A stretch of 64,000 nt of DNA from Promethearchaeota archaeon (GCA_048940645.1 JBHLOI010000007.1:28648-92647), one strand, 5' to 3'; counted from the first letter of the stretch, positions 1 to 64,000 are shown. Made by a program: numbers and translations. Notes: generated from the sequence alone by a model not told the origin.

Positions 1-234
1 TTTGGTCTCACCGTGAGCTCTATAATCGTATGATAAAACATAATAACCTGCTTTTGCGAATTTCTCAGAAAAAAATCGTACAAAATAGCTTTCCCTATGA
101 TCTAATAAACCTGCAAGATTAATGATAAAGGGAGCTTTTGGTGGAGTCTTTTCAGTAGAGTATATAGATGCTTTTAATTTAATATTATCGGATATTATCG
201 GTATATCAATATTTTCAATCTTTAATGCACTCAT
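1..234 (-). CDS. alpha/beta-hydrolase fold protein, N-terminal 78 codons (gene continues past the left edge)
   Basis: Own translation of minus strand from ATG at 232-234, open to base 1: MSALKIENIDIPIISDNIKLKASIYSTEKTPPKAPFIINLAGLLDHRESYFVRFFSEKFAKAGYYVLSYDYRAHGETK. The AGYxVxxxDxRxHGxT stretch is typical of the region before the nucleophile elbow of alpha/beta hydrolases. Not in the ORF track because no stop lies in the window. Confidence 0.5.
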   Translation of the reverse strand, partial: MSALKIENIDIPIISDNIKLKASIYSTEKTPPKAPFIINLAGLLDHRESYFVRFFSEKFAKAGYYVLSYDYRAHGETK

Positions 235-244
235 AATACTTAAC

Positions 245-691
245 CTACCCCTCTTTTTCTCTATATTTTTTTATTAATCCTTTTAGCGTTTTTACGGCTA
301 ATTCAGCACAATGCTTATGATCCTCGGGTAATCCATGTAAAGCTTTATCTAAATCTTCAGGAGTTAAATCTTCAGCGAATTTTAATGTATTTCCTTCTAT
401 TAGTAAGGTGGTTTGACTGCCAGCCGCTACAGATGCTCCACATCCATCAGTAATGAAATTAGCCTTCAGTATTTTACCATCTTCAACTTTTAAAAAGAAT
501 TGCATTAAATCACCACAGGATCCTCGAAAAGAGTTGGATAGGGTAATTTTCTCATTTGATGGTTTACCCCAATTAGGAGGATTATGAAATAATTTGACAA
601 TATACGGATTAAAATCTTCAAGTTCCTTTTCTATTATCTCTTGTTGAAGTTTATCAACAAAATCATCAAATTCATCTTTCTCATCGGTCAT
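245..691 (-). CDS. IscU/NifU-N-like Fe-S cluster scaffold protein
   Basis: Three scaffold cysteines in the expected contexts (GSCGD, TDGCGAS, HKHCAELA) and overall IscU/NifU_N layout. An acidic extension of about 40 aa precedes the domain. Confidence 0.8.
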   Translation of the reverse strand: MTDEKDEFDDFVDKLQQEIIEKELEDFNPYIVKLFHNPPNWGKPSNEKITLSNSFRGSCGDLMQFFLKVEDGKILKANFITDGCGASVAAGSQTTLLIEGNTLKFAEDLTPEDLDKALHGLPEDHKHCAELAVKTLKGLIKKYREKEG

Positions 692-692
692 T

Positions 693-977
693 TTATTGTT
701 TCTCTTTAAGATGATTTAAAACGTGGTCTTTTAATTTTTCCATTTTTTCACTATCTTCTGGTGTTTTATAATATTTATTTAAAACATTAAGGATATTTTC
801 ATTTATATCGTTATGCTCGGATATACAATCAGTTTGTTTCAAAAAATCTTCTCCATGTCTTTGAGCAGCAGTATTTTCAGTTACTTTAATTAGTTCTGTC
901 GCGATAACACAGTTTAAATAGATAAGATCTGATAGCATGTTCTTTATATACAATAATAATTTAATCTGGTCGGACAT
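693..977 (-). CDS. hypothetical 94-aa helical protein, translationally coupled to the IscU-like gene
   Basis: ORF ends 1 nt before the IscU-like start codon. No recognisable domain. Confidence 0.45.
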   Translation of the reverse strand: MSDQIKLLLYIKNMLSDLIYLNCVIATELIKVTENTAAQRHGEDFLKQTDCISEHNDINENILNVLNKYYKTPEDSEKMEKLKDHVLNHLKEKQ

Positions 978-1410
978 AATAACTAAAATATAATTCTTCT
1001 TTAATCTTTTTTTAAAAATCTATATAAAAATACTAGATTCAACAAAAATTTCAGAAAATAAAAATAATAAAAATTATAAAATAGAATAAAGTACCAATAA
1101 TCAAAGCTCCAATAAGTCCTATTCTGATTGAAAATGTTCTTTTTGCGTCTTTTGTGGTAATATCTTTCGGGAAGTTTTTTAAATTCTACAGATATTTAAA
1201 TGTTAATTTCTTTTTCTTGTTTTTAGTAGTTACGTTAACTCTTTATGCTACATTTAATACCATATGGCTCATTTAAGCGAAAAAGATACTAATTAAGAGA
1301 ATTTATGTCAAACAATAATGATTAATATAATTTTTACTTTTAAATTTAATAAAGCTTTAATTTTTACACTATTTAAGTTCGAGAAAAAAATGTTAAATTT
1401 TTGAAGTGAG

Positions 1411-1884
1411 ATGGATTATAAAGATTTTCATGATGGACTATTGTCATTATCTTTAATCTTATTTATTTTTTCAATTACATTTCTAATTGGTTCAATTGTT
1501 TTAAAACCCTTCATTGGATTAGAGCCATCCGATAGGGATTTCATTATAATTATCAGTATTGTAAATATAATATTTAGCATCTATTACATGATAGAGGCTC
1601 TAAGGTTAAATAAAATTTTCAAATTAGATAATGGATATATTATTAAATTTGGAAAAAGAATTGGAATTGTCTCTTTAATTTATATACCACAGATTTTTTT
1701 AATAAGTTCCTTACTCATCAGAAATTTACATAATTTACAAATTATGATGATAGGTCTTATTATTTTTATAGAAACTTTATTGCTGGGTGTGGTTTTTAAA
1801 GAAGTGTATGACCTCATCTTTAAAGAGGAAGCTGAAAGAAAATTTGAATTAAAAAAAAATCGCAAATTATATTTTGAGAGATAA
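1411..1884 (+). CDS. hypothetical integral membrane protein (about 4 TM)
   Basis: Long hydrophobic runs (LSLILFIFSITFLIGSIVL, IIIISIVNIIFSIYYMI, IFLISSLLI, MMIGLIIFIETLLLGVVF). AGTGAG RBS-like sequence just upstream of the ATG. Confidence 0.55.
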   Translation: MDYKDFHDGLLSLSLILFIFSITFLIGSIVLKPFIGLEPSDRDFIIIISIVNIIFSIYYMIEALRLNKIFKLDNGYIIKFGKRIGIVSLIYIPQIFLISSLLIRNLHNLQIMMIGLIIFIETLLLGVVFKEVYDLIFKEEAERKFELKKNRKLYFER

Positions 1885-1894
1885 AAAAAATTCC

Positions 1895-3136
1895 TTATTG
1901 TTTTGCTAATTTTTCAATTGCTGTATCAATCATTTTAAGTTTAGTAGAATATTTCTCCATAATTTCTGCAAATTTCTCAATATCAATCTCATTATTTTCT
2001 CTTAAAGATTTTAATTCATTAATCGTTCTTATTATTCCTGCTTTTTTATCATTTAATTTTTCTCGTTTACTATAAGGAATTTTCTGTTCTAATTTCTTCT
2101 TTTGAAATGATTTAAATCTTTTAATGTTTAAATCTTTGGGCACAAATTTGGTCAAATATACAATATTTTTGGGAACAAATGGAGCTAAATTTTCAGGGAT
2201 AATTACTATAGGTTCTGGATCCTGTATTTTTTTAATCTCCTCATAATCTAAAGATTCCACATTATTATTTTCCAGTAAATCCTTGACAATAGATAAATTT
2301 AGCTGAATACTATCCTGTTCTTCTTCTGATAAATAAGGTAAATCATTATACATGGCCTCCCAGATTTCTTCAGCCTTCTCATAATAAAAGTTAGCTTTTT
2401 GTTGCAGTTTTTGGACTTTTTCTTTATTTATTGTCGTGATTGATGATTCTAATGAAGCAATAGCCTTTAAATGGCATGCTTTCCCCATATCAAAATGAAA
2501 TTGAGCTCTTAACTGATGTCGTTTCTTTTCATCATGCTTCTTTAAATAAAAGATTCTCTTAGATAAAGCACTTAGACCTGCATAGAGTTTTGAGGCAAAA
2601 TAAACGTTATTTTTGTTTTCTTCTCTTAAAGCAGCGATGCTTTGCGCTAATACACGCGTTTCTTCCGAATTTAATTCAAGATGTTCGGGGCTTAGTGATT
2701 TACCGAGATCACTCTGTAGGACTACTGCTGTGCTGAAATAAGCCGCTGTTTTATAAATCTTACTGCTTTCAGACATAGCAACAACTGAATTCTCCCAATC
2801 TTCCTCATCCTCAAATCTTTCAGATAATTGAGAATAAGCTTTTGCTAAAACCGATAAAACACGAGCACATTCAAACATCAAATCTTTAATCTCAATTTCG
2901 CGCTTATTTTCAAGAGGATCTAAATAATAAGGAGTAATATCTAATTTTTTTATAATTTCAGATTGATTGTGATTTTGATAGTTAATATTTAATATTTTAG
3001 TATATTCTAATATCAGGTTCAAATCGTCCAAGCTAAAATGTTCTTCCTCTTTTTCTAAGGCATCTTCTAATTTTTTAATTTTAAAATGCAGATAACGTAT
3101 TCTCTGCAATGACTCTTCTGTAAAAAAAGTAGACAT
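1895..3136 (-). CDS. hypothetical helical protein; tentative Bro1/ALIX-like domain followed by a coiled-coil tail
   Basis: 413-aa soluble all-helical ORF. The motif series FECARVLSVLAKAYSQLS ... KIYKTAAYF ... SLSPEH ... VLAQS ... FASKL matches the order and spacing of the core of the ALIX Bro1 domain as I recall it. The C-terminal about 90 aa are lysine/glutamate-rich coiled coil. Confidence 0.4.
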   Translation of the reverse strand: MSTFFTEESLQRIRYLHFKIKKLEDALEKEEEHFSLDDLNLILEYTKILNINYQNHNQSEIIKKLDITPYYLDPLENKREIEIKDLMFECARVLSVLAKAYSQLSERFEDEEDWENSVVAMSESSKIYKTAAYFSTAVVLQSDLGKSLSPEHLELNSEETRVLAQSIAALREENKNNVYFASKLYAGLSALSKRIFYLKKHDEKKRHQLRAQFHFDMGKACHLKAIASLESSITTINKEKVQKLQQKANFYYEKAEEIWEAMYNDLPYLSEEEQDSIQLNLSIVKDLLENNNVESLDYEEIKKIQDPEPIVIIPENLAPFVPKNIVYLTKFVPKDLNIKRFKSFQKKKLEQKIPYSKREKLNDKKAGIIRTINELKSLRENNEIDIEKFAEIMEKYSTKLKMIDTAIEKLAKQ

Positions 3137-3272
3137 AATCTTTTTCAGTAGTTTTTTTGTTAAATTTGAGTTAATTAAGATTATTAAATCATCATTTTAA
3201 AACTAATCTATAAAAACTTTTTAATTACAGCTAAATTTATAAAATTCTGAGTTAAAATTTTATAAATAAATA

Positions 3273-4592
3273 ATGAATAAAAATACAATTTTTATCATTG
3301 AATTTGTTTCTGGAGGGGGATTCAATCAAGTTGAGATTCCTGCCTCTCTCTTTGCTGAAGGATTTGGCATGCTAAGATCTATTATTGCTGATTTTAAGAA
3401 TTTAGATTATGAAATTGAAACTCTTTTAGATTTTAGAATCCATTTTTTATCAAGGTATTTAAACGCTGACTTCATTAACATTATCCAAAATTCAGATAAT
3501 TTTTGTGCTAAATTTAAGGAATGTATTAAAAAAAGTAAATTTTGCTTTATTATTGCTCCAGAATTCTTAAATATTCTTTTTAACCTTACAAAAATTGCAT
3601 TAGATAACGATAGGATTGTTTTAAGTGTTGGTTTAAAAGGGATTATATTGGGTTCTTCAAAATTAAAAACCTATAATTTTTTAAAAGAGAAGAAAATTTG
3701 CACTCCAATAACTTTTTTAGTACCTTATAAACAAGGTAGATTTGATATTGAGTTCATAATTAGAAAACTGAATGAATTTGATGCCCCAATCATAATAAAG
3801 CCTGAAGATGGAGTTGGAGCAGAATCAATCTACTATTTTGAGAATGAAAGTCAAATTATAAAGTTTTTCAATCAATCTACAGATCTTTTTGACTATTCCA
3901 GAAGATATATCCTACAAGAATTCATTGAAGGTGTTGACTTGAGTGTTTCAGTAATAGGAAATAACAATCCAAATAAATTATCTAAGAGCTCTCCAATCAT
4001 AATAGGTATTAATCATCAACATATTGTCATAAAGGATTCCCATCACGAGTCAAAATATTTGGGAGGTTATACACCCGTAGAGAATTGGGAAGATATAGCG
4101 CTCTCTTTAAAAAAGAATTTCGAAAAGCTGAATTTTTCATACTTTAATGGATATTTTGGTATAGATTTTATCCAAAAACAGGAGAAATTATTAAGTTTCG
4201 TCGAGATCAATCCAAGATTAACCACTTCATATATAGGAATTAGAAATGTTGTTAGACAAAACTTAATGGAAATTATCTTAAATTTTGATGAAAATGATTT
4301 TGATTTATACAAAAATAAATTCCGTAAATTTTCAAAATTTGGTCCTTTAAATCTAGAATATACTGGAATAGATTCTTTTGAAAATGTGAGTAAAATTATC
4401 ATTCCTAAAATGATAAATGATCTTCCTGAAATAGTTACACCCCCAATAAAGCTTAATAGTGATGATAAAACTCAAAAAGATTATTATATTTGTTTTATTG
4501 CTACAAAAACTAAAGATCTTCCCTCATCTGAAAGGAGAATTAACAAGATTAAAAAGGTATTAAAAAAGAATGAATTTAATATTATTAAATAG
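3273..4592 (+). CDS. ATP-grasp family ligase (MfnD-like architecture)
   Basis: Pre-ATP-grasp N-terminus (IIEFVSGGGF...EGFGMLRS). ATP-grasp core (IIIKPEDGVGAESIYYF, ILQEFIEG, FVEINPRLTTSYIG). Confidence 0.65.
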   Translation: MNKNTIFIIEFVSGGGFNQVEIPASLFAEGFGMLRSIIADFKNLDYEIETLLDFRIHFLSRYLNADFINIIQNSDNFCAKFKECIKKSKFCFIIAPEFLNILFNLTKIALDNDRIVLSVGLKGIILGSSKLKTYNFLKEKKICTPITFLVPYKQGRFDIEFIIRKLNEFDAPIIIKPEDGVGAESIYYFENESQIIKFFNQSTDLFDYSRRYILQEFIEGVDLSVSVIGNNNPNKLSKSSPIIIGINHQHIVIKDSHHESKYLGGYTPVENWEDIALSLKKNFEKLNFSYFNGYFGIDFIQKQEKLLSFVEINPRLTTSYIGIRNVVRQNLMEIILNFDENDFDLYKNKFRKFSKFGPLNLEYTGIDSFENVSKIIIPKMINDLPEIVTPPIKLNSDDKTQKDYYICFIATKTKDLPSSERRINKIKKVLKKNEFNIIK

Positions 4593-5433
4593 ATAAAGCT
4601 AATATAATTGAAAATCCACCGTAATGTATCAGTAAAGAGATAATCAATGCATTCTCAACTTTTAAATGCTTATTTATGATTAAATTATATGTTAGAAGCC
4701 ATAATGCCCATACTTGAAATATGATCATTAATACATTATCCAAAATACTTATAACCGAATAATCTAATAGATCTAATTCCTTAAATATGTAATGAATTGC
4801 TAAATATATTATGGTTGGATAAAATATAAGACTAAAAGACAATAACAATTTAATAGAATTCTCACTTTTCTTATAAAAGAGACGACAGATTAATTCATTT
4901 ATACAATAATATAGTAGAAAGTTTATAATAAAAAACATATTAAAAAATATCTGTAAACTTAAATTACTTGTTTGAAAAGATTGGAATAGATTGGTAAAAA
5001 ATAATAAGATTGGAAATAAGTCATTTAAGTTACAAAAAATTAACCCCAAAATTAAAAGGCCTATCGAAAAAATAACCGTATAGATTTTATAACCTTTCTC
5101 ATAGTTAATAATTTTTTTTGGAGTTAAAAACATTAAACTTTTTAATATAGGAGAATTGAATTCTTTTTTTGAGAAATCGGGAGAAATAATGCTTTCAATA
5201 CTATCTTGTAATGAATCATAAGCATGCTGCCCTAATTCTGTTAAATAATACTTCTTATCTTTTCTTTGTTCAATTAATTGAGACAATGCATCTAAATGAT
5301 GATAAATTGTACCAGTGCTGACTTTTAATTGTTTTTTAAGTGTAGTAAAAGAAGAAAATCCATTGTCCCCAATAATTTTTATAATTCTTCTTCTAAGATC
5401 ATGTCCTAATGCGTAATAAAAGTTGGATTCCAA
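4585..5433 (-). CDS. ArsR-type winged-helix domain fused to a polytopic membrane domain
   Basis: N-terminus YYALGHDLRRRIIKIIGDNGFSSFTTLKKQLKVSTGTIYHHLDALSQ is an ArsR/SmtB-like wHTH. The C-terminal about 180 aa are hydrophobic (5-6 TM). Confidence 0.6.
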   Translation of the reverse strand: MESNFYYALGHDLRRRIIKIIGDNGFSSFTTLKKQLKVSTGTIYHHLDALSQLIEQRKDKKYYLTELGQHAYDSLQDSIESIISPDFSKKEFNSPILKSLMFLTPKKIINYEKGYKIYTVIFSIGLLILGLIFCNLNDLFPILLFFTNLFQSFQTSNLSLQIFFNMFFIINFLLYYCINELICRLFYKKSENSIKLLLSFSLIFYPTIIYLAIHYIFKELDLLDYSVISILDNVLMIIFQVWALWLLTYNLIINKHLKVENALIISLLIHYGGFSIILALSI

Positions 5434-5483
5434 ATTTCCAGAATCATTGTTATCTAAATTTTCTTTTTCGTTTTCTTTAATTT

Positions 5484-5906
5484 TTAACTCCCTTCTTTGG
5501 ATTTTTCTTTTGTTAAAAGGATATTTAAATTATGAAAAAAGATAAGAATAGCACCTGCTATAGACATATAAAAACCAATACCTGCGCTCTGGATATAAGC
5601 TATCTCTTGAGGAATTAATTCAAAAATAAAAATCAAAAAGAAACCAAATCCCACAAAATTAATGATTACCGAATTTATTCGATATTCTAATTTAAAATAT
5701 ATTAATAAAGTAGCTATTAAACATATACTACCACTGATTAAAGGAAATAGATATAAAAATGCATTTGAAATATCCACAGATATAGCTATTAAATATCTCT
5801 CCATTAATGAGTATCCAGAAAACCACGAAAAAAACTGAGATATAATCAATAAAATTGACCCTGTTAGCCCTAACAACCTATAATCAAAATTAGATTTGAT
5901 GTTCAT
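5484..5906 (-). CDS. hypothetical integral membrane protein (4 TM)
   Basis: 140-aa ORF made almost entirely of hydrophobic segments. Same strand as, and downstream of, the gap after the HTH-membrane gene. Confidence 0.5.
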   Translation of the reverse strand: MNIKSNFDYRLLGLTGSILLIISQFFSWFSGYSLMERYLIAISVDISNAFLYLFPLISGSICLIATLLIYFKLEYRINSVIINFVGFGFFLIFIFELIPQEIAYIQSAGIGFYMSIAGAILIFFHNLNILLTKEKSKEGS

Positions 5907-6026
5907 ATACCATTCTCGATATTTGATTTTTCATACATAAACATTCAAATAGTATAAAAATAAATATTAATATTAATTTATTTCTTAATTCTCAACTCAA
6001 AATTAATTGCTGTTTTTTGAAAAATC

Positions 6027-7352
6027 ATGTCTGTTCAAGAAGAACAAGTAGATATGGATTCAGTCGCATTGTTCGATTACTTAAAACAAGAAATCCCAGT
6101 CGATGATTTGAAGAATTATGCCTCCCCAAAACGGATTCGAAGCATAGATTTCGTAAAAGGATTAGCTATAGTCATGATACTCATGGCTCACACAAGCAGT
6201 GCCTGGTTAGATAGCCAATGGATATATCTTTATGGGATGATGTACGCTCTACTTGATTTTCTCGGACCCTCCCTGTTTGTGTTTCTTTCAGCTCTTAGTG
6301 TTATCTTTAGCGTCAAAAGAAAGCAAGGCGTTGTACCAGATAAAGTTATTAGAAATGGGATTGTTACCCGAGGTATCGTCATAATGGTGATAGGGATATT
6401 GTTTAATCTTCCAACGGTTTTCCTTTTTAACAAACCAGACTGGATTTGGAACTGGAATATCTTGGTATTCATTGGTTTTTCACAGATTGTCTCACTTTAC
6501 GCTTTAAAGTTAGGTAAAGCGACAAGAGGAATTATCGGGACCTTCATTATTTTTACATCGGATGCAATAAGACAATACCTTTTTGATGGAAAAGTAGCTG
6601 GGAATACATTCCTCTCAATTATTCATTATATTGTAGTTTCACCAGCTCCAATGACGCCTTTAATTCCGTTCTTATCCATATGCTTTATTTCAACTATTTT
6701 TGGTGAATATCTCTATGCTGCAATGATTGACGGAACTAAACAAGCCTATACAGTTCTTTTTAGAATATTTCTTTTCTGGGGTATTTGTCTTATTGGTTTG
6801 GGTATGATCTATCCTTTTATTCTTGGAACCCCCTTACAAACAACTGCAACTTTATCTGCTGTAGATTATCCCTTTTTAGACTTGCTTAGATTAGCAAACT
6901 CTCAAACATTTACGAGTTTTAAATTTCCTGGAATGCCTGATTTCTTAATTAGAGGCAGATCCTCAAACATGTGCTATAATTTAGGATGGGCTTTACTTAT
7001 AATTGCAATCTTTTTTTACTATATCGATATTAAAGATAAAGATAATAGTTTTATTAGGATGCTTGTATATTATGGTAAAGTTTCTCTAAGTCTATTTCTT
7101 GTACATTGGGCATTTATTAGCCTTTTCGTAGGTTATTTTAATATCTTGTTCTTTATATTTATATGGCTTGGTTTCACTGGTTTAATGGGCTTTTTGATGT
7201 ACATTTGGATAGAGTTTGCAAATGGGGTTGGAAGTCCTGAATGGATAATGGTACAAATCAGTAGAATAGGGCAAAAAACAACACATGCAGTAAAAAAAGA
7301 AACACATCTCATTGTAGAGAAAATTAAGAAAGAACATGAGGATAAATCCTAA
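6027..7352 (+). CDS. DUF1624/HGSNAT-like membrane acyltransferase family protein
   Basis: The RIRSIDFVKGLAIVMILMAHT opening motif followed by about 10 TM segments is characteristic of the heparan-alpha-glucosaminide N-acetyltransferase-like family. Confidence 0.55.
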   Translation: MSVQEEQVDMDSVALFDYLKQEIPVDDLKNYASPKRIRSIDFVKGLAIVMILMAHTSSAWLDSQWIYLYGMMYALLDFLGPSLFVFLSALSVIFSVKRKQGVVPDKVIRNGIVTRGIVIMVIGILFNLPTVFLFNKPDWIWNWNILVFIGFSQIVSLYALKLGKATRGIIGTFIIFTSDAIRQYLFDGKVAGNTFLSIIHYIVVSPAPMTPLIPFLSICFISTIFGEYLYAAMIDGTKQAYTVLFRIFLFWGICLIGLGMIYPFILGTPLQTTATLSAVDYPFLDLLRLANSQTFTSFKFPGMPDFLIRGRSSNMCYNLGWALLIIAIFFYYIDIKDKDNSFIRMLVYYGKVSLSLFLVHWAFISLFVGYFNILFFIFIWLGFTGLMGFLMYIWIEFANGVGSPEWIMVQISRIGQKTTHAVKKETHLIVEKIKKEHEDKS

Positions 7353-7589
7353 TTAACTATAACTCTTTTTTCTTATAAGTAAGAGTAATAATGTATAGAA
7401 ATTTTAAACAAAATACATACAACTAATATTCGATATCGGATTAAATGCTTTCTAGTCGCATTTAATGCTAAACATATAAATACCTATAATATAATATATC
7501 AAATATACAAAGGCATTTTTGTATTTAATAAAAATATAAGGCCTAGAAGTAACCATTTTTATAACTTAACTTTAAAAATATTGATTAAA

Positions 7590-8114
7590 ATGGAAAAGGA
7601 TACATTTAAATTTAAGATTACTCTTTTTGGGGCGGGTGGAGTTGGTAAAACCTCCCTATTGATTAGATATATAAAGGATTATTTTAATCCAGAATTGAAA
7701 CAAACAATCGGTTCAAATTTTTTAATAAAAGATGTAGAAATTGAAAATACAAATGTTAGATTACTCCTTTGGGATATTGGTGGTCAGGAACAATTTAGTA
7801 AGCTTCGACAAATCTATTTCAAGGGGAGTAATGGGGCTTTCGGCGTATATGACGTTACAAGTCAACCTTCCTTATTAAAACTTCCTGGTTGGATAAGTAG
7901 TATTAAAAAGTCAGTAAAAAAGTCAATTCCAATGATAATAGTTGGTAATAAAACCGATTTAGAACGCCAAGTAGAGAGATCAGAGGCAGAAGATTTGGTA
8001 AAAAGACTTAATTGCTGTGATTATTTAGAAACTTCTGCTAAAACAGGAGAAAATGTAGAACCAGCTTTTAAAAGGATTGCACAAGCATGTTTAGAAAGTG
8101 TGAAAGAAGAGTAA
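7590..8114 (+). CDS. Rab/Ras-like small GTPase
   Basis: All five G boxes are present: G1 GAGGVGKTS, G2 QTIGSNF, G3 WDIGGQE, G4 GNKTDL, G5 ETSAKTG. No C-terminal prenylation motif. ATG at 7590 preferred over the TTG at 7581 used in the ORF track. Confidence 0.85.
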   Translation: MEKDTFKFKITLFGAGGVGKTSLLIRYIKDYFNPELKQTIGSNFLIKDVEIENTNVRLLLWDIGGQEQFSKLRQIYFKGSNGAFGVYDVTSQPSLLKLPGWISSIKKSVKKSIPMIIVGNKTDLERQVERSEAEDLVKRLNCCDYLETSAKTGENVEPAFKRIAQACLESVKEE

Positions 8115-8141
8115 TAATTATGCTGTAGTTAATAATGATGC

Positions 8142-8765
8142 CTATTTTAATTTGATACTATAAATTTGAAGATCTTTTTTTAATTTTTCAATATTGCTAA
8201 ATCTGAGTGCTTTTATTCCAGCTTCCTCAGCAGCTTTGACATTATTTAAACCATCATCAATGAATAGAATTTCTTTTGATTTACATTTTGCTTTTGCAAT
8301 AGCTAATTGAAATATCGCAGGATCTGGTTTAGTCATTTGAATTTCATGCGATAGGATAAAATCATCAAATAAATTCCATATATCCCAGTTTTGTTTTTTT
8401 AAATATTTCCAATGACTCACATTAATATTTGACATACACATTAATTTTACGTGATTAACTTTCTTAATAGTTTTTATTAAATCCAGCATTTCCAAATTGA
8501 TGTCTGCTATAATACTGTTAAAAGCATTATAGAAGGCTTTTTGATCCAATGAACATACTTGAAGTAACTCACATGCTAATTGATAAAATTCCTCTTTAGT
8601 TATTTTACCCTGATGAAATGTATCAGATTGACGGAAAAATTCCAACATTATGGGAGTGCTTGTTTTATTTAATGGAGATGGAGTGATAACTTCATTAAAA
8701 AACCGACTGAAATCAAGCTCTACAATAACTCCTCCTAGATCAAAAATTATACATTTAATTGCCAT
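8142..8765 (-). CDS. HAD-superfamily phosphatase, YihX-like (subfamily IA)
   Basis: Motif I IIFDLGGVIV, cap domain, MSNIN (motif II), KPDPAIF (motif III), LFIDDGLNNV (motif IV). Collinear with sugar-phosphate phosphatase YihX. Confidence 0.8.
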   Translation of the reverse strand: MAIKCIIFDLGGVIVELDFSRFFNEVITPSPLNKTSTPIMLEFFRQSDTFHQGKITKEEFYQLACELLQVCSLDQKAFYNAFNSIIADINLEMLDLIKTIKKVNHVKLMCMSNINVSHWKYLKKQNWDIWNLFDDFILSHEIQMTKPDPAIFQLAIAKAKCKSKEILFIDDGLNNVKAAEEAGIKALRFSNIEKLKKDLQIYSIKLK

Positions 8766-8788
8766 AATATTCTCAATTTAGATAAAAA

Positions 8789-10849
8789 TTATTTTCTAAA
8801 AGATACTTTTGTTGAAAATCTGCGAAATGGTCTAGGAAGTTTGTATTTCGGAGCCCCCTTCGTTTCCTCTTCAAGTATTTCTATTAATTCACTTACCTTT
8901 ATATTATTTATTTGCTCTGAAGTTGCTTTTTTTGGTCCAAAAGGCTTACCAATTAATCTCTTTCTTATTGAAATTGTTTTATTTGCTTGTTCTTTTTTAC
9001 CTACTATAATTGTATATGGAATCCATTCTACTTCTGCTTGTCTTATCTTTTTACCAACAGTTTCTTCGCGATCATCAAAATCTACGCGAAATGATTTTTC
9101 ACTTATAAGATTTAATAGCTTTTCAGCATAATCATTTTGTTCATTACTTACAGTAATAATTCTTATTTGAATAGGCGATAACCATGTTTTAAAACCTGGA
9201 ACTAATTTGTCTTTATTTCGAACTGCAGATTCAATAAGCCCCCATAAAACTCTTTCTATACCTCCCGTCGGAGAATTATGTAATATCATAGGATGCTTAA
9301 CTTTACCATCGGCATCTATAAACGAGATATTATATTTTTGTCTCTTTTTTCCATCTGTATCTATCATATAGTCTAAACAACTTTCCACGTCTATCTGATT
9401 TGTAGCTAATGTTGCATCTTTATTTTCAGCAGAAAGGACATTTCTCTCAAGTTTTAATATATAATAATAATACCTTTCGTCCCATAATTCTAATAAAGCT
9501 GGAGCATCTTCTGATTTTATTAAATTCATTATCCAGTCTTTATTCTCTCTATAAAAATCTTTTGTAGCTCTAAATATCACATAAGTTTTCACTCCTAAGT
9601 CTTTTTCAAGACCCTTTATTAAAAAATATTGTTTTTTAAATTCCTCTATTGCAGAATCTAAATCTTTGCATAAACTATGCATATCCGGCATTATAAAAGC
9701 ACGTAACCTCCGCAACCCAGTGAGTTCTCCTTCTAATTCCCGTCTAAAAGCATATTGTTCCCATTCATAAACCCTTAGAGGAAAGTATTGAGGTCTTAAG
9801 TTCATTGATGAGAATAAATCAAATAAAAGAAAATCCGAAGCATATCGTAGTAAATATCTATCACTTCCAGACTCAAGCCAATAGCTTCTAGCTGGAAATC
9901 TTGCTGTTTGAGCAGTTAACTTTTTATTTTTAACTGTGTACATTATTGGAGTATCAATAAGTATCGCTCCATAATCGATTAGCCTATCCTCAACGAAATT
10001 CTTTATCAAATTTTTCATTATAACTCCTTTCGTATACCATCTTAAATTTCCAGCATCGGTATTTGGGTCAAAATCAACTAATTCAAATTCTTTCATCACT
10101 TTGATGTGAGCAGGTTCTATTGATTCATCCACCCTCCTGGATCCAAGTTCAGATCTTAGAAACATATAGAAATCTTGATCTTCAACTTCCTTAAACGGAA
10201 GAACATTATGTTCATGATCAAATTTTATATCTAATTCATTACCTGTAGGGGTGATTACTTTGAAGATGGAATTTTTTATTTGTTCTTCAGGGGTAATCGC
10301 CAATTTTACATCTCTATACATTTCAGCTACTTCATGTCCAATGCAGGAAATTTCGAAAGATTTATACCATCCAAAAGGCGAGAATTTTGCTTTAATGCCT
10401 TTTTCACCTAAGAAATCAGCTATTTTTGGGCATACTTCCATAGCAGCTGCTTCATTACTAAGAAATTTGCTTAAATGAGCCCAAGGATAAACTAATACCT
10501 TATCAACTTGGTACATTTTTCTATCCTTAATTAGTTCGACAAGTTTTCTTTTTTTTCCTTTAATCTTTCCTTGTTCGATCTTTTTATTGTGCTCTCGTAT
10601 CTCTTCATTCTTTTCTCTAATTTTCTCTGGAAAATTTGTTATTTGGATTATAGCTTCTTCAATTACCTCAGCTCCCTGCTTTGAAATCAAATCTGTATCA
10701 TAAGTATCCTGATCTTCAACTGAAACATAAGCAACAAGAATTAAACCCTTCATCTCAATTAAATCTTCTGGAAAATCTTGTGGTTCACTTGTGGCAGGTT
10801 TGTTCTTAACAACTTTTACGCCATCTGAATGAATTAATAAAATTTTCAT
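8789..10849 (-). CDS. thrS: threonyl-tRNA synthetase, archaeal type with N-terminal editing domain
   Basis: 686 aa. N-terminus MKILLIHSDGVKV... is the archaeal ThrRS editing (DTD-like) domain. Class II core (RRLRAFIMPDMHS, ...) and C-terminal anticodon-binding domain (PIQIRIITV...YAEKL). Confidence 0.93.
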   Translation of the reverse strand: MKILLIHSDGVKVVKNKPATSEPQDFPEDLIEMKGLILVAYVSVEDQDTYDTDLISKQGAEVIEEAIIQITNFPEKIREKNEEIREHNKKIEQGKIKGKKRKLVELIKDRKMYQVDKVLVYPWAHLSKFLSNEAAAMEVCPKIADFLGEKGIKAKFSPFGWYKSFEISCIGHEVAEMYRDVKLAITPEEQIKNSIFKVITPTGNELDIKFDHEHNVLPFKEVEDQDFYMFLRSELGSRRVDESIEPAHIKVMKEFELVDFDPNTDAGNLRWYTKGVIMKNLIKNFVEDRLIDYGAILIDTPIMYTVKNKKLTAQTARFPARSYWLESGSDRYLLRYASDFLLFDLFSSMNLRPQYFPLRVYEWEQYAFRRELEGELTGLRRLRAFIMPDMHSLCKDLDSAIEEFKKQYFLIKGLEKDLGVKTYVIFRATKDFYRENKDWIMNLIKSEDAPALLELWDERYYYYILKLERNVLSAENKDATLATNQIDVESCLDYMIDTDGKKRQKYNISFIDADGKVKHPMILHNSPTGGIERVLWGLIESAVRNKDKLVPGFKTWLSPIQIRIITVSNEQNDYAEKLLNLISEKSFRVDFDDREETVGKKIRQAEVEWIPYTIIVGKKEQANKTISIRKRLIGKPFGPKKATSEQINNIKVSELIEILEEETKGAPKYKLPRPFRRFSTKVSFRK

Positions 10850-10964
10850 TATTATCTTGATTATTTAATTAATTATGAAATCCCTAACAAAAAATTCTAA
10901 ATATTTGATAATTTATTATATTTAAAATTCAAATTAATTATTACTAAAATAGTTATCTATTAGA

Positions 10965-11588
10965 ATGAATCTTAAAAATATTTTTTCAGAACTCATACTA
11001 GCATTAGATAAATTAGATCTAGACCGTGAAGAAATATTAAAAATTTCTCGAACAATTATTCGCGATTGTAGTATTGCAATTAAAAATATTCATAGAAAAG
11101 AATATGAACAATATCATGAGAAATTAACTAATATTAAACTTGTTCATGAAAAACTCGTTTCAATTGTAAAAAATAATCCTGGAGCATTTTTTAAGTACTT
11201 AAAAACTCCTGAACAAGAATATGCTGAAGCAATAACCTTCTATTCAATTATAGCTAATAAAGAATTACCCAACCCTAGCGAATTGAATATCAATCCATTG
11301 AATTATGCATTCGGTTTAGCCGATGTTATTGGAGAATTAAGAAGATATGCATTAGATAATATAAGAAATTCACAGATTCAAGATTTGAACAAAATTTTAG
11401 AAATAATGGATGAAATTTATTCTTATTTATTTGCAATAGATTATCCTTCTGGATTAACTCAGGATCTAAGACAGAAAACCGATAGAGCAAGAAGCATAAT
11501 CGAAAAAACGCGAGGAGATATTTCGATTGCTCTACAAATGAATGAATTAAAAATATGCATAGAAAAGAATGTCAAATTTAATAAATAA
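10965..11588 (+). CDS. translin-family protein
   Basis: 207-aa helical protein with the translin/TRAX-like core NYAFGLADVIGELRRYALDNIR and overall length typical of archaeal translins. Confidence 0.65.
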   Translation: MNLKNIFSELILALDKLDLDREEILKISRTIIRDCSIAIKNIHRKEYEQYHEKLTNIKLVHEKLVSIVKNNPGAFFKYLKTPEQEYAEAITFYSIIANKELPNPSELNINPLNYAFGLADVIGELRRYALDNIRNSQIQDLNKILEIMDEIYSYLFAIDYPSGLTQDLRQKTDRARSIIEKTRGDISIALQMNELKICIEKNVKFNK

Positions 11589-11615
11589 AATAGAAAAATC
11601 TCTATAACGATACCA

Positions 11616-13175
11616 ATGCCATTTGAAACTGAAAAAATAAAACATGAAAGCAAGATAAATTATGAGAAAGCATGGCTTGAGACTAAAAACCTTTTGAAGT
11701 TAAAAGGCAAATATTTTAATTTAGTGAAAAAGGGGAAAAGCCACATTGTAAATGACTTTATCTTTGATGTCAGGAAAAAAATTCTCTCTCTAGGATTTGA
11801 AGAATTAGTTTTACCAATGTTTGTCGAGGAAAGTGAAATTTATAAGCAATATGGCCCAGAAGCTGCTTTAATTCTCGATAGATTATTTTATTTAGCGGGT
11901 TTACCTCGCCCAGATATTGGAATTTCAAATAAAAAAATTAATTTTTTATTGAAAATAATTCCAAATTTTAACAAAATTGATGAACTAAAGAATATCTTTA
12001 GAGCATATAAAAAAGGAGAAATTGAGGCTGATGATTTAATTGAAATTTTTATTGAAAGGTTGAATGTTGAAGAGACTGAAGCCACCGAAATTATTGATAA
12101 AGTTTTTCCAGAATTGAAAAATTTAAAACCAATACCTACAAAAACTACTCTCAGAAGTCATACTACGGCTCTATGGTTTTTAGTATTAAATGAATTGCAG
12201 AAAAAAAAGCCCCTTCCACTTCAATATTTTTCAATTTGCCCTAAATTTCGTCGAGAACAAAAAATTGATGCAACTCATCTATACTGTTCTAATACTTTAT
12301 CTTTAGTTATCATGGCAGAAGAAATCTCCTTGGAAGATTGTCAGAATATAGCATCTGATATATGTGAAAAAATGGGGTTTAAAAATAATAAATCAGATAT
12401 TAAGAAAGCTACATCAAAGTATTATGCTCCTCAAACTGAGTTTGAAATATTTGTAGAACATCCTAAAACTAAAGAATGGATTGAGATTGGAGACGGAGGA
12501 TTTTATTCTCCTGTAAGTTTAGCACAATATAATATTCAGTACCCTGTTTTTAATATTGGTTTTGGTGTTGAAAGAATTTGTATGATAAAAACTGAAATTG
12601 AAGACATTAGAAAATTAGTATATCCTTACTTTTATGAAGATATTGCATTTTCAGATGAAGAAATCAGTAGATCTATTAACTATAAATATATACCATTGAC
12701 TGAAAAAGGGATTGAAATCAAAAATGCAATTTTACAAACGGCATTGAATAGCAAGGATGAGAAATCTCCTATAGAAATTAAGGTTTGGGAAGGAACCATA
12801 AAAAATAAGAGGATTGCTGTATTTATATGGGAAAAAGATAAAAATGTAAAATTGTTAGGCCCTGCCTCCCTTAATAAGATATGGGTACAAGATGGAAATA
12901 TTATTGGATTACCTCCAAATGAAATTCCTGAAAATGCAATCAACACAAATAAAAATTATCTTGAAGCTATCGCTTCAGAAATGGCTTATAATATAGAAAT
13001 TTTACTAGATCAAAATAAAACTTCTTATGAACATAGAATAAAAATGTGTTATCGTGCTTCTGAAGTGAATTTAGAGGTAAATGATGTTGTACTAGAATAT
13101 ATTCACTCTAGACAAAAAAAAATTGATATTAGAGGCCCCGTTTTCATCGGTCTTTCATTTAATGTAATTGAATGA
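11616..13175 (+). CDS. sepS: O-phosphoserine--tRNA(Cys) ligase (SepRS)
   Basis: Near-collinear with Methanocaldococcus SepRS as recalled: KAWLETKNLL, IYKQYGPEAALILDRLFYLAGLPRPDIGIS, TLRSHTT, FRREQK, YYAPQTEFE, VFNIGFGVERI, IDIRGPVF. Confidence 0.93.
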   Translation: MPFETEKIKHESKINYEKAWLETKNLLKLKGKYFNLVKKGKSHIVNDFIFDVRKKILSLGFEELVLPMFVEESEIYKQYGPEAALILDRLFYLAGLPRPDIGISNKKINFLLKIIPNFNKIDELKNIFRAYKKGEIEADDLIEIFIERLNVEETEATEIIDKVFPELKNLKPIPTKTTLRSHTTALWFLVLNELQKKKPLPLQYFSICPKFRREQKIDATHLYCSNTLSLVIMAEEISLEDCQNIASDICEKMGFKNNKSDIKKATSKYYAPQTEFEIFVEHPKTKEWIEIGDGGFYSPVSLAQYNIQYPVFNIGFGVERICMIKTEIEDIRKLVYPYFYEDIAFSDEEISRSINYKYIPLTEKGIEIKNAILQTALNSKDEKSPIEIKVWEGTIKNKRIAVFIWEKDKNVKLLGPASLNKIWVQDGNIIGLPPNEIPENAINTNKNYLEAIASEMAYNIEILLDQNKTSYEHRIKMCYRASEVNLEVNDVVLEYIHSRQKKIDIRGPVFIGLSFNVIE

Positions 13176-13197
13176 ATATTAGAAAATAGGTTTTAAA

Positions 13198-13641
13198 ATG
13201 AAAAAAAAGGTATTGATTGCTGGAACATTCGATATTATTCATGCAGGTCATATCTACTTGATTAATGAAGCTGCTAAATTAGGAGACGTTTATGTTATTG
13301 TAGCTACAGATAAAAATAGAGCATTATATTCGGGAGTTGCCCCGATTGTTTCACAGGAGCAAAGACTTGAAGTTGTAAAAGGTATAAAAAATGTAAAAGA
13401 AGCTAGATTAGGAAGAAGCGATAATGATACTCTTAAGACAGTTGAAGAGATTAATCCAGATATTATTTTATTAGGTCCAGATCAAAAGTATGATCTTAAT
13501 ACTTTAAAAGAAGGATTAAAAAGAAAAGGATTAAGCCATATAGAAGTAAAAAGAATGAAATCATATTATGATAAATATGCATTGCATTCTTCTAGTTTAA
13601 TAAAAAGGAAAATTATTAAGACTCACAAAGAAAATAAATAG
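13198..13641 (+). CDS. ribL: archaeal FAD synthetase (FMN adenylyltransferase) RibL
   Basis: Cytidylyltransferase-like fold: KVLIAGTFDIIHAGHIYLINEAAKLGDVYVIVATD, ILLGPDQ, HSS near the C-terminus. Collinear with MJ1179-type RibL. Confidence 0.85.
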   Translation: MKKKVLIAGTFDIIHAGHIYLINEAAKLGDVYVIVATDKNRALYSGVAPIVSQEQRLEVVKGIKNVKEARLGRSDNDTLKTVEEINPDIILLGPDQKYDLNTLKEGLKRKGLSHIEVKRMKSYYDKYALHSSSLIKRKIIKTHKENK

Positions 13642-13652
13642 TTGCATATTTG

Positions 13653-14360
13653 ATGAAAGAAAGTGAAGAAATCACCCCTGAAAATTATGCTAATTGGTTT
13701 GCTCTTTTTGAACTTTGTCGACTAACAAAAAATAGAAGATCTATTAATATTAGTAGCGTAGAATTTGGAGAACTATTAGGTTTAAGTCAACAAACTGGAA
13801 GTCGAAGAATTAAAGATTTAGTAGATTTAGGCTGGATAAAAAGAAGAAGTGAAGGTAAAACACAGAAAATTTCGATTACAAAAGAGGGAGCAAGCGTAAT
13901 GCTTAATATATATAAAAATCTGAAGGATCTTCTCGAATCAATATTAATTGTCGGGGAAGTAGTTGAAGGAATGCATGAGGGAGGCTATTATGTGGCTATT
14001 AAAAGCTATTTTGATCAATTTAAAAATAGATTGGGTTTTGAACCTTATAAGGGCACACTCAATTTGAAGTTAAGTGATACAGATAATTCAATTTTAAGAG
14101 AAAAACTGCAATATATTAGACCTGTGATTATTAATGGATTTAAAAATCAAGAAAGAGAATACGGTCCCGTAAAATGTTATGACGTATACATTTACAGGTT
14201 GGATAACAAAAATAATCGTCGTAAAGCAGCAATACTCGATATAAAACGAACCCATCATAAAAAGAATGTAGTAGAAATTTTAGCTAAACCTTATTTGAGA
14301 GACTATTTCAACTTGAAAGATGGAGACAAACTTATTATTGAAGTAATTAAAAAAGAATAA
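13653..14360 (+). CDS. ribK: winged-helix regulator fused to CTP-dependent archaeal riboflavin kinase (RbkR/RibK type)
   Basis: N-terminal wHTH (SSVEFGELLGLSQQTGSRRIKDLVDLGWI). C-terminal archaeal riboflavin kinase core (GYYVAI...FEPYKGTLNLKL...VEILA). ATG at 13653 preferred over TTG at 13650. Confidence 0.8.
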   Translation: MKESEEITPENYANWFALFELCRLTKNRRSINISSVEFGELLGLSQQTGSRRIKDLVDLGWIKRRSEGKTQKISITKEGASVMLNIYKNLKDLLESILIVGEVVEGMHEGGYYVAIKSYFDQFKNRLGFEPYKGTLNLKLSDTDNSILREKLQYIRPVIINGFKNQEREYGPVKCYDVYIYRLDNKNNRRKAAILDIKRTHHKKNVVEILAKPYLRDYFNLKDGDKLIIEVIKKE

Positions 14361-14376
14361 AGGTTCCATAGTTATA

Positions 14377-15003
14377 TCAATTTTTTTCACTTATATAATT
14401 GGTTATTGATTTATTAATTTTGAAATACCTATAAAAACTCGTTGCTAAGACCAAGATCATAAAAACAAAAAGTAATTCATCTATATATCCTAAAAAAGAC
14501 GTTAATAACATAGATATGAATATATAAAATAATCTTTCCGATCTTGCCATTAATCCAAAATCAAAATCTCCCTTATATATTCCCTCTGCTTTAGCTCGTA
14601 AATAGCTAATCATAAGAGAGGCTATAAAGGAAATAAGTATAACTATTTTTACATCTATAAAATTCCAGAGAATATTATCCCAACAATAAATTAATAGGGC
14701 TAAAAAAATTATAAACTCACTAATCCTATCCATTAATGAATCAAAAAAACCCCCAAAAGTAGAAGTTTTATCTGTTAATCTGGCAATTTCTCCATCTACT
14801 CCATCAAAAATCCCAGTAATAAAGACAAAGATTGAAAATAGAAAGAGATTAGATAAAATCACCAGAAAAAAAAAACTTAGAAAGGAGAACGCTAACATTA
14901 AACAAGTAGCAATATTTGGAGTAACCCCAATCTTACTTAAAGCTTTGGCTAGAATTTTTATCAAAGGACGGAATATTCTGCGTAATCGGAATTTTGAGGG
15001 CAT
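14377..15003 (-). CDS. CDP-alcohol phosphatidyltransferase (archaeal polar-lipid head-group synthase family)
   Basis: Complete family motif DGVDGEIARLTDKTSTFGGFFDSLMDRISE (DGx2ARx8Gx3Dx3D) in a 6-TM protein. ATG at 15003 preferred; the track ORF starts at a TTG at 15063. Confidence 0.85.
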   Translation of the reverse strand: MPSKFRLRRIFRPLIKILAKALSKIGVTPNIATCLMLAFSFLSFFFLVILSNLFLFSIFVFITGIFDGVDGEIARLTDKTSTFGGFFDSLMDRISEFIIFLALLIYCWDNILWNFIDVKIVILISFIASLMISYLRAKAEGIYKGDFDFGLMARSERLFYIFISMLLTSFLGYIDELLFVFMILVLATSFYRYFKINKSITNYISEKN

Positions 15004-15181
15004 AATTATTAAGTTAAAGAATTTTATGAAAGATTTTGAGCTTATCCTTTTGAAATTAACCAATTCTACGGTAAGTTCATTTTTATATAATATTTAATTA
15101 TTACAATAATATAATTTTTTTAATTTCATAGTTTAAATTAAATAATAAATTCGAATAAAACATAAGAGAATGTGAATACTA

Positions 15182-15481
15182 TTGAAATTGCGATTGATAC
15201 TAAAAGTAAAAACCAAAAAAAACAAAGAAGTATCTATAAAATTTAATGTTGCTCCAAAAAAGCATATTGGATTTATTAATTTTATAAATCTAGTCTTAAA
15301 TCAAGATTTACCAATCACCCTCTCTTTTGAAAAAGTAAGTAAATCAGGTGATAAAGAAGAAAGTAAGATTGCAGGAGTTTTTAAATTCCAAGGGAAAGAT
15401 ACGTTAGCTTTACACCAATTGAATGAGGAAATCCAAGAAGAACAACGTAAACGTAAAAAACAACATCAAAAACGTTTATAA
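15182..15481 (+). CDS. hypothetical basic 99-aa protein (TTG start only)
   Basis: Open frame with no in-frame ATG and a lysine-rich tail (QRKRKKQHQKRL). Coding status uncertain. Confidence 0.25.
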   Translation: MKLRLILKVKTKKNKEVSIKFNVAPKKHIGFINFINLVLNQDLPITLSFEKVSKSGDKEESKIAGVFKFQGKDTLALHQLNEEIQEEQRKRKKQHQKRL

Positions 15482-15499
15482 TAATAAAGTTCTTACCCT

Positions 15500-16267
15500 T
15501 TAAGATAAACTAATAAACCCTAATTTAATTAAGTTCTTACATATATTATAAACTTTTTCATGTCCCAAATTTAATTTATTTGTAATTAATTTAATTGATT
15601 TTTTCCCATCTATTTCATAGTAAATTTTACAAGCAGTATCTCCTGTTAAATAATATTTAGGATTAATTTTGTTAGAACTTATAAGCTTCGGAATTTCTCT
15701 ACAGTATTCCGGTAAGTCTTCTATGGTTTCATTTTCTGTTTTTAATGCTAATAGACACGACTCCTCGTTGATTTTTTCCTCAACACTTTTAAAAAGTTCA
15801 GTAACTTTTTCTTTGAATTCTTCTTCTTTTTCTTCCTGCTCTTCAGTGACATAGATATTTAAGATGTGTTCAAATGATTTAAATGCATTAATTTTTCCAT
15901 TCCAATTTAAAATTTGATTAATATTATATTTATTTAAAAAAGCAAAAGAAATTTTCCTTAAAACTCTTTGAACATCTACAGCTTTAGAGTCATCGTCATA
16001 TGTAGCTAGATATATTAAATTAGGAATACTAGATTCTTTAAGAAATGATAATTTGAGATCGTTATTAGAAAGTTTTAATTCACTAATAGTTCCAAGATCT
16101 TCAAATGAGTCAGAAAATGAATTTAATGCAGTAAAAAAACCAGAAACCATAATTAAGTTATCTTCATGTGAAAAAAGTTTTCCTGATTTAGAAATTTCAG
16201 CTGAATTAAAAAAACTTCTATTTAATAGTGGTAATCCATCTTTGATGATGATAATATCTCTGATCAT
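15500..16267 (-). CDS. longin/Roadblock-like N-terminal domain + acidic linker + C-terminal winged helix protein
   Basis: N-terminus MIRDIIIIKDGLPLLNRSF...SGFFTALNSFS...LKLSF...LIYLATYD...LRKISFAFLNKY resembles sigma-adaptin/longin-type alpha-beta-alpha domains. The C-terminus ACKIYYEIDGKKSIKLITNKLNLGHEKVYNICKNLIKLGFI is wHTH-like. Confidence 0.4.
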   Translation of the reverse strand: MIRDIIIIKDGLPLLNRSFFNSAEISKSGKLFSHEDNLIMVSGFFTALNSFSDSFEDLGTISELKLSNNDLKLSFLKESSIPNLIYLATYDDDSKAVDVQRVLRKISFAFLNKYNINQILNWNGKINAFKSFEHILNIYVTEEQEEKEEEFKEKVTELFKSVEEKINEESCLLALKTENETIEDLPEYCREIPKLISSNKINPKYYLTGDTACKIYYEIDGKKSIKLITNKLNLGHEKVYNICKNLIKLGFISLS

Positions 16268-16454
16268 TTGAAACTCAATAATTAATGTATAGAAAATTAT
16301 AAAAATTAAATTCTTATATTCAACGAATATATCAATAAAAATCTAAGTGCCTAAAAAGAAAAAAAAATGTAATATCTAAATGATATTGAAATAATATCAT
16401 TTATAATTAGAAAATTCATCACTCACCTAAATATTATAAAGGTTAGTAATAGAG

Positions 16455-17201
16455 TTGAAACCTCTGAAAGCTGTGATCTTGTGTGCAGGTTATGGAAAGC
16501 GATTGCGCCCATATACTAATATCTATCAAAAATCTATGTTACCCGTTCATGGTAAACCCCTATTAGAATATTTAGTTGAAGGTTTAATCCATGCTGGTTT
16601 CAGAGATTTAATAATTGTAGTAGGATTTAGAAAAGAACAAATTATACGCCATTTTCAAGATGGAAAAAACTGGGGACTAAATATTGAATATGTTATTCAA
16701 AAAAATTTAAATGGGACAGGTGGAGCTCTATTACTCTGTGAGAATTTAATCCAAGACCAACATTTTTTTCTAATTTGGGGAGATATTTTAGTTCCTTATC
16801 AAATATATGTAGAAGTTTACGATTTATATAAAAAAGAAAATCAAGATTTCATACTAGTTGCTAATTATATGAAGGATACCCATAAAGGAGCTACTATTTA
16901 TTATGATGGCCTCTATTGTGTAAATATAATTGAAAAACCAAAAAAGAAAAAATCAAAATCAAATTATAATAATTGTGGAATTTTTATTCTATCAACAGAG
17001 ATATTCGAAGTGTTAAAATCTTTAAAATCCTCTAAAAGAGGTGAAATAGAACTACCGCAAGCAATAAATATGGGAATAAAAGAAAGAAATTGGAAAGTCC
17101 GAATAGTCAAAATGGAAAAAAAGCAATTTAGAGGGGATTTTGGTGATAAAAATGTCTATAAGCAACTAAAATCCGATTCAACTTGGCTTAATAAAATATA
17201 A
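16455..17201 (+). CDS. sugar-phosphate nucleotidyltransferase (NDP-sugar pyrophosphorylase family)
   Basis: KAVILCAGYGKRLRPYT...KSMLPVHGKPLLEY (GxGxRL signature), GTGGAL, WGD. TTG start as in the track; no upstream ATG. Confidence 0.8.
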   Translation: MKPLKAVILCAGYGKRLRPYTNIYQKSMLPVHGKPLLEYLVEGLIHAGFRDLIIVVGFRKEQIIRHFQDGKNWGLNIEYVIQKNLNGTGGALLLCENLIQDQHFFLIWGDILVPYQIYVEVYDLYKKENQDFILVANYMKDTHKGATIYYDGLYCVNIIEKPKKKKSKSNYNNCGIFILSTEIFEVLKSLKSSKRGEIELPQAINMGIKERNWKVRIVKMEKKQFRGDFGDKNVYKQLKSDSTWLNKI

Positions 17202-17218
17202 TATTAAACAAAATTATT

Positions 17219-18193
17219 TTAATCCTCTTCAAGTTCAGGAGGCTCAGGAAGATCAACTTGCTCCGTAGCTGCGGGAGGTTCATCAGGCTCAGGAAATTCG
17301 GGGGGCTCTGGATGTTTAAGTTCTTTTGTTCTTCGATATCTGCGATATAAAACAACACCAATGATAGCAACTGCTCCTATTGCTACAGCTAAAATTATAT
17401 AAAACCATGGGATTTCTGGTGGAGCAATTTCGCGATACCTAAAAAGATTACCTTCTAATACAGTACCAATACAGTCTGTATCGATGTCAATTTGATCAAT
17501 ACCAGTATAGCCACCATTATTGTAAATATAATTTTCAATTATTCGAGTATTATTACTTTCAGAATGTATTTTTATCCCATAATCTCCAGAATCATAAATT
17601 TCATTTGCAATAATTGTATTATTATTTGAATATACAAATCTGATTCCATGTGTGCTATTTTGAATATAGTTATTTCTAAGTTCGTTCTTATCAGAATTCA
17701 AGAAATAAATTTCTCTACAATTCAGTATTTGGTTATCTGAAATAGTAATATTATTGGAATAAAATAATTGAATTGCGCCTAAGTTTATATCATTGTCAAA
17801 TATCAAACCATTAGTAACATTATTTAATCTAATAGTTGTACCAATTGTGTCTGAATTTTCTAAAGTACAATTTTGTATCTTAAAATAAGCATCAGTATTA
17901 TTTATAAAGATACAGTTTGTAGGTCCATCTATATCTATAGTAAAATCTTCTATTACATAAGGATTCCCATAAGTACCATCTCCCCCGGGAGTAACTCCAT
18001 TAGCAAGAGTAAAATTACCATTTCCATTTATAATGATAGGATAATGATCTATATTCGGTTTAATTTTACTATTATCGTTTTCTATTGGGTTTACTTTAGT
18101 AAGACTGTTGTATTCAGTATGCAAAATCGAACTTATAAAGATCAAAAATAATGTAAAAAACATTAAATATTTTATTACTCTTATCTTCTTCAT
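17219..18193 (-). CDS. surface protein with right-handed beta-helix (NosD/pectate-lyase-like) repeats, C-terminal TM anchor and acidic proline-rich tail
   Basis: N-terminal signal/anchor (YLMFFTLFLIFISSI). Repeated N-x-I/N-N-x-I rungs (ISDNQILNC, LRNNYIQNS, IIANEIYDS, IIENYIYNN). TM WFYIILAVAIGAVAIIGVVLY, then PEPPEFPEPDEPPAATEQVDLPEPPELEED. Confidence 0.6.
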   Translation of the reverse strand: MKKIRVIKYLMFFTLFLIFISSILHTEYNSLTKVNPIENDNSKIKPNIDHYPIIINGNGNFTLANGVTPGGDGTYGNPYVIEDFTIDIDGPTNCIFINNTDAYFKIQNCTLENSDTIGTTIRLNNVTNGLIFDNDINLGAIQLFYSNNITISDNQILNCREIYFLNSDKNELRNNYIQNSTHGIRFVYSNNNTIIANEIYDSGDYGIKIHSESNNTRIIENYIYNNGGYTGIDQIDIDTDCIGTVLEGNLFRYREIAPPEIPWFYIILAVAIGAVAIIGVVLYRRYRRTKELKHPEPPEFPEPDEPPAATEQVDLPEPPELEED

Positions 18194-18365
18194 TTTTTGG
18201 AATTCAACTTAAAATTTTTTTAATCAATTGAACATAATTACGAACTTATTAAAAAAATTTTTGGCTAACAACGTAAAAATAACAAATCATTTATAGAAAA
18301 AAAATAAATATAAAAGATCATAAAACAAAATTTAATATAATTATAGGTATAAGGTGAAATTCTTT

Positions 18366-20309
18366 ATGGGGAGAAAAATATATAGAAAAATATATAGATT
18401 AATTTTAGTAATTTCCTTAATCATAATAAATACTACTCTTATTGGAACATTGAAAGAAACAACTCCGAAAGGAGTTAATGCTTTTAATGTTTTTGAAGAA
18501 CTGAATAATTTAAATAAGAGAGACACAGAATTCATTTATTCCTTAAGCGAGCAAATAAATACTCCCCTTATTAGATATCTTGGACCTGACAACCACCCAA
18601 TAGAAGGATTAGATCTAAAAAGTCATAGCGATGAATTATTCGAGATTGATTTTAGATTAGATGATAATACACCTGATGAGTGGGTAATCAGAGTCTATAG
18701 TTATCTTGATTATAATGTTGATGATACATCTTTAACCGATAGCGAAAAATTTGAAGATGGAAGTGATTTTAAGCAGTATCAATCTGGTACTCCTCCCATT
18801 TTGGAGGAACTTAATCCTGATGAGAGTTTTATGGGTGTTAGATATAGTAAAATTTTAGAAGATCATGTAGAATGGACTACCTCAGAAAAAGATTATACAG
18901 CAATAAAACAGAACGTTGACATGATTAGCGATGAATTATACTTTCACGTAAAAGTTCTATACAAATTAGATTTTGAAGGAGATGATTATTATTATTATCG
19001 AACCTTCTACATCTCAAATTATTGGACACCAAATTTTAAATTTAAACCTTTAAATATTTATGATGATGATACCTCCCCTCCAAGTTTTATTAGTATTGGA
19101 ATTCAAAATCCTCCAATCTACGATAATAATGAAACTATTGATTTTGAAATAGTAGTTGAGGACGATAGTGGAATTGCAGAGTTATCTATTGATTTTCTAG
19201 GAAATCTGTATGTTGATGAAGATAAAGATAATCATATATCTATACCCAATCCTGCTATTCCAGGAGAGTATAGCTTCAATGTTATGGCTGAAGATGCAGA
19301 TAATGATCGAGAAGGGGATCAACTATATTCTAATTTGTATTCAAGCTTCAAAATTTTTGATGACGATGTTAATTGTCCCATTTTTTCAGATATATCTATC
19401 ATAAATGCGCCAATATATGATAGTTATGATTATATAATTTTCGAAGTTATGGCTGAAGATGAATCTGGTATTGCAGAGTTATTTATTGATTTTATAGATA
19501 CCAGATATTATTATGACGATGAAAGTATCCAAATAAAAATTCCAAATCCGAGAGTTCCTGGAATATATGAATTTACTGCCATTGCTATTGATAATGATTC
19601 TGAATATGGACAAGATCAGTTAAATATCACGGTAACTTCCTGTTTTGAGATCTTTGATGATGATATTACTCCTCCTGAAATTATAATTTCTGAAAATGAA
19701 GATTATTTCGATTTAGAAGTCATAGATAATGATGGTATAATTGATAGCGAAGCAACCGGAACCTATATAATTATCTCCCAATATGGAGAAGAAATAGCAA
19801 CAGGCACATTAGATCAAGAGCAAATTAAATATCGACTTTGTAAAAATATCTTTTATTCAGGCGGCATAGGGGTTCATACATTAATCGTTCAAGCAACAAA
19901 TAATGATCGAGAATGGGAAGGCGATGAAGAAACCTCAGCTATTGAAAACCAGATTATCATAACTCCAGACGACTATTTCAAATATATAAACAAACAAATT
20001 GAAGAAATTAAAAATTATATTTGCAATATCGTAAATCCATGTATTTGTAGTTTTGTGATATGTTTTTTAAATACTATTCAAGAAGATTTAAAAGAAGCTT
20101 ATAATTACTTTATGGTTGATAATATTATTGAATCTCTAGATTATGTAGGAGACGCAAGATCAAAACTTTTGGTTAGCATAGATTTAATAGATGGTATTTA
20201 TAATATTGGATGTCTATGTATTGAAGATAGAGACTTTTTATTGGCATCATTACAGAAAATCCTTGATACTGTTGATAACTTAATAGATTGTTTAATTGAC
20301 TCTATGTGA
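18366..20309 (+). CDS. secreted/surface protein with three cadherin-like tandem repeats and a Cys-rich helical C-terminal domain
   Basis: Signal-anchor LILVISLIIINTTLIG. Repeats bounded by YDDDTSPPSF / FDDDVNCPIF / FDDDITPPEI and containing AEDADNDREGDQ-type acidic loops. ATG at 18366, preceded by AAGGTGA, preferred over GTG at 18354. Confidence 0.5.
   Translation: MGRKIYRKIYRLILVISLIIINTTLIGTLKETTPKGVNAFNVFEELNNLNKRDTEFIYSLSEQINTPLIRYLGPDNHPIEGLDLKSHSDELFEIDFRLDDNTPDEWVIRVYSYLDYNVDDTSLTDSEKFEDGSDFKQYQSGTPPILEELNPDESFMGVRYSKILEDHVEWTTSEKDYTAIKQNVDMISDELYFHVKVLYKLDFEGDDYYYYRTFYISNYWTPNFKFKPLNIYDDDTSPPSFISIGIQNPPIYDNNETIDFEIVVEDDSGIAELSIDFLGNLYVDEDKDNHISIPNPAIPGEYSFNVMAEDADNDREGDQLYSNLYSSFKIFDDDVNCPIFSDISIINAPIYDSYDYIIFEVMAEDESGIAELFIDFIDTRYYYDDESIQIKIPNPRVPGIYEFTAIAIDNDSEYGQDQLNITVTSCFEIFDDDITPPEIIISENEDYFDLEVIDNDGIIDSEATGTYIIISQYGEEIATGTLDQEQIKYRLCKNIFYSGGIGVHTLIVQATNNDREWEGDEETSAIENQIIITPDDYFKYINKQIEEIKNYICNIVNPCICSFVICFLNTIQEDLKEAYNYFMVDNIIESLDYVGDARSKLLVSIDLIDGIYNIGCLCIEDRDFLLASLQKILDTVDNLIDCLIDSM
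19059..19973 (+). repeat. intragenic tandem repeats: two exact-length 99-codon units (19059-19355, 19356-19652) plus a diverged third unit (19653-19973)
   Basis: Units align residue for residue, e.g. NPPIYDNNETIDFEIVVEDDSGIAELSIDF vs NAPIYDSYDYIIFEVMAEDESGIAELFIDF. DNA similarity is also visible (ggaattgcagagttatctattgatttt vs ggtattgcagagttatttattgatttt). Confidence 0.8.
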
Positions 20310-20512
20310 TTTTTTCGAAAGGAATTTTGAATTTCTTTTTTTTAAAATTTTAAATAATAACAAATTCCAACCTATATTTTATGTAATTATGGATTAATCA
20401 CCACAAGAATGGTGATAATAGTGACCAAATCTATGAAAATGGTTTGAAGGAGGCAGTACCTATATCTTTTCTTATAGTTTATTGGATGGGTCGTGCTTTT
20501 AATATTTTTTAA

Positions 20513-22126
20513 TCATTCCATGTTATTCAATTTTTTAAGACCTATTAAAAGTAATGGAATAGCGAATAAAGTGCCAAAAATTATTAAAGGAAGGCTAAAA
20601 ACCACTTTTATTAATTCTGGTGGAGGATTTAAATTCCCTAATAATTGAAATCCTAAGAAAAGGCTTCCAAAGATCGTTACCATGTTAATAATAACTAAAA
20701 TCCCTATAGTAAGTTGCATATCACCCCCTTTTTCTTCAAATGCAGGGTTAATACACTGAAGTCCTATAGCTTGAGATACAGTTATTAAGCTATATATGAT
20801 AAGAAACAGAAAAAAGAAAATTATAGTAAAGATATCATATTGAAAAAATAAACTAAAAAAAATTGTCAAGCCAATTCCTATAAAGAAGATTATAATAAAA
20901 ATCATTTGCAGATATGAAAAGATTAACGCTTTAATATTTCTGGGGGATTTCTTGTATACCCATATTAGTTCTTTTGAACCAACAAAAATATAATTCCCTA
21001 AAAATAAACTAAATAGCATACCAGCAATCATCACACTCATCATCATATACAAGCTGATGTCTTGATTATCTAAATTTGGATAATCTCCTCCTAAAAAGGC
21101 AAAAATAACTCCTTCAAATAGAGTTAATCCTATTGTATATACAATTTTCATTAGGTTTTCTCTTTTTCTAAAAAATTCTTTTAATTGAGTTATAATTAGA
21201 CCTTTCCATTTTACTCCTGTAATTTTTTTTATAAATGTATAGAACTTATTTTCTTTTTCAATAGTAGTGGTAACTTTTTCAATGCTAGTTTCTAGAGAGA
21301 AAAAAATATGAGCCTTTTTGAAACTTATATAGAGAATAATAAGAGGAATAAATACAGCAAGAGAAATACTTGCCCAGATATTAAGAATATACGAGCTTAT
21401 TAATATTGGTTGAATAGTGTATAATATAATATTTGAAAACCATAAAGAAGGGTAAAAACTTAAATAATTTTTAATTTGGGGATTAGATTTTATATAATTA
21501 AACAAGTATGTAAATGTATACATAATTACTACCATTGCAATAGCTAAAAGAAATAGAATTAATTTACCTAAATCACGTGCTTTTTCACTTCTTACTATTT
21601 TATGTTCGAGCCAAGAGACTAAAATAGATCCTAATAAAGCAGCAAAAATAACATGTCCAATAACACATGAATAAATAACAACATAATGAAGAATGTTTAA
21701 ATCGATAATAGGGTTTATTAAACCAGTTATAACTGGCGCCAATGCCAAAATAAATATTAGATATATTGGTATCTTTCCTAAAAATTCTCCAATAAAAATA
21801 TCACCTGGTTTAGCTGGTGATGCTAATACCATTTCTTTATAGCCAACTTCCGTCTTTCGATAAATATTTTGCATTGGATACATTATAATTATCAGGAATA
21901 GCATCATTAGTATAAATTCTATAAGATATCCAACAATCGTTATAATAGTACTTGGGAAACTTGTGGCTAACGTAGGCATGAATAAGTCAAAAATTAAAGG
22001 CGCAATAAAAAACGCCCATATACAGAGTATCGTATAAATAACCATAAATAACAAAAATCTATGGTTACGAAAACTACTTGTTTTCCTTCTTAATTCTGTT
22101 TTAGCAATCGCTTTCCAAGCTCTCAT
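20513..22126 (-). CDS. ABC-2-type transporter permease (about 12 TM)
   Basis: 537-aa polytopic membrane protein whose ATG lies 1 nt after the stop of the ABC ATPase gene (coupled). Confidence 0.6.
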   Translation of the reverse strand: MRAWKAIAKTELRRKTSSFRNHRFLLFMVIYTILCIWAFFIAPLIFDLFMPTLATSFPSTIITIVGYLIEFILMMLFLIIIMYPMQNIYRKTEVGYKEMVLASPAKPGDIFIGEFLGKIPIYLIFILALAPVITGLINPIIDLNILHYVVIYSCVIGHVIFAALLGSILVSWLEHKIVRSEKARDLGKLILFLLAIAMVVIMYTFTYLFNYIKSNPQIKNYLSFYPSLWFSNIILYTIQPILISSYILNIWASISLAVFIPLIILYISFKKAHIFFSLETSIEKVTTTIEKENKFYTFIKKITGVKWKGLIITQLKEFFRKRENLMKIVYTIGLTLFEGVIFAFLGGDYPNLDNQDISLYMMMSVMIAGMLFSLFLGNYIFVGSKELIWVYKKSPRNIKALIFSYLQMIFIIIFFIGIGLTIFFSLFFQYDIFTIIFFFLFLIIYSLITVSQAIGLQCINPAFEEKGGDMQLTIGILVIINMVTIFGSLFLGFQLLGNLNPPPELIKVVFSLPLIIFGTLFAIPLLLIGLKKLNNME

Positions 22127-22127
22127 T

Positions 22128-22961
22128 TTATTTCTTTTTTCTACCTTTCCTTCTTTTTTTCTCTTTAGTTTTTTCGGGTAATTCTTCTCTCCAAGCTAAT
22201 AAGTCCTCAATTTTAGTAACACCCATTATTTTTAGATAAGCATCTTCCAAATCTTTAGCATCAACAGAATCAATAATTTTTCGTGGTGTTCCCTCCACTT
22301 TCAAAGAACCCTTATCAATAATACCGATTAAGTCACACAATTCTTCAGCTGTATCTAAGAGATGAGTACAAATAAAAATAGTCTTATCTGCTTTCTTAGT
22401 TAATTCAAAAATCAGGTCTTTCACCATTCTAGTAGCAGCAGGATCTAAATTAGAAGTTGGTTCATCTAAGAAAATTATTTTAGGATCTTGTATCAATGCA
22501 GCACATAAACAAACTTTTTGTTTCATGCCTCTTGAAAAACCTTCTAGAAGATCATTTTCTCTCCCCTCTAAGTTAAAAATCTCTAGTAATTCATCTATAC
22601 GAGTAATTATTACTTCTTTTGGTAAATAATATAATTCACCTATAAACTCTAAAAATTCTCGAGGGGTTAATTTTTGATATAAACCAGGAGATTCAGGAAG
22701 AAATCCACAAATTTTTTTCACCTCTTTACTTTGGGTAAGTATATCATAGCCACCAACTAAAGCTGTGCCAGAAGTAGGTGAAATAATAGAATTTAACATA
22801 CGAACTGTCGTAGTCTTTCCAGCTCCATTAGGTCCTAAGAGAGCATAAGTTTTACCGTAAGCAATCTCTATATTTAAATTATTTACCGCGAATATTTTAC
22901 CAAAATGTTTAGTCAAACCTTTTGTTCTAATAGCAATATTATCTATCGTTAATTCACCCAT
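22128..22961 (-). CDS. ABC transporter ATP-binding protein
   Basis: Walker A GPNGAGKTT, Q-loop, signature FSRGMKQK, Walker B IIFLDEPTSNLD, H-loop CTHLL. Lysine-rich C-terminal tail. Confidence 0.92.
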   Translation of the reverse strand: MGELTIDNIAIRTKGLTKHFGKIFAVNNLNIEIAYGKTYALLGPNGAGKTTTVRMLNSIISPTSGTALVGGYDILTQSKEVKKICGFLPESPGLYQKLTPREFLEFIGELYYLPKEVIITRIDELLEIFNLEGRENDLLEGFSRGMKQKVCLCAALIQDPKIIFLDEPTSNLDPAATRMVKDLIFELTKKADKTIFICTHLLDTAEELCDLIGIIDKGSLKVEGTPRKIIDSVDAKDLEDAYLKIMGVTKIEDLLAWREELPEKTKEKKRRKGRKKK

Positions 22962-23026
22962 TTAATCATTCAAGAATAAAAAGAAAAGATGCTTTTTAAT
23001 GTTTCATAAATTCTCTTAATTATTAG

Positions 23027-23473
23027 TTAAATATCAGCATCAATAAAAAGATCATCAAATTTATATCCCAAAAATTTAGCTAATTCTTCTAAAAATTCTT
23101 TACTAAAACTTTTTGATAATTCCTTCTCATCTATTTCTCCTATTTGAAATAATGTGTTATGATCAATACCCTGAGCATTAACAAAATCCTCTACTTCTTT
23201 GTAGGGCTTCTTATATTTAATCTCTTTTAGTTGATCTTTTATTATAGGTTCTTGATAAAAGATTTCATTTAAAGGTTTGTCTAGAACTTCGGCAATCTTA
23301 AAAGAAATTGTGAGAGATGGATTATATTTTCCTTTTTCTAAGAAGTAGATCGTTTGGCGAGAAACCCCGATACTATCTGCTAAATCTTGTTGACTTAGAC
23401 ATAATTTATTTCTAATTTCCTTGATCCTTGTCTTTATCTTCGTTCTAAATTTCACAGATTTCTCACCAATCAA
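23027..23473 (-). CDS. XRE-family HTH transcriptional regulator with C-terminal extension
   Basis: IRNKLCLSQQDLADSIGVSRQTIYFLEKGKYNPSLTISFKIAEVLDKPLNEIF is a canonical HTH_3 (YozG-like) domain. Confidence 0.8.
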   Translation of the reverse strand: MIGEKSVKFRTKIKTRIKEIRNKLCLSQQDLADSIGVSRQTIYFLEKGKYNPSLTISFKIAEVLDKPLNEIFYQEPIIKDQLKEIKYKKPYKEVEDFVNAQGIDHNTLFQIGEIDEKELSKSFSKEFLEELAKFLGYKFDDLFIDADI

Positions 23474-23523
23474 TCAAATAGCAAATCAACTAATTTTTTA
23501 ATTTATAAAAAACAAATTTGTTT

Positions 23524-24348
23524 TCATGCTAGCTCAAATAAATCCTCTATTTTACAATTTAGAACCTCAGCAATTTTGGAAGCCAATAGTAGACTTGGAT
23601 TATACTTTCCTTCTTCTAAATAGTTTATTGTTTCTATAGGAACTCCTACCTTCTCTGCTAACATCATAGCAGTTAATTTTGCTTTTTCTCTTAGTTGTTT
23701 TATTGAAGTCTTTAACCTCTCTCCCTCTCGCATTTTAGAAAGAATATAGCTAATGAAGTTATCAAATGCCAATTGTTCAGGTCTAAAAATTTTATCCTCT
23801 AAACCGCTCGGGGTTGTAGAAATTTTTGCGATTATTTCCTTAATCTTATTTTCAATTATATGGGGGTCCTTTAAACCTGGAATGTATCCTTCAGGACCTA
23901 TTCCTTTACGTGTCGTGCCTGAACTAACAGCACTATGACCAGCGGTTTCAATCTTTATTGTAAAGGTCTTAAACATCCTATCAAATATTCCAGTAGTTAT
24001 ATTGATGTTTTGGATTCTTTTATAAGGAATTGTAGCCCTCGTTCTTGTAAATACTCCATGGTTAATCACAATGCTGTCTTTTTGCACCTTATATGTAAAA
24101 TTTCGAACATAAGCCGAAAAATATAAGGCAGACGTTAGTGTTATAATTACATATGGAGCTATTGTGGATGCAAGAATTAAAATTAGAAATAATTCAAAAG
24201 TGAAATCAGGATTAAAAAAATAAACAAAGTAATATGTAATTGATAAAATCGCAGCATAGAATAGAAGAATTAAGTTATTTTTTAATACTTCTTTCTTTAC
24301 GTAATCACGTGAAATTGTGCCTATATAGATGAATTCTTCCTCGTTCAT
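23524..24348 (-). CDS. membrane protein with bacterial-type PH (bPH_2/YdbS-YdbT-like) domain fused to a C-terminal XRE HTH
   Basis: Two TM helices. Then YKVQKDSIVINHGVFTRTRATIPYKRIQNINITTGIFDRMFKTFTIKIETAG (bPH_2 pattern). C-terminal LREKAKLTAMMLAEKVGVPIETINYLEEGKYNPSLLLASKIAEVLNCKIEDLF (HTH_3). GGGAGGGAA RBS upstream. Confidence 0.7.
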   Translation of the reverse strand: MNEEEFIYIGTISRDYVKKEVLKNNLILLFYAAILSITYYFVYFFNPDFTFELFLILILASTIAPYVIITLTSALYFSAYVRNFTYKVQKDSIVINHGVFTRTRATIPYKRIQNINITTGIFDRMFKTFTIKIETAGHSAVSSGTTRKGIGPEGYIPGLKDPHIIENKIKEIIAKISTTPSGLEDKIFRPEQLAFDNFISYILSKMREGERLKTSIKQLREKAKLTAMMLAEKVGVPIETINYLEEGKYNPSLLLASKIAEVLNCKIEDLFELA

Positions 24349-24375
24349 GATATTCCCTCCCTATTTTTTATATTT

Positions 24376-24389
24376 AATTTACTAGTCAT
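24376..24389. promoter_or_regulatory. left arm of a perfect 14-bp inverted repeat (AATTTACTAGTCAT), candidate operator
   Basis: Exact reverse complement of 24564-24577. Lies 28-41 nt upstream of the bPH-XRE gene start on the minus strand. Confidence 0.4.
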
Positions 24390-24563
24390 TTTATTTAATT
24401 ATTAATAGTAATATAGAAATATATATTTTTCTAAATCTTATACTCAACACTCTTATGATTTATTGAGTAATTATAGACTTTAAATAAAAAATGCTAAATA
24501 ATTTTAACTTACATTTATAGAAATAGAAAAATCTTTTTTAAATTATAGAAAAATTTAAATATG

Positions 24564-24577
24564 ATGACTAGTAAATT
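24564..24577. promoter_or_regulatory. right arm of the 14-bp inverted repeat (ATGACTAGTAAATT), candidate operator
   Basis: Exact reverse complement of 24376-24389. A third related half-site, CATTAGTCAT, lies at 24600-24609. Confidence 0.4.
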
Positions 24578-24660
24578 TAACATGGGTATAATAAAAAATC
24601 ATTAGTCATACCTAAAGAAATGTAATAATAACCCTTTAAAAGTAGGATGTGATTAAAAGA

Positions 24661-24891
24661 ATGTTGGAAAATGAATCCGAAATAATAGAACGGATTTATC
24701 GGATCAACATACTAGAGGAAGATGACATAATCCTTTTAAAGAAAAAAAGGAAATTGAGGGAAGTTATTGAAAATATAAATATAAGTGATCATCTCTCTGC
24801 TAAAGCAAAACAATACATCATATTAGGACTTGAATCATTTATTATCGCTGCCCATATTGCGTTTTTTGTCCTTAGAATATTTAATTTTTAA
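24661..24891 (+). CDS. small tail-anchored membrane protein (76 aa)
   Basis: Acidic/basic N-terminal half (ILEEDDIILLKKKRKLREVI) and a single C-terminal TM (YIILGLESFIIAAHIAFFVL). ATG at 24661 preferred over GTG at 24649. Confidence 0.4.
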   Translation: MLENESEIIERIYRINILEEDDIILLKKKRKLREVIENINISDHLSAKAKQYIILGLESFIIAAHIAFFVLRIFNF

Positions 24892-24906
24892 AGTGGTGTT
24901 TAAAAG

Positions 24907-25053
24907 GTGGAAGAAGAAATAGGGGAACAACAAGATTTAATTTTCTTAAAGAAACACAGGCGGATTAAAAAGATTTTAATAATAATTGTTAAGATCCTCT
25001 TACTTTTTTTCTTCCCGATAATCGTAGCTCTTTTAGACCATTTTATATTTTGA
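24907..25053 (+). CDS. possible 48-aa tail-anchored peptide, paralogous to the preceding ORF
   Basis: GTG-initiated frame found by hand: VEEEIGEQQDLIFLKKHRRIKKILIIIVKILLLFFFPIIVALLDHFIF. Shares the D-(I/L)-I-(L/F)-LKK-x-R motif with 24661-24891. Below the ORF-track size cut-off. Confidence 0.25.
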   Translation: MEEEIGEQQDLIFLKKHRRIKKILIIIVKILLLFFFPIIVALLDHFIF

Positions 25054-25170
25054 AGATTAGCTATTTTTTAAAGATTATTAAACATTGGTCTAATCTAGTT
25101 TAAAATAAAATAAATAATCTGATTAATTAACAATCTTACCAATCAAAAAAATATTAATTGTGTAAAAAAA

Positions 25171-25737
25171 ATGTCTATAGAAAGAAAAGATCGGTATTAT
25201 TCAAAAGAAAAATATGAAAGCACTTACACATCTTTTTTCTGTGGTGGAGCCTTTTTATTTGTAGCAATTTTATCATTGGTCCTTTTATCAACCAATAATA
25301 ATTTCTTAGGACTTTCTGGCTGGGGATATTGGATGTTTATTCCCGCGTTCTTCATAATATTTTTTGGTGGATTTCAACAAATTTATACAAATATGAAGTT
25401 CAAAAACGCAGTTAAAAATGCAATCGCAGATCACGGAGTTCAAGGATCAGTCAAGCTTGAGGACCTCGCACTTCAGGTTGGGATAAAGCCACGCGACGTA
25501 TTAAGGGTTCTTGTTGATTTAAGAGCAAAAGGATTGATCGCTTATAAATTTAATCAAGAGACAGGAGAAATTATTCTAGGAGAAAAAGTGCAATATACTC
25601 CTCATGAAAGCTATGTGGCTCCACCAAAGCAACTTCAAGAACCTTTGTCCACAGTAGGTAAAAATTTTTGTGTTTACTGTGGCCAAAAATTACGTGAAGG
25701 AGCTCGATATTGTGAGAATTGTGGATCAGAATTATAG
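25171..25737 (+). CDS. membrane protein with cytoplasmic winged-helix-like module and C-terminal zinc ribbon
   Basis: Two TM helices. Then VKLEDLALQVGIKPRDVLRVLVDLRAKGLIAYKFNQETGEIILGE (WH-like). Then CVYCGQKLREGARYCENCG (CxxC...CxxC). Confidence 0.5.
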   Translation: MSIERKDRYYSKEKYESTYTSFFCGGAFLFVAILSLVLLSTNNNFLGLSGWGYWMFIPAFFIIFFGGFQQIYTNMKFKNAVKNAIADHGVQGSVKLEDLALQVGIKPRDVLRVLVDLRAKGLIAYKFNQETGEIILGEKVQYTPHESYVAPPKQLQEPLSTVGKNFCVYCGQKLREGARYCENCGSEL

Positions 25738-25876
25738 ACTAAAAGTAGTTTATTAAACTTCAATAATCAAAATTTTTCTTTTTTCTTATTTTTAAATTTA
25801 TTTATAAAAAGTTAAAATTTAACAAACTATTAGATAATTTTAATGAAATCTATTTTTATTGAAGAGAGATAAATGT

Positions 25877-26680
25877 ATGAAAGAGATTGATAAATTAATA
25901 ATTACAGTAACAACAGCGAATTCTTGGATTTATCCTGACTTAAAAAATTGGGCACAAACAACTGATGAATTAATAGATGATGTACTGAAATGTTACGAAG
26001 CTGGAGCTGCTATTGCACATATTCATTTACCTAGAGGAGAAGAAATTGAAACTGTGGAAAGAATAAGAGAGCAATGTGATATTATAATACAAGCAGGAAT
26101 GTCAAGTTATCCAATTGAAGATAGAGCCCCAGATTTTCAAGCAAGACCAGATATGCTCTCTGTTATTTCCAATCATCATGCTGAACACTTTCCAGAAGCA
26201 AATGTAGATGTTATCCATGATATTGATGAGTTGGAGCAGTATTGCATCTCATGTAAGAAATTTAACATAAAAATAGAATGGGAAGTTTGGCATACAGGGT
26301 CATATTGGAATCTGAATTATTTAATCAAAAAAGGATTATTAGACTCTCCGTATGTGTTGACTCTCTTTTTTAATTGGCCTGGAGGGACATGGTCTCCACC
26401 GACTGCAGATGAATATTTACACAGAGTTAAATATATGCCGTCTAATAGTGTGTATACAATTAGCGTTATGGGAAAGGAACAAACAAAGATTGCTACTTTA
26501 GCAATCACATATGGAGGCCATGTTCGAGTAGGTACCGAAGATTATCCTTACATAAATAAGGGAATACCTGCTAAAGATAATGCAGAATTGGTCTCTCGTA
26601 TGATTAAAATTGGCGAAGAAAGGGGACGTAAAGCTTCAGATCCATCTGAAGCAAGAAAGATTTTAGGAATAACTAATTAA
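25877..26680 (+). CDS. beta-keto acid cleavage enzyme family (3-keto-5-aminohexanoate cleavage enzyme-like, DUF849)
   Basis: TIM-barrel BKACE pattern: LIITVTTAN..., AGAAIAHIHLPRG, later HVRVGTED. ATG at 25877 preferred over TTG at 25859. Confidence 0.65.
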   Translation: MKEIDKLIITVTTANSWIYPDLKNWAQTTDELIDDVLKCYEAGAAIAHIHLPRGEEIETVERIREQCDIIIQAGMSSYPIEDRAPDFQARPDMLSVISNHHAEHFPEANVDVIHDIDELEQYCISCKKFNIKIEWEVWHTGSYWNLNYLIKKGLLDSPYVLTLFFNWPGGTWSPPTADEYLHRVKYMPSNSVYTISVMGKEQTKIATLAITYGGHVRVGTEDYPYINKGIPAKDNAELVSRMIKIGEERGRKASDPSEARKILGITN

Positions 26681-26718
26681 CTGTGTAATTCGAAACAAGA
26701 AAAAGTTTTTAAAAAATG

Positions 26719-27495
26719 CTATCTTGTTGTCCAACCACCATCTAACCTTAAATCTGCTCCTGTCATATAAGAAGATTCTTTACTAGCTAAAAATAAAATT
26801 CCAGTAGCTATTTCTTCTGGTTTTGCCCAACGTCCCATAACCCCTTCTTCTTCGAATTCATTTTTAACTTCCTCATAAGAAACGCCCCTGTCTTTAGCTT
26901 GTTTAGCAACATCACTTTGCAACATTGGTGTATCTGTTGCACCAGGACTTACACTATTAACTCTCACATTATAAGGTGCTAAATCTAAAGCTAAAGCTCT
27001 TGTATATCCTAGCACTCCTGCTTTTGTTGAACAGTAATTAGCATGGGCTACTTGCCCAATATGAGCTGCCACTGAAGCTAAAGTAATAATAGAACCCGAT
27101 CTCTGCTTTTTAAAGTACGGTACAGCATATTTACAAGTATAATGAGTTCCTTTGAGATTCACATCAATTAACAGATCATAATCTTCATCTGGAAAGTCCT
27201 CAATAGGACCTACTCGTACTACTCCAGCATTAACGATTAATACATCTATTCGACCATGCATTTCTATTGTTTTATCAATCATTTTTTTTACATCTTCTGG
27301 TTTTCTTACATCCACCTTCATAATTGTGATTCTTTCTTGTGCTTCACCTAAAGCTTCATTTGTTTTTTTAAGACCATCTTCATCAATATCCGATAAAACT
27401 TGAATTGCTCCTTCTTTTGCAAATAATTCAGCTGTGGCGCGTCCAATTCCAGAAGCTGCACCTGTCAACACTACTATTTTATCTTTTACTCTCAT
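26719..27495 (-). CDS. short-chain dehydrogenase/reductase (classical SDR)
   Basis: TGAASGIGRA cofactor motif, NAG, catalytic S...YCSTK, PGATDTP. Confidence 0.9.
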   Translation of the reverse strand: MRVKDKIVVLTGAASGIGRATAELFAKEGAIQVLSDIDEDGLKKTNEALGEAQERITIMKVDVRKPEDVKKMIDKTIEMHGRIDVLIVNAGVVRVGPIEDFPDEDYDLLIDVNLKGTHYTCKYAVPYFKKQRSGSIITLASVAAHIGQVAHANYCSTKAGVLGYTRALALDLAPYNVRVNSVSPGATDTPMLQSDVAKQAKDRGVSYEEVKNEFEEEGVMGRWAKPEEIATGILFLASKESSYMTGADLRLDGGWTTR

Positions 27496-27508
27496 AAATT
27501 TTACACCA

Positions 27509-28642
27509 TCATTTTATTACAATTTCTTTATTAAGGCTTGAAAGCCTTTCAGTGCCGTTATCTGTAATTCGGTAACAATCTTCTATGCCCACTAATCCTT
27601 GACCTCTTACGTTAAGCCAAACTTCTAGATCAAGCACCATATTTTTCTCAAATAAAATGTCCATAGCACCTGTAGGACCAAATAAATGTGCTTCTTCACA
27701 TTCTACTCCAATACTATGTCCAGTAATTAAATAAAAACCTCTCTTTGTGAGGGATTTCAAGAAGTCCTGAGCTTCTCCTCGAAAATCTTTAGCATTAACT
27801 CCGGGATTGATATTTTCAGCACAATAGTCTTGAACTTGTATCATATATTCAATTGCTTCTTTAGCTTTTTTAGGAATCTCTCCGATAACAACTCCTCTAC
27901 TTACATCTGAGATATAACCTCCCCAAACTGCACCAAAATCAAAACGTACAATATCATTTGCTGTTACTGGGATTCCTAAACCAGGAGCTTCTGGATCTGA
28001 TGAGCCTATATTCATCGTAAGATGATCCCAACCCCAAGCACCTTCATTCACAATTGTCCTTCTCGCAATTTGTAATAGTTCAGTATCTAGCACATTTAAT
28101 TCAGTTGCTTCAATACAAGCTTGAATTGCCTTTTCAGCAACTTCAGTAGATTTTTTAATTCGCCTAACCTCCTCTTCTGTTTTAATTAATCTCATATCAA
28201 TAAATGCTTTATCACCATTTACAAATTTAGCATTGGGAAATTTCTTTTGTAGAGCCTCAGATTGATATCGAGGCATAAAAGACTCAAGTGCTATAGTTTT
28301 ATTTCCTAATTCCCATTCATCAACTTTTTTTAATAGTAACTTCACTGCAGCATCCACAGATCCAATTCTTATCACCTCACTTGGATCAAGCCAAGAATAT
28401 TCTTCTATACTATCATATAAAGACCAAACTAATGCACTTTCCTCTCCATCCCTTCTAACCATTGATAGAAATGGGTATTGATTTGATAATACATATAGGA
28501 TAGGATTTGGAGCAACGTGAGTTACTGGTAATCCAGTTGTATAAAATACGTTTACTGGTGTAGAAGCAATTAAAAGATCAATATCATGCTTATTTAGAAC
28601 TTGTTTTGTCCTATTTTTACTATAACCTATTGGACCAACCAT
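27509..28642 (-). CDS. M24-family peptidase/creatinase-like hydrolase
   Basis: Creatinase-N-like N-terminal domain plus pita-bread C-terminal domain (DFGAVWGGYISDVSR, GHSIGVECEE, VGIEDCY). Confidence 0.8.
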   Translation of the reverse strand: MVGPIGYSKNRTKQVLNKHDIDLLIASTPVNVFYTTGLPVTHVAPNPILYVLSNQYPFLSMVRRDGEESALVWSLYDSIEEYSWLDPSEVIRIGSVDAAVKLLLKKVDEWELGNKTIALESFMPRYQSEALQKKFPNAKFVNGDKAFIDMRLIKTEEEVRRIKKSTEVAEKAIQACIEATELNVLDTELLQIARRTIVNEGAWGWDHLTMNIGSSDPEAPGLGIPVTANDIVRFDFGAVWGGYISDVSRGVVIGEIPKKAKEAIEYMIQVQDYCAENINPGVNAKDFRGEAQDFLKSLTKRGFYLITGHSIGVECEEAHLFGPTGAMDILFEKNMVLDLEVWLNVRGQGLVGIEDCYRITDNGTERLSSLNKEIVIK

Positions 28643-28783
28643 TGAAACTTACTGATTTTTAGTTTATAATCATTAAAATATAATTTGAGTTAAAAACTTT
28701 TAATAAAATATTCCTATGGTTATAGTGTAAAAACCAAGAGATTAAGGGCAAATCTTTAAAAATTTTAATTTAATTTCTTAATT

Positions 28784-28963
28784 ATGGATTTTGTGAAATA
28801 TGGAATAATTGGCTCTGGTTCAGTTTGGCGTTTTCATAGAATTGGAAGCAAAACTAATCCAAAAATTAAATTTAGAGATGGGATTAGAGATATATTATTA
28901 CTTAAAATAATGGTTTATGAATTAAAAAAAAAAAGGGGTAGCAGTAATTATGAATCAAGTTAA
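28784..28963 (+). pseudogene. truncated N-terminal remnant of a second Gfo/Idh/MocA oxidoreductase gene
   Basis: 59-codon frame found by hand: MDFVKYGIIGSGSVWRFHRIGSKTNPKIKF then unrelated residues and a stop. The first 30 aa parallel the N-terminus of the downstream gene (MNQVKFGLVGAGVVYIYHERAIRNNSKIKF). The frame runs into that gene's start. Confidence 0.45.
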
Positions 28964-30074
28964 ATTCGGCTTAGTTGGCGCGGGAGTTGTTTACATTTAC
29001 CATGAAAGAGCTATAAGAAATAATTCTAAGATAAAATTTTCTTCTATATATGATATAAATTTGAAGGGAGCAAGGAGGACTGCTAAAAAGAAAGGTATGG
29101 ACTACTATAAGAATTATGATGAGCTTCTAAACAGTGACATCGATGCTGTTTTAATAATGACGCCTCATTATTTACATATTGAGCACGTTGTTGCTGCTGC
29201 TGAGGCTCAAAAGCACATTTTATGTGAAAAACCTATGGCAACAACTCTCGAGGGCTGTGATGAGATGATAAAAGCAACTAAAAAAGCTGGTGTCAAATTT
29301 ATGATTGCAGAAAATCATAGATTTTTACCTGCACATGAATATATAATGAAGACAGTACAATCTGGTCTAATTGGAAGACCCTTTCTGATTCGCTCATATG
29401 AAGGTGTCAATGAGATAGAAGGTCTTATGAAAGAAGGCTTTTGGAAAGGACATCCAATTTTAGCTGGAGGTGGAGCATTAATTGATATGGGAGCTCATAA
29501 ATTTGCTACCCTCAATTGGATTTTAGATGATGAAATAGAATCTACATATAGTTATCTCTCTAAACAATGTACAAATTTAGAAGAAAAGGCTGAAGATAAT
29601 GCTATTACGATATTTAAATATAAAAATGGAACTATCGCAGAAACAGCGGTAAGTTTTACAGTTGTTTCGCCATTAACGAACAGTTTAGAGATATATGGAA
29701 CTCAAGGCAGTATTATAGAGAATCATGCTTGGCAAAATCCTATTAAGATTTTTTCAAAGCATCCAGATTTGGGAAAGTATAAAGGAAAATGGTATGAACC
29801 GAAAATTGAACATGGACCGTATCCTAAATATTATGAGATTTCTATGAGAAATGAAGATTTGCATTTTTCTGATTGCATTATAAATGATACTGAACCTGAA
29901 TTTACTCCTGAGCAAGCTAAAGAAGCTATTTTTGATGTGTTAATGTCATATCTATCAGCAAAGAATGGAAAAATGGCAACTCGTAAAGACTTAAATGACA
30001 TATACGAGACAATTGGTACACATACAATTTTAGAAGGATTAGAAAAAACTGTCCATAATAATTATTGTATTTAA
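28950..30074 (+). CDS. Gfo/Idh/MocA-family NAD(P)-dependent oxidoreductase
   Basis: Rossmann GLVGAGVV, family signature LCEKPMA, AENHRF, C-terminal alpha/beta dimerisation domain. AAGGGGT RBS upstream. Confidence 0.85.
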   Translation: MNQVKFGLVGAGVVYIYHERAIRNNSKIKFSSIYDINLKGARRTAKKKGMDYYKNYDELLNSDIDAVLIMTPHYLHIEHVVAAAEAQKHILCEKPMATTLEGCDEMIKATKKAGVKFMIAENHRFLPAHEYIMKTVQSGLIGRPFLIRSYEGVNEIEGLMKEGFWKGHPILAGGGALIDMGAHKFATLNWILDDEIESTYSYLSKQCTNLEEKAEDNAITIFKYKNGTIAETAVSFTVVSPLTNSLEIYGTQGSIIENHAWQNPIKIFSKHPDLGKYKGKWYEPKIEHGPYPKYYEISMRNEDLHFSDCIINDTEPEFTPEQAKEAIFDVLMSYLSAKNGKMATRKDLNDIYETIGTHTILEGLEKTVHNNYCI

Positions 30075-30586
30075 TAATTATCACATAAGCTTATTCTACT
30101 AAACTTACCGGCTCTTCTTTTTTAAATACCACTTTTATCATATTTTCATTAATTTGAAAATTCCCCGAGATGAATATTCATTTCAAAAGGTTTTATTAAT
30201 AATTCTGGAGTAGATAATCTACTAAAAAGAAATGAATCCTTTGAAAATACTTCTTTTGTTGAAAATGGAGAATTTCAAATAGAAAATTTAGATTTTTCCC
30301 CCTTATTAAATGATGAAAATTTAGTTCAGAAGTGTGATTTAGCAAAAAAAGAATATCTTACTATGGCAAATGATATCCATATACTTCTAAAAAAGTGTGA
30401 TAATTTAAATAATAATCAGAAATTAGATTATTGTAATAACGAAAGATATTACATGAAACAATATTTAAAATACACGTTATTAAAAGTTAATAAATGTGTT
30501 CCTGAATAATTTAAAAATATAAAAATTAAAGTTATTAAATTCCAATCCTTAGGAAAACTAACTTTATTAGTATTAAATTTAAAATT

Positions 30587-31450
30587 ATGCAATTTTCAAA
30601 ATCAATAGTTGAAATAATAAAAGAACGTACTTCCTGGAGAACATATTTAAAAAAACTCATAGAAAATGAACCAAGGAGCCAAATTGATAAACTTTTAAAA
30701 TTAGAAGAAATTGATAGTCCTTTTAAAAATGTATCTGGGAGTTCTCGATTTCATTTAATAAGTGTGCCAGAATTCGATCCCGAAGAGAATATTAAGATCG
30801 GAACTTACGGTATGATAAAAGGTGCTCAGGAATTTATAGCTGGAGTCACTGAGAAATCTAAGTACGATCTCGAGAATTACGGTTATATATTTGAAGCTAT
30901 TATATTAGCAGCCACTGATATGAATTTAAAAACCTGCTGGCTGGGGGGTACGTTTCATCGTTCACAAATTTCTAAAATGATTCAACTTGAAGATAATGAG
31001 ATAATTCCTGCTATAACTCCCATTGGATATCCTGCTACAAGAAGATTGAAAGAAAGATTCATTAGGTCTATGGCTAAAGCAAAAGTGAGAAAATCTTGGG
31101 ATGAAATCTTTTTTATCGGAGATTTTAACACTCCAATTAATCAAAAAAATATTGGAGAATATAAAACAATTCTTGAAATGGTTAGGATTGCCCCATCAGC
31201 AGGGAATAACCAACCATGGAGGATATTAAAAGATAATAATCAAGATATTTATCACTTTTTTGTAAAGTACTCGGATTCCAAAAGAGGTTCAATTTATAAT
31301 GCGTTTGTGCGACTTGATATAGGAATTGCGGTGTGTCATTTTGATCTTACTGCTAAAGAATTAGGATTAAATGGAAGATGGGAATTTTTAAGTCCAGAAA
31401 TTGACAAAGCAGAAAGCCTAAAATACATAATCTCTTGGAATTCAACTTAA
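30587..31450 (+). CDS. nitroreductase-family protein (two-domain, TM1586-like)
   Basis: RTSWRTY near the N-terminus and RIAPSAGNNQPWRI in the second half are typical FMN nitroreductase-fold signatures. Confidence 0.75.
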   Translation: MQFSKSIVEIIKERTSWRTYLKKLIENEPRSQIDKLLKLEEIDSPFKNVSGSSRFHLISVPEFDPEENIKIGTYGMIKGAQEFIAGVTEKSKYDLENYGYIFEAIILAATDMNLKTCWLGGTFHRSQISKMIQLEDNEIIPAITPIGYPATRRLKERFIRSMAKAKVRKSWDEIFFIGDFNTPINQKNIGEYKTILEMVRIAPSAGNNQPWRILKDNNQDIYHFFVKYSDSKRGSIYNAFVRLDIGIAVCHFDLTAKELGLNGRWEFLSPEIDKAESLKYIISWNST

Positions 31451-31464
31451 TTTATTAATCATTT

Positions 31465-31492
31465 CGTGAAACACTCATTTCACGTAATTTTT
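31465..31492 (+). terminator. 7-bp hairpin (CGTGAAA-cactca-TTTCACG) followed by a T5 tract
   Basis: Lies 15 nt after the nitroreductase stop codon. Stem and T-run read directly from the sequence. Confidence 0.35.
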
Positions 31493-31624
31493 ATTAAACA
31501 AAAAATAGAGTTTGTAGAGAGCAGCACTAAGTAAAATAAAAAAAAGTTATTGATTTTTTCCAATTATTTCTTTTGCGAAACTTCGAGCTTCTTCCAGCTC
31601 TAAAGTTTTAACTATAGAGCTTAT

Positions 31625-32248
31625 TTATAAAAATTTTTTATTAAAACCAATATATAGGCTACCCAAAGCTAAACCTACTCCAACTAAGAAAGTAATACTT
31701 ACTATATAAAATAGACCGAGTCTGCTGATATCTAAAAAGGTATATAAGTAATCACCAGTGAAAATCCCGTGCATAAAAGAAAAAACTAAATAACCTATTG
31801 GATATATCGTCCAGTATGGAAGGTAGTTCCACTTATATTTCTTAGTTTCAGTGAATATCCAATCTACTATGAATGCGATTGGAGTAAGATAGTGTAAAAT
31901 AATATTACTAAAAGCTGCCCATCCAGTAGGTTGGTAAAAGATCTGTAGTAAAATAGCAAAGAAAATAAAAGTTGTTGTTATATAAAGAGTTAAAGCTCCT
32001 TTAAGAGGCCCCTTAATTTTCTCAAGAGATTCTGGTTTATTATACCAAAAAATAGCTAGTGTAAACCATATGGTAACCATTAAGTTTGTTTGCATGGTGT
32101 AATATTTAAAACCGACTAACCAAATCAGAGGGTTTCCAGAAGCAATTGAACTAATAAACCAACCAGTTATAATAGTAAACCAACTTAGCCCAGCAAAAAT
32201 TATACGGTAAATTAAAACTGTTTTAATTGAAAGATTTATGTTTTTCAT
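31625..32248 (-). CDS. Pr6Pr/FAR-17a-AIG1-like integral membrane protein
   Basis: 6-TM protein with FKYYTMQTNLMVTIWF and HYLTPIAFIVDW motifs typical of this family, as I recall it. Confidence 0.45.
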   Translation of the reverse strand: MKNINLSIKTVLIYRIIFAGLSWFTIITGWFISSIASGNPLIWLVGFKYYTMQTNLMVTIWFTLAIFWYNKPESLEKIKGPLKGALTLYITTTFIFFAILLQIFYQPTGWAAFSNIILHYLTPIAFIVDWIFTETKKYKWNYLPYWTIYPIGYLVFSFMHGIFTGDYLYTFLDISRLGLFYIVSITFLVGVGLALGSLYIGFNKKFL

Positions 32249-32379
32249 TCTTAAAATAACCTATTTAAAATATAGTTGTATTGGTAAGTTGAATTATTGA
32301 ATTAAAACCATTCCTTTTTATCCTTTTATTATATCATCAAAACCTATTTTATCAATAATACTCTCATTTAGCGTAATTT

Positions 32380-32931
32380 TTATCCAAATTTGTCATAATA
32401 AAATGTTGAAATTATCTGATCTTTAGTTTCAGATTTTAGCTCGTATTCAAGTTTTAAAAAGTTATCAAACCCATTTAAGGGATATTTATGAGATATTATA
32501 ATAGCTTTATTTTTTGCTGTTAAAAATACATGGTATAAATATTTCTGCATTGTTGGTAATGAATATATGTAAATAAAATCAAAATCTATCAAGTCGATTT
32601 CATAGAAATCTCCATGGATAACCTTAATTTTCCTAAATAGTTTTCGGTGATATAGCTTTTCCTTCTTTAATAATTTAATATGTCTTTTTGCTTCTTTTAT
32701 TAAATTGTGATTAATTTCAATCCCTATGGATTTAATTCCGTAATTTAAAGCTGAATAAGCAATTATTTGGCCATTTCCAGAACCTAAATCAACTAATTTC
32801 TGATTTGAATTTTTAATTAATCTAAACCTAAGCCTTAAAGTTTCGAATATTTTCTGAATTAACTCTCCATTTGTTTCTAGAAATGGTAAATCTATTTGTG
32901 AACTGATTTCTAAAAAGCGAGATCTCTTCAT
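32380..32931 (-). CDS. class I SAM-dependent methyltransferase
   Basis: Motif I KLVDLGSGNGQI, motif II GIEIN, post-II HGDF. Confidence 0.75.
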   Translation of the reverse strand: MKRSRFLEISSQIDLPFLETNGELIQKIFETLRLRFRLIKNSNQKLVDLGSGNGQIIAYSALNYGIKSIGIEINHNLIKEAKRHIKLLKKEKLYHRKLFRKIKVIHGDFYEIDLIDFDFIYIYSLPTMQKYLYHVFLTAKNKAIIISHKYPLNGFDNFLKLEYELKSETKDQIISTFYYDKFG

Positions 32932-33098
32932 CGGAAATATCTATTTTATTATATTACACAATAATGTAAACTTTTTCTTTTCTTTCCATATTTTTAAGAT
33001 TCTTAACCATTACAATTGTTAATAGTATTATTAAACTTTTAAAAGGAAAAAAATTTCTAATATTAAAATTTTAAAACCTCTCAATTCCTTCTTACAAA

Positions 33099-34097
33099 AT
33101 GGCTAAAATATTAGTGACTGGTGGAACTGGTTTTATTGGTATTCCATTAGTAAAGAAATTAAACGAGTTGGGCCATGAGATTAAGCTTTTAGTACGAGAA
33201 TCAAGTGATACTTCTCCTTTTCAAAACCTTGACAATATTGAATATGTTAATGGTGATGTTCGAGATATAGATAGCTTATATAAAGCAGTAGATAATATTG
33301 AAATGATCTATCATCTTGCAGCTTACACTGGAATATGGGCGCGAAAGAAATCAATTTATTATGACGTTAATGTGAAGGGAATAGAAAACGTTGCTAATGT
33401 TGCTCTTGAAAAGAATCTTAAATTATTTTATGTTAGTTCTTTTACTGCCTTAGGTCCTACTCCTCCTGAACCTGTTGACGAAACCCATGAAAATCAAAAT
33501 TTTTGTATGGAATATGAGAAATCAAAATTTCAGGCAAAAAAGTTGATTAAAAGTTTAATACCAAAAGGATTGAAAGTAATAATATTTTATCCAGGAATCG
33601 TATATGGTCCAAGAGATTTTAATGTTTTTGGTAGAATGCTATATGATGTCATGAGAGGAAAAATTCTTCCCTTAGGAGTATGTCCTGGAGAGGGAGGTTC
33701 TATGACTTGTCTATCTTATGTATATGATTTATCAAATGCATTTGTAAGTGTAGTCAATAGAGAAGACCTTTTTGGGGAAGATTTTATTCTAGGTGGAGAA
33801 AATGTTAAATTTAGAGAATATTTAGATTTAATTGCTGAAATTGGAAGAGATAAAAAAGCAAAAAAGCTTCCATTCTGGGTTACGATAGTTTATGCATGGT
33901 TATTGGAAGTAAAAGCTTTCTTCAATAAAAAAGTGCCTTATTTGACTCGACCTACACTTAGAGCAATTAGATATCACAGAGCATATTCTTCAAAAAAAGC
34001 CATTGAAAAACTCAATTACAAAATTACACCCTTAAGAGAAGGATTAGAAAAAACAATTAAATGGTACAAGGAATTTAATGAAAAAGAAAAAAGTTAA
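33099..34097 (+). CDS. NAD-dependent epimerase/dehydratase (extended SDR; HpnA/3-beta-HSD-like)
   Basis: KILVTGGTGFIG, catalytic S...YEKSK, length 332 aa. Confidence 0.85.
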   Translation: MAKILVTGGTGFIGIPLVKKLNELGHEIKLLVRESSDTSPFQNLDNIEYVNGDVRDIDSLYKAVDNIEMIYHLAAYTGIWARKKSIYYDVNVKGIENVANVALEKNLKLFYVSSFTALGPTPPEPVDETHENQNFCMEYEKSKFQAKKLIKSLIPKGLKVIIFYPGIVYGPRDFNVFGRMLYDVMRGKILPLGVCPGEGGSMTCLSYVYDLSNAFVSVVNREDLFGEDFILGGENVKFREYLDLIAEIGRDKKAKKLPFWVTIVYAWLLEVKAFFNKKVPYLTRPTLRAIRYHRAYSSKKAIEKLNYKITPLREGLEKTIKWYKEFNEKEKS

Positions 34098-34115
34098 GAA
34101 GGGGATTTTAAAACA

Positions 34116-34595
34116 ATGTTGGAAGAAGAGTTAACAAGTCAAATTATAGATCAACAGAAATATAAGACAGAATTAGCAAAGAAATATACTACATTTCTAT
34201 CAAAATATCCTGAAATCTTTTCTGATTTAATTTCTGGTTCAGATTTTGATTTTGCACTTTATGATACGATTGAAGATTATGATAATAGAGCCCCTGTAGA
34301 TGTATTTAATGTATATTGCAATGGCCATGGAATAGAAATTAGACCAGGGCGAGCAGATGATTCTGATTTAGAACTAGCACTTTCAATAAAAGCTGTTAAA
34401 AAATTAATCCAAACAACAACTAAGGTGGAATATGCACAGCTTCTGGGCTATTTCTTTAATAACCCCGACGAGGAAAAAGGCTGGATCGATTTTATCTTGC
34501 ATAAAAGGACTCAGATTTTAATTAATATGGGCTATGGAAGATTTGCTCGAACCGCTGGTATTCTCGAAGAGGATGATAATGTTTATAGTATTTAA
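34116..34595 (+). CDS. hypothetical protein, distant paralog of 36168-36575 (possibly SCP2-like)
   Basis: SDLELALSIKAVKKLIQ...EYAQLLGYFFNNPDEE...MGYGRF aligns with PDLILYFTERAILNLIK...EEYYHRYRKVMDNPRPE...IGYKKW of the other ORF. Confidence 0.35.
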   Translation: MLEEELTSQIIDQQKYKTELAKKYTTFLSKYPEIFSDLISGSDFDFALYDTIEDYDNRAPVDVFNVYCNGHGIEIRPGRADDSDLELALSIKAVKKLIQTTTKVEYAQLLGYFFNNPDEEKGWIDFILHKRTQILINMGYGRFARTAGILEEDDNVYSI

Positions 34596-34654
34596 AACTC
34601 TTTTTTAAATTAAATTTGAAATTATATTGAAATTCATAAAGGTAAATAGGATAA

Positions 34655-36148
34655 ATGTCAAAAGTTAAAGAATTAGAAATAAAAAATAAATATACAGGTG
34701 AAGTTTTAAGAACTATACCAGCAGACACTCCAGAGACGGTTCAAGAAAAAATAAAAGAAGTACATGCAAGTCAAAATCTCTTAAAAGAAATGGATTTTTT
34801 TGAGAGAGCTCAACTTCTTTCTAATTATGCAAGCAAATTGCGATTTAAAAAGAAGCAACTAAAAGATTTAATTGTAGCAGAAGGGGGTCTACCTATCAAA
34901 TATTCAGAATGGGAATTGAATATTGTAATGACGGGATTTAGATTTTGTGACTGGTATTATCAATTCATAGAAGAGAAACCATTAACAAGCATAGAAGGAG
35001 AGCAATTTGTCAAAATAAGATATATTCCTCATGGATTAGCAGCATGCATTTCTCCTCGTAATACCCCTATAAGTCTTCCTCTTTATCAATGGGGGGCAAA
35101 TTATTTAGTAGGTAATGCAGCCATCGTTAAACCTTCCACAGCTTGTCCACTAACTATGATAGAAGCCCAATCCATGATGGAAGAAATGAATTTACCTGCT
35201 CTTGAAGCTCTTAATTTAGTAATTGCCCCTGGAAATTGGGCTGTTGATGAATTTCTTAAATCTCCATTGGTTAAAACTCTAATGACGATTACTTCCTCTC
35301 ACACTGCTAAGGATATCTTAGTACGTTATGCCAATATCTTAAAAAAAACCGTTGATAAATCAATGGGAGTGGCAATGTATACTAGTCCATTTAAGAATTT
35401 TTTCTTTGAATGTGCCGGTAACGATGCAGGGATTGTGATGGATGATGTAAATCTAGAACAAGTAGCAAAATGGAACGTTATGGCTAGTTATACAAACTCT
35501 GGTCAACAATGCTTTTCAATGAAGCGTCTAATTGTTCATAGTAACATTTATGATGAATATATCGAATATTTAATAAAGGAAATTGAGAAATTAAAATATG
35601 GAGACCCTACGGATCCAAGTACCGATATTGGTCCATTAGGGAGTCGTAAAATTTTAATGATGATGGAAGTGATGGTTGCAGATGCAAAAAAATATGGCTG
35701 TGAAATATATACGGGGGCTGATAAAATCGACACAGGAGAAGATTATGGTTTATTTTATAAACCAACTCTGGTAGAAATAAAGCCTGAATTGTGTGAAGAT
35801 TTAACTAAAGCTCCATTTTTATGGCGAGAAGAGGCTTTTGGACCTGTTAGATCTATCACCAGAGCTGAAAACTTAAAAGATGCGATAAAATTGGCTAATG
35901 CTAGCAACTATGGTATGCGAGCAGTAGCTTATACCTCAAATTTACACACTATAGAAACTTTTAAAAACGAATTAGAAGCTGCGAACATATACATTAATGC
36001 AAGACCCATGCTCACTGATATTACAGTTGCTCTGGGGGGAATTAAAGATTCTGCTTATCCTCCCGGATGTAAATATTATCCACAAGAATTAGTTTTTGGA
36101 AAATATATTTATGATGGAACTCCAATTAATCTTGAAAAACTTAAGTGA
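34655..36148 (+). CDS. aldehyde dehydrogenase family protein
   Basis: ALDH layout with general-base Glu context (FFECAGND), catalytic Cys context (NSGQQCFSMKRLIVH) and EEAFGPV motif. Confidence 0.9.
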   Translation: MSKVKELEIKNKYTGEVLRTIPADTPETVQEKIKEVHASQNLLKEMDFFERAQLLSNYASKLRFKKKQLKDLIVAEGGLPIKYSEWELNIVMTGFRFCDWYYQFIEEKPLTSIEGEQFVKIRYIPHGLAACISPRNTPISLPLYQWGANYLVGNAAIVKPSTACPLTMIEAQSMMEEMNLPALEALNLVIAPGNWAVDEFLKSPLVKTLMTITSSHTAKDILVRYANILKKTVDKSMGVAMYTSPFKNFFFECAGNDAGIVMDDVNLEQVAKWNVMASYTNSGQQCFSMKRLIVHSNIYDEYIEYLIKEIEKLKYGDPTDPSTDIGPLGSRKILMMMEVMVADAKKYGCEIYTGADKIDTGEDYGLFYKPTLVEIKPELCEDLTKAPFLWREEAFGPVRSITRAENLKDAIKLANASNYGMRAVAYTSNLHTIETFKNELEAANIYINARPMLTDITVALGGIKDSAYPPGCKYYPQELVFGKYIYDGTPINLEKLK

Positions 36149-36167
36149 TCTAGAAAGGGATTTTATT

Positions 36168-36575
36168 ATGAATTCAGAGGAATTATATAATGAATTAAAC
36201 AAATATTTTTCCAATAATTTAGATATAATGAGACATCTTAAAGTCAATGCATGTTGGGAGTATTTCATAACTGAAAATTCTTTGGATGATGAAAATTCCA
36301 AATTACATTATTATTTAATTAAAAAAGACGAAGATACACTTGAATTAACGAAAAATAATCCTAAAATTAAACCTGATTTAATTCTCTATTTTACTGAAAG
36401 AGCAATTTTAAATCTCATCAAAGAAAGTCCAAATGCAGAAGAATACTATCATCGTTATCGGAAAGTTATGGACAATCCTCGACCAGAACTTCAAGTTGAT
36501 AATAAGATAAACAAACCTAGATTAAAACTTTGGCAGATTGGATATAAAAAATGGCAGGAAGATTTTAAATTTTAG
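36168..36575 (+). CDS. hypothetical protein, distant paralog of 34116-34595
   Basis: See 34116-34595. ATG at 36168 (after AAAGGGA) preferred because the track start at 36096 overlaps the ALDH 3' end. Confidence 0.35.
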   Translation: MNSEELYNELNKYFSNNLDIMRHLKVNACWEYFITENSLDDENSKLHYYLIKKDEDTLELTKNNPKIKPDLILYFTERAILNLIKESPNAEEYYHRYRKVMDNPRPELQVDNKINKPRLKLWQIGYKKWQEDFKF

Positions 36576-36585
36576 AAAAAGTTCT

Positions 36586-37272
36586 TTAAAGCACTTTAAT
36601 TGAATATTTCTTGTTTCTAGTACTAATAAAAATAATTGCTATAACAGCCAATAAAATGAAACCAATAAAATATATTCCCATAGGAATCATTATGAATGTT
36701 GCTTCAACCTTGATGATTAATCGTGTATTAGCATATTCATAAACTGCTTCTGATTCTAGAATTCCATCACTGTTATATATTCTTTCATGTAAATATTCTT
36801 CATCTATTTCTGATTTTAAAATTTGGGATATTTTAAATCCATCTACTTGATAATCTGCTGGAAATTGTTCTCCAACTGATTCAAGGAAATTATCGACTGG
36901 AGTTGGTAAAAATATGCAATGTTCATATTGAGCAGCCAATTTATATAATTCTATATTCTCAAGAACTCCTTGCTGACCCCAATCAACTTGATAATCCCAA
37001 AAATATATAGTTATTCTCCAATATGTCTCAACGTCAACAATTTCCTTAATTATTACTCTTATTTTATCACCTACATCAAAATTGGGCTCATAACCTAATA
37101 TTCTGCCAAATAAACTTGAATCTAAATAAGTTACTTCCCAAATATACTCTTTATCTTCTTGTATACCTAAAGAATAGGGACCCTGTGCTTTTACATACCC
37201 ATTGGCACATAAGTAAAAAACCGTAATATTGAGGAATATTAACGTTAATATAATTTTGTTTTTACGTTTCAA
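36586..37272 (-). CDS. secreted protein with C-terminal membrane anchor
   Basis: N-terminal signal peptide (KIILTLIFLNITVFYLCANGYVKA), about 170-aa beta-rich ectodomain, C-terminal TM (IPMGIYFIGFILLAVIAIIFI) and basic tail. Confidence 0.5.
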   Translation of the reverse strand: MKRKNKIILTLIFLNITVFYLCANGYVKAQGPYSLGIQEDKEYIWEVTYLDSSLFGRILGYEPNFDVGDKIRVIIKEIVDVETYWRITIYFWDYQVDWGQQGVLENIELYKLAAQYEHCIFLPTPVDNFLESVGEQFPADYQVDGFKISQILKSEIDEEYLHERIYNSDGILESEAVYEYANTRLIIKVEATFIMIPMGIYFIGFILLAVIAIIFISTRNKKYSIKVL

Positions 37273-37502
37273 CTTACCATCTAATTTTTGGTATAATTCT
37301 GCTATCTTATCTTAAATTATATTCGATAATAGTATATTTAGAAATTTATACTTTATTTAAACACAATATTATTCTCTCTCAAAATATGACAATTAATTAT
37401 TAATGCTATTCTAATCCTTAATAACAATTAAATAAAACATAATAATTATATAAAAGATAATATAAAAGATCTTATAATCTAGGAAGATTAGGGTATTAAA
37501 AT

Positions 37503-38921
37503 ATGAAAAATGAAGAAATTTGTTATATGTCTGCTTGTGATATAGCAGATTCAATAAAAAATGGGGATATAACTTCTCAAGAAATTACAGAGTTAATTAT
37601 TGAAAGAATTGAAAAGATCAATCCAATTATAAATGCATATTGTACTCCAACGTTTGATTTAGCTAGAAAAATGGCTAAAGAAGCAGATAAAGTAGTTAAA
37701 ACGAGAGTAGATATACCACCACTTAACGGGATTCCGACTAGCATTAAAGATTTAATTATGACTAAAGGAATTAGGACTACATTTGGTTCTAAACTATATG
37801 AAGATTTTATACCTGAAGAAGATGAAGTAGTTATTAAAAGACTTAAAAATGCAGGCTGTGTAATTTTAGGAAAAACAAATACACCAGAATTCGGACATGT
37901 TACGGTTACTTTTAATTTAATTTTTGGAGAGACTAAAAATCCTTGGAATTTAGAAAAAACATCTGGAGGTTCAAGTGGTGGTGCTGGTGCAGCAGTAGCA
38001 TCAGGTATCAGCCCTTTAGCGCTAGGCTCAGATGGAGGTGGATCTATAAGGGTTCCCAGCTGTTTATGTGGGATATTTGGTTTGAAACCTACTTATGGAA
38101 GAATCCCTAAATATCCACGCATAGGACTTGAATTCTATACTATGGATCATTATGGACCAATGACTCGATATGTAAAAGATGCCGCTCTTATGTTAGATGT
38201 TATGAAAGGGCCCCATCTGGGAGACAGACAGTCACTCCCAGAAAATAATATAAAATATGTCGAAATACTTGATGAAAAGCCTTCAAAATTAAAAATTGGT
38301 TATTCCTTTGATTTGGGTTTAGCAAAAGCATTAGATTCTGATGTTGAAAAATCGGTACTTAATTCAATTGATAAGTTAGAAACGTTCGATTGGACAGCCG
38401 AAAAAGTAAATTTAAACATGAGAAAAGCAGAAAATGCATTTTATACCTATAGTACTGTTGGAACAGCTTATGATTTTAAAAAAAAATTTGATGAATGGAG
38501 AGATCGTATAACACCTGGTCTGGTCAAACAAATTAAAGTTGCTTTACCAATGACTGCTATGAATCTTCAACTTGCTTTATCTCAGAGATTGGCTTGTGAT
38601 GAGGTAATGCATCAGTTTTTTAAGAATTATGATATCTTAATTACGCCAACTACAGCAGTGCCTGCTTTTGAATTGGGAAGTGTCGGACCTTCAAAAATCC
38701 AAAGTAAAGCGGTTTCGCATTCAGGATGGTATCCCTTTACTTATCCATTTAACTTAACTTCATTACCTGCTGCATCAATACCATGCGGTTGGTCTAGCGA
38801 AAAATTACCTATAGGAATGCAGATAGTTGGGAAAAGATTTGATGAAAAAGCTGTACTTCAAGTTTCAAAAGCTTTTGAGGAAATTGCTCCTTGGCAGAAT
38901 AAGAAACCAGTATTTAATTAA
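37503..38921 (+). CDS. amidase-signature family amidase (GatA-like)
   Basis: Amidase signature GGSSGGAGAAVASG...GSDGGGSIRVP with the Ser-cisSer-Lys context (KD at IPTSIKD). Confidence 0.9.
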   Translation: MKNEEICYMSACDIADSIKNGDITSQEITELIIERIEKINPIINAYCTPTFDLARKMAKEADKVVKTRVDIPPLNGIPTSIKDLIMTKGIRTTFGSKLYEDFIPEEDEVVIKRLKNAGCVILGKTNTPEFGHVTVTFNLIFGETKNPWNLEKTSGGSSGGAGAAVASGISPLALGSDGGGSIRVPSCLCGIFGLKPTYGRIPKYPRIGLEFYTMDHYGPMTRYVKDAALMLDVMKGPHLGDRQSLPENNIKYVEILDEKPSKLKIGYSFDLGLAKALDSDVEKSVLNSIDKLETFDWTAEKVNLNMRKAENAFYTYSTVGTAYDFKKKFDEWRDRITPGLVKQIKVALPMTAMNLQLALSQRLACDEVMHQFFKNYDILITPTTAVPAFELGSVGPSKIQSKAVSHSGWYPFTYPFNLTSLPAASIPCGWSSEKLPIGMQIVGKRFDEKAVLQVSKAFEEIAPWQNKKPVFN

Positions 38922-38957
38922 TTTAAAAATTTAACAAATCCTCTTTTTTTTAAAAAT

Positions 38958-40046
38958 CTAAAAGGATTTCATATTAGACGTAGTGATATAAGTAGAATCT
39001 CCAATAGTGATATTATTCTTTATTAAATCTTCCAAAATTGAATAATCTCCAATAATACTATTAGTTGATATTATTTTTTTCATGATTACACCATCTCCAA
39101 TAACAGATTCAGAAAGAATACATTTATCAATAACTAAATCATCTCCAATCGATACATTAGGGCCTATTACTGAATCAGTTATTTTTACATCTTTTCCAAT
39201 AAATACAGGAGGAATAATCTTAGAATCTACGATATTTCCAGAACGGAATTTGGTTTCATATAAAGGATCTTTTAACCTTATTTCTGAGAGAAGATGACGG
39301 TTACCATCTAATAAACTATCAGGGCGACCAAAATCTAAGATTTCGTTCTGCATTTCATTAACTTTAAGTTTAACACCTTCCTCAACTAACTTTTGAATAA
39401 TTGGAGTTAATTGGTGTTCTTTTCCATTTTTAATTTCAACTTTTTTTTGCTCTTCTAACAATTGAAATAATCTTGGGGTTATAGTTTTCCCAAACAAATA
39501 TGCTCCGGACACAGCATAATCAGAAATGAACTCACTTGGTTTTTCCACTACTTTTTCTACATATCCAGTTTCATCAAACACCGTTACTCCATAATATTGA
39601 GGATTTTCAACTTTCTTTATATTAATAATTCCTTCACAATTTCCTTGATGATAAGTTAGAAGAATAGATGAATAATCTTCTAAAGGTAAACGATCGCTAA
39701 GAAAAATAAAACAATCATCATTATAAGCATAATCCTTAGCTAATAGTATCGCATCACCCAAACCACTAAAAAAAGGAGAATCTGCCTCGTAACCTAAAGG
39801 AATTTGTTCAATAAATTCTAAGTTAAAATAATCAGAATAATTTTTTTGTAAATATTCAGTAATTTGCCTTTTCTTATATCCCACTATAAAACATATGTTC
39901 GTATCTTTGGGAAAGGTTTTTTTTAATTTGATTAAAATATGATCAATTAATCTTTTTCCTGCCACTTTTAAAAAAGCCTTAGGCTTAGAATATGTAAAAG
40001 GTTGAAGGCGTGTTCCTACTCCAGCAATGGGGCAAATTAACCACAT
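38958..40046 (-). CDS. sugar-phosphate nucleotidyltransferase with C-terminal left-handed beta-helix domain
   Basis: N-terminal IAGVGTRLQPFTYSKPKAFLKVAGKRLIDH (GxGTRL). C-terminal hexapeptide-like repeats (IGKDVKITDSVIGPNVSIGDDLVI...). Confidence 0.8.
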   Translation of the reverse strand: MWLICPIAGVGTRLQPFTYSKPKAFLKVAGKRLIDHILIKLKKTFPKDTNICFIVGYKKRQITEYLQKNYSDYFNLEFIEQIPLGYEADSPFFSGLGDAILLAKDYAYNDDCFIFLSDRLPLEDYSSILLTYHQGNCEGIINIKKVENPQYYGVTVFDETGYVEKVVEKPSEFISDYAVSGAYLFGKTITPRLFQLLEEQKKVEIKNGKEHQLTPIIQKLVEEGVKLKVNEMQNEILDFGRPDSLLDGNRHLLSEIRLKDPLYETKFRSGNIVDSKIIPPVFIGKDVKITDSVIGPNVSIGDDLVIDKCILSESVIGDGVIMKKIISTNSIIGDYSILEDLIKNNITIGDSTYITTSNMKSF

Positions 40047-40094
40047 TCTACTCGGTTTTTTTGATGATTAACAAAATAATTTTATCAATTAAGA

Positions 40095-40619
40095 TTAATT
40101 TTCTAAAATTTTTCTTAAAGTCTCATAATATTCCGCTTCTTTTAATCTTTCTTTTATGGTATCTTTTAATTTTCTTAGATAGTAATTATCTGATGCTGTT
40201 CTATTAACGTTCCTTAATTTCTTGTTTAAAGCAATTCTAGTTTTTTCGTCTAAAAATGCTAGTGGAATTTGCCTATACTTATCCTTTAACTCAGACATAC
40301 TTTCTTTCTGAGATCGGTTTTGAACATAATTAGATTCAAGTCTCCTATATAAATTTTTTATCCACGTTTCAATTTTTAATAAATCTCCTTTTATATAATT
40401 TCTATCGTTTAACCATTCCTTAAATTTTATAACTTCATTCAAAAAGTTTTCTGATTTGGTTAATATTGGCTTTTCCTGCTTACTTTTTTGAATTATTTGT
40501 TGTAGTTTTTTCTTTTTTAATTCTGTCTTTTCTTCCTTAGATAACTTATTATATTCCTCTTCTCTTTTTTCCCTATCCTCCCCAATTGTATCATCAGTAA
40601 GCCATTTTTTAATTGACAT
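40095..40619 (-). CDS. hypothetical highly charged helical protein
   Basis: 174-aa Lys/Glu-rich ORF with no recognisable domain. Confidence 0.4.
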   Translation of the reverse strand: MSIKKWLTDDTIGEDREKREEEYNKLSKEEKTELKKKKLQQIIQKSKQEKPILTKSENFLNEVIKFKEWLNDRNYIKGDLLKIETWIKNLYRRLESNYVQNRSQKESMSELKDKYRQIPLAFLDEKTRIALNKKLRNVNRTASDNYYLRKLKDTIKERLKEAEYYETLRKILEN

Positions 40620-40754
40620 GGTATTTCAAATAAAATATTAATTTTTCTTAAAAAACATGTTTATTATTAAACCTTTAACAAAACTGAATTAAATTGAATT
40701 TATAAAAAGAGAGAGATAGATTAAAATTTAAAAAGAATTTTAATAAAATAGAAT

Positions 40755-41504
40755 ATGAAAATTGAAGGTTTAATATTTGATTTTGGTTTTACTTTATTTG
40801 AATTCAAGAATGCTTCTGTAGAGAAATATTTTGAATGTTTTAGAAAAGGGCTTAGAAAGTCAATAGAAAAATTGAAGGAAACTAATATTTTAAACAACGA
40901 GGAAATCATTAAACAATTTTCCAAATTGTTCAATAAAAAAAGATCTCAATATTTTAAACAAAGTCTCAAGACAAAAAAAGAATTCCCCACTTCGAATGTA
41001 TTTGAATTAGTATTAGAAGAATTGAATATAGAGAAAGTTAATAGAGAAATTTATCTCGAATTAGCAGATTTATATCATTCATATGAAGAGAAAGAATGGG
41101 TTCCTTTCAAAAATACGAAAGATACTTTAGAAAAGTTATCAAATTTTAAAAATCTTAAAATGGCCGTTCTATCTAACCATCCACATCATATGACAATAAT
41201 TAATTTACTTAAAAAGTATGATTTAATGGAATTTTTTAATGCTGTGGTTACATCTGCTAAATTTGGAAAAAGAAAACCTGATCCCGATATTTTTTTATAT
41301 ACACTAAAAAAAATGGGTTTGGAAAAACCTGAAACATGCATGGTTTGTGGGGATGAACATGCAGACATTGTTGGTGGAGATAAAGCGGGATTACAAACCA
41401 TTTTGTGTAATAGAATGCTTAAATTTCCATTTGAAAGAGAAATCAATGTTCCAAATTATATAAAAGTAAATGACATTTCAGAGATATTAAACCATATTCA
41501 TTAA
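40755..41504 (+). CDS. HAD-superfamily hydrolase (subfamily IA)
   Basis: Motif I LIFDFGFTLF, LSNH (motif II), KRKPDPDIF (motif III), CGDEHADIVGG (motif IV). Confidence 0.75.
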   Translation: MKIEGLIFDFGFTLFEFKNASVEKYFECFRKGLRKSIEKLKETNILNNEEIIKQFSKLFNKKRSQYFKQSLKTKKEFPTSNVFELVLEELNIEKVNREIYLELADLYHSYEEKEWVPFKNTKDTLEKLSNFKNLKMAVLSNHPHHMTIINLLKKYDLMEFFNAVVTSAKFGKRKPDPDIFLYTLKKMGLEKPETCMVCGDEHADIVGGDKAGLQTILCNRMLKFPFEREINVPNYIKVNDISEILNHIH

Positions 41505-41519
41505 GTTAAAAAGCAACTT

Positions 41520-42758
41520 ATGGAAGGGAAGATAATGAGTCAAGCAAAAATTCCTCATGATCTATTAATAAAAATTGTTAAAGAGAAACATAAACTCATC
41601 CCAAAAATTATGAAAGAAAGCGAAATTGACTGCTGGCTAATCTTTGCTCGCGAAACTTCTGTTAACCCTGATCCCATTATGAATCAAATAATTGGTGGTG
41701 ATGTAGTTTGGAGTTCTGCTTTTGTCTTTGCATTTGAAGGAGTAAACTTAACTAAAACGGCTATAGTTGGTGATTTTGATGCTTTAGCCGAAGAAAGAAA
41801 AGGTATTTGGGATGTTGTCATTCCTTATAAAGAAGGAATTAGTGCTCCTATGAAAGAACTTTTTGAGAGGATTAATCCATCTAAGATTGCTCTCAATTAT
41901 TCTGAGCATGATGTAATTTCAGATGGGCTCTCTCATGGAATGTTTCTTAAACTCACTTCAATTTTACCTGATAAAAAGGATATTTTTATAAGCGCTACAC
42001 CACTAATTCAAGCTATTCGAGGGCGAAAGACAAAGACAGAAATTGAACTTGTCACAAAAGCTTGTGAGCTTACTGAAGAAATTAATCAAAAAATGACTAA
42101 GTTGATAAAAATTGGAATGAATGAAACGGAAATTCAGAACCTATTTCATAAAGAGATGGATAAGTACGACGTAATTGAAGCTTGGCAGCGTGTTTCATGC
42201 CCTGCTATAGATGCTGGGCCTGATAAAGAATTTGGACATGTTGGACCTCTCCCTAATTCCAAAACAAAAAAGGGACATATTTTACATAATGATTTAGGAG
42301 TAAAATTTAACGGGTATTGTTCGGATTTGCAGAGAATGTGGTTTTTTGGACCCGAAGATGAAATACCAGAAGAATTAAAACACGCTTTTAAAACCGTCCA
42401 TGGAGCAATTACTAAGGCGGCGGAATATATCAAACCAGGTGTTACCGGATTTTCAGTGGACAAAGTAGCTCGTGATTATGTTAAATCCCAAGGTTATGAA
42501 GAATATGCTCATGCTTTAGGACATCAACTAGGTACTAATGCTCATGATGGAGGTGTCTTACTTGGTCCACTCTGGGAACGATACGGGGATATTCCCAAAG
42601 GAATAGTTGAAGAAGGAAATATTTTTACTCTTGAACTCTATGTTAAAACGAAAAATTATGGAATGATTTCATTGGAAGAAGATATCGTTGTTACAACGGA
42701 CGGTTGTCGATTTTTAGTCCCAAGATGCGATAAATTTATTACAATAGAAGATACTTAA
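41520..42758 (+). CDS. M24-family Xaa-Pro peptidase
   Basis: Pita-bread domain with metal ligands in DLGVKFNGYCSDLQR, HALGHQLG, TLELY, SLEEDIVV. The start could be the second ATG at 41535, which follows GGAAGGGAAG. Confidence 0.85.
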   Translation: MEGKIMSQAKIPHDLLIKIVKEKHKLIPKIMKESEIDCWLIFARETSVNPDPIMNQIIGGDVVWSSAFVFAFEGVNLTKTAIVGDFDALAEERKGIWDVVIPYKEGISAPMKELFERINPSKIALNYSEHDVISDGLSHGMFLKLTSILPDKKDIFISATPLIQAIRGRKTKTEIELVTKACELTEEINQKMTKLIKIGMNETEIQNLFHKEMDKYDVIEAWQRVSCPAIDAGPDKEFGHVGPLPNSKTKKGHILHNDLGVKFNGYCSDLQRMWFFGPEDEIPEELKHAFKTVHGAITKAAEYIKPGVTGFSVDKVARDYVKSQGYEEYAHALGHQLGTNAHDGGVLLGPLWERYGDIPKGIVEEGNIFTLELYVKTKNYGMISLEEDIVVTTDGCRFLVPRCDKFITIEDT

Positions 42759-42784
42759 CTAATTTAAGTTAATTTGAAATTTAA

Positions 42785-42917
42785 TGGTCTGGGGGGGATT
42801 TGAACCCTCGATTTCCAGTCTAGTATTTAATACAAGATATCTGGCTCCGCAAGCCAGCGCCCTATTTATGCTATGTTATTGAAAACAAAATAGCAATCCA
42901 AGCTAGACTACCAGACC
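42785..42917 (-). tRNA. tRNA-Arg (anticodon GCG) gene interrupted by two putative non-canonical introns
   Basis: GC-rich island. Acceptor GGTCTGG/CCAGACC + A73. T arm GAGGG-TTCAAAT-CCCCC. Anticodon arm CTGGC-TTGCGGA-GCCAG. D region GTCT-AGCTTGGAT[32 nt]A-GGGC. Variable region interrupted by about 26 nt. Removing 42864-42895 and 42815-42840 gives a 75-nt cloverleaf. Confidence 0.65.
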
Positions 42918-42998
42918 TTTTGAAATGATTTATTTGTAATTTTTAATAATTATTGAGTAACTATAATACTTTTCTAATAATTCTCAATAATTAAAGTT

Positions 42999-43667
42999 AT
43001 GTTTGATCAATACAGTGTTATATTTGATATGGATGGTGTGCTAGCAGATACTGGTCCAATTCATTTTGACAGCTGGCTAAAAATGGCTAATGAAATTGGA
43101 TACCATTTTAGTAAAAAATTATTCGAGAAGACATTCGGTCAACAAAGCCCTACAATAGTGAGGAAATTAGTAGGATCTGAGATAGAACAAGAACTCGTGG
43201 ATAAATGGGCAGCTCTTAAAGAACAGTATTATAGAAAAATGGTAAAAGATAAATTAAAACCATTACCTGGAGTGAAACGCTTAATCCAGGAACTTAAATC
43301 TTATAATTTCAAATTGGCAGTTGGTTCAAGTGGACCTCGTGAAAATGTGGAATTATTAATTAATGTTTTGCAATTAAAAGAAGATTTTGATGTCTTGATT
43401 AGTGCTGCCGAAGTTAAAAATGGAAAACCAGCACCGGATGTCTTTTTAATTTCTGCTAAAAAATTGAAAACAAAACCTAAAAATTGTCTTGTCATAGAAG
43501 ATGCTCCAGTAGGAATTGAAGCTGCAAAAAGGGCGGGTATGAAATCAATTGCACTTACTACAACTCATGAAAAAAATGAGCTCCTTAATGCTGATCTAAT
43601 TGTAAAAGATTTATCAGAAGTGAGTCTTCACGATATAATGCTATTATTAAAAATAGTTCAGAAGTAG
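42999..43667 (+). CDS. HAD-superfamily hydrolase, beta-phosphoglucomutase-like
   Basis: VIFDMDGVLADT (DxDG), GSSGP, GKPAPDVF, VIEDAPVGIEAAKRAGM. Confidence 0.85.
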   Translation: MFDQYSVIFDMDGVLADTGPIHFDSWLKMANEIGYHFSKKLFEKTFGQQSPTIVRKLVGSEIEQELVDKWAALKEQYYRKMVKDKLKPLPGVKRLIQELKSYNFKLAVGSSGPRENVELLINVLQLKEDFDVLISAAEVKNGKPAPDVFLISAKKLKTKPKNCLVIEDAPVGIEAAKRAGMKSIALTTTHEKNELLNADLIVKDLSEVSLHDIMLLLKIVQK

Positions 43668-43672
43668 TTTAT

Positions 43673-44344
43673 ATGATTTTTTTATGTTTTGGTAATTCAT
43701 TGACAGCTGGTTGGCCTGGATATTATCCCCATTCAGATGGAGTTTCAAGGGGAAATGGAAATTTCCAGTCTCAATATGAATATTGGCTAAAAGAATACTG
43801 TGTTGAGTATATTGAAAAAAAAATTAATAAAGAAAAAGCATCTATCTCAAAAGAGATAATTTTTGTAAATAGAGGAATACCTGGAGATACTTCAAGTGGC
43901 TTGTTATACAGAATCGATGATTTAATAGCATATAAACCAAAACCAAATTATTCTATCATAATAATTGGAACGAATGATTTGGGTTGGAGTAGTTCTACTC
44001 AAAAAATTCTTAAAAACATAATGGATCTTCATAGAATCTCAAAAAATAACAAAATACTCTCTTTAGGGGGATTGATCCCGCCAATAACTAAAAGAGCTTC
44101 AAGTCAAAGATATGATATAATTCAATCTGATTTTAATGAAGAATTAAAAGAATTTTTCATGAAAAACAATATTCCGTTTACTGATTACTCCTATATGAAA
44201 GATGAGGAAAATTATTTAAAACCAGAATTTACAACGGGAGATGGTGTACATTTTTCAGTTGATGGTTATAAACATATGGGGTTAAGCATTTTTGAAAATG
44301 TAATTAAACATATTATAGACGAAGAAATTAATGAATTTAGGTAG
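43673..44344 (+). CDS. SGNH/GDSL-family hydrolase
   Basis: Block I FGNSLTAGW, block II G(I)PGDTS, block III GTNDL, block V GDGVHFS. Confidence 0.75.
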   Translation: MIFLCFGNSLTAGWPGYYPHSDGVSRGNGNFQSQYEYWLKEYCVEYIEKKINKEKASISKEIIFVNRGIPGDTSSGLLYRIDDLIAYKPKPNYSIIIIGTNDLGWSSSTQKILKNIMDLHRISKNNKILSLGGLIPPITKRASSQRYDIIQSDFNEELKEFFMKNNIPFTDYSYMKDEENYLKPEFTTGDGVHFSVDGYKHMGLSIFENVIKHIIDEEINEFR

Positions 44345-44377
44345 TCAACATCAAAAATATAGTCTATAAGAGTTAAG

Positions 44378-44713
44378 TTACCCAAAATAATCTGGTTTAC
44401 TAGATACTAACGTAGTTGTTTCTTCAATCCACTGAGATAATTGATTATCTACGCGCATATAAGTCACAATTTTATCTAACTCTTGTAATTTAGTGAATGA
44501 GCATTCAACAACAAGATCCCATCCTCCATAAACCGGTGTAACATAAGTTACCCTCCAATTTTCTTCGGATTCAGTTGATTTGAGACTTGAAAGCTTCTCA
44601 ACGACTTTCCATTCTGTGCCTATGGTTTTAAGTCTTACTAGTATATATCCCCGATAAAACATTTTTTTATTTCTACTTTTTAGATGACTATTACCATTAT
44701 TGTTATTTAACAA
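44378..44713 (-). CDS. stand-alone Lrp/AsnC-type ligand-binding (RAM-like) domain protein
   Basis: GYILVRLKTIGTEWKVVEKLSSL...VTPVYGGWDLVVECSF...LDKIVTYMRVDNQLSQWIEETTT follows the beta-alpha-beta-beta-alpha-beta AsnC_trans_reg pattern. No HTH present. Confidence 0.5.
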   Translation of the reverse strand: MLNNNNGNSHLKSRNKKMFYRGYILVRLKTIGTEWKVVEKLSSLKSTESEENWRVTYVTPVYGGWDLVVECSFTKLQELDKIVTYMRVDNQLSQWIEETTTLVSSKPDYFG

Positions 44714-44803
44714 TTGCTAAAAAAATTATCTTTTTGAAAACTATATATTATTAATAAAATTAAGATTTAGTAGATTATCTCTCTATCTTGTTGATTCTGA
44801 TAT

Positions 44804-46564
44804 ATGAATGAGAAAGAAATCAAAAAACTATTATGGATAATGGGCCTTAAAAACGCCATTGAATTTCAAGGAAGCCCCGATAAAAAGGCGGTAATGGGAA
44901 AGTTAATGTCACAAAGACCAGATTTAAGACCGCATGCGAAAGAAATAATTCCGCTCTTAAATGAGATTATGCCAAAAATCTCAAAATTAAGTATCGAGAA
45001 ACAAAAAGAAGAGCTATTACAACGAGATCCCCATGCCTTAGATAAAAAAGAACCGAAAGAGGAACAAAAAAGTTTACCGGATTTACAAAATATTGAAAAA
45101 TTCGAAAAAATTGTAATGCGGTTAGCACCTTATCCTAGTGGTGCGTTACACATTGGAAACGCTAGAATGGTTATATTAAATGATGAATATGTAAAGAGAT
45201 ACAACGGAGAGTTAATTCTATTTTTTGATGATACAATAGGGAGTCCACTATCATTGAGAGCTAGTCCTAAGGCAAAATATGTAATTCCTGAGGCTTATGG
45301 GCTAATAGAAGAAGGACTTAAATGGTTGGGAGTCAACTATTCAAAAGTTTTTTATAAAAGTGAAAGATTAGAAATTTTTTATGATTACTGTGAAAAATTA
45401 ATAAATGGGAATATTGCATACATTTGCTTTTGCTCTGCTGACATATTTAGAGAAAAATACAAAAAAGACCAAAAAAATTGTCCTCACAGGGATCAGTCAA
45501 TTGAAAAGAATCTAGAGGAATGGAATAATATGCTCAATAAAAAGTATAGCGAGGGTGAGGCAGTAGTGAGATTAAAAACCGGAATGGACCAAAAAGACCC
45601 TGCTTTAAGAGATCAAATTATTATGAGGATTTCTGAAGCAGAACATCCTCGAACAGGAGATAAATACATTGTTTGGCCAATGCTGGAATTTTCTTGGGCA
45701 ATTGATGACCATTTAATAGGGGTATCTCACATTCTCAGAGGAGTAGATTTAGTTAAAGAAGATTTTATTGAAGATTTTATATGGGAACATTTTAATTGGA
45801 AAAGAGCGGAATTTTTGCATTATGGAAGAATAAAATTTCCAAATATAAAATTAAGTAAAACAGAAGCAAGAAATAATATACAGAATGGAATATATGAAGG
45901 TTGGGATGATCCAAGAACCTGGAGTTTACAGTCCTTAGCAAAGAGAGGAATAAGACCAAAAGCGTTGAGAGAAGCTTTATATGATCTTGGCATGTCACTC
46001 TCAGGTATCACATTTGATGAGGATTGGTTATATTCAAAAAATAAAGCTATAATTGATGAAATTTCAGATAGATATTTTTATGTAGAAAATCCCATATTAA
46101 TTGAAATTTCAAAAATCCCCTTCTTAGAATATTGCGCAGAGCCTTTATTATTACCATCAAATCCTAATAAAGGAAATAGAAATATAAGAGGAAAAGCAAA
46201 AAAAGGAAAGATATACATTTTCATCTCAGAGAAAGATGCTGAAAAGCTAAAACCCAGAGACATTATTCGCTTAAAAGATTTGGTAAACATTCAAATTGAT
46301 TCTTTGGATTTAAAGAATAAGAAAGTAAAAGCAAACTATTATAGTTTAAAATTAAATAGAGATTTTGCAATAATCCACTGGGTTCCTAAAGATGAATATA
46401 TAAATATATCAATTCTAAAACCAGACGGTACTATTTCGAAGGGTTATGGGGAAGTAAATCTCGTAAACATTCCCCTAAATAAACCTGTGCAGTTTGAAAG
46501 ATATGGATTTGTTAATCCAATAGAAAGAGATAATAATGAATTATTTTGCTATTTTACACATTAA
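44804..46564 (+). CDS. gltX: glutamyl-tRNA synthetase, archaeal/eukaryal type
   Basis: Class I HIGH (PSGALHIGNAR) and KMSKS-equivalent (IKLSKT) motifs. FDDT, WPMLEFSWAIDDH, HILRG. The N-terminal GatB/YqeY-like helical region is as in other archaeal GluRS. Confidence 0.92.
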   Translation: MNEKEIKKLLWIMGLKNAIEFQGSPDKKAVMGKLMSQRPDLRPHAKEIIPLLNEIMPKISKLSIEKQKEELLQRDPHALDKKEPKEEQKSLPDLQNIEKFEKIVMRLAPYPSGALHIGNARMVILNDEYVKRYNGELILFFDDTIGSPLSLRASPKAKYVIPEAYGLIEEGLKWLGVNYSKVFYKSERLEIFYDYCEKLINGNIAYICFCSADIFREKYKKDQKNCPHRDQSIEKNLEEWNNMLNKKYSEGEAVVRLKTGMDQKDPALRDQIIMRISEAEHPRTGDKYIVWPMLEFSWAIDDHLIGVSHILRGVDLVKEDFIEDFIWEHFNWKRAEFLHYGRIKFPNIKLSKTEARNNIQNGIYEGWDDPRTWSLQSLAKRGIRPKALREALYDLGMSLSGITFDEDWLYSKNKAIIDEISDRYFYVENPILIEISKIPFLEYCAEPLLLPSNPNKGNRNIRGKAKKGKIYIFISEKDAEKLKPRDIIRLKDLVNIQIDSLDLKNKKVKANYYSLKLNRDFAIIHWVPKDEYINISILKPDGTISKGYGEVNLVNIPLNKPVQFERYGFVNPIERDNNELFCYFTH

Positions 46565-46652
46565 CCTGGCTTCTAATAGTATATTCATCATTTTTAGATC
46601 AATTTTTAATTTAGAACCAATAATTATTATTAAGTGAATTCATAATATAAAA

Positions 46653-47729
46653 ATGAATATGAATGAAGAAGAACACAAGGAAAATATGTTTCTGAGTAAA
46701 AAAGAATGGACCTTCTGTCCTTCATGTGGATTTAAACTTCCAGAAATAGATAGACAAAGATATTGTATTAAGTGTGGAGTGGACCTAGAATATATTAAAA
46801 GTAACGTTATTTCACGTCCACCATCGCCTATTGATATAAGCACATATAGATCCGAGTGGGATCAAGAAAAAATTGCAGATAAGGATATTTTAAATCTTGG
46901 AGAAAAACCATTATGGGGTAGTTTTTATTCAATAGGCATTCCTATACTTGCTTTTATTTTAATGTTTTTTTTAGGAACTATTATAATGTCATTTCTTGTT
47001 CCTTTGGTATCTAATTTAGAAGAACTTACGGCCTTGATGTTTAATCCATATTTTGTTGTTCTACTTTCGTTTACTGAATTAATTTTTATATTAGTTCCAG
47101 TTTATTATGTCGGTAAGTATCTTCAAAATCCTAAATTCAATAATCGTTTAATGTTATTAGGGTTCACCCTAAAGGGTAATGATAATTTTAAACCTGTAAA
47201 AGAAGTCTTTATTGGTTTAGCATTTGCAGTTTTAGGAATACTTTTAGTGTTTTCAGTATCATTCCTTATTGAAATTATTTTAGAATTGATTTTTGGCGTA
47301 GATATTGTGTTTACTGGAGGTGGCTCATTAAATGAAATAGATATAATTCTAGCTAATTCTGACATTTTATCTCTAATATTTCTCGCAATTACTATGATAT
47401 TAATCGTCGGTACTTCAGAAGAATTGTTATTTAGAGGATTCATGCAAAAAGGTTTAGTAAGGACTGTTGGAAAGTACGGAGGACTTATTATCACAGCACT
47501 AATCTTCTCCTCAATCCATCTAATAGGAATTTTCCAAATAGGCAATGCTAATCCAATAGATTATCTACTTTCCTTTTTACTCAACTTCTTCCCATATTTT
47601 GCATTATCCCTATTGTTGGGATTTTTATTTTATTGGAGAAAAGAAAATCTTATTGCTGTTGTTATTATGCATGGTTTTTATAATGCAATAACGATAATTA
47701 TAGCTTATATCTATTTTAACTTTATTTGA
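46653..47729 (+). CDS. CPBP-family intramembrane glutamic protease (CAAX-protease-like) with N-terminal zinc ribbon
   Basis: CPSCG...CIKCG zinc ribbon. CPBP motifs EELLFRG, FSSIHL, HGFYN in a polytopic membrane domain. Confidence 0.8.
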   Translation: MNMNEEEHKENMFLSKKEWTFCPSCGFKLPEIDRQRYCIKCGVDLEYIKSNVISRPPSPIDISTYRSEWDQEKIADKDILNLGEKPLWGSFYSIGIPILAFILMFFLGTIIMSFLVPLVSNLEELTALMFNPYFVVLLSFTELIFILVPVYYVGKYLQNPKFNNRLMLLGFTLKGNDNFKPVKEVFIGLAFAVLGILLVFSVSFLIEIILELIFGVDIVFTGGGSLNEIDIILANSDILSLIFLAITMILIVGTSEELLFRGFMQKGLVRTVGKYGGLIITALIFSSIHLIGIFQIGNANPIDYLLSFLLNFFPYFALSLLLGFLFYWRKENLIAVVIMHGFYNAITIIIAYIYFNFI

Positions 47730-47749
47730 ATTGCACATTTTAGTATTTT

Positions 47750-48607
47750 ATGAACTTCTTAAATTTTTTCAAATCAAAAGCCAAAGGAAAAATTGCTAAC
47801 ATTGGAATTGGTCTTGGAAGTGAGCAATCTCAAAATTTAAAGGTTTTTAAAGCAACACAATATTTTTTAAGGAAAAATTCATCGAAAATTTATTTTTTTG
47901 GTGAACCAAAAGCAATATCACAACTATTAAACGAATCAATTACCTCTAAATTTAATTTTGACTTAATCAAAAGTAGTGAGCCAGAAAAAGATATTATAAA
48001 TTATTTAAAAGAAAATACCATCAATGCTGTGATAAGAGGTAACTTAAGTTCTAATAAATTTCTTATGCATTTAAAGCACATATTAAATATTTCAGAAATA
48101 AATCGTTTAGCTTTACTTGAGTCTTTTGATGGTGAACAATTCTTTTTTGGACCCGTTGGCATTGATGAGTGCAATAATTTTCAAAAAAAAATTAACTTTA
48201 TTGAAAATGCTATAGTCCTGTTTCAATCTTTAGACGTTGAGCCACGAATAGGTATTTTGAGCGGTGGTAGATTAAGTGATATTGGTCGTGATGAATATGT
48301 GGATGAATCTATTAATATAGCTAAACAAGTAGAAACTTATCTCAAGGACAAATATCCTAAATTGACTATTAAACATCATGAGATATTAATTGAAGCCAGC
48401 CTTAAAAAGAAGTCAAATTTAATCATTGCTCCAGACGGCATTTCCGGAAATTTAATCTATCGTACCTTAGTTCATCTAGGTGGTGGTAAAGCATATGGAG
48501 CTATCTATATGGGTTTAAATTCTACAATCATAGATACATCAAGAGTAGGTAAAATATCTGAAATAGAAGGAGCTTTAATTCTCAGCTTAGCATTGATAAA
48601 TGCTTAA
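47750..48607 (+). CDS. phosphate acyltransferase (Pta/PlsX)-like protein, archaeal predicted phosphotransacetylase family
   Basis: C-terminal IAPDGISGNLIYRTLVHLGGGKAYGAI resembles the P-D/N-x-E/S-x-GN-x-x-YK region of Pta/PlsX-fold enzymes. Family assignment is tentative. Confidence 0.45.
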   Translation: MNFLNFFKSKAKGKIANIGIGLGSEQSQNLKVFKATQYFLRKNSSKIYFFGEPKAISQLLNESITSKFNFDLIKSSEPEKDIINYLKENTINAVIRGNLSSNKFLMHLKHILNISEINRLALLESFDGEQFFFGPVGIDECNNFQKKINFIENAIVLFQSLDVEPRIGILSGGRLSDIGRDEYVDESINIAKQVETYLKDKYPKLTIKHHEILIEASLKKKSNLIIAPDGISGNLIYRTLVHLGGGKAYGAIYMGLNSTIIDTSRVGKISEIEGALILSLALINA

Positions 48608-48641
48608 ACAAATAAAAAAGGAAAAAATATTGTTTAAGGTG

Positions 48642-48941
48642 CTAACTAATAGCTCCGATAAGGGTGGCTAGAAGTACAATAATGCCCCCAATCAAAACAG
48701 CACAGACAATTAGACCTACTCCCAGGATCCCTAAAAATGTTGGAGTATAATGAATTGGTCTAATTCCTAATCCTATTACTAATATTGAACCAAATATTCC
48801 TAAAATAAGTCCTAAAATTCCAAAGTTGTAAGGCATTATACTTGTTCCGGTTATTACTAAAATAGTTTCTATAAGAGAAACTATTCCCCCTATAACTGCG
48901 AAAACTCGCATAACTTTATCTGTTTCTTGAAGTTCACTCAT
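48642..48941 (-). CDS. small glycine-rich membrane protein (3 TM)
   Basis: 99-aa ORF of GxxxG-rich hydrophobic helices (VFAVIGGIVSLIETILVITG, ILGLILGIFGSILVIGLGI, LGILGVGLIVCAVLIGGIIVLLATLIGAI). Confidence 0.5.
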   Translation of the reverse strand: MSELQETDKVMRVFAVIGGIVSLIETILVITGTSIMPYNFGILGLILGIFGSILVIGLGIRPIHYTPTFLGILGVGLIVCAVLIGGIIVLLATLIGAIS

Positions 48942-49066
48942 TTTAGAGTCACTCTCTTATAAAAATGGTTTTTAATTTAAAAATAACATAATGATACTTA
49001 AAAAGTTATACCAATCAATATTTTAATAATTCTTATTTATAGGAAAAAATTTTTAGAAAAAGTTGA

Positions 49067-49170
49067 TGGGAGAGGGGGGATTTGAACCCCCGACCACTCG
49101 GCCCCCAGCCGATTAGATTTAGTTCGGTAAAACCAAGCTAAGGTATCATACCATTCTAGACCACCCTCCC
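49067..49170 (-). tRNA. tRNA-Pro (anticodon GGG) gene with a 30-nt intron in the 5' side of the anticodon stem
   Basis: Acceptor GGGAGGG/CTCTCCC + A73. D arm GTCT-AGAATGGTA-TGAT. T arm GGGGG-TTCAAAT-CCCCC. Variable TGGTC. After removing 49113-49142 the anticodon arm is CTCGG-CTGGGGG-CCGAG. Mature length 74 nt, G15:C48 present. Confidence 0.75.
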
Positions 49171-49356
49171 ATTTAAGGAAAGGATGTTAATTTTAGAGTT
49201 TAGAACTTGAAATAGCGTTATCTTTGTTTTGTATACTTAAAAATCTTAAATTCTATTTATTTTTAATTATCCTTATACATTGTACTAATAATTTTTAAAT
49301 TCTTTAGAGGGTTTTTAAACTTATAATTTTTAAAAATAGAAAACTTTGATAATTTC

Positions 49357-49653
49357 ATGCGCTCTCGGAAACCTTTTATTATCTTCTGGCCTCAATATTT
49401 TGATTTAAAGAGGAGTAGAGCAGAGGGTAGGCGTATTCCTAGAAAATTTGCTGTAGAAAAAATCCATTCAAATGATCTTTACAACGTAGCTAAGCGTTTA
49501 GGGTATACTGTTCAACATGAAAAGAATTATAAATATTCGAGAACTTGGTGGGATGAACCTGGAAGAATTTTAGTGGATACTAAAGGAAAGAAAAAATCTA
49601 AAGTATTAATTGAATTAGCAAAGGAATTAAAAAAGACACAATCCAAGAGATAA
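49357..49653 (+). CDS. srp19: signal recognition particle protein SRP19
   Basis: IIFWPQYFDLKRSRAEGRRIPRKFAV...LYNVAKRLGY matches the conserved SRP19 N-terminal core. Length 98 aa. Confidence 0.85.
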   Translation: MRSRKPFIIFWPQYFDLKRSRAEGRRIPRKFAVEKIHSNDLYNVAKRLGYTVQHEKNYKYSRTWWDEPGRILVDTKGKKKSKVLIELAKELKKTQSKR

Positions 49654-49662
49654 ATCATTATT

Positions 49663-50034
49663 ATGCATGAATTTGCCTTTGCCTATAATATTTTTAAAAT
49701 AGCAGAAGCTACTGCTCTAAAATATAATGCCCAAAAAATTACTGAAGTTTATTTAGAAGTTGGGGAATTAACTTTAATTGTTCCTGAACTTCTACGCCAA
49801 TCATTTAAGATGGCAACTTCTGGCTCAATTGCAGAGGGAGCAGAATTAAAAATTGAGATCGTGCCGGGTAAAATAAAATGCAGGGAATGTGGAAAAGTAT
49901 CAGCTGTAACTTTAAGTGAAGAAGCTCAATTAACTGGACTTCAATTATTCCAATGCAAGTTTTGTAAGAGTAAAAACACAGAAATAATTGAAGGTAAGAA
50001 AGCAAATGTTAAAAATATAAAGATTCAAGAATAA
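49663..50034 (+). CDS. hypA: hydrogenase nickel-insertion/maturation protein HypA
   Basis: MHEFAFA N-terminus (Ni site MHE). Zinc site CRECG...CKFCKS. Length 123 aa. Confidence 0.85.
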   Translation: MHEFAFAYNIFKIAEATALKYNAQKITEVYLEVGELTLIVPELLRQSFKMATSGSIAEGAELKIEIVPGKIKCRECGKVSAVTLSEEAQLTGLQLFQCKFCKSKNTEIIEGKKANVKNIKIQE

Positions 50035-50412
50035 TTAGATTAAAACACCATTTAAAATTCCATGCTGTCCGGGCCTAGATGTGATTTTTGCTTTTCCTAG
50101 CTCTGTTTCAACAATCGCACCTTTAGTTAAAATGTGTCTGCGGTTATAATCCTTAGACGCATCATTACTATCAAACCTTAAAATTCTCACTTTGGAAGTT
50201 TGATTGTTATTAGGATCTGTAACATTAACGTATAAAGATGAAAATAATTTAAGCTTTTGATTTCCTCCCAATACTCTCTGCTTTTTCTTCTTTTCTTCTC
50301 CTACTCTGGTTTCTATGGGAGGGCGCTCTAATTCTCTTTTTCTCTTCTTTCTAAAGTGTTTATATTTTTTTCCTGTGTATTTTCTTTTTGATCTTGCTTG
50401 AGAACGAGCCAT
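50035..50412 (-). CDS. rps8e: 30S ribosomal protein eS8 (S8e)
   Basis: MARSQARSKRKYTGKKYKHFRKKRKRELERPP...RVLGGNQKLKL...ILRF...NRRHILTKGAIVETELGKAKITSRPGQHGILNGVLI is collinear with archaeal S8e. Confidence 0.9.
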   Translation of the reverse strand: MARSQARSKRKYTGKKYKHFRKKRKRELERPPIETRVGEEKKKKQRVLGGNQKLKLFSSLYVNVTDPNNNQTSKVRILRFDSNDASKDYNRRHILTKGAIVETELGKAKITSRPGQHGILNGVLI

Positions 50413-50576
50413 GACATACCATCATTAAATTAGTAAGTAGTAAAGGAAATGATTTCTTTAAAATTTTTGTATTTAAATGTTTATAATCTGTAAAAGTAAA
50501 ATAAATATACTAAAAATTAATTTATTCATTATAACAATTAGTTTATCAGAAAAGTAATATAAAGTCTAACAGAAAA

Positions 50577-51218
50577 ATGATGGAAAATATTGCAAATAAA
50601 TTAAATCTAGATAAAAACTCTTTAGAAAAAATCATTAAATCAAGTACCACAACGGTTGGAATAATTGTAAAGGATGGTATCGTAGTAGGAACGGAATCTC
50701 AAGCTACTGCAGGATATACTGTTGCTACAAAACAAGCTCAGAAACTTTTTAAGATAAATGATTATACATGTGCAACTATTTCTGGAGGGGTTGCAGATTG
50801 CCAGTATGTAGTTAATCAACTTAAAGCATTATCTAAATTAAAAGAAGTTGAAGAGGAAAAAGTTCCTGAACCCAAGTACATTGCTAGCGTTACAAGAAAC
50901 ATTTTATTCAGTGGTAGATCATATTACCTTGCTATGATGATAATTGGTGGTTACTCAGTAAAAGAGAGTAACGGGAAACTTTACGGAGTTGACTTATTAG
51001 GTACTCTTTATGAAGAAGAAAATTTCATTGCTTTTGGTTCTGGAGGGCCATTCTCCTTAGGTGTATTAGAGGCTGATTGGAAGCCTGGCATGACTTCAAA
51101 TTTGGGAGTTGAATTAGTCAAAACCGCTATTTCTAGTTCTCGTGAAAGAGACGCCGCATCTGGATTTAAAATTCAAATATGTACTGTTACTAAAGATGGT
51201 TATAAACAAATTCAATGA
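50577..51218 (+). CDS. psmB: proteasome beta subunit (with propeptide)
   Basis: Propeptide followed by catalytic Thr in SS/TTTVGIIVKDGIVVGTESQATAG. GSG motif (AFGSGGP). Length 213 aa. Confidence 0.9.
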   Translation: MMENIANKLNLDKNSLEKIIKSSTTTVGIIVKDGIVVGTESQATAGYTVATKQAQKLFKINDYTCATISGGVADCQYVVNQLKALSKLKEVEEEKVPEPKYIASVTRNILFSGRSYYLAMMIIGGYSVKESNGKLYGVDLLGTLYEEENFIAFGSGGPFSLGVLEADWKPGMTSNLGVELVKTAISSSRERDAASGFKIQICTVTKDGYKQIQ

Positions 51219-51231
51219 TTTTTTTAAATAA

Positions 51232-51723
51232 CTACTTCTTAAGAAAATCTATATTAATTTGTCTAAGTTCATCAAAAATATAGATAAAACCATTTAATGT
51301 TTTTTTTTGAGCATCCATTATTGTCCAGATAATATGTTTAAATTTTGTAATCTTACCCTCATAGTAACTTCTCATATATGGTATATCAACACCACTTGGA
51401 TAAGCTCCACCTGGATGAGAATGAAAGATACTTATTAATTGTAAATTGAAGTTTTTCAAAAATTTTTCAGTTATCTCTTTTAATTTTAGATAATCATCCA
51501 TTAGAAAGGCTACAGGACTTTCAGAAGAGGATTCTATACACTCAAACTTTTTAGTATAATAATTATAAGAATAATCATTTTCGAAATTGGTTTTCTTAAT
51601 TTCTTCAATTTTTCCATAAATTAGACCACATGCCTCGTTAGGATAAGCTTTATCAACACATTGTTCTATCTTTTTATAAATATCCTGATTGATGAAGAAC
51701 GTTATATCTTTCTCAAATTTCAC
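51232..51723 (-). CDS. JAMM/MPN+ metalloprotease
   Basis: Catalytic Glu context (PNEACGLIYG) and complete JAMM motif FHSHPGGAYPSGVD (HxHx7Sx2D). Confidence 0.8.
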   Translation of the reverse strand: MKFEKDITFFINQDIYKKIEQCVDKAYPNEACGLIYGKIEEIKKTNFENDYSYNYYTKKFECIESSSESPVAFLMDDYLKLKEITEKFLKNFNLQLISIFHSHPGGAYPSGVDIPYMRSYYEGKITKFKHIIWTIMDAQKKTLNGFIYIFDELRQINIDFLKK

Positions 51724-51746
51724 GTTTCTAATAAACTTCTCCCTCT

Positions 51747-52442
51747 TTATAGTAATGTTAGTGCAGCATTCATAGCCGCTAACCTTGCCTTTCTTATATC
51801 AGCACCAGATCCTATAATTATAACGTCCCCTCTTTCAAAAAATACATTCACATTAACTATTTTTGTTTTGAAGTATAATTGAACTTTATCATTTATTTTT
51901 ACTCCATGATTTTCTTGTCCTGAGGAATACGAGGGAAATAATAGTTCATTTCCATTATAAATAAGGCAAGTAGCTCCTAATCCTCCTAATCTAATTGCTG
52001 CATCTCTTTGTTCAACACCACTTTTTAAATGATCAGCAGCATCTCTAACTAAACAATAATATGATTTTGAAATTTCAGAATCGATTATAAAATTTTTCAA
52101 AATAGAAACATCTCCTTCATCTAATAAAGGGATTTTATTTTTAATTTTCATTAGAATCTGTAGGCCTTTTTCAGTCAACACATGTCCTTTTGACTTTATT
52201 TGTTGTTTGTTATTACTATTCTTAACAAGGACTTCTATAAAACCACCCTCTTCTTTTAATTTTTTAACAAGAGATTTTGCTGTACCTCCTCCTAATATTA
52301 ATTCTTCTTTTAGACGATATCTTCCCAAACCTTCAGGATTATCTCCAAATAATAATATAGCTAAAATAACATGAGCATAATCGAAAGAAGGTCTAATTGT
52401 TTTGCTCTCAAAGAGAGGATCTAATTCTTCAAAATCTTTCAT
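51747..52442 (-). CDS. winged-helix protein with uncharacterised C-terminal domain (DUF4443-like, tentative)
   Basis: N-terminal wHTH-like GLGRYRLKEELILGGGTAKSLVKKLKEEGGFIEV. The C-terminal 120 aa (VRDAADHLKSGVEQRDAAIRLGGLGATCLIYNG...) has no function I can assign. Confidence 0.35.
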   Translation of the reverse strand: MKDFEELDPLFESKTIRPSFDYAHVILAILLFGDNPEGLGRYRLKEELILGGGTAKSLVKKLKEEGGFIEVLVKNSNNKQQIKSKGHVLTEKGLQILMKIKNKIPLLDEGDVSILKNFIIDSEISKSYYCLVRDAADHLKSGVEQRDAAIRLGGLGATCLIYNGNELLFPSYSSGQENHGVKINDKVQLYFKTKIVNVNVFFERGDVIIIGSGADIRKARLAAMNAALTLL

Positions 52443-52568
52443 AACCTTTATATATATTTAGAATCCATATATAAAAAAAATATAAGGTCAAAAAAAATAA
52501 AAGGAAGAATATTCTTTTTAAATAATAACGATAGAAATTCTTTATGTCGGATATATCCCAATAGTGCC

Positions 52569-53561
52569 ATGAATAATAATCCTGATGATAATGACCCAAA
52601 AGACATTCAAGGATTAGTTGTATTTAAAGATGTTAAATCGCAACAAACTCAAGAACAAGAAGCAGTATCATTAGAATATATAGATCAAGAGAATAAAATA
52701 AAGTTAGTTTGTAAGCTAGAACCGTTTGGAGGCAATTACCTTTATTCACTTCTTATTATCAACCAAAGTATGGCCCCTATTACGGAAATTAAAATTCGAA
52801 TAAGATATCCCGACTTTTTAATGCTCTGTAGGAGCAATCCTCCAAAGATTATTATTGACTCTGATTTAATTGAAGAAAATGAAAAGCAGATTCGTATTGA
52901 ATTTGAAAACTTAGGAGAAAATTCCCAAAAACAAATAAATACTTTTTTAACACCATTGTCATTAGAAGAAAAGGGTGAAATTAGGTCATATGTTACTTAC
53001 ATAAATAATGCAGATTTTATACGAGCCCTTGACTCAGATCCTGTTAAAATAAAATTTGATCCAATATCTATCGAAAGAAAAATTTTACCTAGTACTGAAG
53101 TACGTAACTTTCTTCAATTAGCTGATATCAAGCGAGGAATTAAGAGTGTCGGAATAGGCATTGAAAATAATCCTGATTTTGATTATTTATTTTATCAACT
53201 CGAACAAACAATCCTAGATCAAAACTTTCAACTAATTACTAAAGATGATGATAAAAAAATTGCATGGTATTTCGGAACAGAATTAGTCTCAGGAGCTGAT
53301 ATACTAGTAATTGGACAGCTTAATTCAAATAAGATCGAGTTGTTGGTAGCTTCCCAAAATCCTCATATAATTATTTCTATTTTAACAAATTTCGTGACTG
53401 AATTTTCAAATCGATTAGTAATTGAAGATATAATAGAAACTTTAGACCAAATTTATGATTTAGAATGCGAATATTGTGGAACAGTCTTACCTTACTTCCC
53501 AAGAAAAGGGGAATCTGTTGAATGTACTAAGTGTAAATATGAAAAAATAATATGGTCTTAG
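52569..53561 (+). CDS. hypothetical protein: N-terminal beta-sandwich-like region, central alpha/beta region, C-terminal zinc ribbon
   Basis: IKLVCKLEPFGGNYLYSLLIINQSMAPITEIKIRIRYPDFLML... alternating beta pattern. C-terminus CEYCGTVLPYFPRKGESVECTKCKY (CxxC...CxxC). Confidence 0.35.
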   Translation: MNNNPDDNDPKDIQGLVVFKDVKSQQTQEQEAVSLEYIDQENKIKLVCKLEPFGGNYLYSLLIINQSMAPITEIKIRIRYPDFLMLCRSNPPKIIIDSDLIEENEKQIRIEFENLGENSQKQINTFLTPLSLEEKGEIRSYVTYINNADFIRALDSDPVKIKFDPISIERKILPSTEVRNFLQLADIKRGIKSVGIGIENNPDFDYLFYQLEQTILDQNFQLITKDDDKKIAWYFGTELVSGADILVIGQLNSNKIELLVASQNPHIIISILTNFVTEFSNRLVIEDIIETLDQIYDLECEYCGTVLPYFPRKGESVECTKCKYEKIIWS

Positions 53562-54081
53562 TTTTTTAAGAATTAGTAATTTTATTTATCCTTAGAACTT
53601 GAAAACTTTATTAAATCTTGTTTTAATCTGCATTATCTTTCCTTATATCAGTCGGATCCTTAAAAAGATGGGAGATTTTTAGTAATTTGATTAATTCGCG
53701 TCAATTTTTCAATATTAATTAAAAGTTACTAACTTATTGAAAACACAAAAATTCCTAATCAAGCATCTCAGTATTTGATCAAATTTTTTATCTTTCTTAA
53801 AATGAACATGTTTTAGCGGAAAAGGAAGAAAGTTTACACTTTACTACATTCAATAGTTTTAAAATTTAACGAAACTCGAATTTCCATAAAAAAATTCTAA
53901 CTTTTACGAGATTGATCTTTTTACTATTTCTGAATTTTGTCGTGATATTTTTTTCATTTTATTCCTCATAAAATCATGTATGCATCAAAATCTTTAAATA
54001 TATAGAAGATATATTACTATTTAACTAACCATTAAATAATAACAAAAATCAATAAAAATATCAATATAAAAATAAAAAAGT

Positions 54082-54086
54082 GGAGG
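54082..54086 (+). promoter_or_regulatory. Shine-Dalgarno-like GGAGG, 8 nt upstream of the histone start codon
   Basis: aaaagtGGAGGaatagaaaATG read directly from the sequence. Confidence 0.55.
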
Positions 54087-54094
54087 AATAGAAA

Positions 54095-54304
54095 ATGTCT
54101 GAATATATTAGTTGGAGTCCTATTAGAAGATTAATGAAGCATAATGGCGCTATAATTGTTGCTCGTGATGCTGTGGATGAACTAGTTGATTGGATGGGCA
54201 TGGCAGCAGAAAAAATAACTAAATCTGCCTTGAGTTTAACAAAGCATGCTAAAAGAAAGAAAGTAACTCGAGATGACATCCTATTAGCCATTAAATACTT
54301 TTAA
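54095..54304 (+). CDS. archaeal histone (HMf family, single histone fold)
   Basis: 69 aa. SPIRRLMKHNGAIIVARDAVDELVDWMGMAAEKITKSALSLTKHAKRKKVTRDDILLAIKYF is collinear with HMfA/B (..PIGRIIK.AGAERVS.DA...L...LEE.....A..A..LAKHAGRKT....DI.LA). Confidence 0.9.
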   Translation: MSEYISWSPIRRLMKHNGAIIVARDAVDELVDWMGMAAEKITKSALSLTKHAKRKKVTRDDILLAIKYF

Positions 54305-54343
54305 AATAAATAGGAAAGAAACCATCCTAAATTTAATTTATTA

Positions 54344-54368
54344 TTTTTTTTAATTTTAAATTTTTTTT
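54344..54368 (+). terminator. two T8 tracts downstream of the histone gene (archaeal oligo-T termination signals)
   Basis: T8 at 54344-54351 and T8 at 54361-54368, starting 40 nt after the stop codon. Confidence 0.5.
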
Positions 54369-54427
54369 CTTGAGATTTAATTACTGTAAAGTGCAATCTA
54401 ATTTTTTACAGTTCTGGATTTGTATTT

Positions 54428-54853
54428 TTATTCATGTTCAAGATGAAATAACATATGCCCCTCATATTGAAAGTTATTTACACTTTTTAGGAGTGTTTCT
54501 AACTTAACATTTTCCGTTGTAAGTATGACAACCACTTCAAATTTACTTAATTGGAAAACCAAAACGCCGCCTTTAGACCCTTTAATATGTAAATAATTGA
54601 ATTCTCCATTATCCATTTCATTATTTCCTCTCTTTCCTACTGCTAATATTGTAGCAGAAAGAGCAGATAACTGACTTTTATTAATACCTCTAGGTAGAGT
54701 AGATGCAATTGGTAAACCTTCGACAGAAAGCAAAATGACTCCCTTAATTGCTGAATTTGTATTTTGCAGACTAAATAAAAATTTTTCGACGTTTTCTGGA
54801 TGATATCTCAATATTAGTAGATAAGAAAAGTGAAAATAAATACATTTGTTCAT
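54428..54853 (-). CDS. Roadblock/LC7 (MglB-like) domain protein
   Basis: AIKGVILLSVEGLPIASTLPRGINKSQLSALSATILAVGKRGNNEM...GEFNYLHIKGSKGGVLVFQL...VVVILT follows the Robl_LC7 pattern. ATG at 54853 preferred over the TTG at 54868. Confidence 0.7.
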   Translation of the reverse strand: MNKCIYFHFSYLLILRYHPENVEKFLFSLQNTNSAIKGVILLSVEGLPIASTLPRGINKSQLSALSATILAVGKRGNNEMDNGEFNYLHIKGSKGGVLVFQLSKFEVVVILTTENVKLETLLKSVNNFQYEGHMLFHLEHE

Positions 54854-54878
54854 ACAATTTTCAAGCAAGAGGGCGAAA

Positions 54879-55310
54879 TTAAGGACTAATTAATATTTTC
54901 TTTTTATCATATTCATCTGGATCTCCACCACCTTCAAGGTATTCAGCGAACTTCTTTAAGTCATTTAATATAAATAGTATACCTCTTTCTAATATTTTTT
55001 CATGTTCCACGATTTTATAATCAATCCATGCAGATACTTCAGTTAAGTCACCTTTCGCTTTTAAAACATATCCGAATGAGGTAAAATACTCGCTTTCTGC
55101 TGTATTAGTAAATATTTCATTTTCTTTGCGCTCTATATTGGTATACGTATAATTTCCCCCAGTAGATTTGATAAAACTTTCATTTGGCCCAGTTTGAGTG
55201 ATTTCCTTCACGGTGGAATTCCATTTACGAATTAGGGAGATATCAGTTAAGCTATTATAAATTATACTAGGTGGAGCATTTATCTCAATTCTACTTTCAA
55301 CTTTAGCCAT
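54879..55310 (-). CDS. SRPBCC (START/Bet v1/polyketide-cyclase-like) ligand-binding protein
   Basis: VESRIEINAPPSIIYNSLTDISLIRKWNSTVKEI... is the typical N-terminal beta-strand/helix of the Polyketide_cyc2/SRPBCC fold. It ends about 10-25 nt before the Roadblock start. Confidence 0.7.
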   Translation of the reverse strand: MAKVESRIEINAPPSIIYNSLTDISLIRKWNSTVKEITQTGPNESFIKSTGGNYTYTNIERKENEIFTNTAESEYFTSFGYVLKAKGDLTEVSAWIDYKIVEHEKILERGILFILNDLKKFAEYLEGGGDPDEYDKKKILISP

Positions 55311-55655
55311 ATAATCATCTCATAGAATTTACAAAAAAGTAAGTTACTTTGGCTTTTATATTTTTGTCTATTATGACAAATTTTTTAAAATCCTCCTAAT
55401 TTTAGGGTAGGAATTTGATAGAAGCTCAAAAAAGTAATATTAAAAAAAATTTTTTTGTCAAAAGTACTATATTGAGTCAACAACAATTATGTAGATTCAA
55501 CAAGTTTATTAAGGATCATTTCTATAATAAAAATAACTAGTTGTTTCTGTGTTTTATATTTTCTGCTTATAAAAAATTAGAGATAATTTTCACAGAGATA
55601 GTTCATATAAGGCACAAAATTTAAGAGAAACTAGAGATAAACAAAGAGAAAAAAA

Positions 55656-57239
55656 ATGAAGATTCTATATGTAAATCCTGCTCGATTGGAAGCAGGGTTG
55701 GATGCCATCATTAAGGGTTCGCCCTTAAGCCTTATTTCAATTGCTGCCATGGTTCCTGAACATGATGCTAAATTATTTGATTTTAAAGTTGATAAATATC
55801 GTGAAAAGAGATTTCGCAGTGATTTAAACCGATATGACGTAGTTGCTATTACAAGTATGACACCCCAGATATATCACGCATTAGAGGTGGCACATATGGC
55901 CAAAGAACAAGGATGTCGTACAATACTAGGCGGATATCACCCTACTCTGGCACCCGAATTCGTAGCACGGCAACCGGACGTAGATTTCACCATTAGAGGT
56001 GAGGGAGAACATACTTTTAAAGAAGTAATTGATTATCTTGATGGTAATAGAAATAATATTGAATTAAATCAAATTGATGGCTTATCGTATAAGGATAAAG
56101 ATGGAACAGTAAAACATAATAAAGAGCGTCAATTAGAATGCGATTTAGATAGCCTTCCTATGCCTCGAAGAGATTTATTAGACGATACAAAGTATATTTA
56201 CTTAGGAGCAAGAGTAGCTCAGCTTGAAACGTCACGCGGCTGCCCACACAATTGTAAATTCTGTTGCATCATTAAAATGTGGAGGAATTCAAATAAACCT
56301 GTAGTTTATAGAACAAAATCAACTAAAAGGATAATGCGAGAAATTTATGATGTTGATTGGAAAAATGATTTTATCTTTTTCTGTGAAGATAATTTTACTA
56401 TTAAAATAAAACGGACAAAAAAAATACTAGAGACAATGATTCGTTCAGGAGTCCCAAACAAAATTTATTTTTCCTGTCAATCCCGAGTTGATACATTATA
56501 TCGAAATCCTTGGTTAGTTGATTTAATGCACAAGGCAGGCATGAGACAAGTATTTTTAGGTATTGAGAGTGTGCACCAACAAAGCCTTGACGCTATGAAT
56601 AAACAAAATACTACTCCAGAAATGGTTAAAGGTGTTGTAACTATGCTCCAGGACCGAGGAATTTCAATATTCGGAGGTGTTATTATTGGATTTCCAGGTG
56701 AAACTAAAACAATGGTAAGACAAAATATTCAATTTGCTAGATCCCTTAATTTAACCTGTATTCAATTTACTCCCATTACAGCATTTCCGGGAACTGAGTT
56801 CTACAATGAAATGTCAGAAAAAAAAATGATTACAACAAAGAATTATAGATACTATGATTTATTTCATCCAATGATGCGTACAGAACAACTAACAACTAAT
56901 GAAATATATGAATTAGTAGGCGAAGCATATTCTGCATATTATCTTAGTAAGGGTTGGCTTGGAATGCTCATAAAAAGATATACTAATCCTTTTGGTAAAT
57001 TTAACTGGATGGGCCGAAATGTACCACGCTTTGCTAAAACTGTTATTAAAAGTGGAAATGATATGCTTCATTCAATGGGAATGAGTAAATCGATAATTTC
57101 TGATGAATTAAAAGAATTTATGGAAAATGGAATACCCAATACAACATTCATACCTAAAAAATCTGATAGTTTAGACAAAAAAGGCGAACATATCACATTT
57201 ATTAGAAAAGTACAAAAACCAGCAAAAATCGCCAATTAA
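55656..57239 (+). CDS. B12-binding-domain radical SAM enzyme (class B)
   Basis: N-terminal cobalamin-binding-like Rossmann region (YDVVAITSMTPQ...GGYHPT). Radical SAM cluster motif ETSRGCPHNCKFCC. GIES, GFPGET. Confidence 0.85.
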   Translation: MKILYVNPARLEAGLDAIIKGSPLSLISIAAMVPEHDAKLFDFKVDKYREKRFRSDLNRYDVVAITSMTPQIYHALEVAHMAKEQGCRTILGGYHPTLAPEFVARQPDVDFTIRGEGEHTFKEVIDYLDGNRNNIELNQIDGLSYKDKDGTVKHNKERQLECDLDSLPMPRRDLLDDTKYIYLGARVAQLETSRGCPHNCKFCCIIKMWRNSNKPVVYRTKSTKRIMREIYDVDWKNDFIFFCEDNFTIKIKRTKKILETMIRSGVPNKIYFSCQSRVDTLYRNPWLVDLMHKAGMRQVFLGIESVHQQSLDAMNKQNTTPEMVKGVVTMLQDRGISIFGGVIIGFPGETKTMVRQNIQFARSLNLTCIQFTPITAFPGTEFYNEMSEKKMITTKNYRYYDLFHPMMRTEQLTTNEIYELVGEAYSAYYLSKGWLGMLIKRYTNPFGKFNWMGRNVPRFAKTVIKSGNDMLHSMGMSKSIISDELKEFMENGIPNTTFIPKKSDSLDKKGEHITFIRKVQKPAKIAN

Positions 57240-57371
57240 ATTTAATTAATTATCCTATTTTTTATATTTTATAATTTATATGAATAAAATACCTAGTAGC
57301 TTTAATCTAAACATTTAAATTATTAAGTTAGCAGTTAGAAATTTGGATGCATCATATTTTTTGATTAATAC

Positions 57372-57414
57372 GTGATAAATTAGTTATTTTTAATATTTAT
57401 CACACTTTTTTTTT
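57372..57414 (+). terminator. 9-bp hairpin (GTGATAAAT / ATTTATCAC, 14-nt loop) followed after 2 nt (AC) by T9
   Basis: Read directly: 57372-57380 pairs with 57395-57403, then T9 at 57406-57414. Sits between the convergent radical SAM and MFS genes. Confidence 0.4.
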
Positions 57415-57441
57415 AAAAAAAAAAAAAATTTTTTTAAAAAC

Positions 57442-58887
57442 TCAAATTTTTCCTTCTTTTCGTAAACTTTCTAGATATGCTTTTTCTTTTTCTTGATGTA
57501 TTTTATGTAGTTCAGCTTTCTGCTTTTTCCATTCAGGACCATGTAAGGGAAAGAATTTTATAGCAATAGCCGCTAAAAATATGAATATTGCTGGTACAAT
57601 GCAAAATCCGATCATTATTCCTAGTTTTGCGTCAGGGCTTTGTGAAAGCCCCAATTTAGCAAGTTCATTATCATATCCAAAAGCATCAATAATTAGTAGA
57701 AATAACCATGGTGCTAGAGATACAGCAGGTTTGGTTAACAAGGCATTAACCCCAGAATAGCTTGTTTCACGGCGTTTATTAGTTAAAACCTCATCATGAT
57801 CTATTACATCCGCAATAAGCATCTGTCCAGTCATATAATAACCTGAAAATCCAATTCCTAGCAAAATCATACCAATAATGGCTGTTTCAAAGAGCCAACC
57901 AATTCCAAAAAAAAGTATAAAACTTGATCCTATTAAAAAGAGAATTATCATGTACACTTTTTTCAATTCATATTTGCGTAGAATTTTGTTATAAACAATT
58001 GTAAATGCGAAAACAAATAAAAAGAAAATCGCTAATGGTATCATACCCATAATTCCTCCAAGTTCCAACACAGAACTAATGTAATAGAAAACAGCGGTAG
58101 TCAAAGTATACTGCGCTAAAGTAGTACAAAAATTTCCAGCTTCAAAAATTAGAAAAGGCTTATTTTTAAAAGTTTCAGTTAAACCTTTCCAATAACCTAA
58201 TGGTTCTTCAAGTTGAGTATACTTTCTTTCTTTTATAAAATAACTACTCACAAATAAAATTAAACCACAAATTATTCCTATGATTACCATACTAGTTAAG
58301 AAAATATTTATAGGTGGTGGTGGTACTGGAGTTAATAATAGTGTTGGAAGTAAAAATGTGATTAACGTCCCAAGAGCACTAAAAATTGATCCAAATACCA
58401 TTATACTTGCACGAGCTTTCGAAGATATAGCCATTTCCGCCGGTAATGAATAAGTAATAAGACCTATCATTGTATAAATCGTATCAAAAGCATAAAGGAT
58501 GATTAAATAGTTTAAAAATAAAGCTATTTCATCATTAACATTTACTAGTGGAAACCAACATAACATAAATAGGATTGTATATATAGGTGATCCAAAACGA
58601 AGGTAAGGAATTCTTCTCCCATATTTTTTAGATTTGGTACGATCTTCTATAAAACCAAAAAGTGGGTCATTTACTGCGTTCCATATTATAAATATGATCC
58701 AAGCTAATCCTGTCCAATATTCATCAAGTAAGAGAATATTATTATAATAATAAGTAATTGGTCCTAAACCTAAACCCGATAATATTCCACTTGCTAAAGT
58801 AGCTCCTCCAAAAGCAAATTTTGATTTTCCTGGAATTTTTTCCTCAATTTCTATACTTACAGAATTAGTTTCTGTCATTTTTCTCAT
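57442..58887 (-). CDS. MFS transporter, glycoside-pentoside-hexuronide (GPH/MelB-like) family
   Basis: 12-TM protein with the GPH loop motif DPLFGFIEDRTKSKKYGRRIPYL between TM2 and TM3. Confidence 0.8.
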   Translation of the reverse strand: MRKMTETNSVSIEIEEKIPGKSKFAFGGATLASGILSGLGLGPITYYYNNILLLDEYWTGLAWIIFIIWNAVNDPLFGFIEDRTKSKKYGRRIPYLRFGSPIYTILFMLCWFPLVNVNDEIALFLNYLIILYAFDTIYTMIGLITYSLPAEMAISSKARASIMVFGSIFSALGTLITFLLPTLLLTPVPPPPINIFLTSMVIIGIICGLILFVSSYFIKERKYTQLEEPLGYWKGLTETFKNKPFLIFEAGNFCTTLAQYTLTTAVFYYISSVLELGGIMGMIPLAIFFLFVFAFTIVYNKILRKYELKKVYMIILFLIGSSFILFFGIGWLFETAIIGMILLGIGFSGYYMTGQMLIADVIDHDEVLTNKRRETSYSGVNALLTKPAVSLAPWLFLLIIDAFGYDNELAKLGLSQSPDAKLGIMIGFCIVPAIFIFLAAIAIKFFPLHGPEWKKQKAELHKIHQEKEKAYLESLRKEGKI

Positions 58888-58985
58888 AAATTATGTTAAT
58901 TCTTTAAAATAATATTTTACGTTATTTTATAAAAATCTTTCAGAGTTGTATTCTTTAAATAGAATCATGTAAAGTCTTCCTTAAC

Positions 58986-61139
58986 ATGCAAACTCAAAAA
59001 CTGGAGTATTTTAACGGCCCTTTCTTAAAAATGAATAAGGTATTTTATCGACACTATCAAGAAAACATTGTTAAGAGATGTAATAATAAAAATACTCTGG
59101 TTGTTTTGCCAACTGGTTTAGGAAAGACAATTATTGGCATTTTACTTATCGCAAAATCATTAGAAAGGTATCCAAAATCAAAAATCATAATTTTAGCACC
59201 AACTAGACCATTAGTTTCACAACATAAATCATCATGCCAAAAATTCCTTGATATTGAGATTGAAAACATTACTGCATTTACAGGAAAAATTCAGCCGGAA
59301 AAAAGAATACTTCTCTTTAATAATTCAAAAGTGATAATTTCTACTCCTCAAGTGATTAAAAATGATATTGAAAGAGGTAGATATAATTTAAACCATATTT
59401 CTTTATTAATTTTTGATGAAGGACATCGAACTAAAGGCAATTATGCTTATAATTTCATTTCAAATGAATATATAAATACGTGTTCAGATCCACTAATATT
59501 AGCATTAACAGCATCTCCAGGTAAAGATTATTCATACATTCAACAATTATGCGATAACCTATTCATTGAGAATGTTGTCTTCAAATCCTATGATGATGGG
59601 GATGTACAAAAATACATCTATGATATTGATACTTTTTTAGAGTTTGTAAATGTTCCAATTAAGGTTTTGGAAATCAGTGCTATCTGGTATAACTTATTTG
59701 AGAGACATTTAAGACTATTTATTGATTGGAAATTAATTCCCCCCAATAAAAAGTATTATTCAAAAGTAGAGTTTCTAGGAATAGCTCGGGATTTAACTTT
59801 ATCATTAAGATATGAAAATGGTTATGAGCCAGATTTATCAGAGGATGATTATATCAATTTATTATATCATCAAGCCCCAAAAGTTATTGATATAATTAGA
59901 GAAGAAGAACTTAATATTCAAACCATTTATTCTTATTGTTCTAGTTGTATTAGTCTTCTTCATGGTAAAGATTTGCTAGAAACCCAAAATTACTCATTAT
60001 TTAAATCTTTCTTAGAAAGAATAAAATCAAAATCAGAAAAGGGTATATTATCAGCTAAAAGAATTATTCACTCAGAACACTATAAATTCATAGAAAGTTT
60101 GCTAGGAAATATAAAAGATGAACAGTTATCCCATCCTAAAATAGAAAAAGTGCTCTCAATAATTCAAGAGGAATCTCAAGAATACAACAATCATAAAATC
60201 TTGATTTTCACCCAATTTCGCGAAATGGCAGAACATCTAAAAAATAAAATTACAAATCAATTTAAAGCAAATTTAAAAGTAGAGAAATTTATTGGTCAAG
60301 CATCTAAATTTAATGATTTTGGATTTTCTCAAAACAGGCAATTAGATATTCTTGACAAATTTAGATCGGGAGAAGTCAATATATTAATCGCAACTAGTGT
60401 GGCAGAAGAAGGTCTTGATATTCCAAATGTAGATGCAATAATTTTCTATGAACCCGTTCCGTCTGAAATTCGTTTAATTCAAAGAAGAGGGAGAACTGGA
60501 AGAAATTCTTCAGGTAGATGTTACATTCTCCTTACTGAAGGAACAGTTGATGTGCCTTTTCATAAAGTTGCCACTCGAAAGGAAAAGACTATGAATTATA
60601 TTCTTTCAAAACCCACAACTTTAGAATTATCCAAAAATCTTGAAAGGCATAAAATTGATTTTCAAAAAAGTAAAATTTATGGTCATAGCTTAGACTTTAT
60701 TAAACAACTTAAAGAACGTAAAGAAAAAGAAAAAGAAGTTCTTGCTGATCATTCGCTTGAAGATATAATTACAGAAATTGATAATTTTGCTAACAGTAGT
60801 GAATATCAAGAATTAAAAGAATATGGAATAATAAATTTCAATGATATAATTAAGTTAGATAAAGGTAAATTAAAAAAGTCTCTACTAAAAATAAAATTGA
60901 ACAAAAGTAATCAATCTAAGAAAAGGATTCCTCATATAAATAAGAAAATAAGAACTCTCATAAATATAATAAAAATTTATGGGCAAAATGGAATACTTAA
61001 CTTTTCAACATTTCAGGATCTTGCCCGTGAAGAAGATATCTATGACGATAAATTTTATATCCATTTTAATCAAGCATGCTATTTAGGTTATATTAGTAAA
61101 CAAGCTGAAAAGGTCCAATTAATTTCGGATTGTGAATAA
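58986..61139 (+). CDS. Hef/FANCM/Mph1-family SF2 helicase without a recognisable ERCC4 nuclease domain
   Basis: YRHYQENIV, Walker A LPTGLGKT, DEGH, TASPG, inserted helical domain, FTQFR, ATSVAEEGLDIP, QRRGRTGR. The C-terminal about 160 aa lack the GDxnERKxxxD nuclease motif. Confidence 0.8.
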   Translation: MQTQKLEYFNGPFLKMNKVFYRHYQENIVKRCNNKNTLVVLPTGLGKTIIGILLIAKSLERYPKSKIIILAPTRPLVSQHKSSCQKFLDIEIENITAFTGKIQPEKRILLFNNSKVIISTPQVIKNDIERGRYNLNHISLLIFDEGHRTKGNYAYNFISNEYINTCSDPLILALTASPGKDYSYIQQLCDNLFIENVVFKSYDDGDVQKYIYDIDTFLEFVNVPIKVLEISAIWYNLFERHLRLFIDWKLIPPNKKYYSKVEFLGIARDLTLSLRYENGYEPDLSEDDYINLLYHQAPKVIDIIREEELNIQTIYSYCSSCISLLHGKDLLETQNYSLFKSFLERIKSKSEKGILSAKRIIHSEHYKFIESLLGNIKDEQLSHPKIEKVLSIIQEESQEYNNHKILIFTQFREMAEHLKNKITNQFKANLKVEKFIGQASKFNDFGFSQNRQLDILDKFRSGEVNILIATSVAEEGLDIPNVDAIIFYEPVPSEIRLIQRRGRTGRNSSGRCYILLTEGTVDVPFHKVATRKEKTMNYILSKPTTLELSKNLERHKIDFQKSKIYGHSLDFIKQLKERKEKEKEVLADHSLEDIITEIDNFANSSEYQELKEYGIINFNDIIKLDKGKLKKSLLKIKLNKSNQSKKRIPHINKKIRTLINIIKIYGQNGILNFSTFQDLAREEDIYDDKFYIHFNQACYLGYISKQAEKVQLISDCE

Positions 61140-61154
61140 GATATAATTTGAAAA

Positions 61155-64000
61155 TCAGATTTTGTCTTGCTTCTTTCGCTTAATTAATAGATATAAAGCA
61201 AGTATTATTATTAAAACGAATAATAGTATAAATATAGCTGGTCCAGTAAAATTGAATAATGAGAGCGTAATAGATAATATTGCTGCTAGGAATGCAAATA
61301 TACTATAATTTTGGCTTGCAAAACTCCTTAGGCGCCTCCAGAACATATAAAATCTAAAATTCATCTTCTTCATAACCTCTAGTTCAGATTCATCTACTTT
61401 ATTTAATAAATCTGGATTTTCATAATACAATCCAATACGAGGATCGTATTTTCCTTTTAATTTCCCTGAACTAATTAAAGAAATTAAATGTTCTTGAATT
61501 TTTTGTTTCTTTATATTTAATTCGTTCTGTAAAAAGCTTATTGTCAAATATTGGTCTGCCACAGCTTTAATCGCCATTGAAACATATGATTTGATTATCA
61601 TCTCATCAAGAGATTTAACTTTCTCATACATTAAATCACGAAAACCTTTAATAAATAACTCAAAATCATCTAGTAAATACTTATTCTTGGTTTCGAAATT
61701 ATTTGACTTTCTTTCATATTCTCTAACTAAGTTTTTTATGTTTTTTGAAACCTCTCTAATTTCTGCCTGGATTTTCTTTTCTCTTTTTTGTACTTTTGCA
61801 TGAGCTCTTTTAAACTCTTTATATTCTATGTAGTCTTCAACTCTTGTCTGAAATGTTCCTAATAATTGACTTAAACGTATTTTTATTTTATTTATTTTGT
61901 CTAACAATTCATTTCGGTAGGTATCATCCTTTAATATACTAATATCTTCAGTAATTTTATCCAATTTAGCCTTGTAAAAAGCTCCAAATTCATTCTTTCT
62001 TGAGACATAAAATTCCCTTATTTCAGTTTCTAGCCGCTTGAAACTAGAATTTTTAGTTAGTGACCCTTTTAGTTTTTCATTAATCTTTTCCTCAATCCTT
62101 TTTACCTTAACATCAAATTTTGTTTTCTTAGATTCAAAATGTTCAATAGCTTTTACATAAGAACCAAAATTTTCAATATTTTCAAAAACTTTGATAAGAT
62201 TATTTACAAAATCTAATGTTAATACATTATATTCTTCTGAAATAAAAATCTGAAACTCATTAAAGAAATTTAAATTGGCTTTTATTTTTTGAATTGCCAT
62301 CTTTCCATTTGTTAATATATTTTCTAATTCTTTTTTAGTGTTAAGATTTTCTTCTCTCTCTTCAGTAATTTTAAGTTGGTTAACTTTATCTTCATATTGA
62401 ATTCTAATTTTTTTCTCTAAATCTGAATATTCTGTGATTCTATTCTGTAGTTCTAGTATATTGACTGCTAATTTTTTATTCCTAACTCCGGAATCATATA
62501 GTGCTAAAATCTTTCCAATTTTTTCTTGATGAAATTTTAAAAGTTTAGTATCAATATAGGTGTTTAATTCCTTGTTTTTGTAATAAGCATCATTATGAAC
62601 AACCATTAATTTCTTTTCTTCATTTAAATCACCCTCGATTTTAGAAAATTCTATCATTTCTTTAATGAGAGGTATTACTGCTTTACATTTTAAATTTAAT
62701 TTATTTGCAAGCTCTCTTATATCTACTTTATTTGTTTTTTTTTCTTTGGTCCATATCTCTATTTCACTAATGATAATTTGATTAACATAATTATCTTTTG
62801 AATTATTAATCTCAGTTGTAAGATAGTCATGAAATTTTTCCCATTGGATGATTGAAATAGAATTTTTATCAAAACTTTGTATTAATGTTTTTAAATCATT
62901 TAATTTTTTTAAAAAGATTTTATTCTTATCATCTAATTCTATGATTATTCTGTCAAAACCATCGATTACATCCTTGATTTTTATGCTTTTTGCTTCACCT
63001 AGTTTAGTTTTGTAAAATTTTAATCTAATCTTGAATCTTTGAATTTGTTCGGATATAAAATTATCAAAATCTTCAATTTTAGCTCTATTTCTCTCTTCCA
63101 ATACATCATCCTTCAGCGATTGAACTTGTTCTGCTACCAAGTTTATAATTGATTCTTCTATTACATCCAAATTTTCTTTTAAATATTGAAATAGAAGGAA
63201 CAGTTTTTGATTAGTTTTTGTTTGATCTGAGACGATTATTCTAAGCTCCTTTATTTCCTTTATTTTTTGACTTAATAAACTTTCAGAATCCTTTTTAATA
63301 ATCTCAAAAGCTTCTTTGAATTGATTTTGAGAAATTTTTTCATCCGCTTTTTGCTTTATATAAGATATTTCTTTTTTAATTTCATCATCAATCCCATCAA
63401 TTTTTTCGCTTGTTTGTTCGAAAAATTTAAATCCTTCAGCATAATAACTAAAAATTGACCCGAATTCTTCTTTTAAGTTAACCCAATTATCAATAATCTC
63501 CTTATGTTTTTTAAAAACTTTCTCTTCTTTTATCGTAATTTGTTGTGATATTTTATAAATCGTATGATCATACTTATCCACATAATTTGAGATTTTATTA
63601 AATTCCCCAATTATTAAATTGTAATTCTCGTTATTAAATCCAGATTCAAGCTTCTCTCTAAAATATTTTCTAAATGAATCTAATTCTTTTTTAATAAATT
63701 CCCCAACTTCAAAAATTCTATTTTCTAATTCATCTAAAATAGTATTAAATTTTTTTAATTCTTCTTTTTCGGAAATTTTTTCTTTTAAATATTTCTCAAC
63801 TTCATTTAGCTTCTTCTGCATTATAGAGTATGCTATTTTCCATTGATTAATTTCAGTTGCTAATACTGCTTGAATATTGATATATATCATATCTTGACTA
63901 AATGAATTTTCAATATTTTCATTTAGAAAATCAGCTTCCAATAATGCATTTTTCAAGATAAATCTCAATCGTTCTTTTGCATAGTCTATTTCGTCTAGAA
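61155..64000 (-). CDS. giant coiled-coil protein with two PCI-like winged-helix modules and C-terminal membrane anchor (5' end beyond the window)
   Basis: The frame stays open upstream of the TTG used by the track (in-frame LDEIDYAKER up to base 64000), so the N-terminus lies outside the window. More than 800 aa of heptad-rich Lys/Glu sequence. WH-like VDIRELANKLNLKCKAVIPLIKEMIEFSKIEGDL and ISFLQNELNIKKQKIQEHLISLISSGKLKGKYDPRIGLYY. Terminal TMs (IFAFLAAILSITLSLF, AIFILLFVLIIILALYLLI). Confidence 0.5.
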   Translation of the reverse strand, partial: LDEIDYAKERLRFILKNALLEADFLNENIENSFSQDMIYINIQAVLATEINQWKIAYSIMQKKLNEVEKYLKEKISEKEELKKFNTILDELENRIFEVGEFIKKELDSFRKYFREKLESGFNNENYNLIIGEFNKISNYVDKYDHTIYKISQQITIKEEKVFKKHKEIIDNWVNLKEEFGSIFSYYAEGFKFFEQTSEKIDGIDDEIKKEISYIKQKADEKISQNQFKEAFEIIKKDSESLLSQKIKEIKELRIIVSDQTKTNQKLFLLFQYLKENLDVIEESIINLVAEQVQSLKDDVLEERNRAKIEDFDNFISEQIQRFKIRLKFYKTKLGEAKSIKIKDVIDGFDRIIIELDDKNKIFLKKLNDLKTLIQSFDKNSISIIQWEKFHDYLTTEINNSKDNYVNQIIISEIEIWTKEKKTNKVDIRELANKLNLKCKAVIPLIKEMIEFSKIEGDLNEEKKLMVVHNDAYYKNKELNTYIDTKLLKFHQEKIGKILALYDSGVRNKKLAVNILELQNRITEYSDLEKKIRIQYEDKVNQLKITEEREENLNTKKELENILTNGKMAIQKIKANLNFFNEFQIFISEEYNVLTLDFVNNLIKVFENIENFGSYVKAIEHFESKKTKFDVKVKRIEEKINEKLKGSLTKNSSFKRLETEIREFYVSRKNEFGAFYKAKLDKITEDISILKDDTYRNELLDKINKIKIRLSQLLGTFQTRVEDYIEYKEFKRAHAKVQKREKKIQAEIREVSKNIKNLVREYERKSNNFETKNKYLLDDFELFIKGFRDLMYEKVKSLDEMIIKSYVSMAIKAVADQYLTISFLQNELNIKKQKIQEHLISLISSGKLKGKYDPRIGLYYENPDLLNKVDESELEVMKKMNFRFYMFWRRLRSFASQNYSIFAFLAAILSITLSLFNFTGPAIFILLFVLIIILALYLLIKRKKQDKI

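Follow-up and report, generated by a model that had tools for sequence, protein, structure and literature searches.

The window, that is, the whole 64,000-nucleotide stretch of DNA analyzed here, ends within a long gene on the minus strand (61155..64000). Its reading frame runs from position 63998 down to the stop codon at 61155-61157, comprises 947 open codons and continues beyond the window edge. The identical full-length protein (P0001; 100% identity over all 947 visible aa) has 1,468 aa, and thus 521 N-terminal residues (1-521) lie outside the window, in agreement with the original prediction of more than 940 visible aa and an N-terminus out of view. The visible protein is rich in Lys (14%), Ile (12%), Glu (11%), Leu (10%), and Asn (7%), and an AlphaFold2 model of this part (pLDDT 81.9) is ~85% helical. 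The earlier description of a very long, membrane-anchored, and almost wholly helical Lys/Glu/Ile/Asn-rich protein is borne out.

The ends of this gene and of a convergent plus-strand gene (58986..61139) are 15 bases apart; the latter, according to Pfam and NCBIfam, encodes a Hef-like DEAD/Helicase_C helicase of 717 aa (541.8 bits against NCBIfam Hef NF010337, cut-off 610). The helicase is present and convergent in 60 of the 62 related loci with enough flank. Upstream, the neighbors are a Peptidase_C13 and a 217-aa protein, which are secreted or membrane proteins. The gene neighborhood offers no functional partner, as its conserved members are the convergent helicase and extracellular or membrane proteins, and related loci contain no conserved neighboring candidate for a prenyltransferase alpha-subunit. 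A Prok-JAB gene (51232-51723) is located ~9.4 kb away.

Searched exhaustively with HMMER, a set of 1.84 billion representative proteins yields 85 matching representatives that belong to this one collinear family, and all full-length matches among them are collinear and 1,417-1,499 aa long. According to this search, the family is confined to Asgard archaea of the Lokiarchaeia type, including Helarchaeota. A relative is present in 121 GTDB species genomes, and the protein is single-copy. Sequence identity ranges from 44 to 90% among the Loki-type members listed. The Helarchaeota proteins are the most distant members and match the family profile weakly, yet they keep the same architecture. Protein length is near-constant (~1,420-1,500 aa) and almost free of indels; mean column identity in the family alignment is 61%, and no position exceeds 20% gaps over the 947 aa. 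No golgin, GRIP, SMC, or spectrin model matches the protein in Pfam, and only its own family is retrieved from the 1.84 billion representatives. Literature searches found no paper on the family and no characterized archaeal equivalent, as had been anticipated. This is an uncharacterized real protein with modules best known from eukaryotes, a scaffold by our reading, and very probably not a golgin.

The N-terminal third, located outside the window, is modeled as a prenyltransferase-beta-like alpha/alpha toroid followed by two winged helices (N-terminal 642 aa, predicted model, pLDDT 87.5, pTM 0.77). Foldseek matches the toroid best to the beta subunit of RabGGTase/GGTase-3 (E 5.3e-5, probability 1.0, TM 0.54), with FTase and GGTase-I beta next in rank, and the N-terminal profile retrieves RabGGTase beta from the PDB sequences (E 1.1e-8). 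Pfam Prenyltrans (PF00432; cut-off 26.5) scores 33.8-40 bits in four relatives tested and 19.6 bits in the 1,468-aa protein. The domain thus shows an alpha/alpha toroid fold with prenyltransferase repeats, and both the fold and the repeat motifs are shared with prenyltransferase beta subunits (RabGGTase/GGTase-3, GGTase-I, FTase; PF00432). In prenyltransferases, the catalytic zinc site is formed by Asp-x-Cys ... His, which corresponds to D238/C240/H290 in RabGGTase beta. This canonical triad is not recognizably conserved in register in the family alignment: the repeat motif 'PDVCYSWW' aligns with 'PDI[W/Y/C]STY', in which D116 is kept while the Cys position is variable (W, Y, or C). Instead of the canonical zinc ligands, the Lokiarchaeial toroid has a conserved, family-specific H-C-x4-C-x2-C motif; H164 and C170 are invariant among Loki and Hel members, and C165, C93, and D116 are nearly so. 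It further differs from the prenyltransferases in having no alpha subunit, with no PPTA-repeat match (alpha-subunit-like region) in the protein, and in being fused to a scaffold of >1,100 aa and a membrane anchor.

The visible part starts with a helix that is highly conserved (LDEIDYAKERL...ADFLNENIEN) and a loop modeled at low confidence (visible aa 1-46; 63861..63998, minus strand), as assigned from the predicted model and the alignment. The majority fraction in the family alignment reaches 0.86 in visible aa 1-30. In the models, visible aa 1-46 extend a helical bundle that begins beyond the window edge (full-length helices H481-521, H525-554, and H568-639). Two rod segments follow, both delimited by DSSP of the AlphaFold2 model and encoded on the minus strand. 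Rod segment I (visible aa 47-420; 62739..63860) has seven helices of 72, 30, 65, 36, 72, 32, and 40 aa with loops of 1-8 aa and pLDDT ~75-91. Rod segment II (visible aa 470-812; 61563..62591) has seven main helices of 37, 32, 57, 36, 64, 36, and 40 aa with pLDDT ~84-93. Together, the rods comprise 14 predicted helices of 30-72 aa each with short conserved loops of 1-8 aa between them, and long helices (~65-72 aa) alternate with short ones (~30-36 aa), a pattern that is typical of three-helix bundles in series. The profiles of the two segments show weak similarity to each other (E 8.6e-4, probability 23%). The heptad pattern is real and significant but fragmented. Windows of 28 residues exceed the 95th percentile of shuffles in 34% and the 99th percentile in 15% of cases, and most helices of rod segment I show a period of 3.5-3.75. 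Within 766 residues, the register is broken 46 times (longest constant run, 49 windows). Hence, the heptad pattern noticed originally is confirmed, but the almost uninterrupted coiled coil it was taken for is not.

Judging the packing from helix lengths alone, we infer that rod segment I forms consecutive three-helix bundles of ~114 aa each and that rod segment II forms three further three-helix bundles. The rods might thus consist of about seven antiparallel three-helix bundles in a row, ~114 aa apiece, with spectrin-like connectivity, and they would then form a semi-rigid strut that spans a few tens of nanometers, in contrast to a parallel coiled coil of 100 nm. A spectrin repeat has 106 aa, and membrane-anchored rods of spectrin repeats are found in the nesprins/KASH proteins of eukaryotes and in bacterial EzrA. 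The Lokiarchaeial rod is likewise attached to a membrane anchor, and its alternating helices (~65-72 and ~30-36 aa) would give ~114 aa per putative bundle as compared to 106. EzrA is anchored N-terminally and nesprins by a single C-terminal TM and a KASH peptide, and both are devoid of PCI winged helices and a toroid head. Pfam Spectrin (PF00435) gives no match at E<=1.

Each rod segment leads into a winged helix, both assigned by Pfam and AlphaFold2 and encoded on the minus strand. Winged helix 1 (visible aa 421-468; 62595..62738; VDIRELANKLNLKCKAVIPLIKEMIEFSKIEGDLNEEKKLMVV) is of the PCI/DDRGK type, and winged helix 2 (visible aa 814-860; 61419..61559; ISFLQNELNIKKQKIQEHLISLISSGKLKGKYDPRIGLYY) is of the PCI type. 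Module 2 passes the gathering score of Pfam PCI (PF01399) of 22 with 25.6-25.8 bits (E 1.3e-5), and 24 of 28 family members show this match at E<=0.01 (best 7.4e-7). Module 1 stays slightly under the cut-off of 22 (19.9-20.9 bits, E 8.6e-4) and is matched in 10 of the 28 members at the same threshold (best 2.5e-6). It also resembles Pfam DDRGK (E 0.01; 16 bits, under the cut-off of 27.8), a match seen in two of the 28 members at E<=0.01 (best 4e-6). The modules are homologous duplicates according to hhalign of their profiles (probability 95.9%, E 5.6e-9, 93 columns). Among solved structures, the closest relative of module 1 is the DDRGK1-UFL1 fusion 8b9x (E 1.6e-5; DDRGK1 alone 5e-3), and DDRGK1 is also the best relative of an N-terminal winged helix (E 1e-3), while module 2 is closest to CSN2, Rpn6, and eIF3e (E 0.03-0.3). 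In the AlphaFold2 model (DSSP), both modules have the strand-helix-helix-strand-strand core of a winged helix after a long helix with pLDDT ~77-89, the cores themselves being at ~80-88 (module 1: E424-426, H427-433, H438-450, E456-459, E464-467; module 2: E817-819, H820-827, H831-843, E850-852, E857-859) and thus possess the C-terminal winged-helix subdomain of a PCI domain. The two predicted PCI-type modules are therefore substantiated by Pfam, by the modeled core and by their duplication. With the two N-terminal ones outside the window, the models of the full protein contain four winged helices.

PCI-complex structures (proteasome lid, CSN, eIF3) account for 49 of the 50 listed Foldseek matches, the exception being a designed protein at rank 49, but these matches are weak (E 7e-3 to 0.1, TM <=0.27, over 220-680 columns). 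A TM of <=0.27 implies that the comparable part is only the winged helix and its adjacent helices. The modeled helices before the modules measure 30-70 aa, as opposed to the short hairpins of the PCI TPR-like subdomain. PCI subunits of the 26S proteasome lid, the COP9 signalosome, and eIF3 (PF01399) share with both modules the winged-helix signature and its fold after helices. However, PCI proteins are soluble, ~400 aa long and contain a single PCI module, which follows a TPR-like solenoid made of short helices, whereas the Lokiarchaeial protein has at least two winged helices in a 1,468-aa chain with 30-72-aa helices, a toroid head, and a membrane anchor. Several winged helices in series make up UFL1, and its partner DDRGK1/UFBP1, the ER-membrane-anchored scaffold of the UFM1 ligase, likewise combines a membrane anchor with a long helix and with a winged helix of PCI-like type for scaffold assembly. 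DDRGK1 is a protein of 314 aa with an N-terminal single TM anchor, without toroid or multi-bundle rod. An identity of the Lokiarchaeial protein with DDRGK1/UFBP1 (N-terminal single TM, ~300 aa) was rejected based on its C-terminal hairpin and 1,468 aa.

The C-terminus is encoded on the minus strand by a series of short elements. The juxtamembrane segment (visible aa 861-896; 61311..61418; ENPDLL..ELEVMKKMNFRFYMFWRRLRSFASQ) consists of short amphipathic basic helices according to alignment and model (H870-878 and H881-896, at low pLDDT), with a majority fraction of 0.73-0.75 and a median net charge of +3 (minimum +2) in 99 members. Kyte-Doolittle hydropathy and the model then define hydrophobic helix 1 (visible aa 897-916; 61251..61310; NYSIFAFLAAILSITLSLFN; median hydropathy 1.66 over 20 aa in 99 members; H898-918 in AlphaFold2) and hydrophobic helix 2 (visible aa 921-939; 61182..61238; AIFILLFVLIIILALYLLI; median 2.01 in 99 members; H921-944). 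Between them, the family alignment places a short uncharged turn (visible aa 917-920; 61239..61250) with the consensus FSGGNP (5-7 aa, net charge 0), in which G919 and P920 are nearly invariant. The sequence ends in the basic tail KRKKQDKI (visible aa 940-947; 61158..61181), and K/R directly follows hydrophobic helix 2 throughout the family. Kyte-Doolittle 19-aa windows exceed 1.6 only at these two helices of the protein, and the two ~20-aa hydrophobic segments are conserved in 99 of 99 aligned members. A signal peptide or an N-terminal hydrophobic leader is absent from the N-terminus (MSKVEKKTAYPY...). Positive charge on both sides of the hairpin would place both ends and thus the whole 1,400-aa body in the cytoplasm. 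The anchor is hence predicted to be a conserved hairpin of two helices whose ends both face the cytoplasm. One or two TM helices and a basic tail had been foreseen and are present, but the tail anchor deduced from them is replaced by a hairpin; a classical tail-anchored protein with one TM near the C-terminus was rejected because two hydrophobic helices are adjacent.

We tentatively explain these features by a Lokiarchaeia-specific protein of ~1,470 aa that acts as a membrane-anchored cytoplasmic scaffold or adaptor, a function to which we give slightly less than an even chance. From the N-terminus, its predicted modules are the toroid, two winged helices, rod segment I, winged helix 1, rod segment II, winged helix 2, the juxtamembrane segment, and the hairpin. 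The distal toroid would bind a hydrophobic (isoprenoid-like) or peptide ligand and keep either this ligand or the carrier of it at a set distance from the membrane. Protein-protein assembly would take place at the duplicated PCI/DDRGK-type winged helices. By analogy to PCI subunits (proteasome lid, CSN, eIF3) and to DDRGK1 with UFL1, they could promote self-association or partner recruitment, and oligomerization via the winged helices could occur.

The original prediction was a golgin-like tether. Such a protein would be a parallel dimeric coiled coil, anchored C-terminally, that reaches out ~100 nm and captures vesicles or other membranes. Golgins and tail-anchored tethers are likewise long helical cytoplasmic proteins whose very C-terminus is anchored in a membrane, and the ~85% helix content, the heptad windows above shuffles, and the Lys/Glu-rich composition fit such a tether. 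However, a continuous coiled coil would be expected, and the helices are interrupted every 30-72 aa by short conserved loops, giving 14 separate helices and 46 register changes. A globular, enzyme-like toroid head and four winged helices also speak against a golgin, and in place of a single C-terminal TM or a GRIP/GRAB domain, 99 of 99 members have the two-helix hairpin. Golgins are not known to be conserved in an invariant-length, indel-free manner, whereas the length is strictly kept in this family. Golgin, GRIP, and Rab-binding models find no match, Pfam, NCBIfam, and the search of 1.84 billion representatives reveal no golgin-family homology, and cultured Lokiarchaeia are not known to possess a system of internal vesicles. 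We thus consider a golgin-like tether very unlikely. An extracellular or S-layer-associated surface protein with a C-terminal anchor is already largely refuted and would be extremely improbable. Although archaeal surface proteins typically have a C-terminal TM with a basic tail and the upstream neighbors are secreted or membrane proteins, the protein has neither a signal peptide nor an N-terminal hydrophobic segment, its two hydrophobic helices with positive flanks point to a cytoplasmic body, modules such as PCI-type winged helices or a prenyltransferase-beta-like toroid belong to the cytoplasm, and beta-rich or Ig-like domains are absent from the models.

Two further readings assign an activity to the globular modules. 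The winged helices might bind DNA or RNA and tie the chromosome, ribosomes, or mRNA to the membrane, which we regard as distinctly unlikely. There are four of them, the N-terminal model has Foldseek matches including the winged helices of PadR, VanR, Orc1/Cdc6, TFIIE, and MukE/F (E 0.08-1), synteny with the Hef-like helicase is conserved, and winged helices of the DDRGK1/UFL1 type act on ER-bound ribosomes. Yet, the transcription-factor matches are not significant, the best family matches are of the PCI/DDRGK type, which mainly makes protein-protein contacts, and the convergent orientation of the helicase makes its co-transcription with this gene impossible. Alternatively, the toroid could be catalytically active, transferring prenyl groups or processing isoprenoids at a His/Cys (plus Asp116) metal site, while rod and winged helices position or regulate this membrane-tethered enzyme. 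The toroid resembles terpene cyclases and TED domains less closely than it does the beta subunits of protein prenyltransferases, the invariant H164 and C170 and the nearly invariant C165, D116, and C93 would suit such a site, and archaeal membranes are isoprenoid-based. On the other hand, many PF00432-type toroids are non-catalytic, the canonical D-x-C...H ligands are not conserved in register, and an alpha-subunit-like region and a conserved neighboring gene are missing. Furthermore, Loki small GTPases are reported to have no C-terminal Cys (CaaX) (PMC4915359). Overall, we judge an enzyme unlikely. Earlier surveys described prenyltransferases as absent from Lokiarchaeum (PMC4917890) or mentioned, for archaea, no more than generic folds resembling beta subunits (PMC4915359).

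A more far-reaching version of the scaffold, which we consider improbable, would be a Lokiarchaeia-wide membrane platform that unites in one chain a RabGGTase-beta-like head that binds or transfers prenyl groups and several PCI/DDRGK-type winged helices. It might be a counterpart or precursor of the eukaryotic protein-lipidation machinery or of a protein-modifying membrane scaffold of the DDRGK1/UFL1 type, and in either case PCI-style contacts between winged helices might build it into a lattice of higher order beneath the membrane.

Of the archaea known so far, Lokiarchaeia belong to those most closely related to eukaryotes. The protein joins in one chain modules typical of eukaryotic machines, namely PCI/DDRGK-type winged helices, a prenyltransferase-beta-like toroid, and probably spectrin-like bundles, all tied to the membrane through the predicted hairpin anchor. 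If it is merely a lineage-specific structural strut, the architecture is still new but of limited general importance. As a conserved membrane-anchored protein, it provides a concrete target for study in cultured Lokiarchaeia, and the motif 'DFLNENIE' in its first visible helix is conserved enough to serve as a family search pattern.

The gene is encoded on the minus strand, where 947 open codons run from position 63998 to the stop codon at 61155-61157 and the frame continues past the edge of the window. The window is AT-rich (GC 0.24-0.36) and the visible protein contains 14% Lys, 12% Ile, 11% Glu, 10% Leu and 7% Asn; no tRNA or Rfam features were found within the window. When 5.8 billion proteins were searched with a word index, an identical match of 1,468 aa (P0001, a hypothetical protein of 'Promethearchaeota archaeon') and 211 further relatives were found. 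Hence, 521 N-terminal residues lie outside the window, and the original prediction was based on two thirds of the chain. Among the 120 matches listed, full-length relatives span 1,445-1,504 aa and share 44-90% identity over the visible part. In the databases they are named 'hypothetical' or 'prenyltransferase/squalene oxidase repeat-containing protein'.

The two PCI-type winged helices proposed in the original prediction are borne out by a Pfam match, by matches across the family, by their mutual homology and by predicted structure. In the visible protein, aa 788-852 match Pfam PCI (PF01399; E 1.4e-5, 25.6 bits, cut-off 22). Scanned alone, winged helix 2 (visible aa 814-860) matches PCI with E 1.3e-5 and 25.8 bits, while winged helix 1 (visible aa 421-468) scores slightly under the cut-off (E 8.6e-4, 19.9 bits) and matches DDRGK with E 0.01. 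At E<=0.01, PCI is matched by module 2 in 24 and by module 1 in 10 of 28 diverse family members, and DDRGK is matched in two. Profile-profile comparison of the modules, each with its preceding helix, indicates homology over 93 columns (probability 95.9%, E 5.6e-9). The duplication is solid for the winged-helix modules and their flanking helix only; the idea that an entire half of the protein, a rod with its winged helix, was doubled is weakly supported (hhalign E 8.6e-4, probability 23%) and was rejected.

An AlphaFold2 model of the visible part, built from a 99-sequence alignment (mean pLDDT 81.9, pTM 0.37), predicts a winged-helix core in module 1 (visible aa E424-426, H427-433, H438-450, E456-459, E464-467) and in module 2 (E817-819, H820-827, H831-843, E850-852, E857-859). 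Foldseek found no match to this model at E<=1e-3. The 50 matches listed have E values of 7e-3 to 0.1 and TM-scores <=0.27, and 49 of them are structures of PCI complexes (proteasome lid, COP9 signalosome, eIF3), the sole other entry being a designed protein at rank 49. Against PDB sequences, the module 2 profile matches CSN2 (0.032), Rpn6/PSMD11 (0.06) and eIF3e (0.3), and the alignment spans the classical signature 'isFlnneLkikkqniqdrllaLissgeLkgkyd'. The module 1 profile matches the DDRGK1-UFL1 fusion 8b9x (E 1.6e-5), covering the DDRGK1 winged helix and one UFL1 winged helix, then DDRGK1 alone (5e-3), followed by Rpn6, eIF3e and cullin WH-B at ~0.1-0.2. Based on the Pfam, Foldseek and PDB-profile matches, both modules are therefore assigned to the PCI/DDRGK-type winged helices. 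Among other archaeal proteins, ESCRT-linked kinases and Asgard Vps28-containing proteins have been reported to carry PCI-like domains, and the toroid-rod-winged-helix-hairpin architecture is absent from that account (Makarova et al., 2024, PMC10936438).

The remainder of the visible chain was originally read as almost uninterrupted heptad coiled coil. The periodicity is real, as 34% of the 28-aa windows score above the 95th percentile of shuffled sequences and 15% above the 99th, but the register changes 46 times in 766 aa and the helices are segmented. In the model, the helices of rod I, preceding winged helix 1, measure 72, 30, 65, 36, 72, 32 and 40 aa, and the main helices of rod II, between both winged helices, 37, 32, 57, 36, 64, 36 and 40 aa; they are joined by loops of 1-8 aa, with pLDDT mostly 80-93. 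We infer from the alternation of long and short helices a chain of three-helix bundles in which the last helix of one bundle would continue as the first of the next. If helices H481-521 and H525-554 from the N-terminal model are counted in, the predicted helices would fit four bundles ahead of winged helix 1, and helix lengths would fit three between the winged helices. Spectrin repeats are 106 aa long, whereas the putative bundle of this family would span ~114 aa. Furthermore, the family alignment has no positions with >20% gaps over 947 aa and a mean column identity of 61%. A generic coiled-coil spacer accounts for this degree of constraint less well than a structure with precise packing does.

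The N-terminal part outside the window carries a toroid head. Pfam Prenyltrans (alpha-alpha toroid, PF00432) matches near the N-terminus of four relatives tested with 33.8-40 bits (cut-off 26.5); the protein studied scores 19.6 bits, under that cut-off. A model of aa 1-642 (pLDDT 87.5, pTM 0.77) comprises the toroid (full-length aa 40-296), two winged-helix-like units (aa 343-375 and 407-475) and long helices that run on into the window. The second unit has DDRGK1 as its top match (fusion chain 1e-3, DDRGK1 alone 0.024), and no significant similarity was detected between winged helix 1 and the N-terminal winged helix. The top Foldseek PDB matches of the N-terminal model are RabGGTase/GGTase-3 beta (E 5.3e-5, probability 1.0, TM 0.54), followed by FTase, GGTase-I and only then complement/A2M thioester domains. 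Among PDB sequences, a profile of the N-terminal 340 aa that took in three Helarchaeota sequences matches RabGGTase beta with E 1.1e-8 and GGTase-I beta with ~4e-3. A toroid profile search for relatives outside the family returned only fragments of the same family. Residues G104, A123, H164, C170, G248 and F263 of the head are invariant in Loki and Hel members, C93, D116 and C165 are nearly invariant, and the conserved residues form an H-C-x4-C-x2-C motif inside the toroid. The canonical prenyltransferase zinc ligands, D238, C240 and H290 in RabGGTase beta, are not recognisably kept in the family alignment, where the repeat motif 'PDVCYSWW' aligns with 'PDI[W/Y/C]STY'. Thus, a relationship by fold between the head and prenyltransferase beta subunits is supported, and catalytic equivalence is not.

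The only hydrophobic segments of the protein are at its C-terminus; there is none at the N-terminus, which begins MSKVEKKTAYPYITEFK. As a first count of TM segments over all relatives was threshold-dependent, the hairpin figures come from an analysis of alignment columns. All 99 aligned members have two hydrophobic helices of ~20 aa (median hydropathy 1.66 and 2.01), separated by an uncharged turn of 5-7 aa with the consensus FSGGNP, preceded by a segment of net charge +3 and followed by K/R residues. Since the hydrophobic helices are adjacent, flanked on either side by positive charge and joined by a very short uncharged turn, they point to a hairpin whose two ends are cytoplasmic, which would place the 1,400-aa body in the cytoplasm as well. 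The proposed tail anchor is retained as a C-terminal hydrophobic anchor with basic residues after it, but it is a two-helix hairpin and not the single helix of a classical tail anchor.

An HMMER search with a profile built on the visible part, made without a word index against 1.84 billion representative proteins, matched only 85 representatives at E<=1e-3, none of them from other families; all full-length ones are collinear and 1,417-1,499 aa long. The most divergent members, annotated Helarchaeota (E 1e-5 to 1e-16), retain the toroid and its HC...C motif, the two winged helices, and the hairpin followed by a basic tail. When GTDB was scanned with one genome for each species, 121 genomes proved to carry relatives, and the best 80 of the 121 loci are all on different contigs of MAGs with different names, as would be expected of a single-copy gene. 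Labels are nearly all Promethearchaeota or Promethearchaeia, with a few implausible ones (Odin-, Thor-, Hod- and Hermod-archaeota MAGs, one 'Nanopelagicaceae bacterium') that probably reflect mislabelling or mis-binning. By record title, label and sequence disagree in L008, L006, L016, L049, L069 and L075: the 'Odinarchaeota' (L008) and 'Hodarchaeota' (L006) proteins are 85-88% identical to the Loki-type protein studied, and the 'Nanopelagicaceae bacterium' copy (L016) is 49% identical. Kinship with SMC-like or S-layer proteins, the alternative raised by the original prediction itself, found no match in Pfam or NCBIfam, and neither an ATPase head nor a signal peptide is present. The modules are all of known fold classes, whereas the family and its domain combination appear undescribed in the searchable literature.

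The best-supported picture, which we hold tentatively, is that of a membrane-anchored cytoplasmic scaffold or adaptor; the family is of interest for Asgard cell biology. The hairpin would fix the protein in the membrane, with an amphipathic segment beside it, a strut made of segments and a few tens of nanometres long would bear PCI/DDRGK-type assembly sites, and the distal toroid would bind a ligand. Architecture, fold assignments, the logic of the topology, conservation and distribution provide the established steps of this picture, to which the packing of the rods into bundles, winged-helix-mediated assembly and a ligand-binding role of the head would be added. A membrane-tethered enzyme would draw on the same anchor and on the prenyltransferase-like fold of the head, and is unlikely given the fate of the zinc ligands. 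PCI/DDRGK-type winged helices serve mainly protein-protein assembly, and a tether that uses them to hold nucleic acid is more doubtful still. The golgin-like tether originally proposed shares heptad periodicity and a C-terminal membrane anchor with the protein; with segmented rods and a hairpin, it is improbable. A surface protein would agree with the company of the upstream genes described below and is scarcely conceivable, an S-layer type being ruled out by the cytoplasmic placement of the body.

Only 15 bases separate the end of the gene from that of a convergent 717-aa Hef-like helicase. Of the 62 related loci whose flank is long enough, 60 have this helicase in convergent orientation. The helicase (window 58986-61139, plus strand) scores 541.8 bits with NCBIfam NF010337, below the cut-off of 610; the stretch that matches best corresponds to positions 3-268 of a model with 781 positions. 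Two further genes lie upstream on the strand of the gene studied, one for a Peptidase_C13 protein (37 of 59 loci) and one for a 217-aa protein (34 of 68 loci) (8347-9858 in L001, the gene's own locus; 5455-6963 and 7146-7799 in the related locus L002). With a TM segment at the N-terminus and numerous N-glycosylation sequons, both are extracellular or membrane proteins. The former has 500 aa and is legumain/GPI8-like; the latter has a TM segment at its C-terminus, too. The neighbourhood was rejected as a functional clue because the convergent helicase cannot be co-transcribed and the upstream proteins are extracellular or membrane proteins; we read the conserved neighbours as inherited synteny and not as an operon with shared function. 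Beside the Peptidase_C13 gene, outside the window and ~1.8 kb upstream of the start of the gene studied, L001 encodes a stand-alone 268-aa alpha/alpha-toroid protein (7357-8163, minus strand; SQHop_cyclase_C E 2.5e-8, A2M TED E 2.6e-4), present in only 2 of the best 80 of 121 related loci.

Elsewhere in the window, a proteasome subunit gene (50577-51218, plus strand) forms a cluster (50577-52442) with a Prok-JAB/MPN gene (51232-51723, minus strand) and a DUF4443 gene (51747-52442, minus strand). The cluster lies ~9-10 kb from the PCI-containing gene; eukaryotic PCI proteins work with MPN/JAB subunits. DUF4443 and Prok-JAB genes are also located ~7-8 kb downstream of a 48%-identical ortholog (L002 19655-20410). 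A 358-aa protein (46653-47729, plus strand) matches Pfam Rce1-like (type II CAAX prenyl endopeptidase/CPBP intramembrane protease, E 4e-16), is placed by NCBIfam weakly near the CPBP and myxosortase families and shares the window with a prenyltransferase-beta-like protein; CPBP proteases are widespread in prokaryotes. A 146-aa Roadblock/LC7-domain protein (54428-54868, minus strand, E 9e-12) belongs to a family that often features in discussions of how Asgard small GTPases are regulated, and a B12-binding radical SAM protein of 527 aa (55656-57239, plus strand) is encoded between the Roadblock gene and an MFS transporter.
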